NCBI GenBank assembly: GCA_938034375.1
Contig: CALHLB010000081.1
Span: forward strand, 1-53,654
Direction of reading: 5' to 3'
DNA length: 53,654 nt
DNA from: an uncultured Alphaproteobacteria bacterium
GTDB taxonomy: Bacteria > Pseudomonadota > Alphaproteobacteria > Rhizobiales > JACESI01
Under the pieces are notes generated by a model, which was not told where the DNA came from, made no database searches, and was given only the letters and a program-made list of their open reading frames with translations. A program made the translations under genes and the position numbers. Position 1 is the stretch's first letter. Every line of letters begins with the position of its first letter. Shown here piece after piece: positions 1 through 53,654 of this stretch.

Positions 1-137
1 GCCGCATCCGCCACTATCTCGCTCGTTTCCATAGAAAAACATTCTGCTATTCCAAAGCAATACATATGGTGCAAGCTACACTTATCGTCTTCTTTACCGA
101 TAACTGGAATGATTATCTATTTTAATGCACCAATGCC
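1..137 (+). mobile_element. 3' end of an IS1-family insertion sequence (transposase C-terminus plus right inverted repeat)
   Basis: Frame from nt 3 reads RIRHYLARFHRKTFCYSKAIHMV...YLF* (stop 123-125), the typical IS1 InsB C-terminal motif. It is followed by CAATGCC ending at 137 (GGCATTG on the minus strand), which fits the IS1 GGnnnTG terminus. Too short for the ORF track. Confidence 0.8.
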
Positions 138-302
138 GAAAATATTACACCATCAAAATCTGGATTCAAACACCTAGACTCATGAAAGCCATCTAAAATA
201 CTTGTTTTAGCCTCATTCCTCAAACAAAGAAAACGGAGGCAAAAGAATGCACCTTTCTTCTCCGTTTTCTAAGGCCCGCCGCTTGGGCATACTGTTATAA
301 AG

Positions 303-1310
303 TCAATTAGCAACTGATTTTAAATAGGCAATCACGTTTTGAACGTCTTCTTCTTTTTTCAATCCAGGAAAAGACATTCTATTACCCTTAATGAAAGCTC
401 TTGGCTTAGCGAGGAACTGGGCCAGGTTTTCTTCATTCCATCTTATATCAACCGCCTTAAAAGCTTTAGAATAATTAAACCCATCTATGCTGGCGGCTTT
501 ACGGCCAACAACACCCTTTAAATAAGGACCAACCTTGTTTTTAGCTTCTTCCGCCACGTGGCACGCGCGGCAAAGGCGAAATACCTTTTTTCCTGCAACT
601 GCATCGCCTGCATTCAAGCTATCTGATGTTGAGGCGACTTTTATCTCATCGACTTGTTGCTCCAGAGCAGCGCCTTTTGTCGCGTTATCTTGTTGCAAAT
701 CACCTTGCAAACTGGCAAACATGAGACGCAGGCTTACAGGTACTACACGCGTAATACCAGGCAGTTTGGCAAGTTTCACCAACTTATCAATCCCCTCATC
801 AATGCCCAAATCCTTTGTACCAACGACAATCATTTCATCGGTTGTTACAAGGACCTTTTCATCACTTAAACGGGCGATAAAAAGAGAAGCCTCAACTGCA
901 ACATCAACACCAGAAAGGGTTAAAACACCTTCAACATCTTTTACAACTGTGTCCCCCACCTCAAGCTTGGAAAGGGCCGTAGTATCAATCTTGGCTTTCA
1001 ATGTTGCTGTTGGTTGCGCTACATCAAAAACATGGGCAATCATCCGTTCATTACGAATATCAATATTTGTTTGAACAGAAGTCACATCAATATTGATGGT
1101 CACATTGCCATTTTCCAAAACCTCACCAGAAACCTTACCGAATGAGTTAACCTCACCCACAGTATTTTTTTTGATGGAAACATAAGATATTTTAGAAGTC
1201 TCACCATCCAGTTTCCAAATAGCTTTATCTGCCAGAGCGAGGCTTGAAAAGCTGAAAACCATAAGGAAAAAAGACAGTAAAAAACGACTTAAAATATTGA
1301 AATAAAACAT
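303..1310 (-). CDS. Secreted YceI-like domain / class I cytochrome c (c2-like) fusion protein
   Basis: Signal peptide; YceI-like WKLDGETSKISYVSIKK...IDIRNERM; linker; then GDAVAGKKVF-CRACH-NKVGPYL...RMSFPGLKK with a CxxCH heme motif and distal Met. Confidence 0.85.
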   Translation of the reverse strand: MFYFNILSRFLLSFFLMVFSFSSLALADKAIWKLDGETSKISYVSIKKNTVGEVNSFGKVSGEVLENGNVTINIDVTSVQTNIDIRNERMIAHVFDVAQPTATLKAKIDTTALSKLEVGDTVVKDVEGVLTLSGVDVAVEASLFIARLSDEKVLVTTDEMIVVGTKDLGIDEGIDKLVKLAKLPGITRVVPVSLRLMFASLQGDLQQDNATKGAALEQQVDEIKVASTSDSLNAGDAVAGKKVFRLCRACHVAEEAKNKVGPYLKGVVGRKAASIDGFNYSKAFKAVDIRWNEENLAQFLAKPRAFIKGNRMSFPGLKKEEDVQNVIAYLKSVAN

Positions 1311-1500
1311 AGTTCATAATCTCCGATTAATTTTTCTTCATAAAACGTTAAATAAATTTTTACACTTTAAAATAGAATAATCGATCAATAGCAAGTAACG
1401 CCAGATGACATTTTTGAGAGTATGAGAAAGATTTCAAGTTCTTCTTATATGAAAACAGCACCACTATGGGCGCTGCCGTCAATTTCATTCTTTTAAGAAA

Positions 1501-3177
1501 TTACATATTCGGATAATTTGGACCGCCTGCCCCTTCTGGAACAGTCCAGTTAATGTTCTGGTTCGGATCTTTAATGTCGCATGTTTTACAATGTACGCAG
1601 TTTTGTGAATTAATCACAAATTTGGGTTCACTGCCATCATCTTCGCTCATCCACTCATAAACGCCGGCAGGGCAATAACGGTTGGATGGACCTTGAAACA
1701 CCTTCCATTCAGAAGAAAGCTGCAAATCTTCATCTTTCAACTTCAAATGAATGGGCTGATCTTCTTCATGGTTCGTTGCAGAAAGAAAAACGGATGATAG
1801 GCGATCAAAAGAAATTTTTCCATCCGGTTTAGGGTAAGAAATTTTCTTGCAAGAATCAGCAGGCTTTAGCGCCTCAAAGTCAGCCTTGCCATGTTTCTGT
1901 GTACCAAAAAATGAAAAGCCAAACAATTCATTCGTCCACATATCAAGTCCACCAAGTGCAATACCGATGTAAAGACCATATTTACTCCATAAAGGTTTAA
2001 CATTGCGAACCTTATAGAGATCTTTGCCAATATCACTGGAGCGCCATTCATCTTCATAGGCAGACAATTCATCTTGCGCGCGCCCTTGCTCAAGCGCTTC
2101 ATAAGTTTTTTCAGCCGCCAACATGCCTGATAACATGGCATTATGAGACCCTTTAATACGCGGTACATTCACAAAGCCGGCAGAGCAACCAATCAAAACA
2201 CCACCAGGGAAAGCAAGCTTTGGAACGGATTGATAACCACCCTCTGTAATAGCCCGCGCCCCGTAAGAAATGCGCTTACCGCCTTCAAAAACATCCCGAA
2301 TAGATGGGTGCGTTTTGAAGCGTTGAAATTCCTCAAACGGAGAAAGCCACGGATTTTCATAATTTAGATGCGTAACAAAACCAACAGCCACCTGATTGTC
2401 TTCAAGGTGATAAAGGAAAGATCCTCCACCAGCCTGATTGCCCAACGGCCAGCCAAAGGAATGTCGTACCAAACCCTGTTTGTGCTTTTCAGGGGCGACT
2501 TGCCAAAGTTCTTTGATACCAATACCAAATTTCGTAGGTTCCCGCCCCTCACTTAAACCAAATTTTCCAATAATTTTCTTGGAAAGAGAGCCGCGCACCC
2601 CCTCACCCAAAAAGACATATTTACCCAGAAGCGCCATGCCGCGCTCAAAACCTGGCTTTGGTTTACCATCGCGGCCAATACCCATATCGCCCGTTGCAAC
2701 ACCTATAACACGATCTTGATCATCATAAAGAATTTCAGCCGCAGCAAAACCAGGGAAAATTTCAACGCCAAGAGCTTCAGCTTTTTCTGCCAACCAACGG
2801 CAGACATTTCCAAGCGAAACAACAAAATTGCCATGATTGTTCATTAACTTAGGCAACATGAAATTGGGAATACGCAAAGACCCAGCAGGGCCTAAAAACA
2901 GGAACTGGTCATCTTTTACAGGCGTTTTAAAAGGTGTGTCTTTTTCTTTGCGCCATTCAGGTAAAAGCCTGTCAACAGCAATTGGGTCAATAACAGCACC
3001 AGAAACGATATGCGCCCCAACTTCTGAGCCTTTTTCAATAACCACAACACTTAAATCTTCATTAAGCTGTTTTAATCGAATAGCAGCCGCAAGGCCGGCA
3101 GGACCAGCACCAACGATGACAACATCAAAATCCATGCTTTCGCGTTCTGGCATCACCTGTTCATTTTCGTTTGCCAT
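1501..3177 (-). CDS. Electron transfer flavoprotein-ubiquinone oxidoreductase (ETF-QO)
   Basis: DVVIVGAGPAGL FAD motif; C-terminal CPAGVYE and NCVHCKTCDIKDP 4Fe-4S motif. Confidence 0.97.
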   Translation of the reverse strand: MANENEQVMPERESMDFDVVIVGAGPAGLAAAIRLKQLNEDLSVVVIEKGSEVGAHIVSGAVIDPIAVDRLLPEWRKEKDTPFKTPVKDDQFLFLGPAGSLRIPNFMLPKLMNNHGNFVVSLGNVCRWLAEKAEALGVEIFPGFAAAEILYDDQDRVIGVATGDMGIGRDGKPKPGFERGMALLGKYVFLGEGVRGSLSKKIIGKFGLSEGREPTKFGIGIKELWQVAPEKHKQGLVRHSFGWPLGNQAGGGSFLYHLEDNQVAVGFVTHLNYENPWLSPFEEFQRFKTHPSIRDVFEGGKRISYGARAITEGGYQSVPKLAFPGGVLIGCSAGFVNVPRIKGSHNAMLSGMLAAEKTYEALEQGRAQDELSAYEDEWRSSDIGKDLYKVRNVKPLWSKYGLYIGIALGGLDMWTNELFGFSFFGTQKHGKADFEALKPADSCKKISYPKPDGKISFDRLSSVFLSATNHEEDQPIHLKLKDEDLQLSSEWKVFQGPSNRYCPAGVYEWMSEDDGSEPKFVINSQNCVHCKTCDIKDPNQNINWTVPEGAGGPNYPNM

Positions 3178-3400
3178 TATGGCACCCCTTCCATCTTTTA
3201 ATTGCCCAACTTCGTATAATAGCCTAGAAAGCTATGACTAGAAGCGCTTTTACTTAAAAAGGAATAGCCTTAAAGTCAAAGCGTTTATGCTTTAGATGCT
3301 TCTCTTTAGCCATAATTTTATGGTCATGATAGTATCAATAAAAAGCAATCAAAAATTAATTTGGCCCCATAGCCATAGGGAAGTTTGTGTTTGAGTAAAG

Positions 3401-4270
3401 ATGAAAACTGTTCAGGAATTTGAAGCATTAATTGAATTTTATGCCGCCAACGACCTTGATTATGCCTTGGATGAAAATCCACATAACAGGTTTGAAGAAG
3501 TGCGACAAAAACGTGCTGTAAGGCTACAACAACAAACAAGCCTGCCTGCTGCCCAACAAATACTCACTCCCCCAACAAACACCTCTGGTGCGTTACAAAG
3601 ATCACCTTCTTCAAAAGCGGCCCCTCTTATTGCGCCCACCTCTCCCCCTCAGGTTCTACCTGATGCAGCAACAATGCAAGATGCACGAAAACTTGCTGAA
3701 AGCGCCAAGAACCTGGAAGAGTTAAAAGAACTTCTTTCACATTTCGAAGGGTGCAATTTAAAACGAACCGCCAAAAATCTCGTTTTTGGCGATGGCAGCC
3801 CAAATGCCAAAATCATGTTTATAGGAGAAGCGCCAGGACGTGATGAAGATATAAATGGCCTTCCTTTTGTTGGAAGGTCTGGCCTGTTGCTTGATAAGAT
3901 GCTCGCTGCTATTGGTCTTTTGCGCGCTCGCGATGTTTATATCGCTAATTCAGTCCCGTGGCGCCCTCCCGGCAATCGTACCCCCACACCCCTTGAAAGC
4001 GAATTATGCCGTCCCTTTATTGAACGACAAATTACGCTTGTTAAACCCAAAATTTTGGTACCACTTGGCGCGCCAGCTACGCGCCAATTATTAAAGACCA
4101 AAGAAGGCATCATGAAAATGCGCGGTAAAATAATAAATTATCAATTAGGGGATGTGAAAATCAAAGCCATCGCAACATTGCATCCAGCCTATCTATTGCG
4201 TCAACCAGCGCAAAAACGCCTTGTCTGGCAAGATTTGTTAAAAATCAAGAATCTTTTAAAAGACATATAA
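3401..4270 (+). CDS. Uracil-DNA glycosylase family 4
   Basis: GEAPGRDED, PFVGRSG, RPPGNRTP and HPAYLLR motifs; Pro-rich N-terminal extension. Confidence 0.93.
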   Translation: MKTVQEFEALIEFYAANDLDYALDENPHNRFEEVRQKRAVRLQQQTSLPAAQQILTPPTNTSGALQRSPSSKAAPLIAPTSPPQVLPDAATMQDARKLAESAKNLEELKELLSHFEGCNLKRTAKNLVFGDGSPNAKIMFIGEAPGRDEDINGLPFVGRSGLLLDKMLAAIGLLRARDVYIANSVPWRPPGNRTPTPLESELCRPFIERQITLVKPKILVPLGAPATRQLLKTKEGIMKMRGKIINYQLGDVKIKAIATLHPAYLLRQPAQKRLVWQDLLKIKNLLKDI

Positions 4271-4299
4271 AGCGAACAATAAAAGCACGAACAAGTTTT

Positions 4300-5433
4300 A
4301 TGATGAAGCACCTATCCTTGCTCAAAAAAATATGCACCGTTTTTGCAGTCTCCATCATTTTTTTGGCGTCACCTGCGCTTGCAGAAATAAGAATAGGCGT
4401 TGCCCTTCCTCTAAGCGGCCTTTATGCTCCTTTAAGCCAACAAATTATAAATGGTGCAAAATTAGCACTAGAAAAAACAAATATATCCAGCGGTGCATTA
4501 AATGAAAAAATCAGCTTGGTTATACTTGATGATAAATGCAGCGCCCAAGAAGCAAAAGAAATTGCAAATCAACTCGTTGGGCAAAAAGTTATTGCCGTTA
4601 TAGGCCACCTTTGTGATAGATCCAGCATTGAAGCATCTGAAATTTATGCAAAAAATAAGATTATACAAATCTCACCAGCAAGCCAAAATGCCGCCCTCAC
4701 AACGAATCGGCCAAACCCGAAAGGCGGCACCTATCGCTTGGCACCGCGCAATGAACAGCAAGCCACAGCCATAATCGACTTTCTAACAAACCAGAAAAAC
4801 AAACCTTCCATCGCGCTTATTTACGATGGCACAGCTTATGGGAATGCTTTTAAAGCAAATCTGGAAAAAAAATTCACCGAAAAGCCAATCTTTAAAGAAC
4901 GCCTTGATATCGGCAAACCAAATTACGACCAACTCGCAAACAGGCTTGCTGATTCTGGCGCGACACACATCATCATCGCGGCCCTTCACCTTGATGCTAC
5001 AAGATTAATTCGTGGGTTAGATAAAGTAGAAAGCAATGCAATTATTCTAGGTGGTGAGGCTTGGGTCCAAAAAGATTTCCCGGCTTTAATCCTGGAAGGA
5101 AATAACAATCGCCAGACATTGGATCAAATCTATATCAGCTTCCCTCCCGATGATAGAAAAAGGCCAGAAGCAAAAAACATCGTTCAAGAATTCCAACAAA
5201 AAAATATCCGACCATCTGGCCTTACTTTGCGCGGGTATACTGCTTTAAAAATTCTGTCTGAAGCCTTAGGCAAAGCTAAAACAAAAGAATATGATGCCCT
5301 AATTCAAATCTTGAATTCGGAAACGTTTCAAACACCTTTGGGAACAATCAACTTCAATAATATTGGCGATGCCTCCCTTAAAGGTTACGAGCTTCATCAA
5401 TGGAATGGCAAGACCTTAGAACCCTTACAATAA
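4300..5433 (+). CDS. Branched-chain amino acid ABC transporter substrate-binding protein (LivJ/K-like)
   Basis: Signal peptide; IGVALPLSG, DDKCS, VIGHLC, FQTPLGTINF. Confidence 0.85.
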   Translation: MMKHLSLLKKICTVFAVSIIFLASPALAEIRIGVALPLSGLYAPLSQQIINGAKLALEKTNISSGALNEKISLVILDDKCSAQEAKEIANQLVGQKVIAVIGHLCDRSSIEASEIYAKNKIIQISPASQNAALTTNRPNPKGGTYRLAPRNEQQATAIIDFLTNQKNKPSIALIYDGTAYGNAFKANLEKKFTEKPIFKERLDIGKPNYDQLANRLADSGATHIIIAALHLDATRLIRGLDKVESNAIILGGEAWVQKDFPALILEGNNNRQTLDQIYISFPPDDRKRPEAKNIVQEFQQKNIRPSGLTLRGYTALKILSEALGKAKTKEYDALIQILNSETFQTPLGTINFNNIGDASLKGYELHQWNGKTLEPLQ

Positions 5434-5449
5434 TGATAATTTCTGACCC

Positions 5450-5503
5450 TATAGCCAAACTCGTATAAAATGATAACGGATTTTGGCTATATTCTTTTGT
5501 TTT
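5450..5503 (+). terminator. Probable intrinsic terminator
   Basis: TATAGCCAAA...TTTGGCTATA inverted repeat followed by a T-rich tract. Confidence 0.5.
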
Positions 5504-5623
5504 CGCTCATCTTTTCTTTTAAGCTGAGGATCATTTTAAAAGGATTCCCCAATAGCCATTGAGGAAAGGAAGATTTATAGTTATAGGCATCAACAGATAT
5601 ATTTGTAAATCAAGGCGCACCGC

Positions 5624-6298
5624 ATGACATCTCCTATTTTAATTGCACCTTCTATTTTAGCTGCTGATTTTGCAAATTTAGGGGAGGAAGTTCGTGCCAT
5701 TTGTGAAGGTGGCGCCGACTGGGTTCATGTAGATATTATGGATGGTCATTTTGTCCCCAATATTTCATTTGGTCCTATTGTTTTAAATGCTATTCGCCCT
5801 GTCACAGATAAAGTCATGGATGTTCATCTGATGATTTCTCCCGTTGACATTTATGTCGATGACTTTGCTAAGGCCGGCGCAGACACGATCACCATTCACG
5901 CTGAAGCTGGACCCCATGCACACCGCACCCTACAGAAGATAAAGGCCCTCGGCAAAAAAGCAGGAATCGTTCTAAATCCAGCAACCCCTGCAAGTGTTGT
6001 TGACCCCCTACTCGATGACATCGATATTATCCTTGTCATGACGGTAAACCCCGGTTTTGGGGGGCAAAAATTTATCACCACCATGGAACCAAAAATTGCT
6101 CAATTACGCGCAATGATCGGCAATCGAAATATCGATTTGGAAATTGATGGCGGCGTTACAGTTGAAACCGCACCTATTTGCGCGCGTGCGGGTGCGAATG
6201 TTTTAGTTGCTGGTTCTGCTGTTTTCAAAGGCGATGATTATGCAGCAAATATCAAAGCCATACGTGAGGCGGCAGAACAAGCAGCCAATGCCCGCTAA
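5624..6298 (+). CDS. rpe: Ribulose-phosphate 3-epimerase
   Basis: [39 protein letters not shown]. Confidence 0.98.
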
Positions 6299-6776
6299 AA
6301 AATATATATTAAGAAAACGTTTTATTCTTTTTGCCTTTTTCTGGGCTGGCTTAACCGGGTTTTCTTTCACCCTCAATGCTCTTTTCTGGCATAAATTATT
6401 CGATGAAAAGCTTCTTCTTCTTATAGGCTTCACTATTTGCGCTGCTTTCATCGCAGCCCCTATCGCTTCTTATATAGAGAATATTTTCACAAAAACACGG
6501 CCACTCACAGCACGCTTTGCAGCCATTTATTTTCTCCTTGCTGTTGTGACATCTGGTGCGATTTATCTTTCAAGTCTTTTTTATGCGATAAGCTTTACTA
6601 GCGATTCACTTGGAAGCGCATTTCACTTAACCACAATAAAAAAATACCTTTTGTTTTCCTTAGCTCACGGCTACGCCTTTGCCGCCTCTACGGCCCGTTT
6701 GTTTTTGCCCATAGGCGTTTTATCTCTCGCTGCAGGTGCGTTTTTTCACTGCATTATAACCTCAAAAGACGATTGA
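6288..6776 (+). CDS. Hypothetical multi-pass membrane protein
   Basis: About 4 hydrophobic segments; ATG at 6288 overlaps the rpe 3' end; fills the rpe-purB gap. Confidence 0.65.
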
Positions 6777-6845
6777 ACATTTGCACTTGATCGCACGCTT
6801 TGCTAAAGCCCGTAGCAATACATTATAAAGACAAGGAACATCCCT

Positions 6846-8153
6846 ATGATTCCCCGTTATGCACGCGATGAAATGGTTGCCATCTGGAGCCCTGAAACAA
6901 AATTCCGCATTTGGTTTGAAATCGAAGCTCACGCCTGTGATGCTTTGGCAAAATGTGGAGTAATACCGGAAAGTGCCGCTAAAACCATCTGGGAAAAAGG
7001 AGGCAAAGCCACCTTTGATATTGCACGCATTGATGAAATCGAGCGGGAAACCAAACATGATGTGATTGCCTTTCTTACCCATCTGGCAGAAATCGTTGGA
7101 GAGGATGCCAGATTCGTTCACCAAGGCATGACATCTTCTGATGTCCTCGACACTTGTCTAAACGTTCAGCTCATGCGTGCTGCCGATATTTTAATAGCTG
7201 ATATTGAAAAACTTTTGGAAGCCCTAAAACGCCGCGCTTATGAGCATAAGGATACCATCACCATTGGTCGCTCCCACGGCATTCATGCAGAGCCTGTTAC
7301 ATTTGGCCTGAAAATGGCACAAGCTTATGCCGAGTTTGACAGAAACTTGAGCCGCCTAAAAGCTGCACGAGAAGAAATTGCCACTTGTGCTATTTCTGGT
7401 GCTGTTGGCACCTTTGCCAATATCGATCCTTCTATTGAAGAGCATGTAGCCCAAGCCATGGGCTTAAAAGCCGAACCTGTTTCAACACAGGTAATCCCGC
7501 GTGACAGACACGCCATGTTTTTTGCGACCTTAGGTGTCATTGCTTCTTCCATCGAACGATTGGCAACGGAAGTACGGCATTTACAGCGCACCGAGGTTTT
7601 GGAGGCTGAAGAATTTTTCTCTAAGGGACAAAAAGGCTCATCTGCCATGCCCCATAAGCGCAACCCTGTATTAACAGAAAACCTTACAGGTCTTGCCCGT
7701 TTAGTGCGCGGCATGGCCCTTCCCGCCATGGAAAACGTTGCTTTATGGCATGAACGCGATATTTCCCACTCATCTGTTGAACGCATGATTGGCCCTGATG
7801 CCACCATTACACTGGACTTTGCCCTTGCTCGCTTAACAGGCGTGATGGACAAACTTGTTGTTTATCCTGAAAATATGCTAAACAACATGAATAAGTTCAA
7901 AGGATTGGTGCATTCTCAACGGGTTCTTTTAGCGCTTACACAAGCGGGTTTAAGTCGTGAAGATTCCTATCGCCTCGTTCAAAGAAACGCCATGAAAGTT
8001 TGGGAACAGGGTAAGGACTTTTTGGAAGAATTATTAAACGATGAAGAGGTTTGTGCAGCTTTAAGCAAGCAAGAAATTGAAGAGAAATTCGACCTTGCCT
8101 ATCATACAAAACACGTTGATACGATTTTCAACCGTGTTTTTAAAAACAATTAA
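6846..8153 (+). CDS. purB: Adenylosuccinate lyase
   Basis: MIPRY start, GRSHGIHAEP, GSSAMPHKRNP signature. Confidence 0.98.
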   Translation: MIPRYARDEMVAIWSPETKFRIWFEIEAHACDALAKCGVIPESAAKTIWEKGGKATFDIARIDEIERETKHDVIAFLTHLAEIVGEDARFVHQGMTSSDVLDTCLNVQLMRAADILIADIEKLLEALKRRAYEHKDTITIGRSHGIHAEPVTFGLKMAQAYAEFDRNLSRLKAAREEIATCAISGAVGTFANIDPSIEEHVAQAMGLKAEPVSTQVIPRDRHAMFFATLGVIASSIERLATEVRHLQRTEVLEAEEFFSKGQKGSSAMPHKRNPVLTENLTGLARLVRGMALPAMENVALWHERDISHSSVERMIGPDATITLDFALARLTGVMDKLVVYPENMLNNMNKFKGLVHSQRVLLALTQAGLSREDSYRLVQRNAMKVWEQGKDFLEELLNDEEVCAALSKQEIEEKFDLAYHTKHVDTIFNRVFKNN

Positions 8154-8159
8154 AAAGCC

Positions 8160-8711
8160 ATGAAAACATCTGAAGCCGATATTTTAATTGTTCCAGGCCT
8201 TGGAGGTGGTAATAACAATTATTGGTATGCCCGTTGGGAAACAAAATTAAAGACGGCCCGTTTGATTGAACAGAAAGACTGGCAAAAGCCCCGCCTTTCA
8301 GATTGGGCAGACACAATTATTCAAACTGTCGAACAGGCAGAACGTTCCGTTGTGCTGGTTGCTCATTCATTAGGCGTTGTAGCCAGCATTCATGCCAGTG
8401 AAAATTTTCCCCATCAAAAAGTAGCAGGCGGCTATTTTGTTGCCTTGCCAGATATGGGAAAGCTAGCAGATACTCTGCCAGAAACAGCTACTTTTAAAAA
8501 TCTGCCTGAGGCGCCCCTCACATTCCCCTCTATTCTAGTCGCCAGTCAAACAGATCCTTATTGCGATTTTTCTCATGCAGAAAACATGTCTTACAGTTGG
8601 GGATCAAAACTGGAAAATGCAGGCGATTGTGGTCATATAAATGCGGAAAGTGGTCAAGGCCCTTGGCCAGAAGGTTTACTAAGCTTTGCTAATTTTATGG
8701 CACAACTTTAA
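8160..8711 (+). CDS. RBBP9/YdeN family alpha/beta hydrolase
   Basis: IVPGLGG, AHSLG nucleophile motif, SQTDPY, GHINAESG. Confidence 0.9.
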   Translation: MKTSEADILIVPGLGGGNNNYWYARWETKLKTARLIEQKDWQKPRLSDWADTIIQTVEQAERSVVLVAHSLGVVASIHASENFPHQKVAGGYFVALPDMGKLADTLPETATFKNLPEAPLTFPSILVASQTDPYCDFSHAENMSYSWGSKLENAGDCGHINAESGQGPWPEGLLSFANFMAQL

Positions 8712-9199
8712 AATTCAACAAATAAACAGCGATTCTTTTGAAATCATTTCAAAATCATCCGACCTAACCAGACCTGATTCTCTATACAAAACGTCAAAAT
8801 AAACAGAAAATCTGTAAGAGTATTATTTGCAACGCCAAAAAATCGTATCTTTTTTGCAACAAAAATATAGAACAACAAAACTTATGGTCAAAAAGCAAAA
8901 CGAAAATTCTGTTACAAAACTTTATAACCAAGCATTTCTCTAGTGCAAAACCATAATCATTCACCTGAATGTTGCTAGAAAAACACATAAAAGCTCCAAA
9001 AAATCTGATTCTTTTAGTGCTTTATTAAACTTTAAAAACATTAAGCCAGACCGAACTTAGGTGCAAAGATGTCACACTTTTCAAAGAAGCGATTTTAGGT
9101 GGTTTACTTATCGTCACAAATATGGCGAATTGCATTTGTCCGGAATGCGTAAAGGCACTCCAATAACGACTAATTAAACTATTTGTCCGGAGACAAACT

Positions 9200-10492
9200 A
9201 TGACAATCAAAACAACCACAAAAGCGCTCCTGGGTACAGCAGTGTCTTTTGCACTTCTCGGTTCTGTTGCAAACGCAGCTGATCTTGACAACTTGTCTGA
9301 TAACGACCTTCTAGAGCGTATTGAGCGTCTTGAAGCAATTATCGGCCCTGGTGACAAATACGCTGTTCGTTCAGGCAACAACAAAGTTCGCATCTCTCTA
9401 AGTGGTCAAGTTAACGTTCTTGCTCTTGGTTTTGCTGATGGCGAAAATGCTGGCCTTTCCGTTGCAGACAATACAAACTCAGGTACACGTTTCCGTATCT
9501 TGGGTGAAGCTAAAATCAATGAATCATGGTCTGCTGCTACTGAATTAGAATTCCAAGCAAACGATCGCGGTTCATTTGTTATTAGCCAAAACAACCGTAA
9601 CCCTCTAGGTTCAACAGCTGGTGCATTTGGTACTCGCCTAGCAAACCTTTCTTTCAAGCATAAAGATTTCGGTCGTGTCCGCATCGGTCAACAACACACA
9701 GCATCTGAAGGCACTTCAGAAGTTGATCTTTCAGGCACTGGTGTTGCATCTTACTCATCAGTAACTGATATTGGTGCCGGTCTTGAGTTTGTTAACTCAA
9801 CAACAGACGCCCTTTCAGGTTTCACTGTTGGAAATGTATTCACAAACCTTGATGGCGCTGGCCGTGATGACGCAATCCGTTATGACACACCAACTATCGC
9901 TGGTTTCACACTAGCTACATCATATATCTCAGATGATTCTAATCCAGGTTTTGACGTTTCACTTAAATATAGAAACAAAGACTTTGCTGGTTTTGGTATT
10001 TCTGCTGCTGTTGCTTATTTAGACCAAGATACTTCAACAGGTGGTGATAACCGCGTAAACGGTTCTGTTTCCGTAATTCACTTAGCATCAGGCATCAACG
10101 CAACATTCGCGGCTGGTGATGACAATGATGATGGCCAGTTCCTATATGGTAAACTAGGTATCATTACTGAGTTGAATTCACTTGGTAAAACAGCATTCTC
10201 TGGTGATGTGAACTACTCAACAAACGTTGGTAATGGCACAAATAACTTCCAAGCAGCTTCTTTGAATACCACAACAGGTGTTATTACTGCTCCAACTGCA
10301 GCGACTATTGAACTTTCAGATACCGAAGCATTAAACTTTGGTTTCCAAGCTGTTCAAAACATCGATGCTGCAGCAGCTCAAGTTTACGTTGGTTACAAAT
10401 ACTTTGACCTTGATGCAGACAATTCATTGGGTGCAAATGTAGACTTTGAAAACGTTCACGTATTTTATGCGGGTAGCCGCATCAAGTTCTAA
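9200..10492 (+). CDS. Outer-membrane porin (gram-negative porin family)
   Basis: Signal peptide, LSGQVN, FGRVRIGQ, IRYDTP, C-terminal Phe; codon usage typical of highly expressed genes. Confidence 0.88.
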   Translation: MTIKTTTKALLGTAVSFALLGSVANAADLDNLSDNDLLERIERLEAIIGPGDKYAVRSGNNKVRISLSGQVNVLALGFADGENAGLSVADNTNSGTRFRILGEAKINESWSAATELEFQANDRGSFVISQNNRNPLGSTAGAFGTRLANLSFKHKDFGRVRIGQQHTASEGTSEVDLSGTGVASYSSVTDIGAGLEFVNSTTDALSGFTVGNVFTNLDGAGRDDAIRYDTPTIAGFTLATSYISDDSNPGFDVSLKYRNKDFAGFGISAAVAYLDQDTSTGGDNRVNGSVSVIHLASGINATFAAGDDNDDGQFLYGKLGIITELNSLGKTAFSGDVNYSTNVGNGTNNFQAASLNTTTGVITAPTAATIELSDTEALNFGFQAVQNIDAAAAQVYVGYKYFDLDADNSLGANVDFENVHVFYAGSRIKF

Positions 10493-10501
10493 TCTTCCGA
10501 T

Positions 10502-10708
10502 ATGGAGTTAGACATCGTGAAATGCACAAGTAAAAAATCAGGGGTGGCGCTTTTAAAAGCGCTGCCTTTTATTGCGTTAGTTATTCTTTCAGGCTGTAGT
10601 AACAGCGACCCTATTGATATCGATTCATTAGCGGTACCAGGTGAAATTCCACCAGGGCCCGGCATTATCGAAACCCAGACAGGTAAAAAACTGGAAGTGA
10701 CGTTTTAA
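10502..10708 (+). CDS. Small putative lipoprotein
   Basis: Basic N-terminus, hydrophobic stretch and lipobox LSGC; lies between the porin stop and a terminator; start could be the GTG at about 10517. Confidence 0.65.
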   Translation: MELDIVKCTSKKSGVALLKALPFIALVILSGCSNSDPIDIDSLAVPGEIPPGPGIIETQTGKKLEVTF

Positions 10709-10709
10709 A

Positions 10710-10752
10710 AAATAAAACACCCGACAATTAAATTGCCGGGTGTTTATTTTTC
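10710..10752. terminator. Bidirectional intrinsic terminator
   Basis: AAACACCCG-ACAATTAAATTGC-CGGGTGTTT with A/T tracts on both sides, between convergent genes. Confidence 0.85.
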
Positions 10753-10764
10753 CAATTTATAAAT

Positions 10765-11088
10765 TTAAACTTCATTTTTAATCTGCTCTCTGGCCTCGGC
10801 CATCAATTCAGACATTTTTGAACGAATTTCAGTTTCTGCAAGATTAATGGAAGCTTCATCAAAATCACCTTTGATTTTGCGATAAACATCTTCTTCGCCC
10901 GGCTCTTCAAAATCAGACCGCACGACAGACTTTGCATATTCATCCGCTTCATCGCCATTAAGGCCAAGTTTTTCAGCGACCCAAAGCCCTAAAAGCTTGT
11001 TGCGACGCGCTGTTGCTTTAAATTGCAACGCTTCATCATGGGCAAATTTCTTTTCAAAAGCATCTTCGCGCTCATCAAAACCACTCAT
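10765..11088 (-). CDS. DUF1476 protein (F1Fo ATPase inhibitor zeta subunit family)
   Basis: MSGFDEREDAFEKKFAHDEALQFKATARRNKLLGLW signature; ATG at 11088. Confidence 0.92.
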   Translation of the reverse strand: MSGFDEREDAFEKKFAHDEALQFKATARRNKLLGLWVAEKLGLNGDEADEYAKSVVRSDFEEPGEEDVYRKIKGDFDEASINLAETEIRSKMSELMAEAREQIKNEV

Positions 11089-11357
11089 ATAAAATAACCT
11101 TTCAGGCGTTCGTCTTATTTTCACCCTTCATATAAGACCAAGAGGTGAGAGTTTGAAGACAATTCTTTATTAAAAATCATTCTAACCCTAGATTTTTCAA
11201 CATTAAATACCAAGAAAGTGTCAATTGCCGGTTTTCAGAATTGTATCAATGAGCAAGATAGAGTAAATCCTATTACAAAGTAATGTGTGCCTTTGAAAAG
11301 CAATGCTCATATGTTATTGGCTCACATTAGCAACTAACAAATAAGGTACAAAACCCC

Positions 11358-12122
11358 ATGAAAAGCCGCCGGCGCATTTATGAAGGCAAGGCCAAAATTT
11401 TATATGAAGGCCCAGAACCTGGCACTCTTGTTCAATTTTTTAAAGATGATGCAACTGCCTTTAATAATAAAAAACATGAAGTAGTAGACGGCAAGGGCGT
11501 TTTAAACAATCGCATATCCGAATTTGTTTTTGGTCACCTAAACAATATCGGCATTCCTACGCACTTTATTAAACGCCTCAACATGCGTGAACAACTTATA
11601 AAAGAAGTTGAAATCATCCCTCTGGAAGTAGTTGTTCGTAACATTGCAGCCGGTTCATTAGCAAAACGCCTTGGTATTGAAGAAGGCGAGGTTCTACCGC
11701 GCTCCATCATTGAATTTTACTATAAAAATGATGTCCTGGATGACCCAATGGTATCAGAGGAGCATGTTACAGCCTTTGGTTGGGCCTCACCACAGGAAAT
11801 TGATGACATGATGGCGCTTGCTATTCGTATCAACGATTTTCTGTCCGGCATCTTTTTAGGTGTTGGCATACAATTGGTTGATTTCAAAATCGAATTTGGT
11901 CGCCATTGGGAAAATGATACAATGCGCGTTATCTTAGCCGATGAAATTTCGCCAGATAGCTGCCGACTATGGGATATTGAAACAAAAGACAAACTCGACA
12001 AAGATCGCTTCCGCCGTGATATGGGCGGCATGTTGGAAGCCTATCGCGATGTTGCCCAACGCCTAGGTATTTTAACTGAAAACGAACCTGTAAAAGGTAC
12101 TGGCCCCCGATTGGTAAAATAA
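11358..12122 (+). CDS. purC: SAICAR synthetase
   Basis: [35 protein letters not shown]. Confidence 0.98.
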
Positions 12123-12150
12123 CTAAGTGAAATAAATAGGATTTGGAATA

Positions 12151-12396
12151 ATGAAAGCACGCGTTACCGTTACATTGAAAAACGGCGTTTTAGATCCACA
12201 GGGCAAAGCTATTGAAGGGGCGCTAAGCTCTCTTGATTTTTCAGGCATCAATGAAGTGCGACAAGGCAAGGTTTTTGATGTAGACCTTGAAAATACGAAT
12301 AAAAATGAAGCAGAAAAACAGCTTGAAACCATGTGTGAAAAACTCCTTGCCAATACCGTTATTGAGGATTATTCATTTGAATGGATAAACTCATGA
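12151..12396 (+). CDS. purS: FGAM synthase subunit PurS
   Basis: [19 protein letters not shown]. Confidence 0.97.
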
Positions 12397-13061
12397 AATC
12401 AGCCCTCATCCAGTTTCCAGGCTCCAACCGAGACCGCGACATGATCGCAGCCATCACTAAAATTTCAGGCGAAAAACCTGATTTGGTTTGGCATACCCAA
12501 TCAGAGCTTGGAGACTACGATTTAATTGTTATTCCTGGTGGTTTTTCATATGGCGATTATTTGCGCGCAGGCGCCATTGCTGCCCGCTCCCCTATTATGG
12601 ATGCTGTGCGAGAGAAAGCCGGTAAAGGTACAAAAATTCTAGGTGTTTGCAATGGTTTTCAAACCCTGTGTGAAGCTGGTCTTCTACCAGGTGCCTTAAT
12701 GCGAAATGCATCCCTACGCTTTGTCTGTCGTGAAGTTAAATTACTGGTTTCCAATAATAAAACAGCATTTTCAAATCAATATAATGAGAATGAAATCATC
12801 CGTTGCCCTGTTGCCCATCATGACGGTAATTTTTTTGCCGATGAGAAAACATTAAACCAGATTGAAGAAAACGGACAAGTCGTCTTTCGCTATGCTGAAG
12901 ACACTAACCCTAATGGCTCCGTTAATAATATTGCCGGCATTGTTAATGAAAAAGGCAATGTTTTAGGCATGATGCCACACCCTGAAAATCTTATTGAAGC
13001 CTTCCACCATGGCTTAGATGGCCGCCCCCTCTTTGAAAGTGCCTTAAACAAGGTTGCATAA
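12393..13061 (+). CDS. purQ: FGAM synthase glutaminase subunit PurQ
   Basis: [28 protein letters not shown]; ATGA overlap with purS. Confidence 0.97.
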
Positions 13062-15262
13062 TGATACCCAATAATACCCCCATCACTGATGAGTTAATTG
13101 CTAATCACGGCTTAAAACCCGATGAATATCAACGTATTTTAAATTTGATTGGCCGTGAGCCGACAATCACTGAACTTGGCATCTTTTCAGCCATGTGGAA
13201 CGAGCATTGCTCTTATAAATCATCTAAAATTTGGCTAAAAACTTTGCCAACAAAAGGCCCACGTGTCCTGCAAGGCCCTGGCGAAAATGCTGGTGTGGTT
13301 GATATTGATGATGGCCAAGTGGTTGTTTTCAAAATGGAAAGCCACAACCACCCCTCTTATATTGAGCCTTATCAGGGGGCTGCAACTGGTGTTGGCGGCA
13401 TTTTACGTGACGTATTTACTATGGGCGCTCGACCGATTGCAGCCATGAATGCCTTACGATTTGGTGAACCTGATCACCCCAAAACCCGTCACCTTGTATC
13501 CGGCGTTGTGGCTGGCGTTGGTGGCTATGGCAATTCCTTTGGTGTTCCAACTGTTGGTGGCGAGGTTGAATTTAACGCTCGTTATAATGGCAATATTTTG
13601 GTAAATGCTTTTGCAGCAGGCCTTGCAGATAGCGATAAAATTTTTCTATCAGAAGCTAAAGGCGTTGGACTTCCCATTGTTTATCTAGGCGCAAAAACAG
13701 GCCGTGATGGTGTGGGTGGGGCCACAATGGCATCAGCTGAATTTGATGATGACATTGATGAAAAACGTCCCACCGTTCAAGTAGGTGATCCATTCACAGA
13801 AAAATGCTTGCTTGAAGCCTGCCTTGAACTCATGAAAACCGGTGCTGTTATTGCCATTCAGGATATGGGGGCTGCAGGCCTTACATGCTCTGCTGTTGAA
13901 ATGGGAGCCAAAGGCAATTTGGGCGTTGAACTCGATCTTGATAAAGTGCCTGTACGTGAAGAACGCATGAATGCTTATGAAATGATGCTTTCTGAAAGTC
14001 AGGAACGCATGTTAATGGTTTTGGAACCTTCCAAAGAAGCTGTAGCTAGCGATATTTTCAAAAAATGGGGCCTTGATTTCGCAATTGTTGGCATCACGAC
14101 AGATGATTTACGCTTCCGTGTGAATTTTCAAGGCGAGGAAGTGGCCAATCTTCCAATTAAAAAGCTGGGCGATGAAGCGCCGGAATACGATCGACCGTGG
14201 GTAGAACCCAAAAAACCGGACCCCATTCCAGCACTTGATTTACCGGAGGGTGAGGCTGTCGTTGAACTTCTTCTCAAATTAATGGGTTCGCCCAACGTTG
14301 CTTCAAAACGCTGGGTTTATGAGCAATATGACACCTATATTCAAGGAAATTCGGCTCAGCGTCCAGGCGGCGATGCAGGTGTTGTGCGTGTACCATCATC
14401 CACAGGAGAAGACACGAAAAAGGGCCTTGCATTCTCATCAGATGTAAACCCCGTCTATTGTGAAGCAGATGCCTATGAAGGCGGAAAACAGGCCGTAGCA
14501 GAACTTTGGCGCAATTTAACAGCTGTTGGTGCAGAGCCTTTAGCTGCAACTGATAATCTTAATTTCGGAAATCCGGAACGCCCTGAAATTATGGGACAGT
14601 TCGTCCACGCTATCAAAGGTATTGGCGAGGCTTGTAAAGCCCTCGCTTTCCCGATTGTTTCCGGCAATGTCTCACTATATAATGAAACAAATGGTGTTGG
14701 TATATTACCAACCCCCACTATGGCAGGTGTTGGTCTTTTACCTGATATCGATAAAATGGCAACAATCGCCTTTAAAGATTCAGGCGAGGATATTATTTTA
14801 ATTGGTAGCCATGGCACCCATATGGGCCAAACCCTTGCTTTTAACGCGCTTACAGGCGGCGATTATGGTCCACCACCACCGGTAGATTTGGCAGAAGAAA
14901 AGAAAAACGGGGATTTTGTACGCAGCCTAATTCGCAACGAAAGAGTAACTGCGTGCCATGATATTTCATCAGGCGGCCTTGGTGTTGCCGTTACTGAAAT
15001 GGCACTTAAAGGTAAAATAGGCGCAACATTTTCTTTACCGAAAGATAAAGTAACAACCCTATTTTCTGAAGATCAAGCACGCTATATAGTAACTTGCAAA
15101 CGATCTGACAGAGAGCTTATCCTTAAAAGTGCTGAAGAATCAGGGATAAATCTTGAAATAATAGGCAAGACAGGCGGCAATTTCATTGATTTTGGTGAAA
15201 AAATAGACCTAACAAGCTTAGAACAAGCCTATGAAGGCTGGTTCCCTTCCTATATGGCTTAA
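13061..15262 (+). CDS. purL: FGAM synthase subunit PurL
   Basis: [28 protein letters not shown]. Confidence 0.98.
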
Positions 15263-15281
15263 GAAAAATGGAGAAAATATC

Positions 15282-15515
15282 ATGCCTATGAGTGCAGTAG
15301 AAATTGAAAGCATGATTAAGGAAGCCCTGCCCGATGCAGAGGTGACAATAGAAGATTTAGCAGGTGACGGCGACCATTATCGCGCCATCGTTGTTTCGGA
15401 AAATTTTCGCGGCAAAACCCGTGTACAGCAACATCAACTTGTCTATGATGCCTTAAAAGGAAATATGGGCGGCGTTTTACATGCTCTTGCATTGCAAACA
15501 AGCGCCCCCAAATAA
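15282..15515 (+). CDS. BolA family protein
   Basis: DLAGDGDHY, RVQQHQLVY, LHALALQT; GGAG before ATG 15282. Confidence 0.93.
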   Translation: MPMSAVEIESMIKEALPDAEVTIEDLAGDGDHYRAIVVSENFRGKTRVQQHQLVYDALKGNMGGVLHALALQTSAPK

Positions 15516-15558
15516 AAGACATGATCTGCAAAAAGTAGGCTATAAGGAGATTTTTAAT

Positions 15559-15900
15559 ATGAGCGATATGAAAGACTTCATCGATAATGAAGTAAAAAAT
15601 TCAGACATGGTGCTTTTCATGAAAGGCACACCAAACTTTCCGCAATGCGGCTTTTCTGGTCAGGTTATCCAGATTTTAGATTATCTGGGCACCGATTATA
15701 AGGGAATCAATGTGCTGGAAGTTGACGACCTGCGCCAGGGTATCAAAGACTATTCCAACTGGCCAACTGTACCGCAACTTTACATCAAGGGCGAATTTGT
15801 AGGCGGCTGCGACATTATCCGCGAAATGTTTCAGGCAGGTGAATTGCAAACCTATCTGGAAGAAAAAGGCATCGCCATGAATAAACAGGCGATGGCTTAA
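15559..15900 (+). CDS. grxD: Monothiol glutaredoxin Grx4
   Basis: FMKGT, CGFS, WPT.PQL, GGCD; AAGGAG before ATG 15559. Confidence 0.96.
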   Translation: MSDMKDFIDNEVKNSDMVLFMKGTPNFPQCGFSGQVIQILDYLGTDYKGINVLEVDDLRQGIKDYSNWPTVPQLYIKGEFVGGCDIIREMFQAGELQTYLEEKGIAMNKQAMA

Positions 15901-15906
15901 AACGAC

Positions 15907-15938
15907 ATCAGGCTGAGAATTATAGTTTTCAGCCTGAT
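15907..15938 (+). terminator. Stem-loop after grxD (possible terminator)
   Basis: ATCAGGCTGA...TCAGCCTGAT inverted repeat; weak U tract. Confidence 0.5.
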
Positions 15939-16110
15939 AAAATGTGACAAGAACACAGCCACTCGACAGCATTGCATTTCAATCATATCACAATGATTAA
16001 ACTAGCAAAATACTTTAAAAATACTGCCGCCCCTTAATCATAAGCCTGTTATTATGAGAATAATACTCAAAAAATAATAGGAATGGTTGATTGCAACACA
16101 ATAAATTAAA

Positions 16111-17013
16111 ATGACTATAAAATATATGAAATCTCTGGGGATTGGCTCCGTTCTTGTTGCAACCACTCTTTGGGGAAGTACGGGTACACTTCAATCCTTA
16201 TTGCCTGAAAGCCGTGAGCCATTGGCCGTTGGGGCGTTAAGATTATTATTTGGTGCCCTGTTTTTATTTCTCCTTGCAGTTCTAAACCAGCCATGCCGCC
16301 AAAACATACGAAAACTGCCTTGGTTTTTGATTATATTTGCCGGAATTTCAATAGGATTTTACAATCTGTTTTTCTTCTGGGCCGTAACAAAGGCTGGTGT
16401 CGGCGTTGGAACCGCTATCACCATCGGCTCCGCCCCTGTTTGGGTTACGGTCTATGAAATTTTGGTTACGAAACAATGGCCAAGACGCATGCGCGCCTTA
16501 GGGCAGTTTATTTCAATTGGTGGTGTTGGCCTTCTTGCGACAACAGGTGCTGGAGGGCGATGGAACCGTAAGTGGTATTCTCCTCTCACTGGCGGCAGGT
16601 GCCTGCTATGCAGCTTATTCTTTAGCAACCAGCAAAATGGGAGACCGCGCACCGTCAACCCTTATTGCCGCAAGCACCTTTTGCATAGCCGCACTAATTA
16701 CCAGCCCTGTCTTTTTCTTTGTGCCAATAACATGGCTGTCCGGATCGTTTGATTGGAGCATCATCCTAATTTTAGGGTTGGTACTACTGGAATATCCTAT
16801 TTTTTATATACATGGGGACTGAGACATATCGCAGCTTCTACCGCAGTTACCCTCGCATTGGTCGAACCTGTTACAGCATGGTTTCTTGCTATGATTGCTG
16901 TAGGGGAAGCAGCCACTCTTCACAATATTCTGGGCGTATCTTTTATTATAACCGGACTTACTTTCGTTACAATTTTTTCAAACAGAAAACCTTATAATAC
17001 TTTGAGAGATTAG
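16111..17013 (+). pseudogene. EamA/DMT family transporter disrupted by two compensating frameshifts
   Basis: EamA-like sequence is split over ORFs 16111, 16517 and 16753; extra G near 16555 (GGAGGGCGAT) and missing G near 16775 (TTAGGGTTGG). Confidence 0.8.
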
Positions 17014-17099
17014 GCAGAAAATCTCAAACATTCATCTTTCATGAAGTTGCGCTGCAAAGAATATTCATGAAAGGAAATCTTTCTCTAAAACGATTTTTA

Positions 17100-17954
17100 T
17101 TACCCATTATTTTGCTCTCTTTGGCCCAAGCCCAGCCCCGCAAAATCAAACAGCTTACGGTCCAGTAGGTGCGACGGGCGGGCATTTGTGAGCGCCCTTA
17201 ACATGACATCTTTGCGACCTGGCATTTTCTTTTCAATGTCACTTAGCATCTGCTTCATAATATTGCGCTGAAGCCCGTCTTGAGAGCCACATAAATCACA
17301 TGGGATGATGGGAAATTGCATGGCGGTGGAAAACTTTTCGATATCCTCTTCAGCACAATAAGATAAAGGGCGCATAACGAAAAGATCCCCCTCATCATTC
17401 ACCAATTTTGGCGGCATGGAAGCCAAACGACCGCCATGAAAAAGATTGAGGAAGAAAGTTTCCAAAATATCATCCCGATGATGCCCCAAAATCACGGCAG
17501 CACACCCCTCTTCACGCGCGATACGATATAAATTACCACGGCGAAGGCGGGAACATAAGGCACAATAAGTTGCCCCTTCAGGCACTTTATCAGTCACGAT
17601 GGAATAAGTATCTTCCCGCTCAATCCGGTAGGGTATCGCATGTCTTTCAAAAAAATCTGGTAAAATATGCGTTGGAAAACCAGGCTGTGCTTGATCCAGA
17701 TTGCAAGCCAACAGCTCAACAGGAAGGTGACCGCGCCACTTAAGGTCTAAAAGCAACGATAAAAGCGTATAAGAGTCTTTTCCACCAGAAAGACACACCA
17801 GCCATTTATCGCCGGCACGAATCATTGAAAAATCACCCAGTGTCTCACGTGTTTGACGTATCAATCGTTTTCGCGTTTTCTTGAAAGAAACTGTTGAAGG
17901 CGCCTCTTTAAAAAGACTATGGCAACTGGTTTCAAGCCCATCTTCTGTCATCAT
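17100..17954 (-). CDS. ttcA: tRNA 2-thiocytidine(32) synthetase
   Basis: SGGKDS PP-loop, [24 protein letters not shown]. Confidence 0.96.
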
Positions 17955-18130
17955 ACATAAATTACCCTATGGCATCTTGCCCTGCTTTTTGTCAGGCAAA
18001 GGGCATATCGTCAAGCTCACACAACACGCAATACTCAATATATCGTGATCGAATGTTAAAACTCTTGGTTGGTCTTTTTAAAAAGAAACCATAGATTAAA
18101 ACCATCAAATCAATCATTAGAGGGTTTTCA

Positions 18131-18556
18131 ATGTCCCAATTTCTTGAAAATAAATTATCACGCCGCCAATTTGCTGGTTTGGCCTTGTCTGCTTTTGCAG
18201 CCACAGCTATGAACATCACCCCGGCCCTTGCGACCAATTTTCGCAAAGGAACCTTTAAAGGCAAAAGTGGGCATGTCACCAAAGGCAGCGTTAAAGTGAA
18301 AGTTAAAGACGGAAAGGCATTTGTTCTTTTAGGCGATGACTTCTTCTTTGACGGAGGCCCAGACCCTAAATTGGCGTTTGGTAAAGATGGTAAACATGAT
18401 GCAAGCACATATTTGCACAAAATCTTACCTAAAAAACAATGGAAAGGTGCTTCAAAACATAAAGTAGCTGCCAATATTGATGTAAGCAAATATAACGAAG
18501 TTTATGTTTGGTGCGAGAAATTCAACGTACCACTAGGTGTTGCAAAAATTAAGTAA
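18131..18556 (+). CDS. Tat-exported DM13 domain protein
   Basis: SRRQF twin-arginine signal; GPDP and YNEVYVWCEKFNV.LG DM13 motifs. Confidence 0.85.
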   Translation: MSQFLENKLSRRQFAGLALSAFAATAMNITPALATNFRKGTFKGKSGHVTKGSVKVKVKDGKAFVLLGDDFFFDGGPDPKLAFGKDGKHDASTYLHKILPKKQWKGASKHKVAANIDVSKYNEVYVWCEKFNVPLGVAKIK

Positions 18557-18576
18557 ACTTAATCTTATCTAAAAAT

Positions 18577-18603
18577 AAAAAAGCTGCCCAAAGGACAGCT
18601 TTT
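18577..18603. terminator. Bidirectional intrinsic terminator
   Basis: AAAAGCTG-CCCAAAGGA-CAGCTTTT between the convergent DM13 gene and rpsD. Confidence 0.8.
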
Positions 18604-18623
18604 AAAAAATGAATTGCCTAATT

Positions 18624-19241
18624 TTAGCGGGAGTAAAACTCGACTACTAGATTTGGTTCCATAATAACAGGATAAGGTACATCTGAAAGTGTCGGTACAC
18701 GCACCAATGTTGCAGACATTTTGCCATGATCAGCTTCAACATAATCAGGAACTTCACGCTCTGTTAGGCCTGTTGCTTCAATCACGATAACCAACTGCTT
18801 GGAGCTTTCCTTAACTTCAATAACATCGCCTAATTTACAGCGATAAGAAGGCACATTAACTTTCTTGCCATTAACAGTAATATGCCCATGATTGATGAAT
18901 TGACGTGCAGCAAAAACTGTTGGTACAAATTTCGCGCGATATATAATTGCATCCAAACGACGCTCCAAAAGGCCAATCAGATTTTCTGATGTATCACCTT
19001 TCATACGCACTGCTTCAGCATAAATACGGCGAAAATGCTTTTCTGAAATATTGCCGTAATATCCTTTTAATTTCTGCTTAGCGCGCAACTGAATACCAAA
19101 ATCAGATAGTTTGCCTTTGCGGCGCTGACCATGCTGGCCTGGTCCATAATCGCGGCGGTTTACAGGGCTTTTTGGACGACCCCAAATATTTTCGCCCATA
19201 CGGCGGTCAATTTTATATTTTGCTTGTTCACGCTTTGCCAT
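18624..19241 (-). CDS. rpsD: 30S ribosomal protein S4
   Basis: [37 protein letters not shown]. Confidence 0.99.
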
Positions 19242-19394
19242 CGTGGTTCCTTGATTTTATTAAACGAATAGAAACAACGCCCTCCTCTTTTCATAAAATG
19301 AAACGACAGAAGTTCAGCGCGCAACGCAGAAACTTCACGGGAGTTTATGTCAATTAAGACATTAGATGATTTTTAATAGAGCCTTTTTTCAAAG

Positions 19395-20156
19395 TCAAGC
19401 TGAAAGGACTCTGTAGGGAAAGTCCTTTCCCGATGTCATGATACCTGAAATTCTTCCATGCCTATGTTTTCTATCTGGCAAAAGAGAAAGGGCTCTTTGC
19501 GCGATGGCTGGCGCGGGGTCAAACCACTTAACCGGCCAAGGCGCAAGCTTTTCTAAAACAGGAAGCAAAAGCGGATAATGCGTGCAGGCAAGAGCAATAA
19601 AATCTGTTCTGGCTCCTTTATTGTCTTCAATAAAACAGGGCAATATTTCCTCAAACACAGCCGCTTCATCCAGTCTGTCCTCCAAAAGATATTTTTCAGC
19701 CATTCCAGCAAGGTGATTGCTTCCAACAAGAGCAACCTTACAATTATTGGCATAAGTGTTTATCAAAGCTTTGGTATAGTCCCGTTTAACGGTTCCAGCA
19801 GTTGCCAACACACTAACATAACCGCTTTTTGTTTGTTCTGCTGCCGGTTTTATGGCCGGTACAGTCCCAACAAACGGAAGGGCATGAACCTTTCTTAAAG
19901 CGGGTAAAATCAGCGTGGATTCCGTATTACAGGCTATAACCACCATTGAGGGCTTAAATTTTTCAATTAAACTGGAAAGTGTCTTCATACAATGAAGAAG
20001 GAGATCGTCATCCCGCCAGCCCCCAACGGGAAAACTTAAATCATCCGCTACATAAAGATGGTCATGATTAGGAAGTTCTTTTAAAAGGTGCCGAAAAACA
20101 GTCAACCCGCCAAAACCAGAATCAAAAGTTAGAATAGGTGCATGAAGCTCAACCAT
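19395..20156 (-). CDS. murI: Glutamate racemase
   Basis: FDSGFGGLTV, IACNT, VPAIKPA, LACTHYP. Confidence 0.95.
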   Translation of the reverse strand: MVELHAPILTFDSGFGGLTVFRHLLKELPNHDHLYVADDLSFPVGGWRDDDLLLHCMKTLSSLIEKFKPSMVVIACNTESTLILPALRKVHALPFVGTVPAIKPAAEQTKSGYVSVLATAGTVKRDYTKALINTYANNCKVALVGSNHLAGMAEKYLLEDRLDEAAVFEEILPCFIEDNKGARTDFIALACTHYPLLLPVLEKLAPWPVKWFDPAPAIAQRALSLLPDRKHRHGRISGIMTSGKDFPYRVLSA

Positions 20157-20158
20157 TC

Positions 20159-20986
20159 TTATGCCTCATCATTAGGACAGCTTTCAATCAATGCTTTTAG
20201 ATCTGCTAATTTTCCGCGGGTCTTGCGGCGATCAAGGGCTGCAATAACGCCTCGAAAATTTCGAACTTCAGGTCCTGTGAAATTGGTTTTTGAAAGCGTT
20301 ACCCTTAAATTTTGAATAAGATGCTCCCGTCTTTCTTCTGGGTAAAAATAATCCACCCGGTCAAGCGCTTCAACCATATGGTCAATCAAGCCCACAATCT
20401 CTTTGCGTGTTGCTTTTTTAAAGGCCGGCGCTTCAAAACCGACATCAGGCTCAATTCTATTAGCGCGCAAAGCACCCTGCATCCATTCATAAGACATAAG
20501 CAAGACGGCCTGAGCAATATTAAGGGAAGCAAATGCCGGATTAACAGGAAAAGTAACAATTTCATTAGCAAATCCTACTTCCCAATTTTTAAGCCCCCAT
20601 CGTTCCCGACCAAAAAGAATACCTGTTTTTTCTCCTTTTGCATCTTTATCAACTAATATATTGGCAGCCTCTGTCGGCCCTTGAACAGGTTTATTCATCC
20701 CTCTCTCACGGGCCGTTGTTGCATAAACATACTGCAAGTCACCGATTGCTTCTTCCAATGTATCAAAAACCAGAACATGATCGATAACATGATGGGCGCC
20801 ACTGGAAGCAGCACGTGCCGGTTGTGAAGGCCAGCCATCCCTAGGGTTAACCAGACGCATTTGCGACAGGCCAAAATTGGCCATAGCACGCGCCGCTGTT
20901 CCAATATTTTCCCCCAATTGCGGTTCTACAAGTATAATTACGGGACCACCCGTTATTAAATCGCGCTCTTTATCAGTGCCAGACAT
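20159..20986 (-). CDS. SPOUT RNA methyltransferase (TrmJ/LasT family)
   Basis: LVEPQLGENIG.AARAMANFG, LFGRERWGL, SLNIAQAV. Confidence 0.93.
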   Translation of the reverse strand: MSGTDKERDLITGGPVIILVEPQLGENIGTAARAMANFGLSQMRLVNPRDGWPSQPARAASSGAHHVIDHVLVFDTLEEAIGDLQYVYATTARERGMNKPVQGPTEAANILVDKDAKGEKTGILFGRERWGLKNWEVGFANEIVTFPVNPAFASLNIAQAVLLMSYEWMQGALRANRIEPDVGFEAPAFKKATRKEIVGLIDHMVEALDRVDYFYPEERREHLIQNLRVTLSKTNFTGPEVRNFRGVIAALDRRKTRGKLADLKALIESCPNDEA

Positions 20987-21159
20987 TATTAACTTTCTAT
21001 GATTGACCCAAAATCAACTTTAAAACATCTTTATCAAATCAAAATTCATGAACCAAGCATATTTTAACTGTCCCAGCTCTTCCAGTCTTTAAAAGCCTTT
21101 GCTATAGACCGCAGTAACGTTCATAAACAATATGGATGTTACCAGTCAGAGAGGGAATT

Positions 21160-22377
21160 ATGGATAAAATTAAAGTTGCTAATCCGGTTGTAGAACTTGA
21201 CGGCGACGAGATGACTCGCATCATCTGGGCCTTTATTAAAGACAAGTTGATACATCCTTATCTTGATATTGATCTACATTACTATGATTTGGGTATTGAA
21301 GAACGCGACCATACAGACGACAAAATAACCGTTGATTCTGCTGAAGCTATCAAAAAATACGGGGTCGGCATCAAATGCGCCACAATCACCCCTGATGAAG
21401 CCCGTGTCGAAGAATTCAACTTGAAAGCCATGTGGCGCTCACCCAATGGAACAATCCGCAATATTCTGGGCGGTGTCATTTTCCGTGAGCCTATTATTTG
21501 CAGAAATGTCCCTCGCCTCGTTCCCGGCTGGACACAGCCAATAATTGTGGGCCGCCACGCCTTTGGTGATCAATATCGCGCCACCGATTTCAGATTCCCT
21601 GGAAAAGGCAAGCTTACCATGAAATTTGTTGGCGATGATGGCCAGGAAATTGAACATGAAATCTATGACGCACCCGCTGCTGGCGTTGCTATGGGCATGT
21701 ATAATCAAGATGAATCAATTCGTGATTTTGCACGCGCCTCTATGAATTACGGTCTGCAACGCAAAGTGCCGGTTTATTTATCTACCAAAAACACAATCCT
21801 AAAAGTCTACGATGGTCGCTTTAAAGATATTTTTGAAGAGATTTATGAAGCAGAATTCAAACAACAATTTGAAGAGGCAAAAATCTGGTACGAACACCGT
21901 TTGATCGATGATATGGTAGCTTCAGCCTTGAAATGGTCTGGCGGTTATGTCTGGGCCTGCAAAAACTATGATGGCGATGTTCAATCAGATACCGTCGCCC
22001 AAGGCTTTGGTTCTCTCGGCCTTATGACATCTGTCTTAATGACACCAGACGGTAAAACCGTTGAATCAGAAGCCGCACACGGCACCGTAACACGCCACTA
22101 TCGCCAGCACCAAAAAGGCGAAGAGACATCAACAAACTCAATCGCCTCAATTTTTGCCTGGACAAGAGGACTTGCCCATCGTGCAAAACTAGATGAAAAT
22201 TCTAAACTGATTGAATTTGCAAAAACACTGGAAAAAGTTTGTGTGAATACCGTAGAAACAGGCTATATGACAAAGGATCTAGCACTCCTTATCGGGCCTG
22301 ATCAACCGTGGCTTTCAACAATCGGCTTCCTGGATAAGGTAGATGAAAACCTCCAAAAAGCCATTGGAAAACAATAA
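21160..22377 (+). CDS. icd: NADP-dependent isocitrate dehydrogenase
   Basis: [42 protein letters not shown]. Confidence 0.98.
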
Positions 22378-22387
22378 TACTGCTTTT

Positions 22388-22413
22388 AGGGGGTGCCAAA
22401 TATGACACCCCCT
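22388..22413 (+). terminator. Stem-loop after icd
   Basis: AGGGGGTG...CACCCCCT inverted repeat just after the stop codon. Confidence 0.6.
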
Positions 22414-22576
22414 CATAAGAAACCTACTTAAGAATACTGGTAATTTCAATTATAGCGCAAGCCTTTTAAAGTGATTATCATTTTAAAAGAAAGCTTAGGC
22501 TTAAACAAAGAGATTTAACCAAGATTTATTATCAATTTATGTAAGCTTGGCTATATCAATATTCAATCAAAATAAC

Positions 22577-23047
22577 TTATTCAGCATTTAATAATGAAGC
22601 CCCATGGGGATTATCAATAACCAGTTTCCAGCTACCATCTGCTTGCTTACGCAAAACTGAAACACTTAAACCGGACTGGCTAATAACCTGACCATCAGGG
22701 CTTACGCCTTTCATTGACCATGGCGCGATATGCACCGCTAAATCACCATTTACGATGACATCATGGCCTGCATATTCAAAAACCGGTTTAATTGCAGACA
22801 TAGCGTTAAACATTTCTCTAATCTGTTCTTGATCTGAAACCGTACTTTTCGGTTCAAAAGCAATGCTGGCTTTTTCTTCATAAGAAGACATGACAGCATC
22901 AATATTGCCGGCTTCAAAGGCCTGAGTCATATTTTTAACTGTATTTAAAACGTTATTTTCTACTTCTGTCATGGTATCTCCTGATTGTGCAACAGTAGTG
23001 GTTAAAAAAAGGGCAAGCGAAATTGCCCATGGTAAAACACGGCTCAT
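22577..23047 (-). CDS. Secreted SnoaL/NTF2-like (DUF4440/YybH-type) protein
   Basis: Signal peptide; AFEAGNIDAVMSSYE and VLRKQADGSWKLVIDNP; GGAG before ATG 23047. Confidence 0.85.
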   Translation of the reverse strand: MSRVLPWAISLALFLTTTVAQSGDTMTEVENNVLNTVKNMTQAFEAGNIDAVMSSYEEKASIAFEPKSTVSDQEQIREMFNAMSAIKPVFEYAGHDVIVNGDLAVHIAPWSMKGVSPDGQVISQSGLSVSVLRKQADGSWKLVIDNPHGASLLNAE

Positions 23048-23081
23048 AAAAATCTCCATTTTGTCGTGCGGTTAAAACTCT

Positions 23082-23894
23082 CTAAACTTGTTGTTCCACA
23101 AGCCTTAAAATATTTTTGGCAAAATCTTTTTGAGGCACTAAAGGTCCTGTTGCTTGTTGAAGTTTTGCGGCAACTAACGCTTTATTCGTATTTGTAGCTA
23201 ACTCTTTTACAGCCTTAAAATTTGGAGCCTCCAAAAGATCACCAGACGGCTGGGAGCCAATGCGCCCTAATTCAACAGCGATGGGTAAACGTTTTTTACA
23301 ATGACACGCAGCGTTTTCATTTGCCAATCCACAAGCATTTTTTGCAAAATTTGTCACATCTTGCCGCGCCCGCGATAAGCGTTTTCGAAAATTAGCTGGC
23401 TCAATTTGCAATATATCGGCCGATAAACGATGCTCAAACTCCAAAATTTCACCTAAAATATAACAGGCCCTATGATTAGGATCCAGACATAAAAGCATCG
23501 CCATTGTGCAAGTAACACGAAGCTCATTAAGCATAATATGATCATCGGGCGCGGCATTCGTATCATCTGCAAGGCCTGCTATCAAATCATCGCCAAAATC
23601 CGAGAAGGTAATATTACGTTCACGCTCCAACATCTTTCGTGCTGTTAAAAGGTAATTGAAGGCAACCTTATAAGCCCAAGTATCAAACTTGCTCTCACCA
23701 CGAAAAGTAGCAAGTTTTGTAATGATAAGAATGAGGATTTCCTGCGTAGCATCCGTAGCCGATTCTGGGTCAACAACCATGCGTCGCGCAAGTGGATAAA
23801 GCTTATTCTGACAATGACGAACGAGTTCTTCCAGTGCAGGCGCATCGCCAGTATTAGCTTTTAAAACAATATCTTCAATTTCAGCTGTCATCAT
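23082..23894 (-). CDS. ECF sigma-70 factor with Cys-rich C-terminal extension
   Basis: DATQEILI..ITKL..FRGESKF.TW.Y (sigma2); sigma4 RKRLSRAR; extension CGLANENAACHC. Confidence 0.9.
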   Translation of the reverse strand: MMTAEIEDIVLKANTGDAPALEELVRHCQNKLYPLARRMVVDPESATDATQEILILIITKLATFRGESKFDTWAYKVAFNYLLTARKMLERERNITFSDFGDDLIAGLADDTNAAPDDHIMLNELRVTCTMAMLLCLDPNHRACYILGEILEFEHRLSADILQIEPANFRKRLSRARQDVTNFAKNACGLANENAACHCKKRLPIAVELGRIGSQPSGDLLEAPNFKAVKELATNTNKALVAAKLQQATGPLVPQKDFAKNILRLVEQQV

Positions 23895-23927
23895 AAAAAC
23901 GCCTTTTTATTGCCGCATATTAAGTTA

Positions 23928-23954
23928 GACGACAGTAACAAGCGATGTGTGACA
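23928..23954 (-). promoter_or_regulatory. ECF-type promoter TGTCACA-N16-CGTC upstream of the ECF gene
   Basis: Minus strand TGTCACA catcgcttgttactgt CGTC, 34 nt upstream of the start codon. Confidence 0.75.
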
Positions 23955-24089
23955 AATTATAGTGTAATAATCTATTTTTTTCAAAAAAAATATTTTCATT
24001 GTAAAACAAATACTTGAAGAAAAAGAAACACAAAAAGATTCAAAAAGAAAATAAACAACTTGAAGGACTTAACAAAAAGAAACATTCAT

Positions 24090-26756
24090 CTATAAAGATG
24101 ATTCAAGTTCTTGCCTTATCACCTTGATAGCCTCATCAACTTTATCGCCATCAGGCCCTCCTGCTTGTGCCATATCAGGGCGCCCACCACCACCCTTTCC
24201 ACCTATTGCTTTTGATCCAATTCTAACAAGATCAACAGCATTAAAACGGTTCGTTAAATCATTGGTAACACCAACAACAATAGCAGCTTTGTTATCAGCA
24301 CTGATTCCGATAAAAACAACAACCCCAGAACCAAGATTTTTTTTCGCTTCATCAACAATGCCTTTCAACTCTTTTGAAGCAATGCCGGTAACCACACGCG
24401 GTAAATAAGAAACATCATTCACTTTTTCAGGTTCGTCCTTTGAGTGTTCATCACCCGAAAGCGCTAGTTTTTTCCTTAAATCTGAAAGTTCTTTCTCAAG
24501 ATTCCTGCGCTCATCAAAAAGATTTGAAACACGTTCAGCAACTTCATTTTTAGTTACCTTTAAAAGAGAAGCAATTTTATGTAATTGCTTATCGTAATTG
24601 TCAAAGGTTTCAAGTGCAGCTTTTCCTGTTATCGCCTCAACACGGCGGACACCAGAAGCAGAGGCTGTTTCTTGCGTTAATTTCACAAGCCCAATATCAC
24701 CTGTTCTTTGAACGTGGGTTCCTCCACAAAGCTCTAATGAATAAGTCTTGCCGGCCTTATTACCATGGCGCGCTTGCCCCATGGAAACAACACGCACTTC
24801 ATCACCATATTTTTCACCAAAAAGCGCCATAGCCCCTGCTTTAATAGCGTCATCAACGGCCATGATGCGGGTTAAAACCTCATCATTTTGCTGAATAATT
24901 TCATTAGCCATTGTTTCCACATTTAGAAGTTCCAGCTCACTTAATGGCTTAGGGTGAGAAAAATCAAACCGCAAACGTTCATCAGATACCAAAGACCCTT
25001 TTTGAGCAACATGGTCTCCTAAAACTTCTCTCAACGCTTCGTGAATTAAATGTGTCGCAGAATGATTGGAGCGTATAGCATCACGCCGTTCCTTATTAAT
25101 CCGCATTTCAACAGCATCATGTATTTTCAAACAGCCCTTGCTCATTTCACCATAATGCACAAAAAGCCCATCCGCTTTTTTCTTTGTATCTGTAACGGTG
25201 AAAAGCGCATCATCTCCTAAACGAATGGTACCCTGATCCCCGACTTGCCCACCAGATTCACCGTAAAAAGGTGTCTGGTTACAAATAAGGGCAGCCTTAT
25301 CCCCCGTTGAAAGAGCTTCAACCTCTTCCCCATATTTCACAAGCGCAACAATTACCGCTTCAGCTTCTTCCATCTTGTAACCAAGAAATTCTGTTGCTCC
25401 GCAATTTTCGCGTAAAGTTAGCCAGATTTTTTCAGCACCCTGATCGCCAGATCCAGCCCATGAAGCGCGCGCTTCATCTTTTTGCTGTTGCATCGCAACC
25501 TTAAAATCATCGACAGCAACATCGATCTCACGCACACGCAATGCATCCTGCGTCAAATCTAACGGAAATCCATATGTATCATAAAGTTTAAAAGCTGTTT
25601 TACCATCAAGCACATCACCTGCAGCAAGATTTTTTGTTGCTTCATCAAGAATAATTAAACCGCGAGAAAGTGTTTTTCTAAAACGTTCTTCTTCAAGTTT
25701 CAAAGTCTCTGTAATAAGTGCTTCACCACGCAGTAATTCAGGATAAGCTTGTCCCATTTCTGAAATTAAAGTTGGCACCAGTTTCCAGATAAGCGGTTCT
25801 TTCGCGCCAAGAAGATGGGCATGACGCATAGCGCGGCGCATTATGCGGCGTAAAACATAACCACGCCCCTCATTTGAAGGAAGAACACCATCTGCAATCA
25901 AAAAACTTGTCGCCCGCAAGTGATCTGCAATAACCCGGTGACTAGCCCTGTTTACCCCTCCTGCTTTAACACCCGTTTCATCAACAGAAGCCGCGATGAG
26001 AGAGCGAAAAAGATCAATATCGTAATTATCATGCTTACCTTGTAAAAGGGCCGCAATACGTTCCAGCCCCATACCAGTATCAATGGAAGGTTTTGGCAGA
26101 TTAATACGTTCTTTCGCATTCACCTGCTCATATTGCATAAAGACAAGATTCCATATTTCTATAAATCTATCGCCATCTTCCTGTGCACTGCCTGGGGGAC
26201 CACCCCAAATATGATCACCATGGTCATAAAAAATCTCAGAACATGGCCCGCAAGGTCCAGTATCACCCATAGACCAAAAATTATCAGAAGTCGCAATTCG
26301 GATAATTTTTTCATCTGGAAGGCCTGCAATTTTTTTCCATAAATTAAAGGCTTCATCATCTTCATGATAAACGGTAACAAGAAGACGATCTTTGTTAATT
26401 TCGAAGTCACGTGTAATCAACTGCCATGCATGTTCAATGGCTTGCTCCTTGAAGTAATCTCCAAAGGAAAAATTACCCAGCATTTCAAAAAATGTATGGT
26501 GGCGAGCCGTATAACCAACATTATCAAGATCATTATGCTTACCACCAGCACGTACACATTTTTGCGATGTTGCAGCACGTGGATAAGGGGGGGTCTCAAG
26601 GCCGGTAAAATAGTTTTTGAAAGGCACCATACCAGCGTTTGTGAACATTAACGTTGGATCATTTTGGGGTACCAATGGTCCAGAAGAGACAATTTCATGC
26701 CCCCCCTCTTTAAAGTAAGACAGAAATGATTTTCTTATATCGTTGACACTTGTCAT
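24090..26756 (-). CDS. alaS: Alanine--tRNA ligase
   Basis: [51 protein letters not shown]; start MTSVNDIR at 26756. Confidence 0.98.
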
Positions 26757-26936
26757 TCTGGTTGCACCCGTTATGCCTTTTTCAAATCTGGGAAACTTCT
26801 CAAAACATTTAAAGCCGCACCAGCTCAATTCATTCTTCTTAAGCAGACTAAAAATTCTTGTCCAGCACTAAGTGTTTCTTAAGGGGAACACAAAAAAGAA
26901 TATTAAATGAGTGCATTTCAAAAACCTGAAAAGGCC

Positions 26937-28022
26937 TTATGCCTCCTCACCGTCTTGATCGTCTTCGCTCTTGCCACCTTCTTCAAGAAATTTTTCAGCA
27001 ATAAGGCCGGCATTCTGCCTTATGGACGTTTCAATCTCATCTGCGACCTCTGGGTGATCGGCAAGAAACTGCTTGGAGTTTTCACGCCCCTGCCCCAACC
27101 TTTGACTATCATAGGAAAACCATGCGCCTGATTTTTCAACAATTCCAGCCTTCACGCCAAGATCAAGAAGTTCTCCCGTTTTAGAAACGCCCTTGCCATA
27201 CATGATATCAAACTCAACCTGTTTAAAAGGAGGAGCAACCTTGTTTTTAACAACCTTGACACGGGTTTGATTACCGGTCACCTCATCGCGCTCCTTGATT
27301 GCACCAATACGGCGAATATCAAGACGAACGGAAGCATAAAACTTCAACGCATTACCGCCGGTCGTTGTTTCGGGCGAACCAAACATCACACCAATTTTCA
27401 TACGAATTTGGTTAATAAAGATCACCATAGTCCGGGAACGCGAAATAGAGGCCGTCAATTTCCTTAAAGCCTGGCTCATCAAACGTGCTTGCATACCAGG
27501 CAGGCTATCCCCCATTTCACCTTCAATTTCAGCACGAGGCGTTAAGGCTGCAACGGAATCAACCACCAAAACATCAACCGCACCCGAACGAACAAGCGTA
27601 TCTGTAATTTCCAGTGCCTGCTCGCCTGTATCTGGCTGGGAAATAAGTAATTCATCCAGATCGACACCAAGTTTACGTGCATAAACGGGATCAAGCGCGT
27701 GTTCTGCATCAACAAAAGCACAAATACCGCCGGTCTTTTGCGCCTCAGCAACTGTATGGAGGGCCAAAGTTGTTTTACCAGAGGATTCTGGACCATAAAT
27801 TTCGATAATCCGTCCCCGTGGCAAGCCGCCAACACCTAGCGCAATATCAAGCCCTAACGAGCCTGTCGACACAGTCTCAATATCAAGCTCGGTGCCGGCT
27901 TTGCCCAATTTCATAATTGAGCCTTTGCCAAAAGCACGCTCAATCTGACTTAAAGCCGCATCCAGCGCCTTTGTTTTATCCATGCTGCTTCCTTCAACCA
28001 AACGCAAACCACTTTGAGCCAA
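26937..28022 (-). CDS. recA: Recombinase A
   Basis: [19 protein letters not shown]; probable TTG start at 28022 giving the rhizobial-type N-terminus [10 protein letters not shown]. Confidence 0.98.
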
Positions 28023-28089
28023 AATACTGCCCTTTCCCATTCTTGCAAGCGATACGAGGGTAATTTTTTACCTTTACCCATCTATTAAT

Positions 28090-28118
28090 TTTGTACTCTT
28101 TTTGTTCTATTATTGCAA
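28090..28118 (-). promoter_or_regulatory. recA sigma70 promoter with alphaproteobacterial LexA box
   Basis: Minus strand TTGCAA-N17-TACAAA overlapping GAAC-AAAAAGA-GTAC (GAAC-N7-GTAC, 28107-28093). Confidence 0.85.
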
Positions 28119-28208
28119 GTCTTTTTTAAAAGTTTGTTTTTGTTATTTTATTTGACAAATGTTCTGATTTTGTATCTGATAAGATCTGATAGAGTAGAAC
28201 GATAAACC

Positions 28209-28997
28209 ATGTCATTACCTTTTGATAAAACAATCATTTTTACAGATCTTGATGGCACATTATTAGATCATTACAATTATTCATTTAAGCCCGCCCAATC
28301 AGCTTTGAATTTTTTGAAAAAGAATAATGTACCTGTCATATTTACAAGCAGCAAAACACGCCCTGAAGTTGTAAGCCTACAAATTGAAGCAGGCATTAAA
28401 TACCCATACTGCACTGAAAATGGCGGGGCGCTTATTCTACCAGCCGGTACTTTTGATAAAGAGGAAAAAATCATTCATTTAGGTGCTTCCTACCATGAAA
28501 TTCGCTCTTTTTTATCAACCATGCAGCTCAAAGGCTTCAAGTTTGAAGGTTTTGGTGACATGATCATAAAAAAAATCAGCCAGATAACTGGGCTTGATGA
28601 AATTTCAGCAAAAAAAGCAGCCCAACGAAATGCAAGCGAACCTCTTTTATGGCTAGGAGATGAAGAGCAAAAACGGCACTTTATAAAACTCGCTGAAAAC
28701 CATGGATTACAGGCTATGCAGGGCGGGCGTTTTTTAAGTGTTGGCGGGCAGACAGACAAAGGAAAGGCCGCCTTAAAGTTGATTGAATTATATCAACAAA
28801 ATGGCTTTGACATTCAAAATATCGTTGCCTTGGGAGATAGTGAAAATGATAAAGCTTTATTGTCCATCGCAACACATCCCATATGGATTAAAAAAAGTGG
28901 ACCAACACCCCAAACTCCCTTTTTAAATAAAGCACGTTGCACCATCAGTTATGGGCCACAAGGGTGGGCCGAGAGTATTTTTCAAATTTTTTTATGA
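28209..28997 (+). CDS. HAD-IIB glucosyl/mannosyl-3-phosphoglycerate phosphatase (GpgP/MpgP family)
   Basis: FTDLDGTLLD, SSKTRPE, ENGG, GGRF, KG.A, ALGDSEND. Confidence 0.88.
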   Translation: MSLPFDKTIIFTDLDGTLLDHYNYSFKPAQSALNFLKKNNVPVIFTSSKTRPEVVSLQIEAGIKYPYCTENGGALILPAGTFDKEEKIIHLGASYHEIRSFLSTMQLKGFKFEGFGDMIIKKISQITGLDEISAKKAAQRNASEPLLWLGDEEQKRHFIKLAENHGLQAMQGGRFLSVGGQTDKGKAALKLIELYQQNGFDIQNIVALGDSENDKALLSIATHPIWIKKSGPTPQTPFLNKARCTISYGPQGWAESIFQIFL

Positions 28998-29107
28998 CTC
29001 TCATTTGTTTTTAAATATTGCATTGCAAAAAATATATTACAAAGCCTTTCGCTTTTTCACCAGACTCGTTACCTTGCGCTAAATAGACTTCAGGCAGGAC
29101 GATTTCA

Positions 29108-30328
29108 ATGGCAGACTTTTATCAAAATGGCGTTGTTACAACACTTCACAATATTACACGACGTTCAGCCGATGAATTGGATTACGAACTCAATTCCTTT
29201 GCCCGTTTTCGCCGGTTAGGCCTTGTTTTACCCTCCCTTTATTCTGAACTACAAGGGGACGCTCTTGAGAAAATAATACAAGAATTACAACCTGTTAATT
29301 ATTTAAACCGCATCATCATAGGTCTTGATCGAGCCAATGAAGACCAATACAATCATGCAAAAGAATATTTTGGCCGCCTACCACAAGAACATCATATTTT
29401 ATGGAATGATGGCCCGCGCCTTACTGAAATTCATGGAATGCTTGCAAATGAAGGCCTCGCCCCAACAGAACCAGGCAAAGGGCGCAATGTCTGGTATTGT
29501 TTTGGTTATGTTTTAGCAAGAGGCGACCTTGACGGCGTTGCTCTTCATGATTGTGATATTGTAACCTATAAGCGTGAACTTTTGTCACGCCTGATTTACC
29601 CAATAGCCCACCCCCAATTCAATTATGCTTTTGCAAAAGGTTTTTATGCCCGCGCCGGCAGCGACAATAATATGAATGGCCGCGCTGCAAGGCTTTTTGT
29701 CACCCCTCTAATCCGCGCCCTAAAGCGTGTTTGCGGCCAGTCTGATTACCTTGATTATCTTGATACATTTCGCTATCCCTTATGTGGTGAAATGGCTCTT
29801 AGAACCGGCACACTGGCCGATATGCGAATTCCTTCAGATTGGGGACTTGAGATTGGCATTTTATCTGAAATGAACCGCAACTATTCCACAAATCGTATCT
29901 GCCAGGTTGATATTGCTGATATTTACGACCATAAGCACCAAAAACTTTCAGCAAATGACCAAACAACGGGTCTTTCCCGCATGACACTGGATATTGCTCT
30001 TGCCCTATTTAGGAAGCTAGCAACGCAAGGTGTTATTTTTAGTCCTGAAAGCTTTAGAAGTGTCAAGGCAACCTATCTTAGAATAGCACTCGACCTTATT
30101 GAGACCTATGCCAATGATGCTCGTATGAACGGCCTTGCCATTGATCGCCATAAGGAGGAGCGGGCTGTTGAAGTTTTTGCTGAAAATATTCTTGATGCTG
30201 GCGTCCGCTTTCTCGATGCCCCCAAAGAAGCAGCCTATATTCCAAGCTGGCGCCGTGTTGTTTCTGCCATTCCTGATATTTTTGAAAAGCTGGTAGCAGC
30301 CGTTGAAGCAGACAACAAAAGTCCCTAA
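29108..30328 (+). CDS. Glucosyl-3-phosphoglycerate synthase-like glycosyltransferase (GpgS family)
   Basis: MADFYQNG.VTTLH, LPSLYSEL, GKGRNVW, LHDCDI, DWGLEIG, YDHKHQ; adjacent phosphatase gene. Confidence 0.85.
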   Translation: MADFYQNGVVTTLHNITRRSADELDYELNSFARFRRLGLVLPSLYSELQGDALEKIIQELQPVNYLNRIIIGLDRANEDQYNHAKEYFGRLPQEHHILWNDGPRLTEIHGMLANEGLAPTEPGKGRNVWYCFGYVLARGDLDGVALHDCDIVTYKRELLSRLIYPIAHPQFNYAFAKGFYARAGSDNNMNGRAARLFVTPLIRALKRVCGQSDYLDYLDTFRYPLCGEMALRTGTLADMRIPSDWGLEIGILSEMNRNYSTNRICQVDIADIYDHKHQKLSANDQTTGLSRMTLDIALALFRKLATQGVIFSPESFRSVKATYLRIALDLIETYANDARMNGLAIDRHKEERAVEVFAENILDAGVRFLDAPKEAAYIPSWRRVVSAIPDIFEKLVAAVEADNKSP

Positions 30329-30444
30329 TGTCATGGCACTAGCTCATCACAATTAGCTTATCCAGCACTCTGGCGTCTTGTAATTTGGCTCAATTATGTC
30401 ATCTAGATAAATAATATCAACCACCTTAAGCCTCAGGGAAGATA

Positions 30445-31437
30445 ATGGAAAACCTTAATCAAAGTGATTGCCTGGAACAGATTGAGGAAGCGCTTGAAAC
30501 GATACCTTCAAAAAAGAAAAAATTCTCTCATTATCAAAAAACAGCCAAAGGGGAAGACCGCGCCTTTGTCGACCTTGAAAAACTTGAGACGTTCTGGATT
30601 AATACTGGCACACTTTGCAATATTGCCTGCGTTAATTGTTATATTGAATCATCGCCCAAAAATGGCCGACTTGTTTACATAACCCATGATGAAGTTAAAA
30701 CTTATCTGGATGAAATTGAAACAGAAAAACTCGGCACTCGTGAAATTGGTTTAACGGGCGGCGAGCCTTTTATGAACCGTGATATTCTTCTAATTATTGA
30801 AGAATGCCTCAGCCGTGGCTTTGAATTAATCGTACTCACCAATGCCATGCGCCCCATGATGCGCTTTCAAGAAAAACTTCTTGAGATAAAAAATCGGTTA
30901 GGCGAAAAATTAACCATGCGCGTTTCCGTTGATCACTATGACCCAAAAATGCATGAAGAAGAGCGCGGCCCCAAAAGCTGGGATCCTATGCTTGAAGGGC
31001 TTAAATGGCTTTCAGACAATGATTTTACCATCGATATAGCCGGACGCACAAGATGGGGGGAAGATGAAGCTGTTTTACGCCAGGGTTTTGAGGCTTTATT
31101 TAACAAACACGCCATAAAAATTGATGCCCATAGCGCAAAACAACTTGTTCTCTTCCCTGAAATGGAAGAAAATCAGAATGTACCAGAAATTACGACAGCC
31201 TGTTGGGATATTTTAAATGTAAGCCCCAGTACCATGATGTGCGCCAATTCACGAATGGTGGTTAAACGCAAAGGTGCAGAAAAACCAGCCGTCATTGCCT
31301 GTACACTTCTACCTTATGAAAAAGAGTTTGAATTTGAAAGCACTCTAAAAGACAGCAGCAAACGCACTTATTTAAACCATTCTTATTGTTCAAAGTTCTG
31401 TGTTCTGGGTGGTGGTGCCTGTAGTATTAAAGAATAG
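30445..31437 (+). CDS. Radical SAM protein of unknown function
   Basis: CNIACVNC (Cx3Cx2C), TGGEPF, additional C-terminal cysteines (C...MMC...ACTL...CSKFCVLGGGAC). Confidence 0.9.
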   Translation: MENLNQSDCLEQIEEALETIPSKKKKFSHYQKTAKGEDRAFVDLEKLETFWINTGTLCNIACVNCYIESSPKNGRLVYITHDEVKTYLDEIETEKLGTREIGLTGGEPFMNRDILLIIEECLSRGFELIVLTNAMRPMMRFQEKLLEIKNRLGEKLTMRVSVDHYDPKMHEEERGPKSWDPMLEGLKWLSDNDFTIDIAGRTRWGEDEAVLRQGFEALFNKHAIKIDAHSAKQLVLFPEMEENQNVPEITTACWDILNVSPSTMMCANSRMVVKRKGAEKPAVIACTLLPYEKEFEFESTLKDSSKRTYLNHSYCSKFCVLGGGACSIKE

Positions 31438-31478
31438 AATCCAATCATTACACATAATTGTCAAAGACAGTGTGAAAC

Positions 31479-32292
31479 ATGAATATTGCAACAATTTTGG
31501 AAATTGAACACCTACAGGACTATAAGTTGCATGCAGCACGTTACAACGGTAGTGAGCAGCCACTAGATGTATTTGTAAAAGATCGCAAAGAATGGGATAA
31601 CTGGAATAGCTGGCAAGGCACAAAAAACGAGTTTAACCGCAATTATGTGGTTTCATTTATCAAATTTTATCCAGAGCAGGAAACATGGCTTTTCGGAGGT
31701 ATTTATAAAATTTTGGGAAGGAGACCAGAAAAAAATACACACAGCTATAACATTGAATTAACTGATAAGGGCAAAGACCTTATTGGTCGGTTGAAAATTA
31801 CAGCAAAACTTTCTCGTGGCAGAGCCTTCAATTTAGAAACCGTATATAATCGCTTATCAGTCTGCGAAATTTTGCGTGAATCCTATAGCGGTGAGTTTTT
31901 TTGTGGTTACGAAAATATCAGCCAAGATTTCTTCATGCTTGAAGTTATTTTCAAAAACGAGAGAACAAATTGGAAAAGCGCATTGGAAAACATCAAAGGC
32001 GTATATGTAATTACCGATAAGAAAACGGGTAAAAAATATATTGGCTCTGCTTATGGTGATACAGGGATCTGGTCACGCTGGGCTAGTTATATGAAAACAG
32101 GACATGGATGGAAATAAAGAACTTACCGGATTAATCAAAGGTATGGGCATCGATTATGCAAGGAAGAATTTTCGCCTTACGTTAATTGAATGCTGGCCGT
32201 TTAAAACCGATGATCGCATGATTATTGCAAGAGAAAGTTTCTGGAAAGAAGCCTTACTAACCAGAGGTGCATACGGTTATAATTGCAATTAA
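31479..32292 (+). pseudogene. GIY-YIG nuclease family gene with a +1 frameshift
   Basis: GVYVITD..TGKKYIGSAYG..GIWSRW. Removing one base at 32108/32109 restores TGHGGNKEL and joins the 32104 ORF (ARESFWKEALLTR..GYNCN). Confidence 0.82.
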
Positions 32293-32352
32293 GAAAGACA
32301 GGCCACGACAAACTTATCATGGCATTGCACTTTTAAAAAATTGAGAAGCAGC

Positions 32353-34893
32353 TTAATCATTATCCAGCACTTCTTTCACCTTGGTTGCAAGTTGCTTGAG
32401 GGAAAATGGTTTGGCTAGAAATTCAAACTTCTGACCTTCCACAAGGTGCTTTTCAAAAGCATCCTCTGCATAGCCTGAGACAAAAATTATTTTCAGTTCA
32501 GGACGCACCTTTCGCAATTCACCCAAAAGGGTTGGCCCGTCCATTTCTGGCATAACAACATCTGAAACCACAAGATCAATCTCGCCGCCAACTTCTTCCA
32601 TAACCTCCAAAGCATGGGCACCACTTGAAGCTTCATGCACCGTATGACCGCGTGCTTGAAGGGCGCGGGCAGAAAATGCCCTTACAGCTTCTTCATCTTC
32701 CACCAGAAGAATATTCGCAGAACCGGAAAGATCACGCGGCTTCTCAATGGGTTGGTTCGTTTGCTCTTCTTCTGATTCAACAATCTCATGGCGGGGTAGA
32801 AAAATATGAAAGACAGTCCCCTCACCAACACGGCTAACAGGATAGATATAACCATCGCTCTGCTTGATGATACCATAAACTGTCGCAAGGCCAAGGCCTG
32901 TACCCTCACCAACGCCCTTGGTAGAGAAGAAGGGCTCAAAAATTTTAGCCATGACTTCCGGCGTCATGCCCGTTCCCGTATCAGCAACTTTAATAAGCAC
33001 ATAATCCGCTGGAACCAACTCTTCCATAACACTATTGTCACAAGCATCTTTCGTGATATTTTCAGTGCTAATAGTTAAATCGCCACCTTGTTTCATAGCG
33101 TCACGCGCATTAACAGAAAGATTGATAATAACTTGCTCAAGCTGGTTTAAATCAGCCTTAACCGGCCATAAATCACGACCATGTGTCACGTGAAGACGAA
33201 CATTTTCACCCAATAGGCGTTCCAACAAGATGGAAAGATCTTCCACAATATCCCGAAGATCAATCACTTTAGGTCGCAATGTCTGGCGCCTTGAAAAGGC
33301 AAGCAGCTGGCGCACAAGTCCTGCAGCTCTGTTGGCGTTATTCTTAATATTCATAATATCTTGAAAGGATGGATCAGCAGGACCATGATTTTGAAGCAAT
33401 AAATCAGAAAAGCCGATAATCGCCGTCAACATATTATTGAAATCATGGGCAATACCACCGGCAAGTTGGCCGATTGCCTGCATTTTCTGGCCTTGAGCAA
33501 ATTGCTGTTCCAAAGCACGCTGTCGGGTAATATCAATAGCATAAATAATAACCCCTTCATCTAAAGAAGCATCAACACGGCCTATAACCGAGCTGATAAA
33601 TAACCTGGCACTACTCTCATCTTCTCCCTTAAGGGCCACATCAACGGGGTCAATTTCTCCTTGTCCCTCTTGTGCAGCTTTAATCGCATCCCCTAATTTT
33701 TCCCTTTCATTTTCAGAGACAAGGTCAACCAAAGCCTGTTTACCAGATTCACATTTTCCTGTTTTGAAAAGACTTAAAAAAGAGGCATTAGCGCGAACCA
33801 TCAGACCCTTGGAATCAAGAGAAGTTATCGCCACTGGTGCTGAATTAAAGAACCTTGAAAATTGAGCTGCTCCTTCAAGGTTCTCTTCTTCAGCATCACC
33901 GCTTTCTAAGCGATTAATAACGATTGTACGCGTTGCGCCTGGCGCACCATCTTTCTTGAAAGGTGTTAAATGCAATAAACGAACAGGAAGACTTTGGCCG
34001 TTTCGTTTTACAAAATCCAGATCAATAATTTCAGTGCGTGTCTCGCCTGACTTAGCAGGAACAGTGTTTAATAAAGCCGCACCATCGCCGCGAATAATAT
34101 CATGAACATGAACTCTACCAACTTCAAATTCTGTTAAATCATAGCCAAGCCAATAGGCAAGGGTAGCATTGATATAGACAATTTTGCCATCAGGTTCTGA
34201 TGAGAAAAAGCCCGCAGGAGCATGATCAAGATAATTGATAACATTTTGCAATTCCTGAAAGGCAAATTCTTGGTTTTCGCGATCTTTCGTAATATCACGC
34301 ACACGCCAAAGGTTAAGTTTTTTGCCATCATCTATGTTGGCATTAAACAACACAGGACGAACAGAAAGTTGATACCAGCTTGCATCGCGCGCATCTTTCA
34401 AATCAGTTACTGAGGAAGCCAAAGGCCTTTCAAGGCGAACTTCCTCACTCCCAAAGCGCCCTTCATTGACAGCAAGAGAAAGTCTGAAAACTGTTTCAGA
34501 AACATTCTCTTCCATAGCAAATGCCCGTTCAATAGAAGGGACGTCCATATGATATTCGGTGCCAGTCAAATCGCGATATTCTTTATCGGCATATAATATC
34601 TGCCCATCACTTCCTGTAACAAGATGCGCATCTTCAAGTGCTTCCAAAAAAGCATAAGGGGAGCTTTCAGTTTTTCCCACCCCGCCAATTTTAATAAGGC
34701 CAATTGTGGAAGCAAAAACAGTAAAAATTCCAATAACTGCAAAAATACCAAGAAGAAAAAGAACAATCGCCCCCATTGATTCTTCAAAAAAGAACAGAAA
34801 TATCCCAATAAGAGCCGCAATCAAAAAGCCGATAAGGGCAAGAAATAAAACGCCAGAACGTTTTTTGTTTTCTATTTTTTCATCAATAATCAT
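32353..34893 (-). CDS. cckA: Cell-cycle hybrid histidine kinase CckA
   Basis: 2 TM helices, PAS domains ([11 protein letters not shown]), [20 protein letters not shown]-terminal receiver domain; flhB/recA neighbourhood. Confidence 0.93.
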
Positions 34894-35077
34894 AATGGTA
34901 AAATCGCTTATTCTCCATTATCGGGCAAAAGCACCCAATTCCTGTTTCTGGCGTATAAAGACTGTTTATTCCCATCTTGTTAAAATCGTGATTTGAAGAA
35001 AAAGCACGAAAAAAGCATTATAAAAGGGAATCGCCTTCAACGATTCATACCTTAGCGACAATCAAGCTATAAGCAAC

Positions 35078-35115
35078 AAAAAGCCGTGTCTGCTTGATAA
35101 GCAACACGGCTTTTT
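35078..35115 (-). terminator. Intrinsic terminator after the TadG-like gene
   Basis: AAAAAGCCGTG...CACGGCTTTTT. Confidence 0.8.
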
Positions 35116-35134
35116 AAACGAAATTATTGCAATT

Positions 35135-36667
35135 TTATTGAGTTAAAACAGGTGTTCCAATTTCCTGCTGAACTATGGCTTTAAAGACGGCGGTTAACTC
35201 TCCAACAGATGATGCCGTTAGAAAATGCGGTACTTCACCTGGACTGTCTAAAGAGGAGCAATCTCTTAAAACAAGATTAGCCGCTGTTTCAGGATTACCG
35301 ACTTCAATTTGTGGACCCAGCGCGACTGTATAGACCTCAACATTGCGGTTTGCCTCTTTCGCAAGATCGCAGAAGTTTCTTGCACTTTTAAAAGCAACAT
35401 TTCTAGCCGCCCGGCTACCTGGATTACGGATCCCCGGCTTATTATCAAATAGATGGGTATTAAATTCGCCATCCGTCATGACAATAAGCACTTTACGAAC
35501 ATTTTCTTCATTATATGAGGCTGGTTTTGAAGCCTTGGGCCAGAATGATTGCCAATTTTCAGAAAGTAAATTAAGCCCCCAATTAATGCCATTGTGACCC
35601 GCTGTATAACCTGAAGGTTTCATAGATTTTATATCAAAAATCAAATCAGCCCTGTTATTTGTTAAAGGGCGAATGGCAACATCGGGGCAAATGGGCAATC
35701 TCTTAAAGCGGCTTACACTACGTAGCAATTTATCAGTCTCATAAAAACTTGCCCTTTGCTGTTTAAACTTACGGTATGTATCAACATTTTGAGAAGGCGC
35801 CCTATCGCCAAAACTGTTTGCACCTTCCCTCTCGCTAACACATTGATGGGCAAGATTATCAAAAACCCTCTGCTTTTGATCTTCATTCAAAGTCGCATTT
35901 AGACGGCGCGCCCGCTGTAAAAAACGCTGTGTTGGATTATTAACATTTCCCAAAACACTATCACTGAAAATATTCACAGAATCCAGATAATAGCTCCCCA
36001 AATTAACGGATGTTGCATAAGGAACTAATCCAACACGAACAAGATCATCATTTTGCCCATCCAGCGGCAATACAATGTCTATGGTTTCTAGCATGGCACT
36101 TTTAAGCGCATTAATGCGTTCATTATTCTTTCTGCCATTAGGATTATTAATTTGACGCGCCATTGAACCTGTATTGTCCAGAACGAAGACAAGTTCCGTT
36201 TTTTGCTCTAATCCATTGCCAAAATCAGCACTGGAAACAAGGTTGCGATTGATTGTGTTAAGCCCAAAAATGCTACTAAAATAAGTTGGAACCTTAAGAT
36301 TGGCTGTAGCCGTTATCTCGTTCGTACCAGGCTTTTGCTGAATATTCAAACTGCCTGTAACGGCATTAAAATCAATGACAGATGTCTCCTGCAAATTCAG
36401 TACAAATGCCTGTTCAGCCTTTTTTCTGGCTGAGCGCTCCAGTGTTCCTCCCTGATCCAGGTCAATAGCAGCAGCAAGACTGGCACTGTCCAAAGAAGCC
36501 TCCACAATTCTGCTGATGGTTATATAATTGGTATAGTCAACAGCAAAACCAGAGATAAAAATAAATATAGGCAAAGTAATCGCAATAATGATTGCGAAAA
36601 CACCCCTCACATCACGCTTAAAACAGTCCACTTTACTCTTAAGAAATTCTCGCATCTTATCTCTCAT
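35135..36667 (-). CDS. TadE/TadG-like pseudopilin with vWA domain
   Basis: RG-VFAIIIAI prepilin-like N-terminus, FAVDY, LDSASLAAA; MIDAS VLDNTGSM, T, MTDG. Confidence 0.85.
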   Translation of the reverse strand: MRDKMREFLKSKVDCFKRDVRGVFAIIIAITLPIFIFISGFAVDYTNYITISRIVEASLDSASLAAAIDLDQGGTLERSARKKAEQAFVLNLQETSVIDFNAVTGSLNIQQKPGTNEITATANLKVPTYFSSIFGLNTINRNLVSSADFGNGLEQKTELVFVLDNTGSMARQINNPNGRKNNERINALKSAMLETIDIVLPLDGQNDDLVRVGLVPYATSVNLGSYYLDSVNIFSDSVLGNVNNPTQRFLQRARRLNATLNEDQKQRVFDNLAHQCVSEREGANSFGDRAPSQNVDTYRKFKQQRASFYETDKLLRSVSRFKRLPICPDVAIRPLTNNRADLIFDIKSMKPSGYTAGHNGINWGLNLLSENWQSFWPKASKPASYNEENVRKVLIVMTDGEFNTHLFDNKPGIRNPGSRAARNVAFKSARNFCDLAKEANRNVEVYTVALGPQIEVGNPETAANLVLRDCSSLDSPGEVPHFLTASSVGELTAVFKAIVQQEIGTPVLTQ

Positions 36668-36857
36668 TCATAAAAATGATAATTGATGCGTTAATATAAT
36701 ATAAATAATCATTAAAAAAATAATTTTAACAATTAACCATAAACAAACAAGATTAACAAATATAAGTCATTAAAAAACAAAATCAAAATAGAACAAACAA
36801 TATTTAATTTAATAAAAATTTAAATTTAAAAATTAACGAAATATATTAACCTATTCA

Positions 36858-37943
36858 CTATTTTTTACTTCGCCACGCCTTCCTCGAATTCAATTTCATG
36901 ACATAGCTGATAACATCTGCGACAGCCTTATAATGTTCAGATGGCACTTCCTCATCAATTTCAACCGTAGCATAAAGCGCGCGGGCAAGAGGTGGATTTG
37001 CAACCAAAGGAATATCATGCTCCTGCGCCAGCTCCCGAATTCTAAAGGCAACATCATCCACCCCTTTTGCAAGAACAAGCGGTGCATTCATGCCCTGCTC
37101 ATATTTTAACGCAACAGAATAGTGCGTGGGGTTTGTAACAATAACATCAGCTTGGGGGACAGCCGCCATCATGCGTTTTCTGGCTCTCTCCTGTCTGATC
37201 TGGCGAATGCGACCTTTAATCTGCGGATCCCCTTCCTGGGCCTTGAACTCGTCTTTCACCTCTTTCAGGGTCATTTTCTGTTTTTGCATCCAGCGCCATT
37301 TTTCGTAGGAATAATCAACAATGGCAATGACAGTAAAAAGAATAAATGTTGCTCCCAAAAGCTTTAAAGTTAGCTCTTGCATAATAGGCATGAGCTGCGC
37401 CAGGTCTGTGCGGACCAGAAGATCAAAACGGTCTCTCTCCGGCCAAATCACTACAACTAGGATGATGCTCACGAGCGTAATTTTAACAACACCTTTGCCA
37501 AAATTCAAAAGGCTCTGCGTTGAAAAAAGACGGCCAAAGCCAGCGATAGGCGATATTTTGGACAATTTGGGTGTAAGAGGTTCTGTTGAAAAAACCGGAG
37601 CATGTTGAATAATATTTCCAAGAAGACCCGCCGCAGCCAAAATAAGAAGCGGTATCATAAGAGGCATTAGCAGCGTTTTACCAACAAGCGCCCATAATTT
37701 TCGTAAGCCACCATTATCAACCGGAATACTATCAGAATGCTCCACAAGGCCAGAAAGTTCATGCATCAAGGATGACGCCATGCTAGATCCAAAACCAGCA
37801 ATGACAATAAGAGAAGCCGCCATAATAAACCAGGTATTTACCTCTTGGCTTTTGGCAACATCACCTTTTTCTTGTGCGTCTCGTAATCGTTTGTCGGTTG
37901 GGTCTTCGGTTTTTTCACCGCCATCTTCTGCTTCTTCTGCCAT
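36858..37943 (-). CDS. flhB: Flagellar export protein FlhB
   Basis: EKTEDPT, EGDPQIK, TNPTHY autocleavage motif. Confidence 0.97.
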   Translation of the reverse strand: MAEEAEDGGEKTEDPTDKRLRDAQEKGDVAKSQEVNTWFIMAASLIVIAGFGSSMASSLMHELSGLVEHSDSIPVDNGGLRKLWALVGKTLLMPLMIPLLILAAAGLLGNIIQHAPVFSTEPLTPKLSKISPIAGFGRLFSTQSLLNFGKGVVKITLVSIILVVVIWPERDRFDLLVRTDLAQLMPIMQELTLKLLGATFILFTVIAIVDYSYEKWRWMQKQKMTLKEVKDEFKAQEGDPQIKGRIRQIRQERARKRMMAAVPQADVIVTNPTHYSVALKYEQGMNAPLVLAKGVDDVAFRIRELAQEHDIPLVANPPLARALYATVEIDEEVPSEHYKAVADVISYVMKLNSRKAWRSKK

Positions 37944-37952
37944 ACTCTCCCC

Positions 37953-38714
37953 CTACTTTACCAAAAAAACAGAGAGACCCTGCTGCACATGTTCAATATA
38001 CCAGAACATCATCGTACCAATTAAGGCAAAAAGCGCAAAAAAGCCGATCATAATATTGGCCGGCAATAAAACCAGTAAAACTTGAAATTGCGGCATAAGG
38101 CGCGATAAAATACCAACACCCACATTAAACACAAAGCCAATAACAATAAATGGCGCTGAAAGCTGCACGCCAATTAAAAAAGAACGAGCAAATAGCATAA
38201 CACCCGCTTCAACAACGTCCCCCACAGGCATTAATTCACCCGGTTTAAAAAGTTGATAGCTATCATGCATTGCAGCAATAATGATGTGGTGAACATCCAT
38301 TGCAAAAATTAAAGTTAAACTCAAAGTAGAAAGAAAACTGGCAATCAACGTACCTTGAACAGCCGTAGATAAATCTGTGTTTTGCGCTGATGACAAACTG
38401 GTTTGAAAAGCGATAGAAGCGCCTGCTGTCTGCAAAGCAGCTGTTAACATGCTGCCCGTCATACCAATAAATAATCCCACAATCATTTCTGATATAAGCA
38501 GGAAAACAAGGGCAAAAAGCCCTGTTGGCAAAGCTGGCAATACCTCTTCAACAACAGGCACCAGCACAATTGTGATAAGAAGTGCGGTTGAAAGTCTGAT
38601 GCGCTGCGGAATACTTTGAGCACCAATTGCAGGCATAAGAGATAAAATCATCGCCGTACGAGCAAAAACCAACATATAATGAAAAGCAAACAGGGGTAAG
38701 AAACCAAATTCCAC
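37953..38714 (-). CDS. fliR: Flagellar export protein FliR
   Basis: Multi-TM, LVFAR, LSRLMPQFQV; lies between fliQ and flhB. Confidence 0.93.
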   Translation of the reverse strand: MEFGFLPLFAFHYMLVFARTAMILSLMPAIGAQSIPQRIRLSTALLITIVLVPVVEEVLPALPTGLFALVFLLISEMIVGLFIGMTGSMLTAALQTAGASIAFQTSLSSAQNTDLSTAVQGTLIASFLSTLSLTLIFAMDVHHIIIAAMHDSYQLFKPGELMPVGDVVEAGVMLFARSFLIGVQLSAPFIVIGFVFNVGVGILSRLMPQFQVLLVLLPANIMIGFFALFALIGTMMFWYIEHVQQGLSVFLVK

Positions 38715-38719
38715 CGCCC

Positions 38720-38986
38720 TTACCCACCTGATACAATTTTTTCAAAGATACGTTCTGAAAAGCTGTTCATCAAAGCCCCCATAAAAGGTAACGTAATAAG
38801 GGCTGCCAAAAACATGGCAATAATTTTAGGAATAAAAACAAGCGTTAGTTCCTGCACCTGCGTCAAGGCTTGCAACAAAGCCACAATCAAACCAACAAAA
38901 AGCCCTGTTAGCATTGTCGGCAAACCAACATATAGCAAGGTCCAAATGCTATCTCTTGCAATATCTAAAACTTCAGCACCGCTCAT
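38720..38986 (-). CDS. fliQ: Flagellar export protein FliQ
   Basis: LQALTQVQELTLVFIPKI. Confidence 0.95.
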   Translation of the reverse strand: MSGAEVLDIARDSIWTLLYVGLPTMLTGLFVGLIVALLQALTQVQELTLVFIPKIIAMFLAALITLPFMGALMNSFSERIFEKIVSGG

Positions 38987-39016
38987 CTTTTTTCCTTAAA
39001 AACGATGCCCTATTAG

Positions 39017-39343
39017 CTAGATAGGCATACGCATAATTTCTTCATATGATTGAATAACACGGTCGCGCATTGAAACCATGGATTGCAGCGCAACCTCTGT
39101 TTCAGCAACAGCAGTTACCACATCAATCATATCACCTTGCCCCTGAACGGCAGAAAGTGTTTGAGTTTCAACACTTTTCCCCGCTGCAGTAACATTTTCA
39201 ACAGTCTGGCTTAAAAACTGTTCAAAATTTTCCCCTATAGACTGTGTTAGCGATGATGCCTGATTCTGTCCTTGAGAGATAGTATCAACAAGGTTGGCTG
39301 TTGACTGATAAGCAGATAACGCGGCTGATGTCGGTAAAGTCAT
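39017..39343 (-). CDS. fliE: Hook-basal body protein FliE
   Basis: RDRVIQSYEEIMRMPI C-terminus. Confidence 0.93.
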   Translation of the reverse strand: MTLPTSAALSAYQSTANLVDTISQGQNQASSLTQSIGENFEQFLSQTVENVTAAGKSVETQTLSAVQGQGDMIDVVTAVAETEVALQSMVSMRDRVIQSYEEIMRMPI

Positions 39344-39361
39344 GGTTATTATCCTTTAAAA

Positions 39362-39772
39362 TCAGGCTCGCAAAATTTCCAGAGTTCTGGCAAGCATGGT
39401 TCTGGTTGATGTAATGACGTTAAGGTTTGCCTCATAACTGCGCTGCGCTTCACGCATATCAACAGCCTCAACAAGGCGGTCGACATTTGGCATTTTAACA
39501 TATCCGTCACCATTCGCAGCAGGATGGGAAGGGTTAAAACGCAATGTAAAATCAGAGTTATCTTTTTCAATGCGCCCCAATTCCACTTTATTGGCTTTCA
39601 TTTTAGAATCATAAACAGCCTCAAAAGTTGGTATTTTGCGACGATAAGGATCCCCGTTCGGTGTTCTTGCGGTTGAATCTGCGTTAGCAATATTTTCCGC
39701 AATAACCCGCATCCGGCCAGATTGAGCTTTCAAGCCAGAGGCTGCAACAAAAAGAGACTTCATAAAATCCAT
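39362..39772 (-). CDS. flgC: Basal-body rod protein FlgC
   Basis: IAENIANADS, PYRRK, HPAA..DGYVKMPNV, RSYEANL. Confidence 0.96.
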   Translation of the reverse strand: MDFMKSLFVAASGLKAQSGRMRVIAENIANADSTARTPNGDPYRRKIPTFEAVYDSKMKANKVELGRIEKDNSDFTLRFNPSHPAANGDGYVKMPNVDRLVEAVDMREAQRSYEANLNVITSTRTMLARTLEILRA

Positions 39773-39795
39773 AAGATATTCTCCATAAAATCAGC

Positions 39796-40212
39796 CTATT
39801 GGCCACGCCCCATCGCTGTTTTCAAAAGACCCAGATTGGAAGTATAAAGCGATGTTACGGCTTCATAATCCATTTGATTAGACGCAATTTTCGACATTTG
39901 CTCTTCAAGAACAACGGAATTGCCATCTGGTGTGATTTCAAAAGAATCACTTTCAATCGCACCAGATGAAAGCCTTGACGGCGCCACACTTCCAGCAATG
40001 TGGTTTTTATGCGTTAAAAACGTCTCAAAACCACCCGATGATTGTGCTGAAGCAAGTTTAAGGCCCGATTTATCAAGGGGTTTCAATTCCATCGCCATAT
40101 AGCCAGGCGTTGCCGCATTAGCTATATTTTCAGATAAAACACCCTGACGTGCCTGATGCCACTGCATCTTATTTTTAAGCGCGGTAAAAACCGACAATCC
40201 CATAAAGTCCAT
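39796..40212 (-). CDS. flgB: Basal-body rod protein FlgB
   Basis: RQGVLSENIANA.TPGY, PDGNSV.LEEQM; ATG 40212 with GGGGAG SD. Confidence 0.94.
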   Translation of the reverse strand: MDFMGLSVFTALKNKMQWHQARQGVLSENIANAATPGYMAMELKPLDKSGLKLASAQSSGGFETFLTHKNHIAGSVAPSRLSSGAIESDSFEITPDGNSVVLEEQMSKIASNQMDYEAVTSLYTSNLGLLKTAMGRGQ

Positions 40213-40213
40213 C

Positions 40214-40274
40214 GCGATGCTCCCCAGCAATTCGCTTAGGTTAAAAAGATTCTAATCGCTCCCCAACCAGAATC
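40214..40274 (-). ncRNA. Structured flgB 5' leader: two hairpins with (U)GGGGA loops
   Basis: GAUUCUGGUU-GGGGAGC-GAUUAGAAUC (three G-U pairs) and GCGA(AU)UGC-UGGGGA-GCAUCGC; the second hairpin contains the SD. Confidence 0.6.
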
Positions 40275-40279
40275 ATCAT

Positions 40280-40337
40280 AGGAAAATCTTGCCTGCTTAT
40301 GGTTAATCAAGTGTTAACAACTAGGTAAGGATTGCCT
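40280..40337. promoter_or_regulatory. Two ftr-like (FlbD-type) palindromes flanking the CtrA box
   Basis: AGGAAAATCTTGCCT (40280-40294) and AGGTAAGGATTGCCT (40323-40337); consensus GGCAA-N3-TTGCC. Confidence 0.6.
40299..40318 (-). promoter_or_regulatory. CtrA box of the flgB class II promoter
   Basis: TTAA-N7-TTAA at 40303-40317; minus strand GTTAACACTTGATTAACCAT. Confidence 0.85.
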
Positions 40338-40528
40338 GGCAAATCTTAATAAAATGCAAATTGGCAACACTTAACGAGATAAAACACAAGCGAATAAAAG
40401 ACCTGTTGCAACTGTTTTTTTAATAACGCCTAATGAAAACAAATTACAGATACATTGCTAAATCATTTAAAAATCATGGAACGGTTTAGAAAGCATCTTT
40501 TCATTTACGCCATATCAGGGCCAATAGA

Positions 40529-41065
40529 ATGACAGAATGGTTAAACCCGATTGTTGGGGAAGAATATGCAAACTACGCCTCTATAGGCATCGCACTCATT
40601 ATTGTTTTTCTTTTAATTTCATTTTTGTTTAGAATTTTAAACGCCTTTCGTGCCGGTGGCTTTAACGGTAAACGTCAAAACAGACTTGGCATAACCCAAG
40701 CCATTGCCCTGGAAGGAAAAAGACGCATTGTTCTTGTAAGGCGCGATGATGTGGAACATCTCATCATGATTGGGGGTGAAAATGATCTTGTTATTGAAAA
40801 AAACATAGAGGGTAAAGTGCCAAAGCCCCTACCCAATAAAAAAGAAGTAACAGAAAAAAAACAAGCAGTCATAACCAATAATGACGAACAAACCCTTGTT
40901 AAAAAAAAGCCTTTAAACAACAAAACCGATAACGTTCCAGTCACAATTTCTGAACCGGCCCTCGAACGGAAAAGAAAAACTGTTAGTAACCCACAAACCC
41001 CTAACGACTCAGCTAAAATAACAAAAGAAATGGATCTTCTTTTGGACCAGATAGCTGGAGATTAA
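40529..41065 (+). CDS. fliO: Flagellar biosynthesis protein FliO
   Basis: N-terminal TM, RLGI..AI.L.GKRRIVLVRRDDVEHLIMIGG; directly upstream of fliP. Confidence 0.85.
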   Translation: MTEWLNPIVGEEYANYASIGIALIIVFLLISFLFRILNAFRAGGFNGKRQNRLGITQAIALEGKRRIVLVRRDDVEHLIMIGGENDLVIEKNIEGKVPKPLPNKKEVTEKKQAVITNNDEQTLVKKKPLNNKTDNVPVTISEPALERKRKTVSNPQTPNDSAKITKEMDLLLDQIAGD

Positions 41066-41069
41066 AAAT

Positions 41070-41906
41070 ATGCCCATTGCCTTTTTAAGGAAGGCACAAA
41101 AAATAAAGCAGATAAACACTCAATTTACTCAAAAAAACATACACCATCATACAAAAAAGCCTAAAGGCTTTTGGGCCAAGTTTGTTTTGTGTTCAATATG
41201 CTTTATATTTGCCCTATATCCTGATTATGGTCACACTCAAGGTGTAACACTTGATTTTACAGGCGACACATCAGTCACCGAGCGAGCCATTCAACTTGTC
41301 GCGCTGGTCACGATTTTAGGTCTGGCACCTTCCATTCTGGTTATGGTAACTTCTTTCACCCGCATTGTTGTCGTTCTTTCACTTTTGCGCTCGGCCATCG
41401 GTCTCCAAACCGCCCCGCCAAATTCCGTTATGATCGGGCTGGCCCTTTTTTTAACAAGCTTCATTATGATGCCAACATTGGAAGAGGCTTATAATACAGG
41501 CCTAGAGCCTTTAATTAATGAAGAAATTGAATTAAATGAAGCCTTGCAACTTTCTGCAAAACCATTTCATGCATTTATGCTTAGCCATGTTAGAGAAAAA
41601 GATATTGAGCTTTTTCAATCATTAAGCGGCAATCCGCTGCCCGATACTCCGCAAGATCTGGAGCTTAGAATTTTAATACCAGCCTTTATGATTGGTGAGT
41701 TAAAACGCGCTTTTGAAATAGGTTTTCTGCTTTATCTACCATTTGTCATCATAGACCTTGTTGTTGCTTCAATATTAATGTCGATGGGTATGATGATGCT
41801 ACCCCCTATCGTGATTTCCCTTCCCTTTAAACTCATCTTCTTTGTCTTGATAGACGGTTGGCACTTATTAGCTGGATCTCTTATCCGTAGTTTTGGTATA
41901 GGTTAG
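41070..41906 (+). CDS. fliP: Flagellar export protein FliP
   Basis: TSFTRIVVVLS, PPN, ELKRAFEIGF, MGMMMLPP, LPFKL. Confidence 0.97.
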   Translation: MPIAFLRKAQKIKQINTQFTQKNIHHHTKKPKGFWAKFVLCSICFIFALYPDYGHTQGVTLDFTGDTSVTERAIQLVALVTILGLAPSILVMVTSFTRIVVVLSLLRSAIGLQTAPPNSVMIGLALFLTSFIMMPTLEEAYNTGLEPLINEEIELNEALQLSAKPFHAFMLSHVREKDIELFQSLSGNPLPDTPQDLELRILIPAFMIGELKRAFEIGFLLYLPFVIIDLVVASILMSMGMMMLPPIVISLPFKLIFFVLIDGWHLLAGSLIRSFGIG

Positions 41907-41918
41907 AAAAGAATATCC

Positions 41919-44900
41919 CTAAGCATCCGGCGCTTTGGGAAGTGCATTACGTGTGCGCGATAAATAGCGACGGCGATAATCACGTAAAAAAGAATCCACT
42001 GTACCAATATTCAAGATACTGTCTACAGCAACATCTCGCTCAAAACTCTGTTCATCTTGTGGCTGAACCAAAACCTGAAAAATTGAAGCATCTTGACTTT
42101 CAGCCATTTTTTGTCCGAACTTCTGGTTCAGACGGTTAAGAGCAAAATCATCTTTACCAAGAGAAAAAGCAATAGCCGCACGCATAATATCAAGTCTTAC
42201 ATGAGGCTCCAGCGGGTCGACATCAGCCCATCGGCCACTATGTGCTTTTTCTAAAAGTTCACCAGCTGCACTCCAGCGACGCGCATCCCAATTAATGTTA
42301 GCCCGTAACCTGTTCACATCTCCTCCCTCAAGACTTTCTAAAAGCTCAAGTGCAATATCGTATTTGCCAATTTCAGAAAGAGCATAAGCTTCAACCAATC
42401 GCCTTTGACGTTTTAGTGTTGCAGGAATACTGGCAGAACGCGTTTTATGTATCGTGGTTATAGCCTTATGAGGTTCATGGTCCAAAAGCTGCACCACTGC
42501 CAAATCGGCTGCAACCCTTGCTCTTGCAGAACCTTTGAGGCGTTTATCAATCTGATGCTGCAATAAATCCGCTGCCTGCGGCAAAAGATCAAGATCAACC
42601 AATCTTCTGGAAAGGTAGCGCACAATCTCATCGCCTACACGACCAATTGGGGTTAAATGTTTAAAGTCATAATAAAGACTAAGTGCCTCAATAGGTTCAA
42701 GGTTATCAGCCTTACCGTCATGAAACAAATCCACAAACAAAGCTTTCATATCATCTTGAAGGCCATAGGTAATGGACGAAGTATTATCTGAGATTGTCGC
42801 CGTTTTTACCAATTTAAAAGCCTTGCGGTATTCTCCTTCTTCAGCCAGAACACCACTTAGATTTCTTAAGGCTTGCAATTCAAGGTCATCATTACGCCAA
42901 ATTGCGACAAATTTTTCATATTCTTCAATCGTATCCTTGTTGGCGACTTTGCCAGTCTTATGATTTAAATCGATAAGACCGAGACGAGCCTCTGATACAA
43001 TACGCGGATCATTAAAAACAACGGCTCGGTTATAAAAAAAGCGGGCATCTTCATTGCGCCCTTCTTCTATTGCCAATTGCGCCTGCAAAAGCTCATATCG
43101 TCCGAGATTATAACGTGATGCATCCCGTAAAACGAGATTGCTTAGATAATTCTTAGCGCTGCTCAAATCTTTCAAAACAAGAGAAGCTTTGGCAGCTGAC
43201 AAAAAAAAGTCTTGTTGGGTTTCTGGATAATAGGAAGAAAGCCTCACTTTGCCAAGAACAGCGCTTTCAGCTGCTATAGACCATTTACCTTCATTAACAG
43301 CTGCAATTGTGCGCCAAACAGCGGCATCTTGATCCTTATGATAACTTTCCTCCCCTAAAGTTTTGATAGCATCATCAAAGCGCCCCATTGTTATTTGAGC
43401 AGCCGCCCTTGATAAAACAAATGTTCGTTTATTTTCTAAAAGCGGTTGAATAGCTAAAGCCCTATCAATGTTGGCTAGCGCCTCAGGTCCATAATGGTTA
43501 GCAACATAAAACTTGGCTAGAGAAAGATGTGCTTTAGGTAATTCTTCATCTGAAGCAGAAATAATCTGATTAATCAAATCGGCTTCCCGTGTCGCAAACC
43601 GCACTCTTTCAGCCTTATCAGCAGTCGTAATTTCTAAAGGTTCATCATACCATTCACCGGTAATAATCTTACCACTGGCAGAAGCACGTAATTCCTTAAG
43701 TGTTGAGAGGTTAAGCGCCCGCTCAGAACTTTCAATAGCAACGCCACTTTCTTCAATACGCGCTCTTACCGTATCGCCTAGAGGAACAAAAGCAACCGCA
43801 TGCGTTGAAGGTAAAATTGTTAGCATTACAAATTTTTGAGAACGAATAAGTCCACGCGAGGGAGGATCAGCCACGACAACATGAACTTTATCGCCAACAT
43901 CTGGATCGGTAAAAATCTCACTTCCTCTGGCATTATTAAGAGTCACATTCAAAAACAGGCCTTGCTCACTTAATTGTCTCTCTACTATTAAAGGTTCTGA
44001 TGCTCGAATAACTGAATTACCAATAGAAACAATCCAGCTATTCTCATCAATCGCGGCAGAAGCAAGTTGCGCCGTTGGTAAAACTATACGAACGGCTTTA
44101 TAATTTCCTTTTTCAATGATTTCTACCTTACGTAAGAACTCACCTTTAAGATTATCCAACCCGCTTATATCAATCTCATCTTCTGTTAAAAAAACCATCC
44201 AGACGGATTTATCCCGACGAAAAATAGCCGATGGCGTTTGCTTATCAAAAGGAAATACAACCCTTAAAGCGTCATTATTTTCATTAATGCTTGCCTCAAC
44301 AGCACTAACACCTTGAACTTTTTTGTCTGCCTCATCCACTTTTTCAGGGTTTAAGGCAAAGCCCTGTTCACCAGTCAACTGCTCAGAGTTTGATTTGTCT
44401 TTCTCTTCTGCAACATTTTTCAACGCATTATTTTCACGGCCATCTCTTGGAACAGCGCTTGGTGGATCCCCTTGCTTATTTTCCTGCTGTATGGTCTGTG
44501 ATCTTGTTTGCGTCTCTTGCGGGATTTGTGCATGATCTTCAGCCAACCCTCTTGGCGCAATGCTTGGCGGAGCAACTTGCGAAACATCGCGCGCTGTATC
44601 AGGAACCGCCGGTAAGCCACCAATGACAAACGGAGCACCATTTTTATTATCTAACTGGTCACCCGTAATATCAATGATATAATCATCCCCATCTATATAA
44701 GAGCGGATGCGCGCCTTTTTATCCAACTTCATACGAACAATGGTTTGATCTTTTCCTAACTGGCCAATAATACGTTTTACAAATGCTGGCGGCGCGGCAT
44801 TGATTGGGCCAAAGTCATATTTGCCAACCTTATCAAAAACTAGAATGGCAATATCATCCTCCCTCTTAAATGAAACACCATAGGGAACATTCCATGAAAA

Positions 44901-45521
44901 AACAAAACGACTAAAAGTTGGGTGCCGACCAAGGCGAACATTTAAAACAACCTTCTTTTCATCGTCATCATCGCTATTTAAAAGAGCATTTTGCTTGGCA
45001 AGAGCAAGAGCAGCTTCGGCTCTGCTTTCCAGTTTTCTAACAACATCTTCCGGAATTGAAGGATTTTCTGCAGTCCACGTCCTTGGTAAAAAGTCAATAT
45101 AAAAGTGTTCACCAGCGGCAAGCGTATTTACCCTAACGCCAGCAGCAAGAGCAAATCTTAAAACGGTGCCTTCTGGATCTTGGCGAGCAATTAAAACATA
45201 ATCTTTTAGAGGTTCAGCAGCTTTAACAAGGTCAATATTAATCGGTTCATCAAGACGCAAAACCACAACATTATCATCCGTTGAAATCGTATGATTAAGA
45301 AATTTTGTCCTGTCTGGTAAGCTTAGTGAAAATCGACCAAAGCCCCGATCTGTTTCAACATCAACACGTACATTAACCGCTTCTGGTTCTTGCGCTAAGC
45401 CGTTTGAAATCCCTGAAAGAATAGCTAAAGCAAAGGCAAGTATAAATAGAAGGCAGAAAAAACACTTCCCAACCTCTAATAAATGGCCCTTAAGCCTGTT
45501 ATGGAAACAACATAAATTCAA
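41919..45521 (-). CDS. Large exported TPR-containing flagellum-associated protein
   Basis: N-terminal hydrophobic segment, beta-rich repeats (RLGRHPTFSRFVF), helical TPR-like C-terminal half; downstream of motE. Confidence 0.75.
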   Translation of the reverse strand: MNLCCFHNRLKGHLLEVGKCFFCLLFILAFALAILSGISNGLAQEPEAVNVRVDVETDRGFGRFSLSLPDRTKFLNHTISTDDNVVVLRLDEPINIDLVKAAEPLKDYVLIARQDPEGTVLRFALAAGVRVNTLAAGEHFYIDFLPRTWTAENPSIPEDVVRKLESRAEAALALAKQNALLNSDDDDEKKVVLNVRLGRHPTFSRFVFSWNVPYGVSFKREDDIAILVFDKVGKYDFGPINAAPPAFVKRIIGQLGKDQTIVRMKLDKKARIRSYIDGDDYIIDITGDQLDNKNGAPFVIGGLPAVPDTARDVSQVAPPSIAPRGLAEDHAQIPQETQTRSQTIQQENKQGDPPSAVPRDGRENNALKNVAEEKDKSNSEQLTGEQGFALNPEKVDEADKKVQGVSAVEASINENNDALRVVFPFDKQTPSAIFRRDKSVWMVFLTEDEIDISGLDNLKGEFLRKVEIIEKGNYKAVRIVLPTAQLASAAIDENSWIVSIGNSVIRASEPLIVERQLSEQGLFLNVTLNNARGSEIFTDPDVGDKVHVVVADPPSRGLIRSQKFVMLTILPSTHAVAFVPLGDTVRARIEESGVAIESSERALNLSTLKELRASASGKIITGEWYDEPLEITTADKAERVRFATREADLINQIISASDEELPKAHLSLAKFYVANHYGPEALANIDRALAIQPLLENKRTFVLSRAAAQITMGRFDDAIKTLGEESYHKDQDAAVWRTIAAVNEGKWSIAAESAVLGKVRLSSYYPETQQDFFLSAAKASLVLKDLSSAKNYLSNLVLRDASRYNLGRYELLQAQLAIEEGRNEDARFFYNRAVVFNDPRIVSEARLGLIDLNHKTGKVANKDTIEEYEKFVAIWRNDDLELQALRNLSGVLAEEGEYRKAFKLVKTATISDNTSSITYGLQDDMKALFVDLFHDGKADNLEPIEALSLYYDFKHLTPIGRVGDEIVRYLSRRLVDLDLLPQAADLLQHQIDKRLKGSARARVAADLAVVQLLDHEPHKAITTIHKTRSASIPATLKRQRRLVEAYALSEIGKYDIALELLESLEGGDVNRLRANINWDARRWSAAGELLEKAHSGRWADVDPLEPHVRLDIMRAAIAFSLGKDDFALNRLNQKFGQKMAESQDASIFQVLVQPQDEQSFERDVAVDSILNIGTVDSFLRDYRRRYLSRTRNALPKAPDA

Positions 45522-45571
45522 CAGACCGACTTCATATCCTCTTTCATTGATTTACATAAAGTATCATTAGG

Positions 45572-45589
45572 ATGTTAATGGGCGATTAC
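45572..45589 (-). promoter_or_regulatory. Possible internal CtrA box upstream of the TPR gene
   Basis: TTAA-N7-TTAC at 45575-45589 (minus strand GTAATCGCCCATTAACAT). Confidence 0.45.
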
Positions 45590-45596
45590 TGACTGG

Positions 45597-46241
45597 TCAT
45601 TGACCAATTTTTGAAAGCTGCCTTTTATTTTTGTTGGTGCGATTATGGGCCTGTGCGGCTATTTCAACAGTTAACCGCTCTGCCGCTTTCACGTCCATTT
45701 CAGCCAAGATTCCAGACATTTTTCTAGGATTCATCGAGGTGGCTAATTCATGTAAAATATCCAGCGATAAGGCATCAAAAATACGAGCAGCATCTTTTGG
45801 CTTCATATTTTCATAAATAATCACCAAATCTTTTATGCTTTGCTTTTGAGACTTCTCACCGGATTTTTCTGCGTCTTCCAGTTCTTTCAGTTTGGATAAC
45901 TTTGATTGAAGGCGTTTTTCTGCAGCTTGTAAGAGTTCCTCGCGCAATTTTAAATCTTGCTCACGTTTTTCCAAAACGTCACGCCGTTCCCCTAATCTTT
46001 GCAAAAGGCTGGCTTTACTTCCTTTAGCATCCTTCACATCATCTTGAGCACTAGCCCGTAAGGTATTTTCATTCTCATTCGTTTCATTTCCAGGGATCGC
46101 ATCCGCCTTTTCTTCTGGCGTATTTTGCGCGGCTGCCTCTTGAACAGCCAAACCCTCAAAGGCCCCGCGTGCAGCAAGGCCAATTAATTTAAAAGAAACA
46201 AGAGCAATGGCAGCCAGAGCCAGAATTTGCAAAAGTCGCAT
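45597..46241 (-). CDS. MotE family protein (coiled coil plus MgtE-N-like domain)
   Basis: LV.IYENMKPKDAARIF, MNPRKMSGILAEMD..AERLTVEIA. Confidence 0.85.
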   Translation of the reverse strand: MRLLQILALAAIALVSFKLIGLAARGAFEGLAVQEAAAQNTPEEKADAIPGNETNENENTLRASAQDDVKDAKGSKASLLQRLGERRDVLEKREQDLKLREELLQAAEKRLQSKLSKLKELEDAEKSGEKSQKQSIKDLVIIYENMKPKDAARIFDALSLDILHELATSMNPRKMSGILAEMDVKAAERLTVEIAAQAHNRTNKNKRQLSKIGQ

Positions 46242-46242
46242 A

Positions 46243-46683
46243 TTATCCCCCGCCCTGCCTCAATGCGTTAATTCTTGCTGTTGCTTTAGCGGCAAGCTCA
46301 CTCACCTGTCGTGGGTTGGAAGGAACAGGCGTCCTTTGCGCTGTTCGTCTTGGCTGAGCAACAGGAGCCGCCTTTGTAATAGCAATCAATCTCTCCATAA
46401 GCGCATCACCTTCATCAAGCCTGGCTTGCAATTCAATATTAAGGCGCTCACCGTCTTTAACGCGAAGTCCTAGCGTTTTTTGATGCTCATTGGCCGTTAT
46501 TTTCAACCCCCTAATCGCGCGCTCTGCCAATTCTGTCGCTGTCAACAATTCAGCAATGGTTGAACGCAAAGCAGATTCCTCCGATTTTAGTTTCTTCAAA
46601 CGACCACTTAAAACAGCGCAATAACCAATTGTCGCAACAAGAAGGACAATAACCAGACCCTCAATTAAAATACCTGGTGTCAT
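46243..46683 (-). CDS. Conserved flagellar-cluster membrane protein (DUF6468-like)
   Basis: N-terminal TM, L..RLKKLK, ATE.AERAI.GLK coiled coil; conserved position after fliM. Confidence 0.7.
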   Translation of the reverse strand: MTPGILIEGLVIVLLVATIGYCAVLSGRLKKLKSEESALRSTIAELLTATELAERAIRGLKITANEHQKTLGLRVKDGERLNIELQARLDEGDALMERLIAITKAAPVAQPRRTAQRTPVPSNPRQVSELAAKATARINALRQGGG

Positions 46684-47849
46684 GGGCTTCCCCCTTCCAT
46701 TTCTGCAATGGCGCGCTCATAGCCTTCCATTGTCATTCTTTGCGGCTTCAAATTACGCGTTACCTGAACAGATACATGGTCGTTAATACGCCCGATCTGC
46801 CCTTCACTCATTGTTATATTACCAACCCTCAATTCAACAGGTTCACTAGGGCTTTTCCTAAGTAACAGTGTTTGCCCCACTTCAAGATCCAACACTTCTT
46901 CCAAAGGAATATCTTTTTCAAACAAAACGGCATCCAACTGGATTTGGGCAACACTTGTCTGTGTTGCCAAATGACTTTCCCATTCAAGATCACGTCCAAA
47001 TTTATCGCCAATAAACATTTGCAATAAAAGATGGCGAATGGGTTCAATGGTTTCATAAGGCAAAAGAAATTCGATATTTCCGCCTCGATCTTCCATATCG
47101 ATGCGAAACCGAACCAAAATAGCAGCATTAGCAGGCCTGATTAACGTTGCAAATCTTGGATTTGTTTCCATACGATCTAACTTGAAATGCACAGGTGCAA
47201 CCGGTTCAAAAGCCTGTTCAGTATCACGCAAAATCCGTTCAACAAGCTGTTGAACAAGGCTCAATTCAATCGCGGTATAAGGCCGCCCCTCAACGCGGGC
47301 AGCAGCCATACCGCGCCCGCCCCCTAAAAGCACATCAACAATTGTATAGATGAGAGGTGAATCGGTTGTAATAAGACCAAAGCCGTCCCATTCTTCCGCA
47401 CGAAAAACGGATAAAATAGCAGGCAAGGGAATAGAATTGAGGTAATCTCCAAAACGAACAGAAGAAATGGAAGCAAGAGAAACTTCAACATTATCTGATG
47501 TCAAATTACGGAGTGACGTGGTTGATAGCCGCACAAGATTATTGAAAACAACTTCAAGCATTGGTAGACGTTCATAAGAAACCAATGCTGAATTTACAAG
47601 CGCACGCACACCGCTTTGATCAGCCAGAAGAAGTTCATCAACCCGAAAGCCCATCAGGTTATCAATTTCATCCTGATTCATTAAACGGTCTGAATTTTGG
47701 CCCGCCCCATCGGCTTCCTCATCAGAACCATCCATCATGGAAGCCCATTGGGCTGTCAGGGTTTCAGCATCGCCAACCCCCTGCTCTTCCATCGCCTCAC
47801 CCCAGGCGGCGGCTAAATCATCTTCAACAAAATCATCTTCTTCAGCCAT
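46680..47849 (-). CDS. fliM: Flagellar motor switch protein FliM
   Basis: LMNQDEIDNL, SYERLPMLEVVF, RPYT.IE, C-terminal SpoA domain. Confidence 0.95.
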   Translation of the reverse strand: MAEEDDFVEDDLAAAWGEAMEEQGVGDAETLTAQWASMMDGSDEEADGAGQNSDRLMNQDEIDNLMGFRVDELLLADQSGVRALVNSALVSYERLPMLEVVFNNLVRLSTTSLRNLTSDNVEVSLASISSVRFGDYLNSIPLPAILSVFRAEEWDGFGLITTDSPLIYTIVDVLLGGGRGMAAARVEGRPYTAIELSLVQQLVERILRDTEQAFEPVAPVHFKLDRMETNPRFATLIRPANAAILVRFRIDMEDRGGNIEFLLPYETIEPIRHLLLQMFIGDKFGRDLEWESHLATQTSVAQIQLDAVLFEKDIPLEEVLDLEVGQTLLLRKSPSEPVELRVGNITMSEGQIGRINDHVSVQVTRNLKPQRMTMEGYERAIAEMEGGSP

Positions 47850-47857
47850 ATCACCCC

Positions 47858-48355
47858 CTATTGGATCAAAATTTCTTCAAACAAAATTTTACGCACTTCA
47901 ACAGGATAAACGGCAACATTTATGCGGCGTTGCAATTCTTCTTTTAGACGAAACATACCAGCAGACCCTTCAAGGTCACTCGTCCTAAGTTCACGCAAAT
48001 ACACCTGAAAAGCATCCAGAACCCGCGGCATGAAAGGCTCAATGGCGCTAACATCTTCTTGCGATCTAAGTTCCAGCGTAGCCTTTAACTTCAAATATTG
48101 TTGACGGCCAGCCACATTTTCCAGGTTCACCGTAATTTCAGGCATAGAAAAAAAAACAACAGGCTCAGGTTCTGGCACAGCTTCTTCAACCAGTTCCTCC
48201 TCCGCTGGTGAAGAAATAAATAGAAAATAGGCCGCCACCCCGCCACCAATCAGCAACAAGGCAACAACAGCCAATATAATAACTTTCATTTTGCCAGAGC
48301 CAGAGGTTTCATCTTCCCCGGCGCCATCTTCAGCATTCACTGAATCATCTGACAT
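47858..48355 (-). CDS. fliL: Flagellar basal body protein FliL
   Basis: TM GGGVAAYF, ITVNL, PRVLDAFQVYLRELR..DLEGSAG. Confidence 0.93.
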   Translation of the reverse strand: MSDDSVNAEDGAGEDETSGSGKMKVIILAVVALLLIGGGVAAYFLFISSPAEEELVEEAVPEPEPVVFFSMPEITVNLENVAGRQQYLKLKATLELRSQEDVSAIEPFMPRVLDAFQVYLRELRTSDLEGSAGMFRLKEELQRRINVAVYPVEVRKILFEEILIQ

Positions 48356-48441
48356 GCTATTCACCTATCATGTTGCAATCAAACAATAATTCTAAAAATC
48401 AATCATGAATGATTCTCTGTGGAATTAATATTACGATCATA

Positions 48442-48460
48442 ATGGTTAACGAATTCTTGC
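48442..48460 (-). promoter_or_regulatory. CtrA-type class II promoter element of fliL
   Basis: Minus strand GCAA-GAATTCG-TTAACCAT. Confidence 0.65.
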
Positions 48461-48486
48461 ATTTTATTAACAAAGAATAAGGCGCT

Positions 48487-48531
48487 AGGCACATATTGCC
48501 GACCATTTTTGCCGCTAGGCAAACCTTACCG
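48487..48531. promoter_or_regulatory. Two ftr-like enhancer palindromes upstream of the sigma54 promoter
   Basis: AGGCACATATTGCCG (48487-48501) and AGGCAAACCTTACCG (48517-48531), 30 bp apart, about 100 bp upstream of the predicted TSS. Confidence 0.65.
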
Positions 48532-48586
48532 AGTCAAGATCATCCAATAAAAATAAAAAATACAATAAAATCATATACTTAATAAG

Positions 48587-48603
48587 TTGGCATAGTTTCT
48601 GCT
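48587..48603 (+). promoter_or_regulatory. Sigma54 (-24/-12) promoter of flgFGAH
   Basis: TTGGCATAGTTTCTGCT (GG-N10-GC); IHF-like AATCATATACTTA in the AT-rich tract just upstream. Confidence 0.85.
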
Positions 48604-48613
48604 TACATGAAAA

Positions 48614-48678
48614 TGTGTCATCCACTGGGGAGTGGGTAACACAAACCTGAACTGGGGAGTTCGGGTCACATTGGGGAA
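48614..48678 (+). ncRNA. Structured flgF 5' leader (probably flg-Rhizobiales-like RNA motif)
   Basis: Hairpins 48614-48643 and 48645-48666 share the loop UGGGGA and each has a U-G wobble; a third unpaired UUGGGGA at 48671-48677; begins at the predicted sigma54 TSS. Confidence 0.7.
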
Positions 48679-48698
48679 AAAAGAAAAGGTGCTTCGTT

Positions 48699-49442
48699 AT
48701 GGAGAATGCACAGTTAATTACTCTGTCGCGTATATCTACGTTAAACAGACAAATGAGTGTTGTTGCCAATAATTTGGCAAATATGAATACAACAGGTTTC
48801 AAGAGCGAAAATATGCTCTTTGAAGAATATATAAGCCCTGTTGGCAGCGCTGAAAGTTTTGAATTCGGCGATCGCGATCTTAGTTTCGTTCTTGATGACC
48901 GGACAGTTGGCAATTTTAATGTTGGCGCTTTGGAAACAACAGGCAACCAGCTGGATGTAGCTCTTCAAAGTGAAGGTTTTTTTGCTATTCAAACCCCTGC
49001 TGGTGAACGTTACACAAGAACCGGTGGTTTTACCCTTGATCCAACAGGACAGCTCACAACCCATGACGGATTTCCCGTTCTTGGTGAAGATGGGCCAATT
49101 ATCTTTGATCCAGATGAAACAAATATTTCAATAACAGGCGATGGCGCCATTTCTGGAAGGGAAGGCGAAATTGGTCGCCTCCGTATTGTTACTTTTGATG
49201 ATCCGCAACAATTAGACAGAATTGGTAATAATCTTTTTGAAGGCGCTAATCCCCTCCTCGCAGAAACACCACGTGTTGTACAATTTGCGCGTGAACGTTC
49301 CAATGTTGATCCAATTTCAGAAATTTCCCAAATGATTGAAGTACAGCGGGCCTATGATCAACTGGCCAACATTATGCGCCAGCAAAATGATCTGCGCGAA
49401 ACTGCCATTCAACGCCTTGGCCGTGTCCAAGTTAACGCATAA
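48699..49442 (+). CDS. flgF: Basal-body rod protein FlgF
   Basis: VANNLANMNTTGFK, TGN.LDVAL, RYTR.G.F, SNVDPI.E. Confidence 0.93.
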   Translation: MENAQLITLSRISTLNRQMSVVANNLANMNTTGFKSENMLFEEYISPVGSAESFEFGDRDLSFVLDDRTVGNFNVGALETTGNQLDVALQSEGFFAIQTPAGERYTRTGGFTLDPTGQLTTHDGFPVLGEDGPIIFDPDETNISITGDGAISGREGEIGRLRIVTFDDPQQLDRIGNNLFEGANPLLAETPRVVQFARERSNVDPISEISQMIEVQRAYDQLANIMRQQNDLRETAIQRLGRVQVNA

Positions 49443-49456
49443 GGGGAGATGATAAA

Positions 49457-50245
49457 ATGCAAGCACTTCACACAGCAGCCACCGGAATGCGCGCCCAGGA
49501 ACTGAATGTTCAAACCGTTGCCAATAACATTTCAAATATTAGGACAACAGGCTTTAAAAAACAAAATGCCGAATTTCAGGACCTTCTTTATGAAAACGTT
49601 CGTCGTGTCGGGTCCAGTTCTTCCAATTCAGGTACAATTGTACCAACCGGTGTACAAATTGGTTCTGGCGTTAAATTTGCTGCAACAAGCCGCGTTTTAA
49701 CGCAAGGGCCATTAGAACAAACACAACAACCGCTTAACCTAGCCATTCGAGGCGAAGGTTATTTTGAAATTCAGCTGCCAGACGGACGCACAGCTTACAC
49801 ACGCGATGGTTCTTTTGAACGTAATCAGGATGGTGAGGTTGTTACACTGGATGGATATCAAGTGGGTGGCGGTATCACTATTCCACAGGACGCGCGCTCT
49901 ATCAATATTTCAACTGATGGACAAATTGAAGTTGTTGCAGGCGATGATGCAAACCCCACCAATGTTGGCCAGGTAGATATTATCAACTTTATCAATCCAG
50001 GCGGGCTTGAAGCGATAGGCGACAATCTATTTGTCGAAACAGCCGCAAGCGGCAACCCACAAACAGGCACACCAGGTGAAGAAGGGGTTGGCGATGTTTT
50101 GCAAGGATTTCTTGAAGGCTCAAACGTTGAGGCCGTTCGTGAAATTTCAGATCTAATCGCAGCTCAACGCGCTTATGAATTAAATTCACGGGTTATCTCT
50201 GCTGCCGATGAGATGATGCAATCAGCAGGGCAGATTTTACGTTAA
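49457..50245 (+). CDS. flgG: Basal-body rod protein FlgG
   Basis: ANNISNIRTTGFKK, EFQDLLY, YTRDGSF, QRAYELNS. Confidence 0.96.
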   Translation: MQALHTAATGMRAQELNVQTVANNISNIRTTGFKKQNAEFQDLLYENVRRVGSSSSNSGTIVPTGVQIGSGVKFAATSRVLTQGPLEQTQQPLNLAIRGEGYFEIQLPDGRTAYTRDGSFERNQDGEVVTLDGYQVGGGITIPQDARSINISTDGQIEVVAGDDANPTNVGQVDIINFINPGGLEAIGDNLFVETAASGNPQTGTPGEEGVGDVLQGFLEGSNVEAVREISDLIAAQRAYELNSRVISAADEMMQSAGQILR

Positions 50246-50270
50246 ACGCACTGATCCCTAAAAGGAGGTC

Positions 50271-51269
50271 ATGACAATGTTGAAATTTATTAAAAAATTT
50301 GGGCCTTTTATTCCAGCCCTTTTCTTAACGTTACTTGTTGGTCACGCTTCTGCAGCCAGTATAAAAAGTACCGTAACTGTCTATTCCAATATTGTGACCG
50401 TAAAAGACCTTTTTGAAAATGCCGACAAGCTTGCCAATGAACCTTTATTTCTATCACCTGATATAGGAAAAAGCGGCACAATCAGCGCACAACGCGTTGC
50501 AAATGAAGCGTATAATATTGGTCTATACAATATTGAACTTAATAATATTGAAACGGTCACGGTCCATCGCCCAAGCCAAAAAATAAACCGTGACCGCCTT
50601 CAGGCCGAATTAAGGGATATTGTTACAAAAAAGCTATCTACAAAAATCGATTTTGAGTTAACAACAAATAGCTTGCCCAAACTTGTTCATGCAGATGCCC
50701 GCATCAGTGATGCCGTTAAGGTGCGTGACTTCAGGCTTTTTGAAAATGAAAAGCGCTTTGAGGCAATATTTGAAATTAGCAGCTATAATCGTCCAACAAA
50801 TATTCCCGTACGGGGCGCCATTATAGAAATGACAAAAGTTATTACCCCAACCCGCGCACTTCAAAGGGATGAAGTGATTGGGGCCGGTGATGTGGAAGAA
50901 AAACGCGTTCCACTGGCACGTGTTCGTCCAGGCACTTTATCTTCTTTAGAAGCTTTTATTGGCAAAGCTGCAACAAGAAATTTGGCACAAGGTAATGCCT
51001 TGCGCGAAAAAGATGTCACAGAACCCATATTGGTGCGTTCAAATGACTCTGTTTCCATTCTTTATTCAATTCCAGGTTTAATTTTAACATCTCAAGGCCG
51101 CGCGCTCGATCCTGGCGCTAAAGATGACATTATCTCGGTCATGAATCTACAATCAAGACGTATCATTCGTGGTCGTGTCACCAATAGAGGGGAAGTGATT
51201 GTTGATGTTAAGAAACCGCTTTTCGCCAATACTCAAATCCCATCACAAAATCCGCAAGAGGTTCGTTAG
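50271..51269 (+). CDS. flgA: P-ring formation chaperone FlgA
   Basis: Signal peptide, SAF domain, GRAL..G..DDII.V.NLQS.R. Confidence 0.9.
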   Translation: MTMLKFIKKFGPFIPALFLTLLVGHASAASIKSTVTVYSNIVTVKDLFENADKLANEPLFLSPDIGKSGTISAQRVANEAYNIGLYNIELNNIETVTVHRPSQKINRDRLQAELRDIVTKKLSTKIDFELTTNSLPKLVHADARISDAVKVRDFRLFENEKRFEAIFEISSYNRPTNIPVRGAIIEMTKVITPTRALQRDEVIGAGDVEEKRVPLARVRPGTLSSLEAFIGKAATRNLAQGNALREKDVTEPILVRSNDSVSILYSIPGLILTSQGRALDPGAKDDIISVMNLQSRRIIRGRVTNRGEVIVDVKKPLFANTQIPSQNPQEVR

Positions 51270-51271
51270 TT

Positions 51272-52042
51272 ATGCGTATTCATGCCTTATTTAAACACCA
51301 TGGTCGCCCAAAAAAGACTTTGTTAATCACCCTCACCCTTGCAACAGCTTTAACCGGATGTGGCGCGGCCAACCAATTATCCGAAATTGGCAAAACACCG
51401 AAACTTTCCGCGATTGAAGACCCAACGGCGCAACCAGGTTATAAACCCGTTAGTTTGCCACAACCAGCACCTGAACCAGCGGTTTATACCGCAAATTCTC
51501 TTTGGCGATCAAACGATCAATCCTTTTTCAGAGATGGCAGAGCCCGCCGTGTCGGCGACATTTTAACCATCAATGTTACAATCAATGATGAAGCCGAGTT
51601 TGAAAACACAACAGAACGCAACAAAACATCAAACCGAAGCTTAGGAGTTGGTACAGGGGTTTTAGGTTCAATTTTCAGCCTTATACCTGGCATTTCAGAT
51701 ACAAGCGCGGTTTTAAGCGCTAATGCCTCCAGCGATACAGAAGGTGAAGGCACAATCGAACGTTCAGAAGCACTCACAACAACGATTGCAGCCGTGATCG
51801 TACAACAATTGCCCAATGGCAACCTTGTTATTGAAGGCAAACAGGAAGTACGGGTTAATTTTGAAATTCGAGAGCTTGTTGTTGCTGGTATTATCAGGCC
51901 AGATGATATTCAACCCGATAATACAATTGAATCTTCTAAAATCGCACAGGCGCGTATTTCTTATGGCGGGCGCGGCCAAATAAGTACATTGCAACAACCA
52001 GGTTACGGTGATCAGATCGTTGATATTGTTGCACCATTCTAA
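51272..52042 (+). CDS. flgH: L-ring protein FlgH
   Basis: Lipobox LTGC, RARRVGDILT, LPNGNLVIEG, IAQARISYGGRG. Confidence 0.96.
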   Translation: MRIHALFKHHGRPKKTLLITLTLATALTGCGAANQLSEIGKTPKLSAIEDPTAQPGYKPVSLPQPAPEPAVYTANSLWRSNDQSFFRDGRARRVGDILTINVTINDEAEFENTTERNKTSNRSLGVGTGVLGSIFSLIPGISDTSAVLSANASSDTEGEGTIERSEALTTTIAAVIVQQLPNGNLVIEGKQEVRVNFEIRELVVAGIIRPDDIQPDNTIESSKIAQARISYGGRGQISTLQQPGYGDQIVDIVAPF

Positions 52043-52055
52043 AAAGTTCAAAAAA

Positions 52056-52123
52056 GCTCCCCAGCCGTTCGCCTCCCCAATTGAGCGGCTAGAGGTTCGT
52101 TCGCTTCCCAATTGAACAACCTC
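52056..52123 (+). ncRNA. Structured flgH 3' trailer: two hairpins with C-rich UCCC(C)AA loops
   Basis: AGCCGUUCG-CCUCCCCAAU-UGAGCGGCU (52063-52090) and GAGGUU(C)GUUCG-CUUCCCAAU-UGAACAACCUC (52092-52123); G-U pairs favour the plus strand; additional CUCCCCAG at 52057-52064. Confidence 0.65.
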
Positions 52124-52164
52124 AAAAACGGCACCTGTAGCCATAACTACAGGTGCCGTATTTT
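52124..52164. terminator. Bidirectional intrinsic terminator
   Basis: ACGGCACCTGTAG-CCATAA-CTACAGGTGCCGT with A and T tracts. Confidence 0.9.
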
Positions 52165-52165
52165 A

Positions 52166-53257
52166 TTAACCAATAGAAGAATTACGATCGGCAAGTTTTT
52201 TCTCGAAATGAAACTTAAACTTTTTACGGAAAAAAATATCAACACGTTTTGATAACGAATGAATTGGAATTGAAATGAGCAAGCTAAAAATACAAACCAA
52301 TAAACTTTTAGGAGCAAGCTCAAAAAATGATGGTGAAAAAATATAAGAAACAAAAGTTAAAATAGGAACATGAATTAGGTATATTGGATACGATAATTCT
52401 CCTAAAAATCGGTCAAAAGAATTTTTTTTCGTAGCATGAAAACAAAGTGGGGAAGAAATTATTAATAACATGATTAAAAAACAACCAGTAAACTGTGCTC
52501 CAAAATTATGAGCGAACCAATCCCATTTATAAAAAGAGTATGAAATTGCAAATATCAACGCCCATCCAATAAAATTATGAGCCCTGCCAATAAATATAGC
52601 TTTAAATTTATGAGCCAGCATCCCAAGACAAAATACAGTTAATTCATTGGGCATAAAACGATAATTCCATGGATCATGTTGACCAAAGGCGGAATACGTC
52701 ACAACAATTGACAGCACAGAAAATGAAAAAAACAACAAAATCACTCTTATTGATTTGATCATAAACGGTGCAAGAAGGTAAAAAGACAATTCTACAGGTA
52801 AAGACCATGCTGGTGAAATATAAAAAAATGGATGGAAACGATATTCTTCCAATGCAAAATTTGATGTAAATTCAATCCCATCGGGTGTTGGATGTGTGAA
52901 CATGGCCCAATCAGAGCCAAACAGAAGCAAATTTGAAAAAAGCAGAAATAGTTTTGCCGAAAAAGTAAACGGTGCCTGAATAATATTCCAAAATTCATTA
53001 ATTCCAATCAATTGCAACAAAAATATTGATACAATCAAACAGACCTAATACCCTGAAAAGATTCTCGAAAAACGATTCCAATAAAAATGTGCAGGATTTG
53101 CATATTTTGCTTCTGAGACCATGGCCATATAAAAACCAGAGAGAGCGAAAAAAGCTTTTACTGCAAAGGAGCCAGGTAATAAACTGCCCAAAATAGGAAG
53201 CGGGCCTGCATGCGCCGTTAAAACTGATAGCGCCAATAAAATTCGTATAATGCCCAT
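52166..53257 (-). pseudogene. Acyltransferase-3 (OafA-like) gene with an in-frame amber stop
   Basis: IRILLALSVLTAH, AVKAFFALSGF, WSLPVELSFYLLAP, LGELSYPIYLIH. The two ORFs are in frame, separated by TAG at 53047-53045 where Trp is expected (RIFSGY*). Confidence 0.8.
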
Positions 53258-53294
53258 TTAGCCCCAAGCCCAAAAATACTTAGCCCATCAAAAT

Positions 53295-53654
53295 TTAATC
53301 GTCACGATAAACTTTTTCACGCTTTTCGTGGCGTTCTTGTGCTTCCAGTGAGAGGGTTGCAACGGGGCGCGCTTCAAGTCTACCAACACCTATTGGCTCC
53401 CCAGTTTCTTCACAATAACCGTAGGTGGCATCCTCAATACGGGCAAGAGCTGCATCGATTTTTGATATTAATTTGCGTTGACGATCCCGCGCCCTAAGCT
53501 CAACCGAACGATCTGCCTCTGAAGAAGCTCTATCGGCAATATCGGGGTGGTTTTGGCTTTCTTTTTGAAGAGCCTCCAATGTTCCCTTGGATTCTTCAAG
53601 AATTTCATTTTTCCAGGCTAAAAGCTTGTCTTGAAAGTACTTTACTTGACGAGG
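53295..53654 (-). CDS. dksA: RNA polymerase-binding protein DksA (5' end outside the window)
   Basis: PRQVKYFQDKLLAWK..., DIADRASSE, RARDRQRKLISKID.AL, YGYCEETGEPIG. Confidence 0.95.
   Translation of the reverse strand, partial: PRQVKYFQDKLLAWKNEILEESKGTLEALQKESQNHPDIADRASSEADRSVELRARDRQRKLISKIDAALARIEDATYGYCEETGEPIGVGRLEARPVATLSLEAQERHEKREKVYRDD

Follow-up and report, generated by a model that had tools for sequence, protein, structure and literature searches.

The flagellar flgFGAH operon studied here has G-rich hairpins before its first gene and C-rich hairpins after its last one, and the question raised by this locus is whether the two ends act on each other as RNA. The operon lies within a stretch of 53,654 nucleotides (the window), and the coordinates of its features are collected in Table 1. 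The sigma-54-type element upstream of flgF could be aligned in 9/9 family relatives, and in the order and class samples it precedes nearly every flgF gene. The source genome encodes rpoN. Judged from the position of this element, the flgFGAH mRNA would start at about 48613-48615.

Table 1. Features at the two ends of the flgFGAH operon and at flgB (window coordinates).
Feature	Coordinates	Strand	Basis and remarks
flgB ribosome-binding hairpin	40214-40235	-	Tip GCUGGGGAGC (40219-40228); 6 nt before flgB AUG (40212)
Sigma-54-type promoter	48588-48603	+	Pattern search; TGGCAT-N6-TGCT (GG and GC boxes)
Leader hairpin 1	48614-48643	+	Fold; tip CUGGGGAG at 48625-48632, GGGG loop
Leader hairpin 2	48645-48666	+	Fold; tip CUGGGGAG at 48652-48659, GGGG loop
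Third G-rich leader element AUUGGGGAA, single-stranded	48670-48678	+	Fold; UUGGGGAA at 48671-48678
flgF-flgG-flgA-flgH operon	48699-52042	+	ORFs and Pfam (PF22692/PF06429/PF00460, PF13144, PF02107); rod proteins, P-ring chaperone, L-ring protein
flgF	48699-49442	+	ORF; rod protein
flgG	49457-50245	+	ORF; rod protein
flgA	50271-51269	+	ORF; P-ring chaperone
flgH	51272-52042	+	ORF; L-ring protein; stop codon at 52040-52042
Trailer element 1, single-stranded GCUCCCCAGC	52056-52065	+	Fold; CUCCCCAG at 52057-52064
Trailer hairpin 1	52063-52090	+	Fold; loop CCUCCCCAAU (52072-52081)
Trailer hairpin 2	52092-52123	+	Fold; loop CUUCCCAAU (52104-52112)
Terminal hairpin and U-rich tail	52128-52165	+	Fold; hairpin at 52128-52159 with invariant CCAUAA loop

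The original prediction had described three G-rich elements in the flgF leader and three C-rich elements behind flgH. We found all six in place, and folding reproduced the structures proposed for both ends. The leader folded at -28.8 kcal/mol (z -2.45), and only 1 of 200 shuffles was as stable. In an alignment of nine family sequences, both-sided changes were observed in 12/21 pairs (8/12 in helix 1 and 4/9 in helix 2), with 80.3% of cells paired compared to 26-51% when the partners were slid; none of 500 shuffles reached the covariation score. The third leader element lies about 8 nt 5' of the Shine-Dalgarno sequence AAGGUG (48686-48691) and 21 nt 5' of the flgF AUG (48699). It reads AUUGGGGAG in genomes G006-G008 and is of the UUGGGAA type in G001, G003 and G004.

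The flgH stop codon precedes the trailer on the sense strand and a predicted intrinsic terminator closes it; the terminal hairpin with the U-rich tail is likely to be this terminator and the 3' end of the RNA. Its fold reached -48.6 kcal/mol (z -8.94), a value attained by 0/200 shuffles. The trailer alignment A2 showed both-sided changes in 14/30 pairs, with 87.8% of cells paired versus 35-44% after sliding of the partners, and its covariation score was reached by 0/500 shuffles. These changes were distributed over helix 1 (4/8 pairs), helix 2 (5/8 pairs; 71% of cells paired) and the terminal helix 3 (5/14 pairs; 96.4% of cells paired). It had been argued from G-U wobbles that both structures form on the mRNA strand. 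This argument holds on the + strand alignments, in which many conserved pairs at both ends are G-U or U-G in some relatives; it is weaker on the single sequence, since for the trailer alone the complementary strand gives a similar fold (-49.0 kcal/mol, z -4.34). By the evidence of the alignments, RNA structure is conserved on the + strand at both operon ends. In genomes G002-G004, single-stranded CUCCCCAG has been lost, and the last trailer hairpin is not followed by a U tail. Each element is single-copy in the source genome, and a search with the trailer pattern gave one match, at the flgH trailer, in 4/5 Bradyrhizobium-group genomes.

These structures bear on whether the motifs might be double-stranded DNA sites of one regulator, placed at both operon ends in opposite orientation. 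This idea has in its favor that CTGGGGAG and its reverse complement form one and the same duplex site, and that the flagellar cluster has more copies of the octamer, counted together with its complement, than expected (window count 5, expectation 0.91; 0/100 shuffles reached 5; the count for the 2.5-Mb genome was 16). However, the motifs occupy hairpin tips, the covarying stems below them contain G-U pairs on the sense strand, and the motifs lie between promoter and terminator. Moreover, all positive loci described below have the C-rich strand of the trailer as the sense strand, which is not required of a DNA site. We consider this explanation very improbable.

Trailer element 1 is complementary to the CUGGGGAG loops of the leader. 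Watson-Crick pairing of the leader (97 nt) with trailer sequence (170 nt) extended over at most 8 nt without interruption, a length reached by 56 of 200 Markov-shuffled trailers, so that the complementarity is not significant in the source genome alone. What is significant instead is the local clustering of the motifs, their placement in loops and their conservation. Cofolding of the flgF leader with the trailer gained -10.8 kcal/mol, and a reversed trailer did little worse (-8.1 kcal/mol). The loop-loop kiss originally envisaged is at most a candidate arrangement: the leader loops fold as GGGG tetraloops, and being only 4 nt long they would require opened stem tips for full 8-nt pairing. In relatives, it is the single-stranded third element or the Shine-Dalgarno region that takes part in the longest matches.

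We then turned to the relatives. Many Hyphomicrobiales have a C-rich-loop trailer behind flgH; it was seen in Methylobacterium, Pleomorphomonas, Stappia, Pseudovibrio and Devosiaceae, in Bradyrhizobium, Rhodopseudomonas, Nitrobacter, Afipia, Rhodoplanes and Blastochloris, and in others. A first count over 84 loci (about 50 from the Bradyrhizobium group, and 2 duplicates) gave both motifs in 76, neither in 6 and the leader only in 2. In the two apparent leader-only loci the trailer element was found further downstream, and the extended count was 78 with both, 6 with neither and 0 with one only; these counts overstate independence, because the loci are phylogenetically related. The comparison proposed with the original prediction turned out in its favor, the C-rich trailer being kept wherever the G-rich leader was kept.

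The variants of the two motifs also track each other. In the source genome's family CUGGGGAG is matched with CUCCCCAG and AUUGGGGAG with CUCCCCAAU, and in the Bradyrhizobium group UGGGAG is matched with CUCCCA and CAGGGGAG with CUCCCCUG. Leader GGGGAAG faces trailer CUUCCCC in Devosiaceae, CUUGGGAA faces UUCCCAAG in Pleomorphomonas, and GAUUGGGGAAAA faces UUUUCCCCAAUC in genome G095. Among 18 clade representatives chosen by eye, leaders paired with their own trailers scored 1021, compared to 930 +/- 28 after permutation; this covariation signal was reached by 15/20000 permutations, against 13459/20000 with reversed trailers, a control that showed no own-pair signal. The mean rank of the own trailer was 5.6 versus 9.5 expected. 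In a 28-representative version using all helices, 83/10000 permutations reached the own-pair score. Exceptions were present: the own trailer ranked average or worse for G002, G007, L107 and L099 among the 18 representatives, and in many Bradyrhizobium-group genomes AAGGGGAG faces CUCCCCUG without a compensating change. Perfect leader-trailer matches extended to 14 nt in L160, a distant lineage, 13 nt in L034, 12 nt in L089 and 11 nt in G006, each reached by 0/200 shuffles. In the class-wide sample without the motifs, leader-trailer complementarity was at chance in 30/31 genomes.

Co-occurrence and tracking motif variants thus support an RNA-RNA partnership of the operon ends, and on these comparisons the leader and the trailer have co-evolved. 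A chance resemblance of short low-complexity motifs without function would fit the 56/200 shuffled trailers of the source genome, but it is disfavored by the comparative data: the motifs are conserved in many families, the structures covary, the two ends co-occur and leaders pair better with their own trailers than with foreign ones. We regard it as barely credible at all.

The two ends could also have unrelated jobs, the G-rich loops binding a protein or the ribosome (CsrA-like GGA or standby sites) and the trailer being a terminator region or a general anti-Shine-Dalgarno sRNA directed at other targets. The complementarity would then be a by-product of Shine-Dalgarno-like and anti-Shine-Dalgarno-like sequences. 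CsrA-bound leaders carry GGA in hairpin tips and a further site near the Shine-Dalgarno sequence, a layout that the leader resembles; the core GGGGAG/CUCCCC resembles a Shine-Dalgarno/anti-Shine-Dalgarno pair, and complementarity within the single genome is at chance. Against this, neither CsrA (PF02599; the control was positive in 3 genomes) nor FlbT was found in the source genome, which is 98.4% complete. Furthermore, none of the 84 loci was discordant, the nucleotides flanking the core covary between the ends while the reversed-trailer control gives no signal, and complementarity stays at chance in 30/31 of the motif-less genomes. On balance, we judge separate functions to be unlikely.

A second candidate target of the trailer RNA, as suggested by complementarity, is the flgB ribosome-binding hairpin, which gives the strongest single trailer match in the source genome's family. 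Trailer element 1 matches it perfectly over 10 nt in the source genus, and all 6 of the same-genus genomes listed retain the hairpin, which shows a compensatory A-U/U-A exchange. Cofolding of flgB with the trailer gained -13.9 kcal/mol versus 0.0 with the reversed trailer. No such match was seen in the 5 other genera checked.

The reading that we favor, with somewhat better than even confidence, is that the flgH 3'UTR carries an RNA that base-pairs with flagellar leaders and so exerts feedback on them. We infer that transcription continues through the trailer, so that the sigma-54-driven flgFGAH mRNA would end in a structured RNA of roughly 110 nt (about 52050-52165), probably released from it as a separate sRNA. 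Of the three C-rich seeds that this RNA would expose, two lie in large hairpin loops and the other is unpaired. In the cell, the seeds would pair with G-rich sites of its own flgF leader, at the tips of both hairpins and in the element near the Shine-Dalgarno sequence, and in the source genome's family also with the flgB ribosome-binding hairpin. The output of the operon would in this way feed back on the translation or stability of rod/ring mRNAs. The feedback would most likely be negative, because the matched site in Bradyrhizobium-type relatives is the Shine-Dalgarno sequence itself. An hfq gene is present in the source genome (G000:C166) and may provide a candidate RNA chaperone.

Pairing might instead occur only in cis, between the trailer of the full-length flgFGAH mRNA and its own leader, with no separate sRNA. 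Such pairing would close the mRNA or report a complete transcript. In each of the 78 positive loci the partners belong to the same transcription unit, no promoter of the trailer's own was found (no sigma-70-like promoter from 51582 to the trailer), and the co-evolution data fit cis as well as trans pairing. However, the trailer is built like a 3'UTR sRNA, in that an unpaired seed and loops with seeds precede a terminator hairpin, and its best match in the source genus is the ribosome-binding site of another operon, flgB. In addition, the distance from the flgH stop to the trailer element ranges from about 10 to 262 nt, indicating that the trailer is not tied to the coding part, which also argues against pairing in cis only. 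We consider an exclusively cis-acting trailer rather improbable.

The leader had been linked to the Rfam motif flg-Rhizobiales (RF01736), which was catalogued without a function (Weinberg et al. 2010, PMC2864571). The motif does exist in Rfam, but the window leader has no match to its model: none was obtained in the window at the gathering score (55 bits) or in 48365-48760 even at E up to 10, and none in the whole genome, in a search that gave none in control genomes either. The model did match homologous leaders of Rhodopseudomonas (L093, 124.6 bits) and Bradyrhizobium (L051, 106.5 bits), before flgF and at the same position as the window leader. Both the motif and the window leader are flagellar operon 5' UTRs downstream of a sigma-54-type promoter and before flgF, with two hairpins that have G-rich, GGGA-type tips, followed by a G-rich element of the GGGGAG type at the ribosome-binding site. 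They differ in their tips (CUGGGGAG in the window, UUGGGAGA in the model consensus). The model consensus has a third hairpin, which spans the start codon. By model score, the window leader is a divergent look-alike of flg-Rhizobiales and not a member. Rfam holds no 3' partner, as none of its families matched the trailer in 10 loci scanned at the gathering score; for the window trailer at E up to 10, only chance-level miRNA/snoRNA rows on the terminator hairpin were returned.

Alphaproteobacterial sRNAs with C-rich anti-Shine-Dalgarno loops include AbcR1/2 and the alpha-r14/NfeR1/CcsR "cuckoo" family. The trailer shares with them C-rich loop seeds directed at G-rich ribosome-binding regions, and is distinguished by the lack of an Rfam match, a fixed place after flgH and a flagellar-leader partner. 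In Campylobacter jejuni, CJnc230/FlmE is an sRNA encoded downstream of flgE and derived from a flagellar mRNA that depends on RpoN; it acts by base pairing to repress flagellar regulators, and its targets are flgM and Cj1387c (König et al. 2024, PMC11187230). Like the trailer, it is encoded 3' of a flagellar structural gene on an RpoN-type flagellar mRNA. Sequence, host gene (flgE) and phylum are unrelated, and the CJnc230 targets do not include its own leader; its processing and targets were shown experimentally, whereas those of the flgH trailer are predicted. The flagellar mRNA UTR-derived sRNAs FlgO, FliX and MotR of E. coli/Salmonella tune flagellar synthesis (Melamed et al. 2023, as cited in PMC13432727); they differ from the trailer in being sigma-28-dependent and late-class, in their targets and in sequence. 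OppZ and CarZ of Vibrio cholerae are 3'UTR-derived sRNAs that mediate gene autoregulation (Hoyos et al. 2020, PMC7398697). The proposed trailer RNA would likewise be a 3'UTR-borne sRNA feeding back on its source operon. OppZ reportedly pairs inside its operon and acts with Rho, whereas the sites matched by the trailer are a 5' leader and the ribosome-binding site of a second operon.

A broader proposal, for which we see about an even chance, is that the flg-Rhizobiales leader and its G-rich look-alikes are the receiver of a two-part RNA device, and a C-rich 3' sRNA of the same operon its sender. Their co-evolution would span Hyphomicrobiales and reach at least one more family of Alphaproteobacteria, and completed rod/ring transcription would set rod-gene translation, at the own leader and, in the source family, at flgB. 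If true, this would give a concrete partner and mechanism to an Rfam motif without known function since 2010. To our knowledge, post-transcriptional control of alphaproteobacterial flagella is known mainly for flagellin, through FlbT and FlaF. The device would extend the alphaproteobacterial flagellar hierarchy of the sigma-54/FlbD type by a layer of RNA control and, with the flgB operon as the earlier class, would constitute an RNA-level checkpoint in the Caulobacter-type hierarchy. It would also be a widely conserved 3'UTR RNA acting back on the leader of its own operon; since 3'UTR sRNAs, autoregulation and flagellar sRNAs are already known, this would be a new broad instance and not a new principle. 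Both halves are present in culturable species such as Bradyrhizobium diazoefficiens and Rhodopseudomonas palustris.

In the genome carrying the window (2.5 Mb, G+C content of 41.6%), which contains rpoN, the flgF operon lies downstream of fliL and fliM, encoded on the opposite strand, and is followed by a convergent acyltransferase gene. All six leader and trailer elements named in the original prediction were found at the positions it had assigned to them. The flgF leader, i.e., the RNA between the promoter and the start codon, was predicted to fold into two hairpins tipped by CUGGGGAG; next come an unpaired AUUGGGGAA, the Shine-Dalgarno sequence and the AUG (-28.8 kcal/mol, z score of -2.45). 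The promoter, both hairpins and the third G-rich element were kept in nine of nine family genomes; the CUGGGGAG tips did not vary, and the stems changed in a compensatory manner. In these nine genomes, 12 of 21 leader pairs were altered on both sides, 80.3% of the leader cells were paired compared to 26 to 51% with slid partners, and the covariation score was reached by none of 500 shuffles.

Features of the window, with coordinates, strand and basis of assignment
Feature	Position	Strand	Remarks
flgB ribosome-binding hairpin	40214-40235	-	tip GCUGGGGAGC, 6 nt before AUG; candidate trailer target
ORF, 178 aa, before fliP	40529-41065	+	no Pfam match; no assigned family
ORF, 1200 aa, in flagellar cluster	41919-45521	-	only a sub-threshold TPR-like match; no assigned family
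sigma-54-type promoter	48588-48603	+	pattern scan; upstream of first leader hairpin
flgF	48699-49442	+	Pfam
flgG, flgA	between flgF and flgH	+	Pfam
flgH	51272-52042	+	Pfam
acyltransferase	52166-53038	-	PF01757; separates flgH trailer from DksA-like ORF
ORF at window end	53295-53654	-	DksA-like, judged by eye from translation

The trailer, between the flgH stop codon and the terminator, was predicted to comprise an unpaired GCUCCCCAGC (element 1), one hairpin with loop CCUCCCCAAU, another with loop CUUCCCAAU, and a terminator hairpin of 13 pairs (-48.6 kcal/mol, z score of -8.94). In the window's family, 14 of 30 trailer pairs were altered on both sides, 87.8% of the cells were paired compared to 35 to 44% when slid, and none of 500 shuffles reached the score. 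The family alignment also bore out the earlier strand argument, since the G-U pairs seen in the + strand trailer would become A-C mismatches if the opposite strand were read. We observed a structured stretch with C-rich tips and a hairpin at its end downstream of flgH in nearly all relatives. The gene beyond it varies (acyltransferase in the window, DksA-like in several others), indicating that the trailer element belongs with flgH. In several relatives, a DksA/TraR-like gene converges straight onto the flgH trailer. The trailer of the Bradyrhizobium group is shorter, with a free GAGCUCCCACA, a single long hairpin and a terminator loop GCUCCCCUG; its pattern matched once, at the flgH trailer, in four of five genomes, and the fifth match was unrelated. 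Similarly, an nhmmer search of the window's genome found no second copy of the leader or trailer element, a weak match on contig C32 lying in coding sequence. The last trailer hairpin (52128-52159) carries a loop, CCAUAA, that was invariant in eight of eight aligned family genomes, and three relatives (G002 to G004) lack a U tail after it; this hairpin may thus be more than a terminator, e.g., a protein-binding or stabilizing element.

Rfam had no match to the leader or trailer within the window and no family matching any trailer scanned. The flg-Rhizobiales model (RF01736), which the original prediction had brought up for the leader, did not match in the window but scored 124.6 bits in Rhodopseudomonas and 106.5 bits in Bradyrhizobium on the leader occupying this position before flgF, with one above-cutoff match per genome. 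The leaders of these two genera have the same plan as that of the window, with tips UUGGGAGA and the Shine-Dalgarno sequence GGGGAG. Thus, because position and plan are shared but the model does not match, the window leader is a same-position look-alike of flg-Rhizobiales and not a member by model score; it is probably a divergent relative. In a scan for hairpins with GGGG loops, the two leader hairpins came out longest and no other candidate was convincing, and the flgF leader was the sole clear case in a scan for sigma-54 promoters with a downstream G-rich motif.

We compared both ends of the operon across genomes. As a control, 60 genomes belonging to other families of the class were sampled, of which 37 yielded FlgH, and nearly all of these operons keep a sigma-54 promoter before flgF, without a G-rich leader or C-rich trailer. 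Leader-trailer complementarity was at chance level, and not G-rich, in 30 of the 31 testable genomes. The exception was locus L160 (genome G095), in which a trailer hairpin loop is perfectly complementary over 14 nt to the element adjacent to the Shine-Dalgarno sequence, a match reached by none of 200 shuffles; here, both sides carry a variant, GGGGAAAA/UUUUCCCC.

Co-occurrence was counted in 84 loci with both ends, the rows of which are not independent (about 50 are from the Bradyrhizobium group, and L031 and L032 repeat G006 and G007). A first count gave both motifs in 76, neither in 6 and the leader alone in 2. The two leader-only loci (L098 and L105) do have the trailer element, at a greater distance downstream (about 165 and 262 nt), and the corrected count was 78 with both, 6 with neither and none with one only. 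Sequence variants were likewise paired between the ends. The Bradyrhizobium group has the pairs UGGGAG/CUCCCA and CAGGGGAG/CUCCCCUG, the window's family CUGGGGAG/CUCCCCAG and AUUGGGGAG/CUCCCCAAU, Devosiaceae GGGGAAG/CUUCCCC, and Pleomorphomonas CUUGGGAA/UUCCCAAG. Perfect matches of 13 nt (L034), 12 nt (L089) and 11 nt (G006) were reached by no shuffle.

For 18 clade representatives picked by eye, the best contiguous helix per leader G-core was summed and scored against each trailer. The own-pair score was 1021 compared to 930 +/- 28 for permuted pairs and was reached by 15 of 20,000 permutations, with a mean rank of the own trailer of 5.6 (9.5 expected); four of the 18 representatives ranked their own trailer at or below average. 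Using the single best core helix only, 179 of 20,000 permutations reached the observed value, and in a looser test of all helices in 28 representatives, 83 of 10,000 did so. Reversing the trailers, which preserves composition and C-runs, abolished the signal (13,459 of 20,000). Co-occurrence, paired variants and own-versus-cross scores thus all indicate that the two ends of the operon belong together. The observation behind the original prediction is confirmed, and the comparative test proposed with it partly supports its interpretation (kissing in cis or feedback by a 3'UTR small RNA). Covariation is imperfect, with AAGGGGAG opposite CUCCCCUG in many Bradyrhizobium-group genomes.

Within the window's genome alone, leader-trailer pairing was above chance only in part. 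The window has 5 occurrences of the G-rich octamer of the leader hairpin tips or of its complement, compared to 0.91 expected (5 being reached by none of 100 shuffles), and the whole genome only 16; of the five window sites, three belong to the leader and trailer and one to the ribosome-binding site of flgB. The 8-nt complement between the 97-nt leader and a 170-nt trailer was equalled by 56 of 200 shuffled trailers and is not significant, so that the case rests on the cross-genome comparison. RNAduplex over the entire leader and trailer returned a meaningless long duplex, and contiguous-helix scores were used instead; cofolding of the flgF leader and trailer was uninformative, the reversed-trailer control being nearly as good. 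Since the leader loops are tetraloops in the predicted fold, a full 8-nt duplex would need opening of the stems.

The leader layout, with GGA sites in the hairpin tips and one by the Shine-Dalgarno sequence, also suggests binding by a CsrA-type protein. However, the 98.4% complete genome yielded neither a CsrA nor an FlbT gene, and a protein would leave the co-varying complementary partner unexplained. A site acting at the DNA level is unlikely, given that the motifs are carried by RNA hairpins that co-vary and that the trailer's sense strand is C-rich in every case.

Beyond the flgF leader, the tip of the flgB ribosome-binding hairpin is perfectly complementary to trailer element 1 over 10 nt, and cofolding of flgB with the trailer gained -13.9 kcal/mol compared to 0.0 for the reversed trailer. 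This hairpin was kept, with a compensatory stem change, in all six same-genus genomes examined (of the nine family genomes, G006 to G008 being left out). In G002 to G004, element 1 is lost and the trailer loops match the flgB site over 10 nt, as read by eye. Because a GGGGAG hairpin was absent from the flgB leaders of Bradyrhizobium, Rhodopseudomonas, Stappia, Pseudovibrio and Pleomorphomonas, the match that makes flgB a second candidate target is a feature of the window's family; the divergent strand at flgB in these five genera held nothing of note. About 40 nt upstream of the hairpin, the flgB leader has a second G-rich element, UUGGGGAG (40259-40266, - strand), preceded by a TTAA-N7-TTAA motif (40300-40330, - strand), the pattern of the CtrA box; TTAAC repeats resembling it also lie before flgB in other genera.

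We lean towards a released RNA acting in trans rather than pairing in cis, as suggested by the small-RNA-like build of the trailer, its match to flgB and a spacer of variable length behind the flgH stop codon (about 10 to 262 nt among loci). No obvious promoter of its own was found for the trailer, which fits a 3'UTR origin. The kind of mechanism is already established: PMC7398697 describes OppZ and CarZ as autoregulating their own operons, and a review (PMC13432727) describes FlgO, FliX and MotR as acting in enterobacteria. The leader-trailer pair would be a new, widely conserved instance, and the pairing proposes a function for the orphan flg-Rhizobiales motif. Neither a small RNA following flgH nor a partner of flg-Rhizobiales emerged from our literature search, including in the portions covered of PMC4842269, PMC5082802, bioRxiv 10.1101/2022.01.24.477521 and 10.1101/533729; supplements on Bradyrhizobium start sites or small RNAs may list a transcript at this position. 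A search for RNA runs containing the Bradyrhizobium homologue returned none. Contigs assembled from four runs end where strains diverge downstream and are therefore silent on RNA ends. One contig of run X11 (L108:5306-5912) spans the 3' part of flgH and the whole trailer in a Bradyrhizobium strain, with adaptor-like loose ends on both sides of a kind typical of template-switch cDNA; if the run is RNA, flgH and trailer were on one molecule, but the contig is not counted as evidence.

A genome-wide list of further targets near start codons was too noisy for use. Outside the window, the ribosome-binding region AUUGGGAAGG at G000:C151:145 (+), before a gene for a 567-aa protein resembling methyl-accepting chemotaxis proteins by eye, is a 9-nt complement of trailer loop 2 and could be a further target or a chance match. 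Another contig of this genome (G000:C113:357-520, +; L145:108-270) has, downstream of a sigma-54-type promoter (TGGCAC-N6-TGCT), about 145 nt of RNA-like sequence for which Rfam had no family. This sequence carries the C-rich motifs CCCUCCCAAG and CUUCCUCCCGAC as well as a strong terminator with a U tail, lies upstream of a small ORF, and may represent a second small RNA that depends on sigma-54 and is of the anti-Shine-Dalgarno type.
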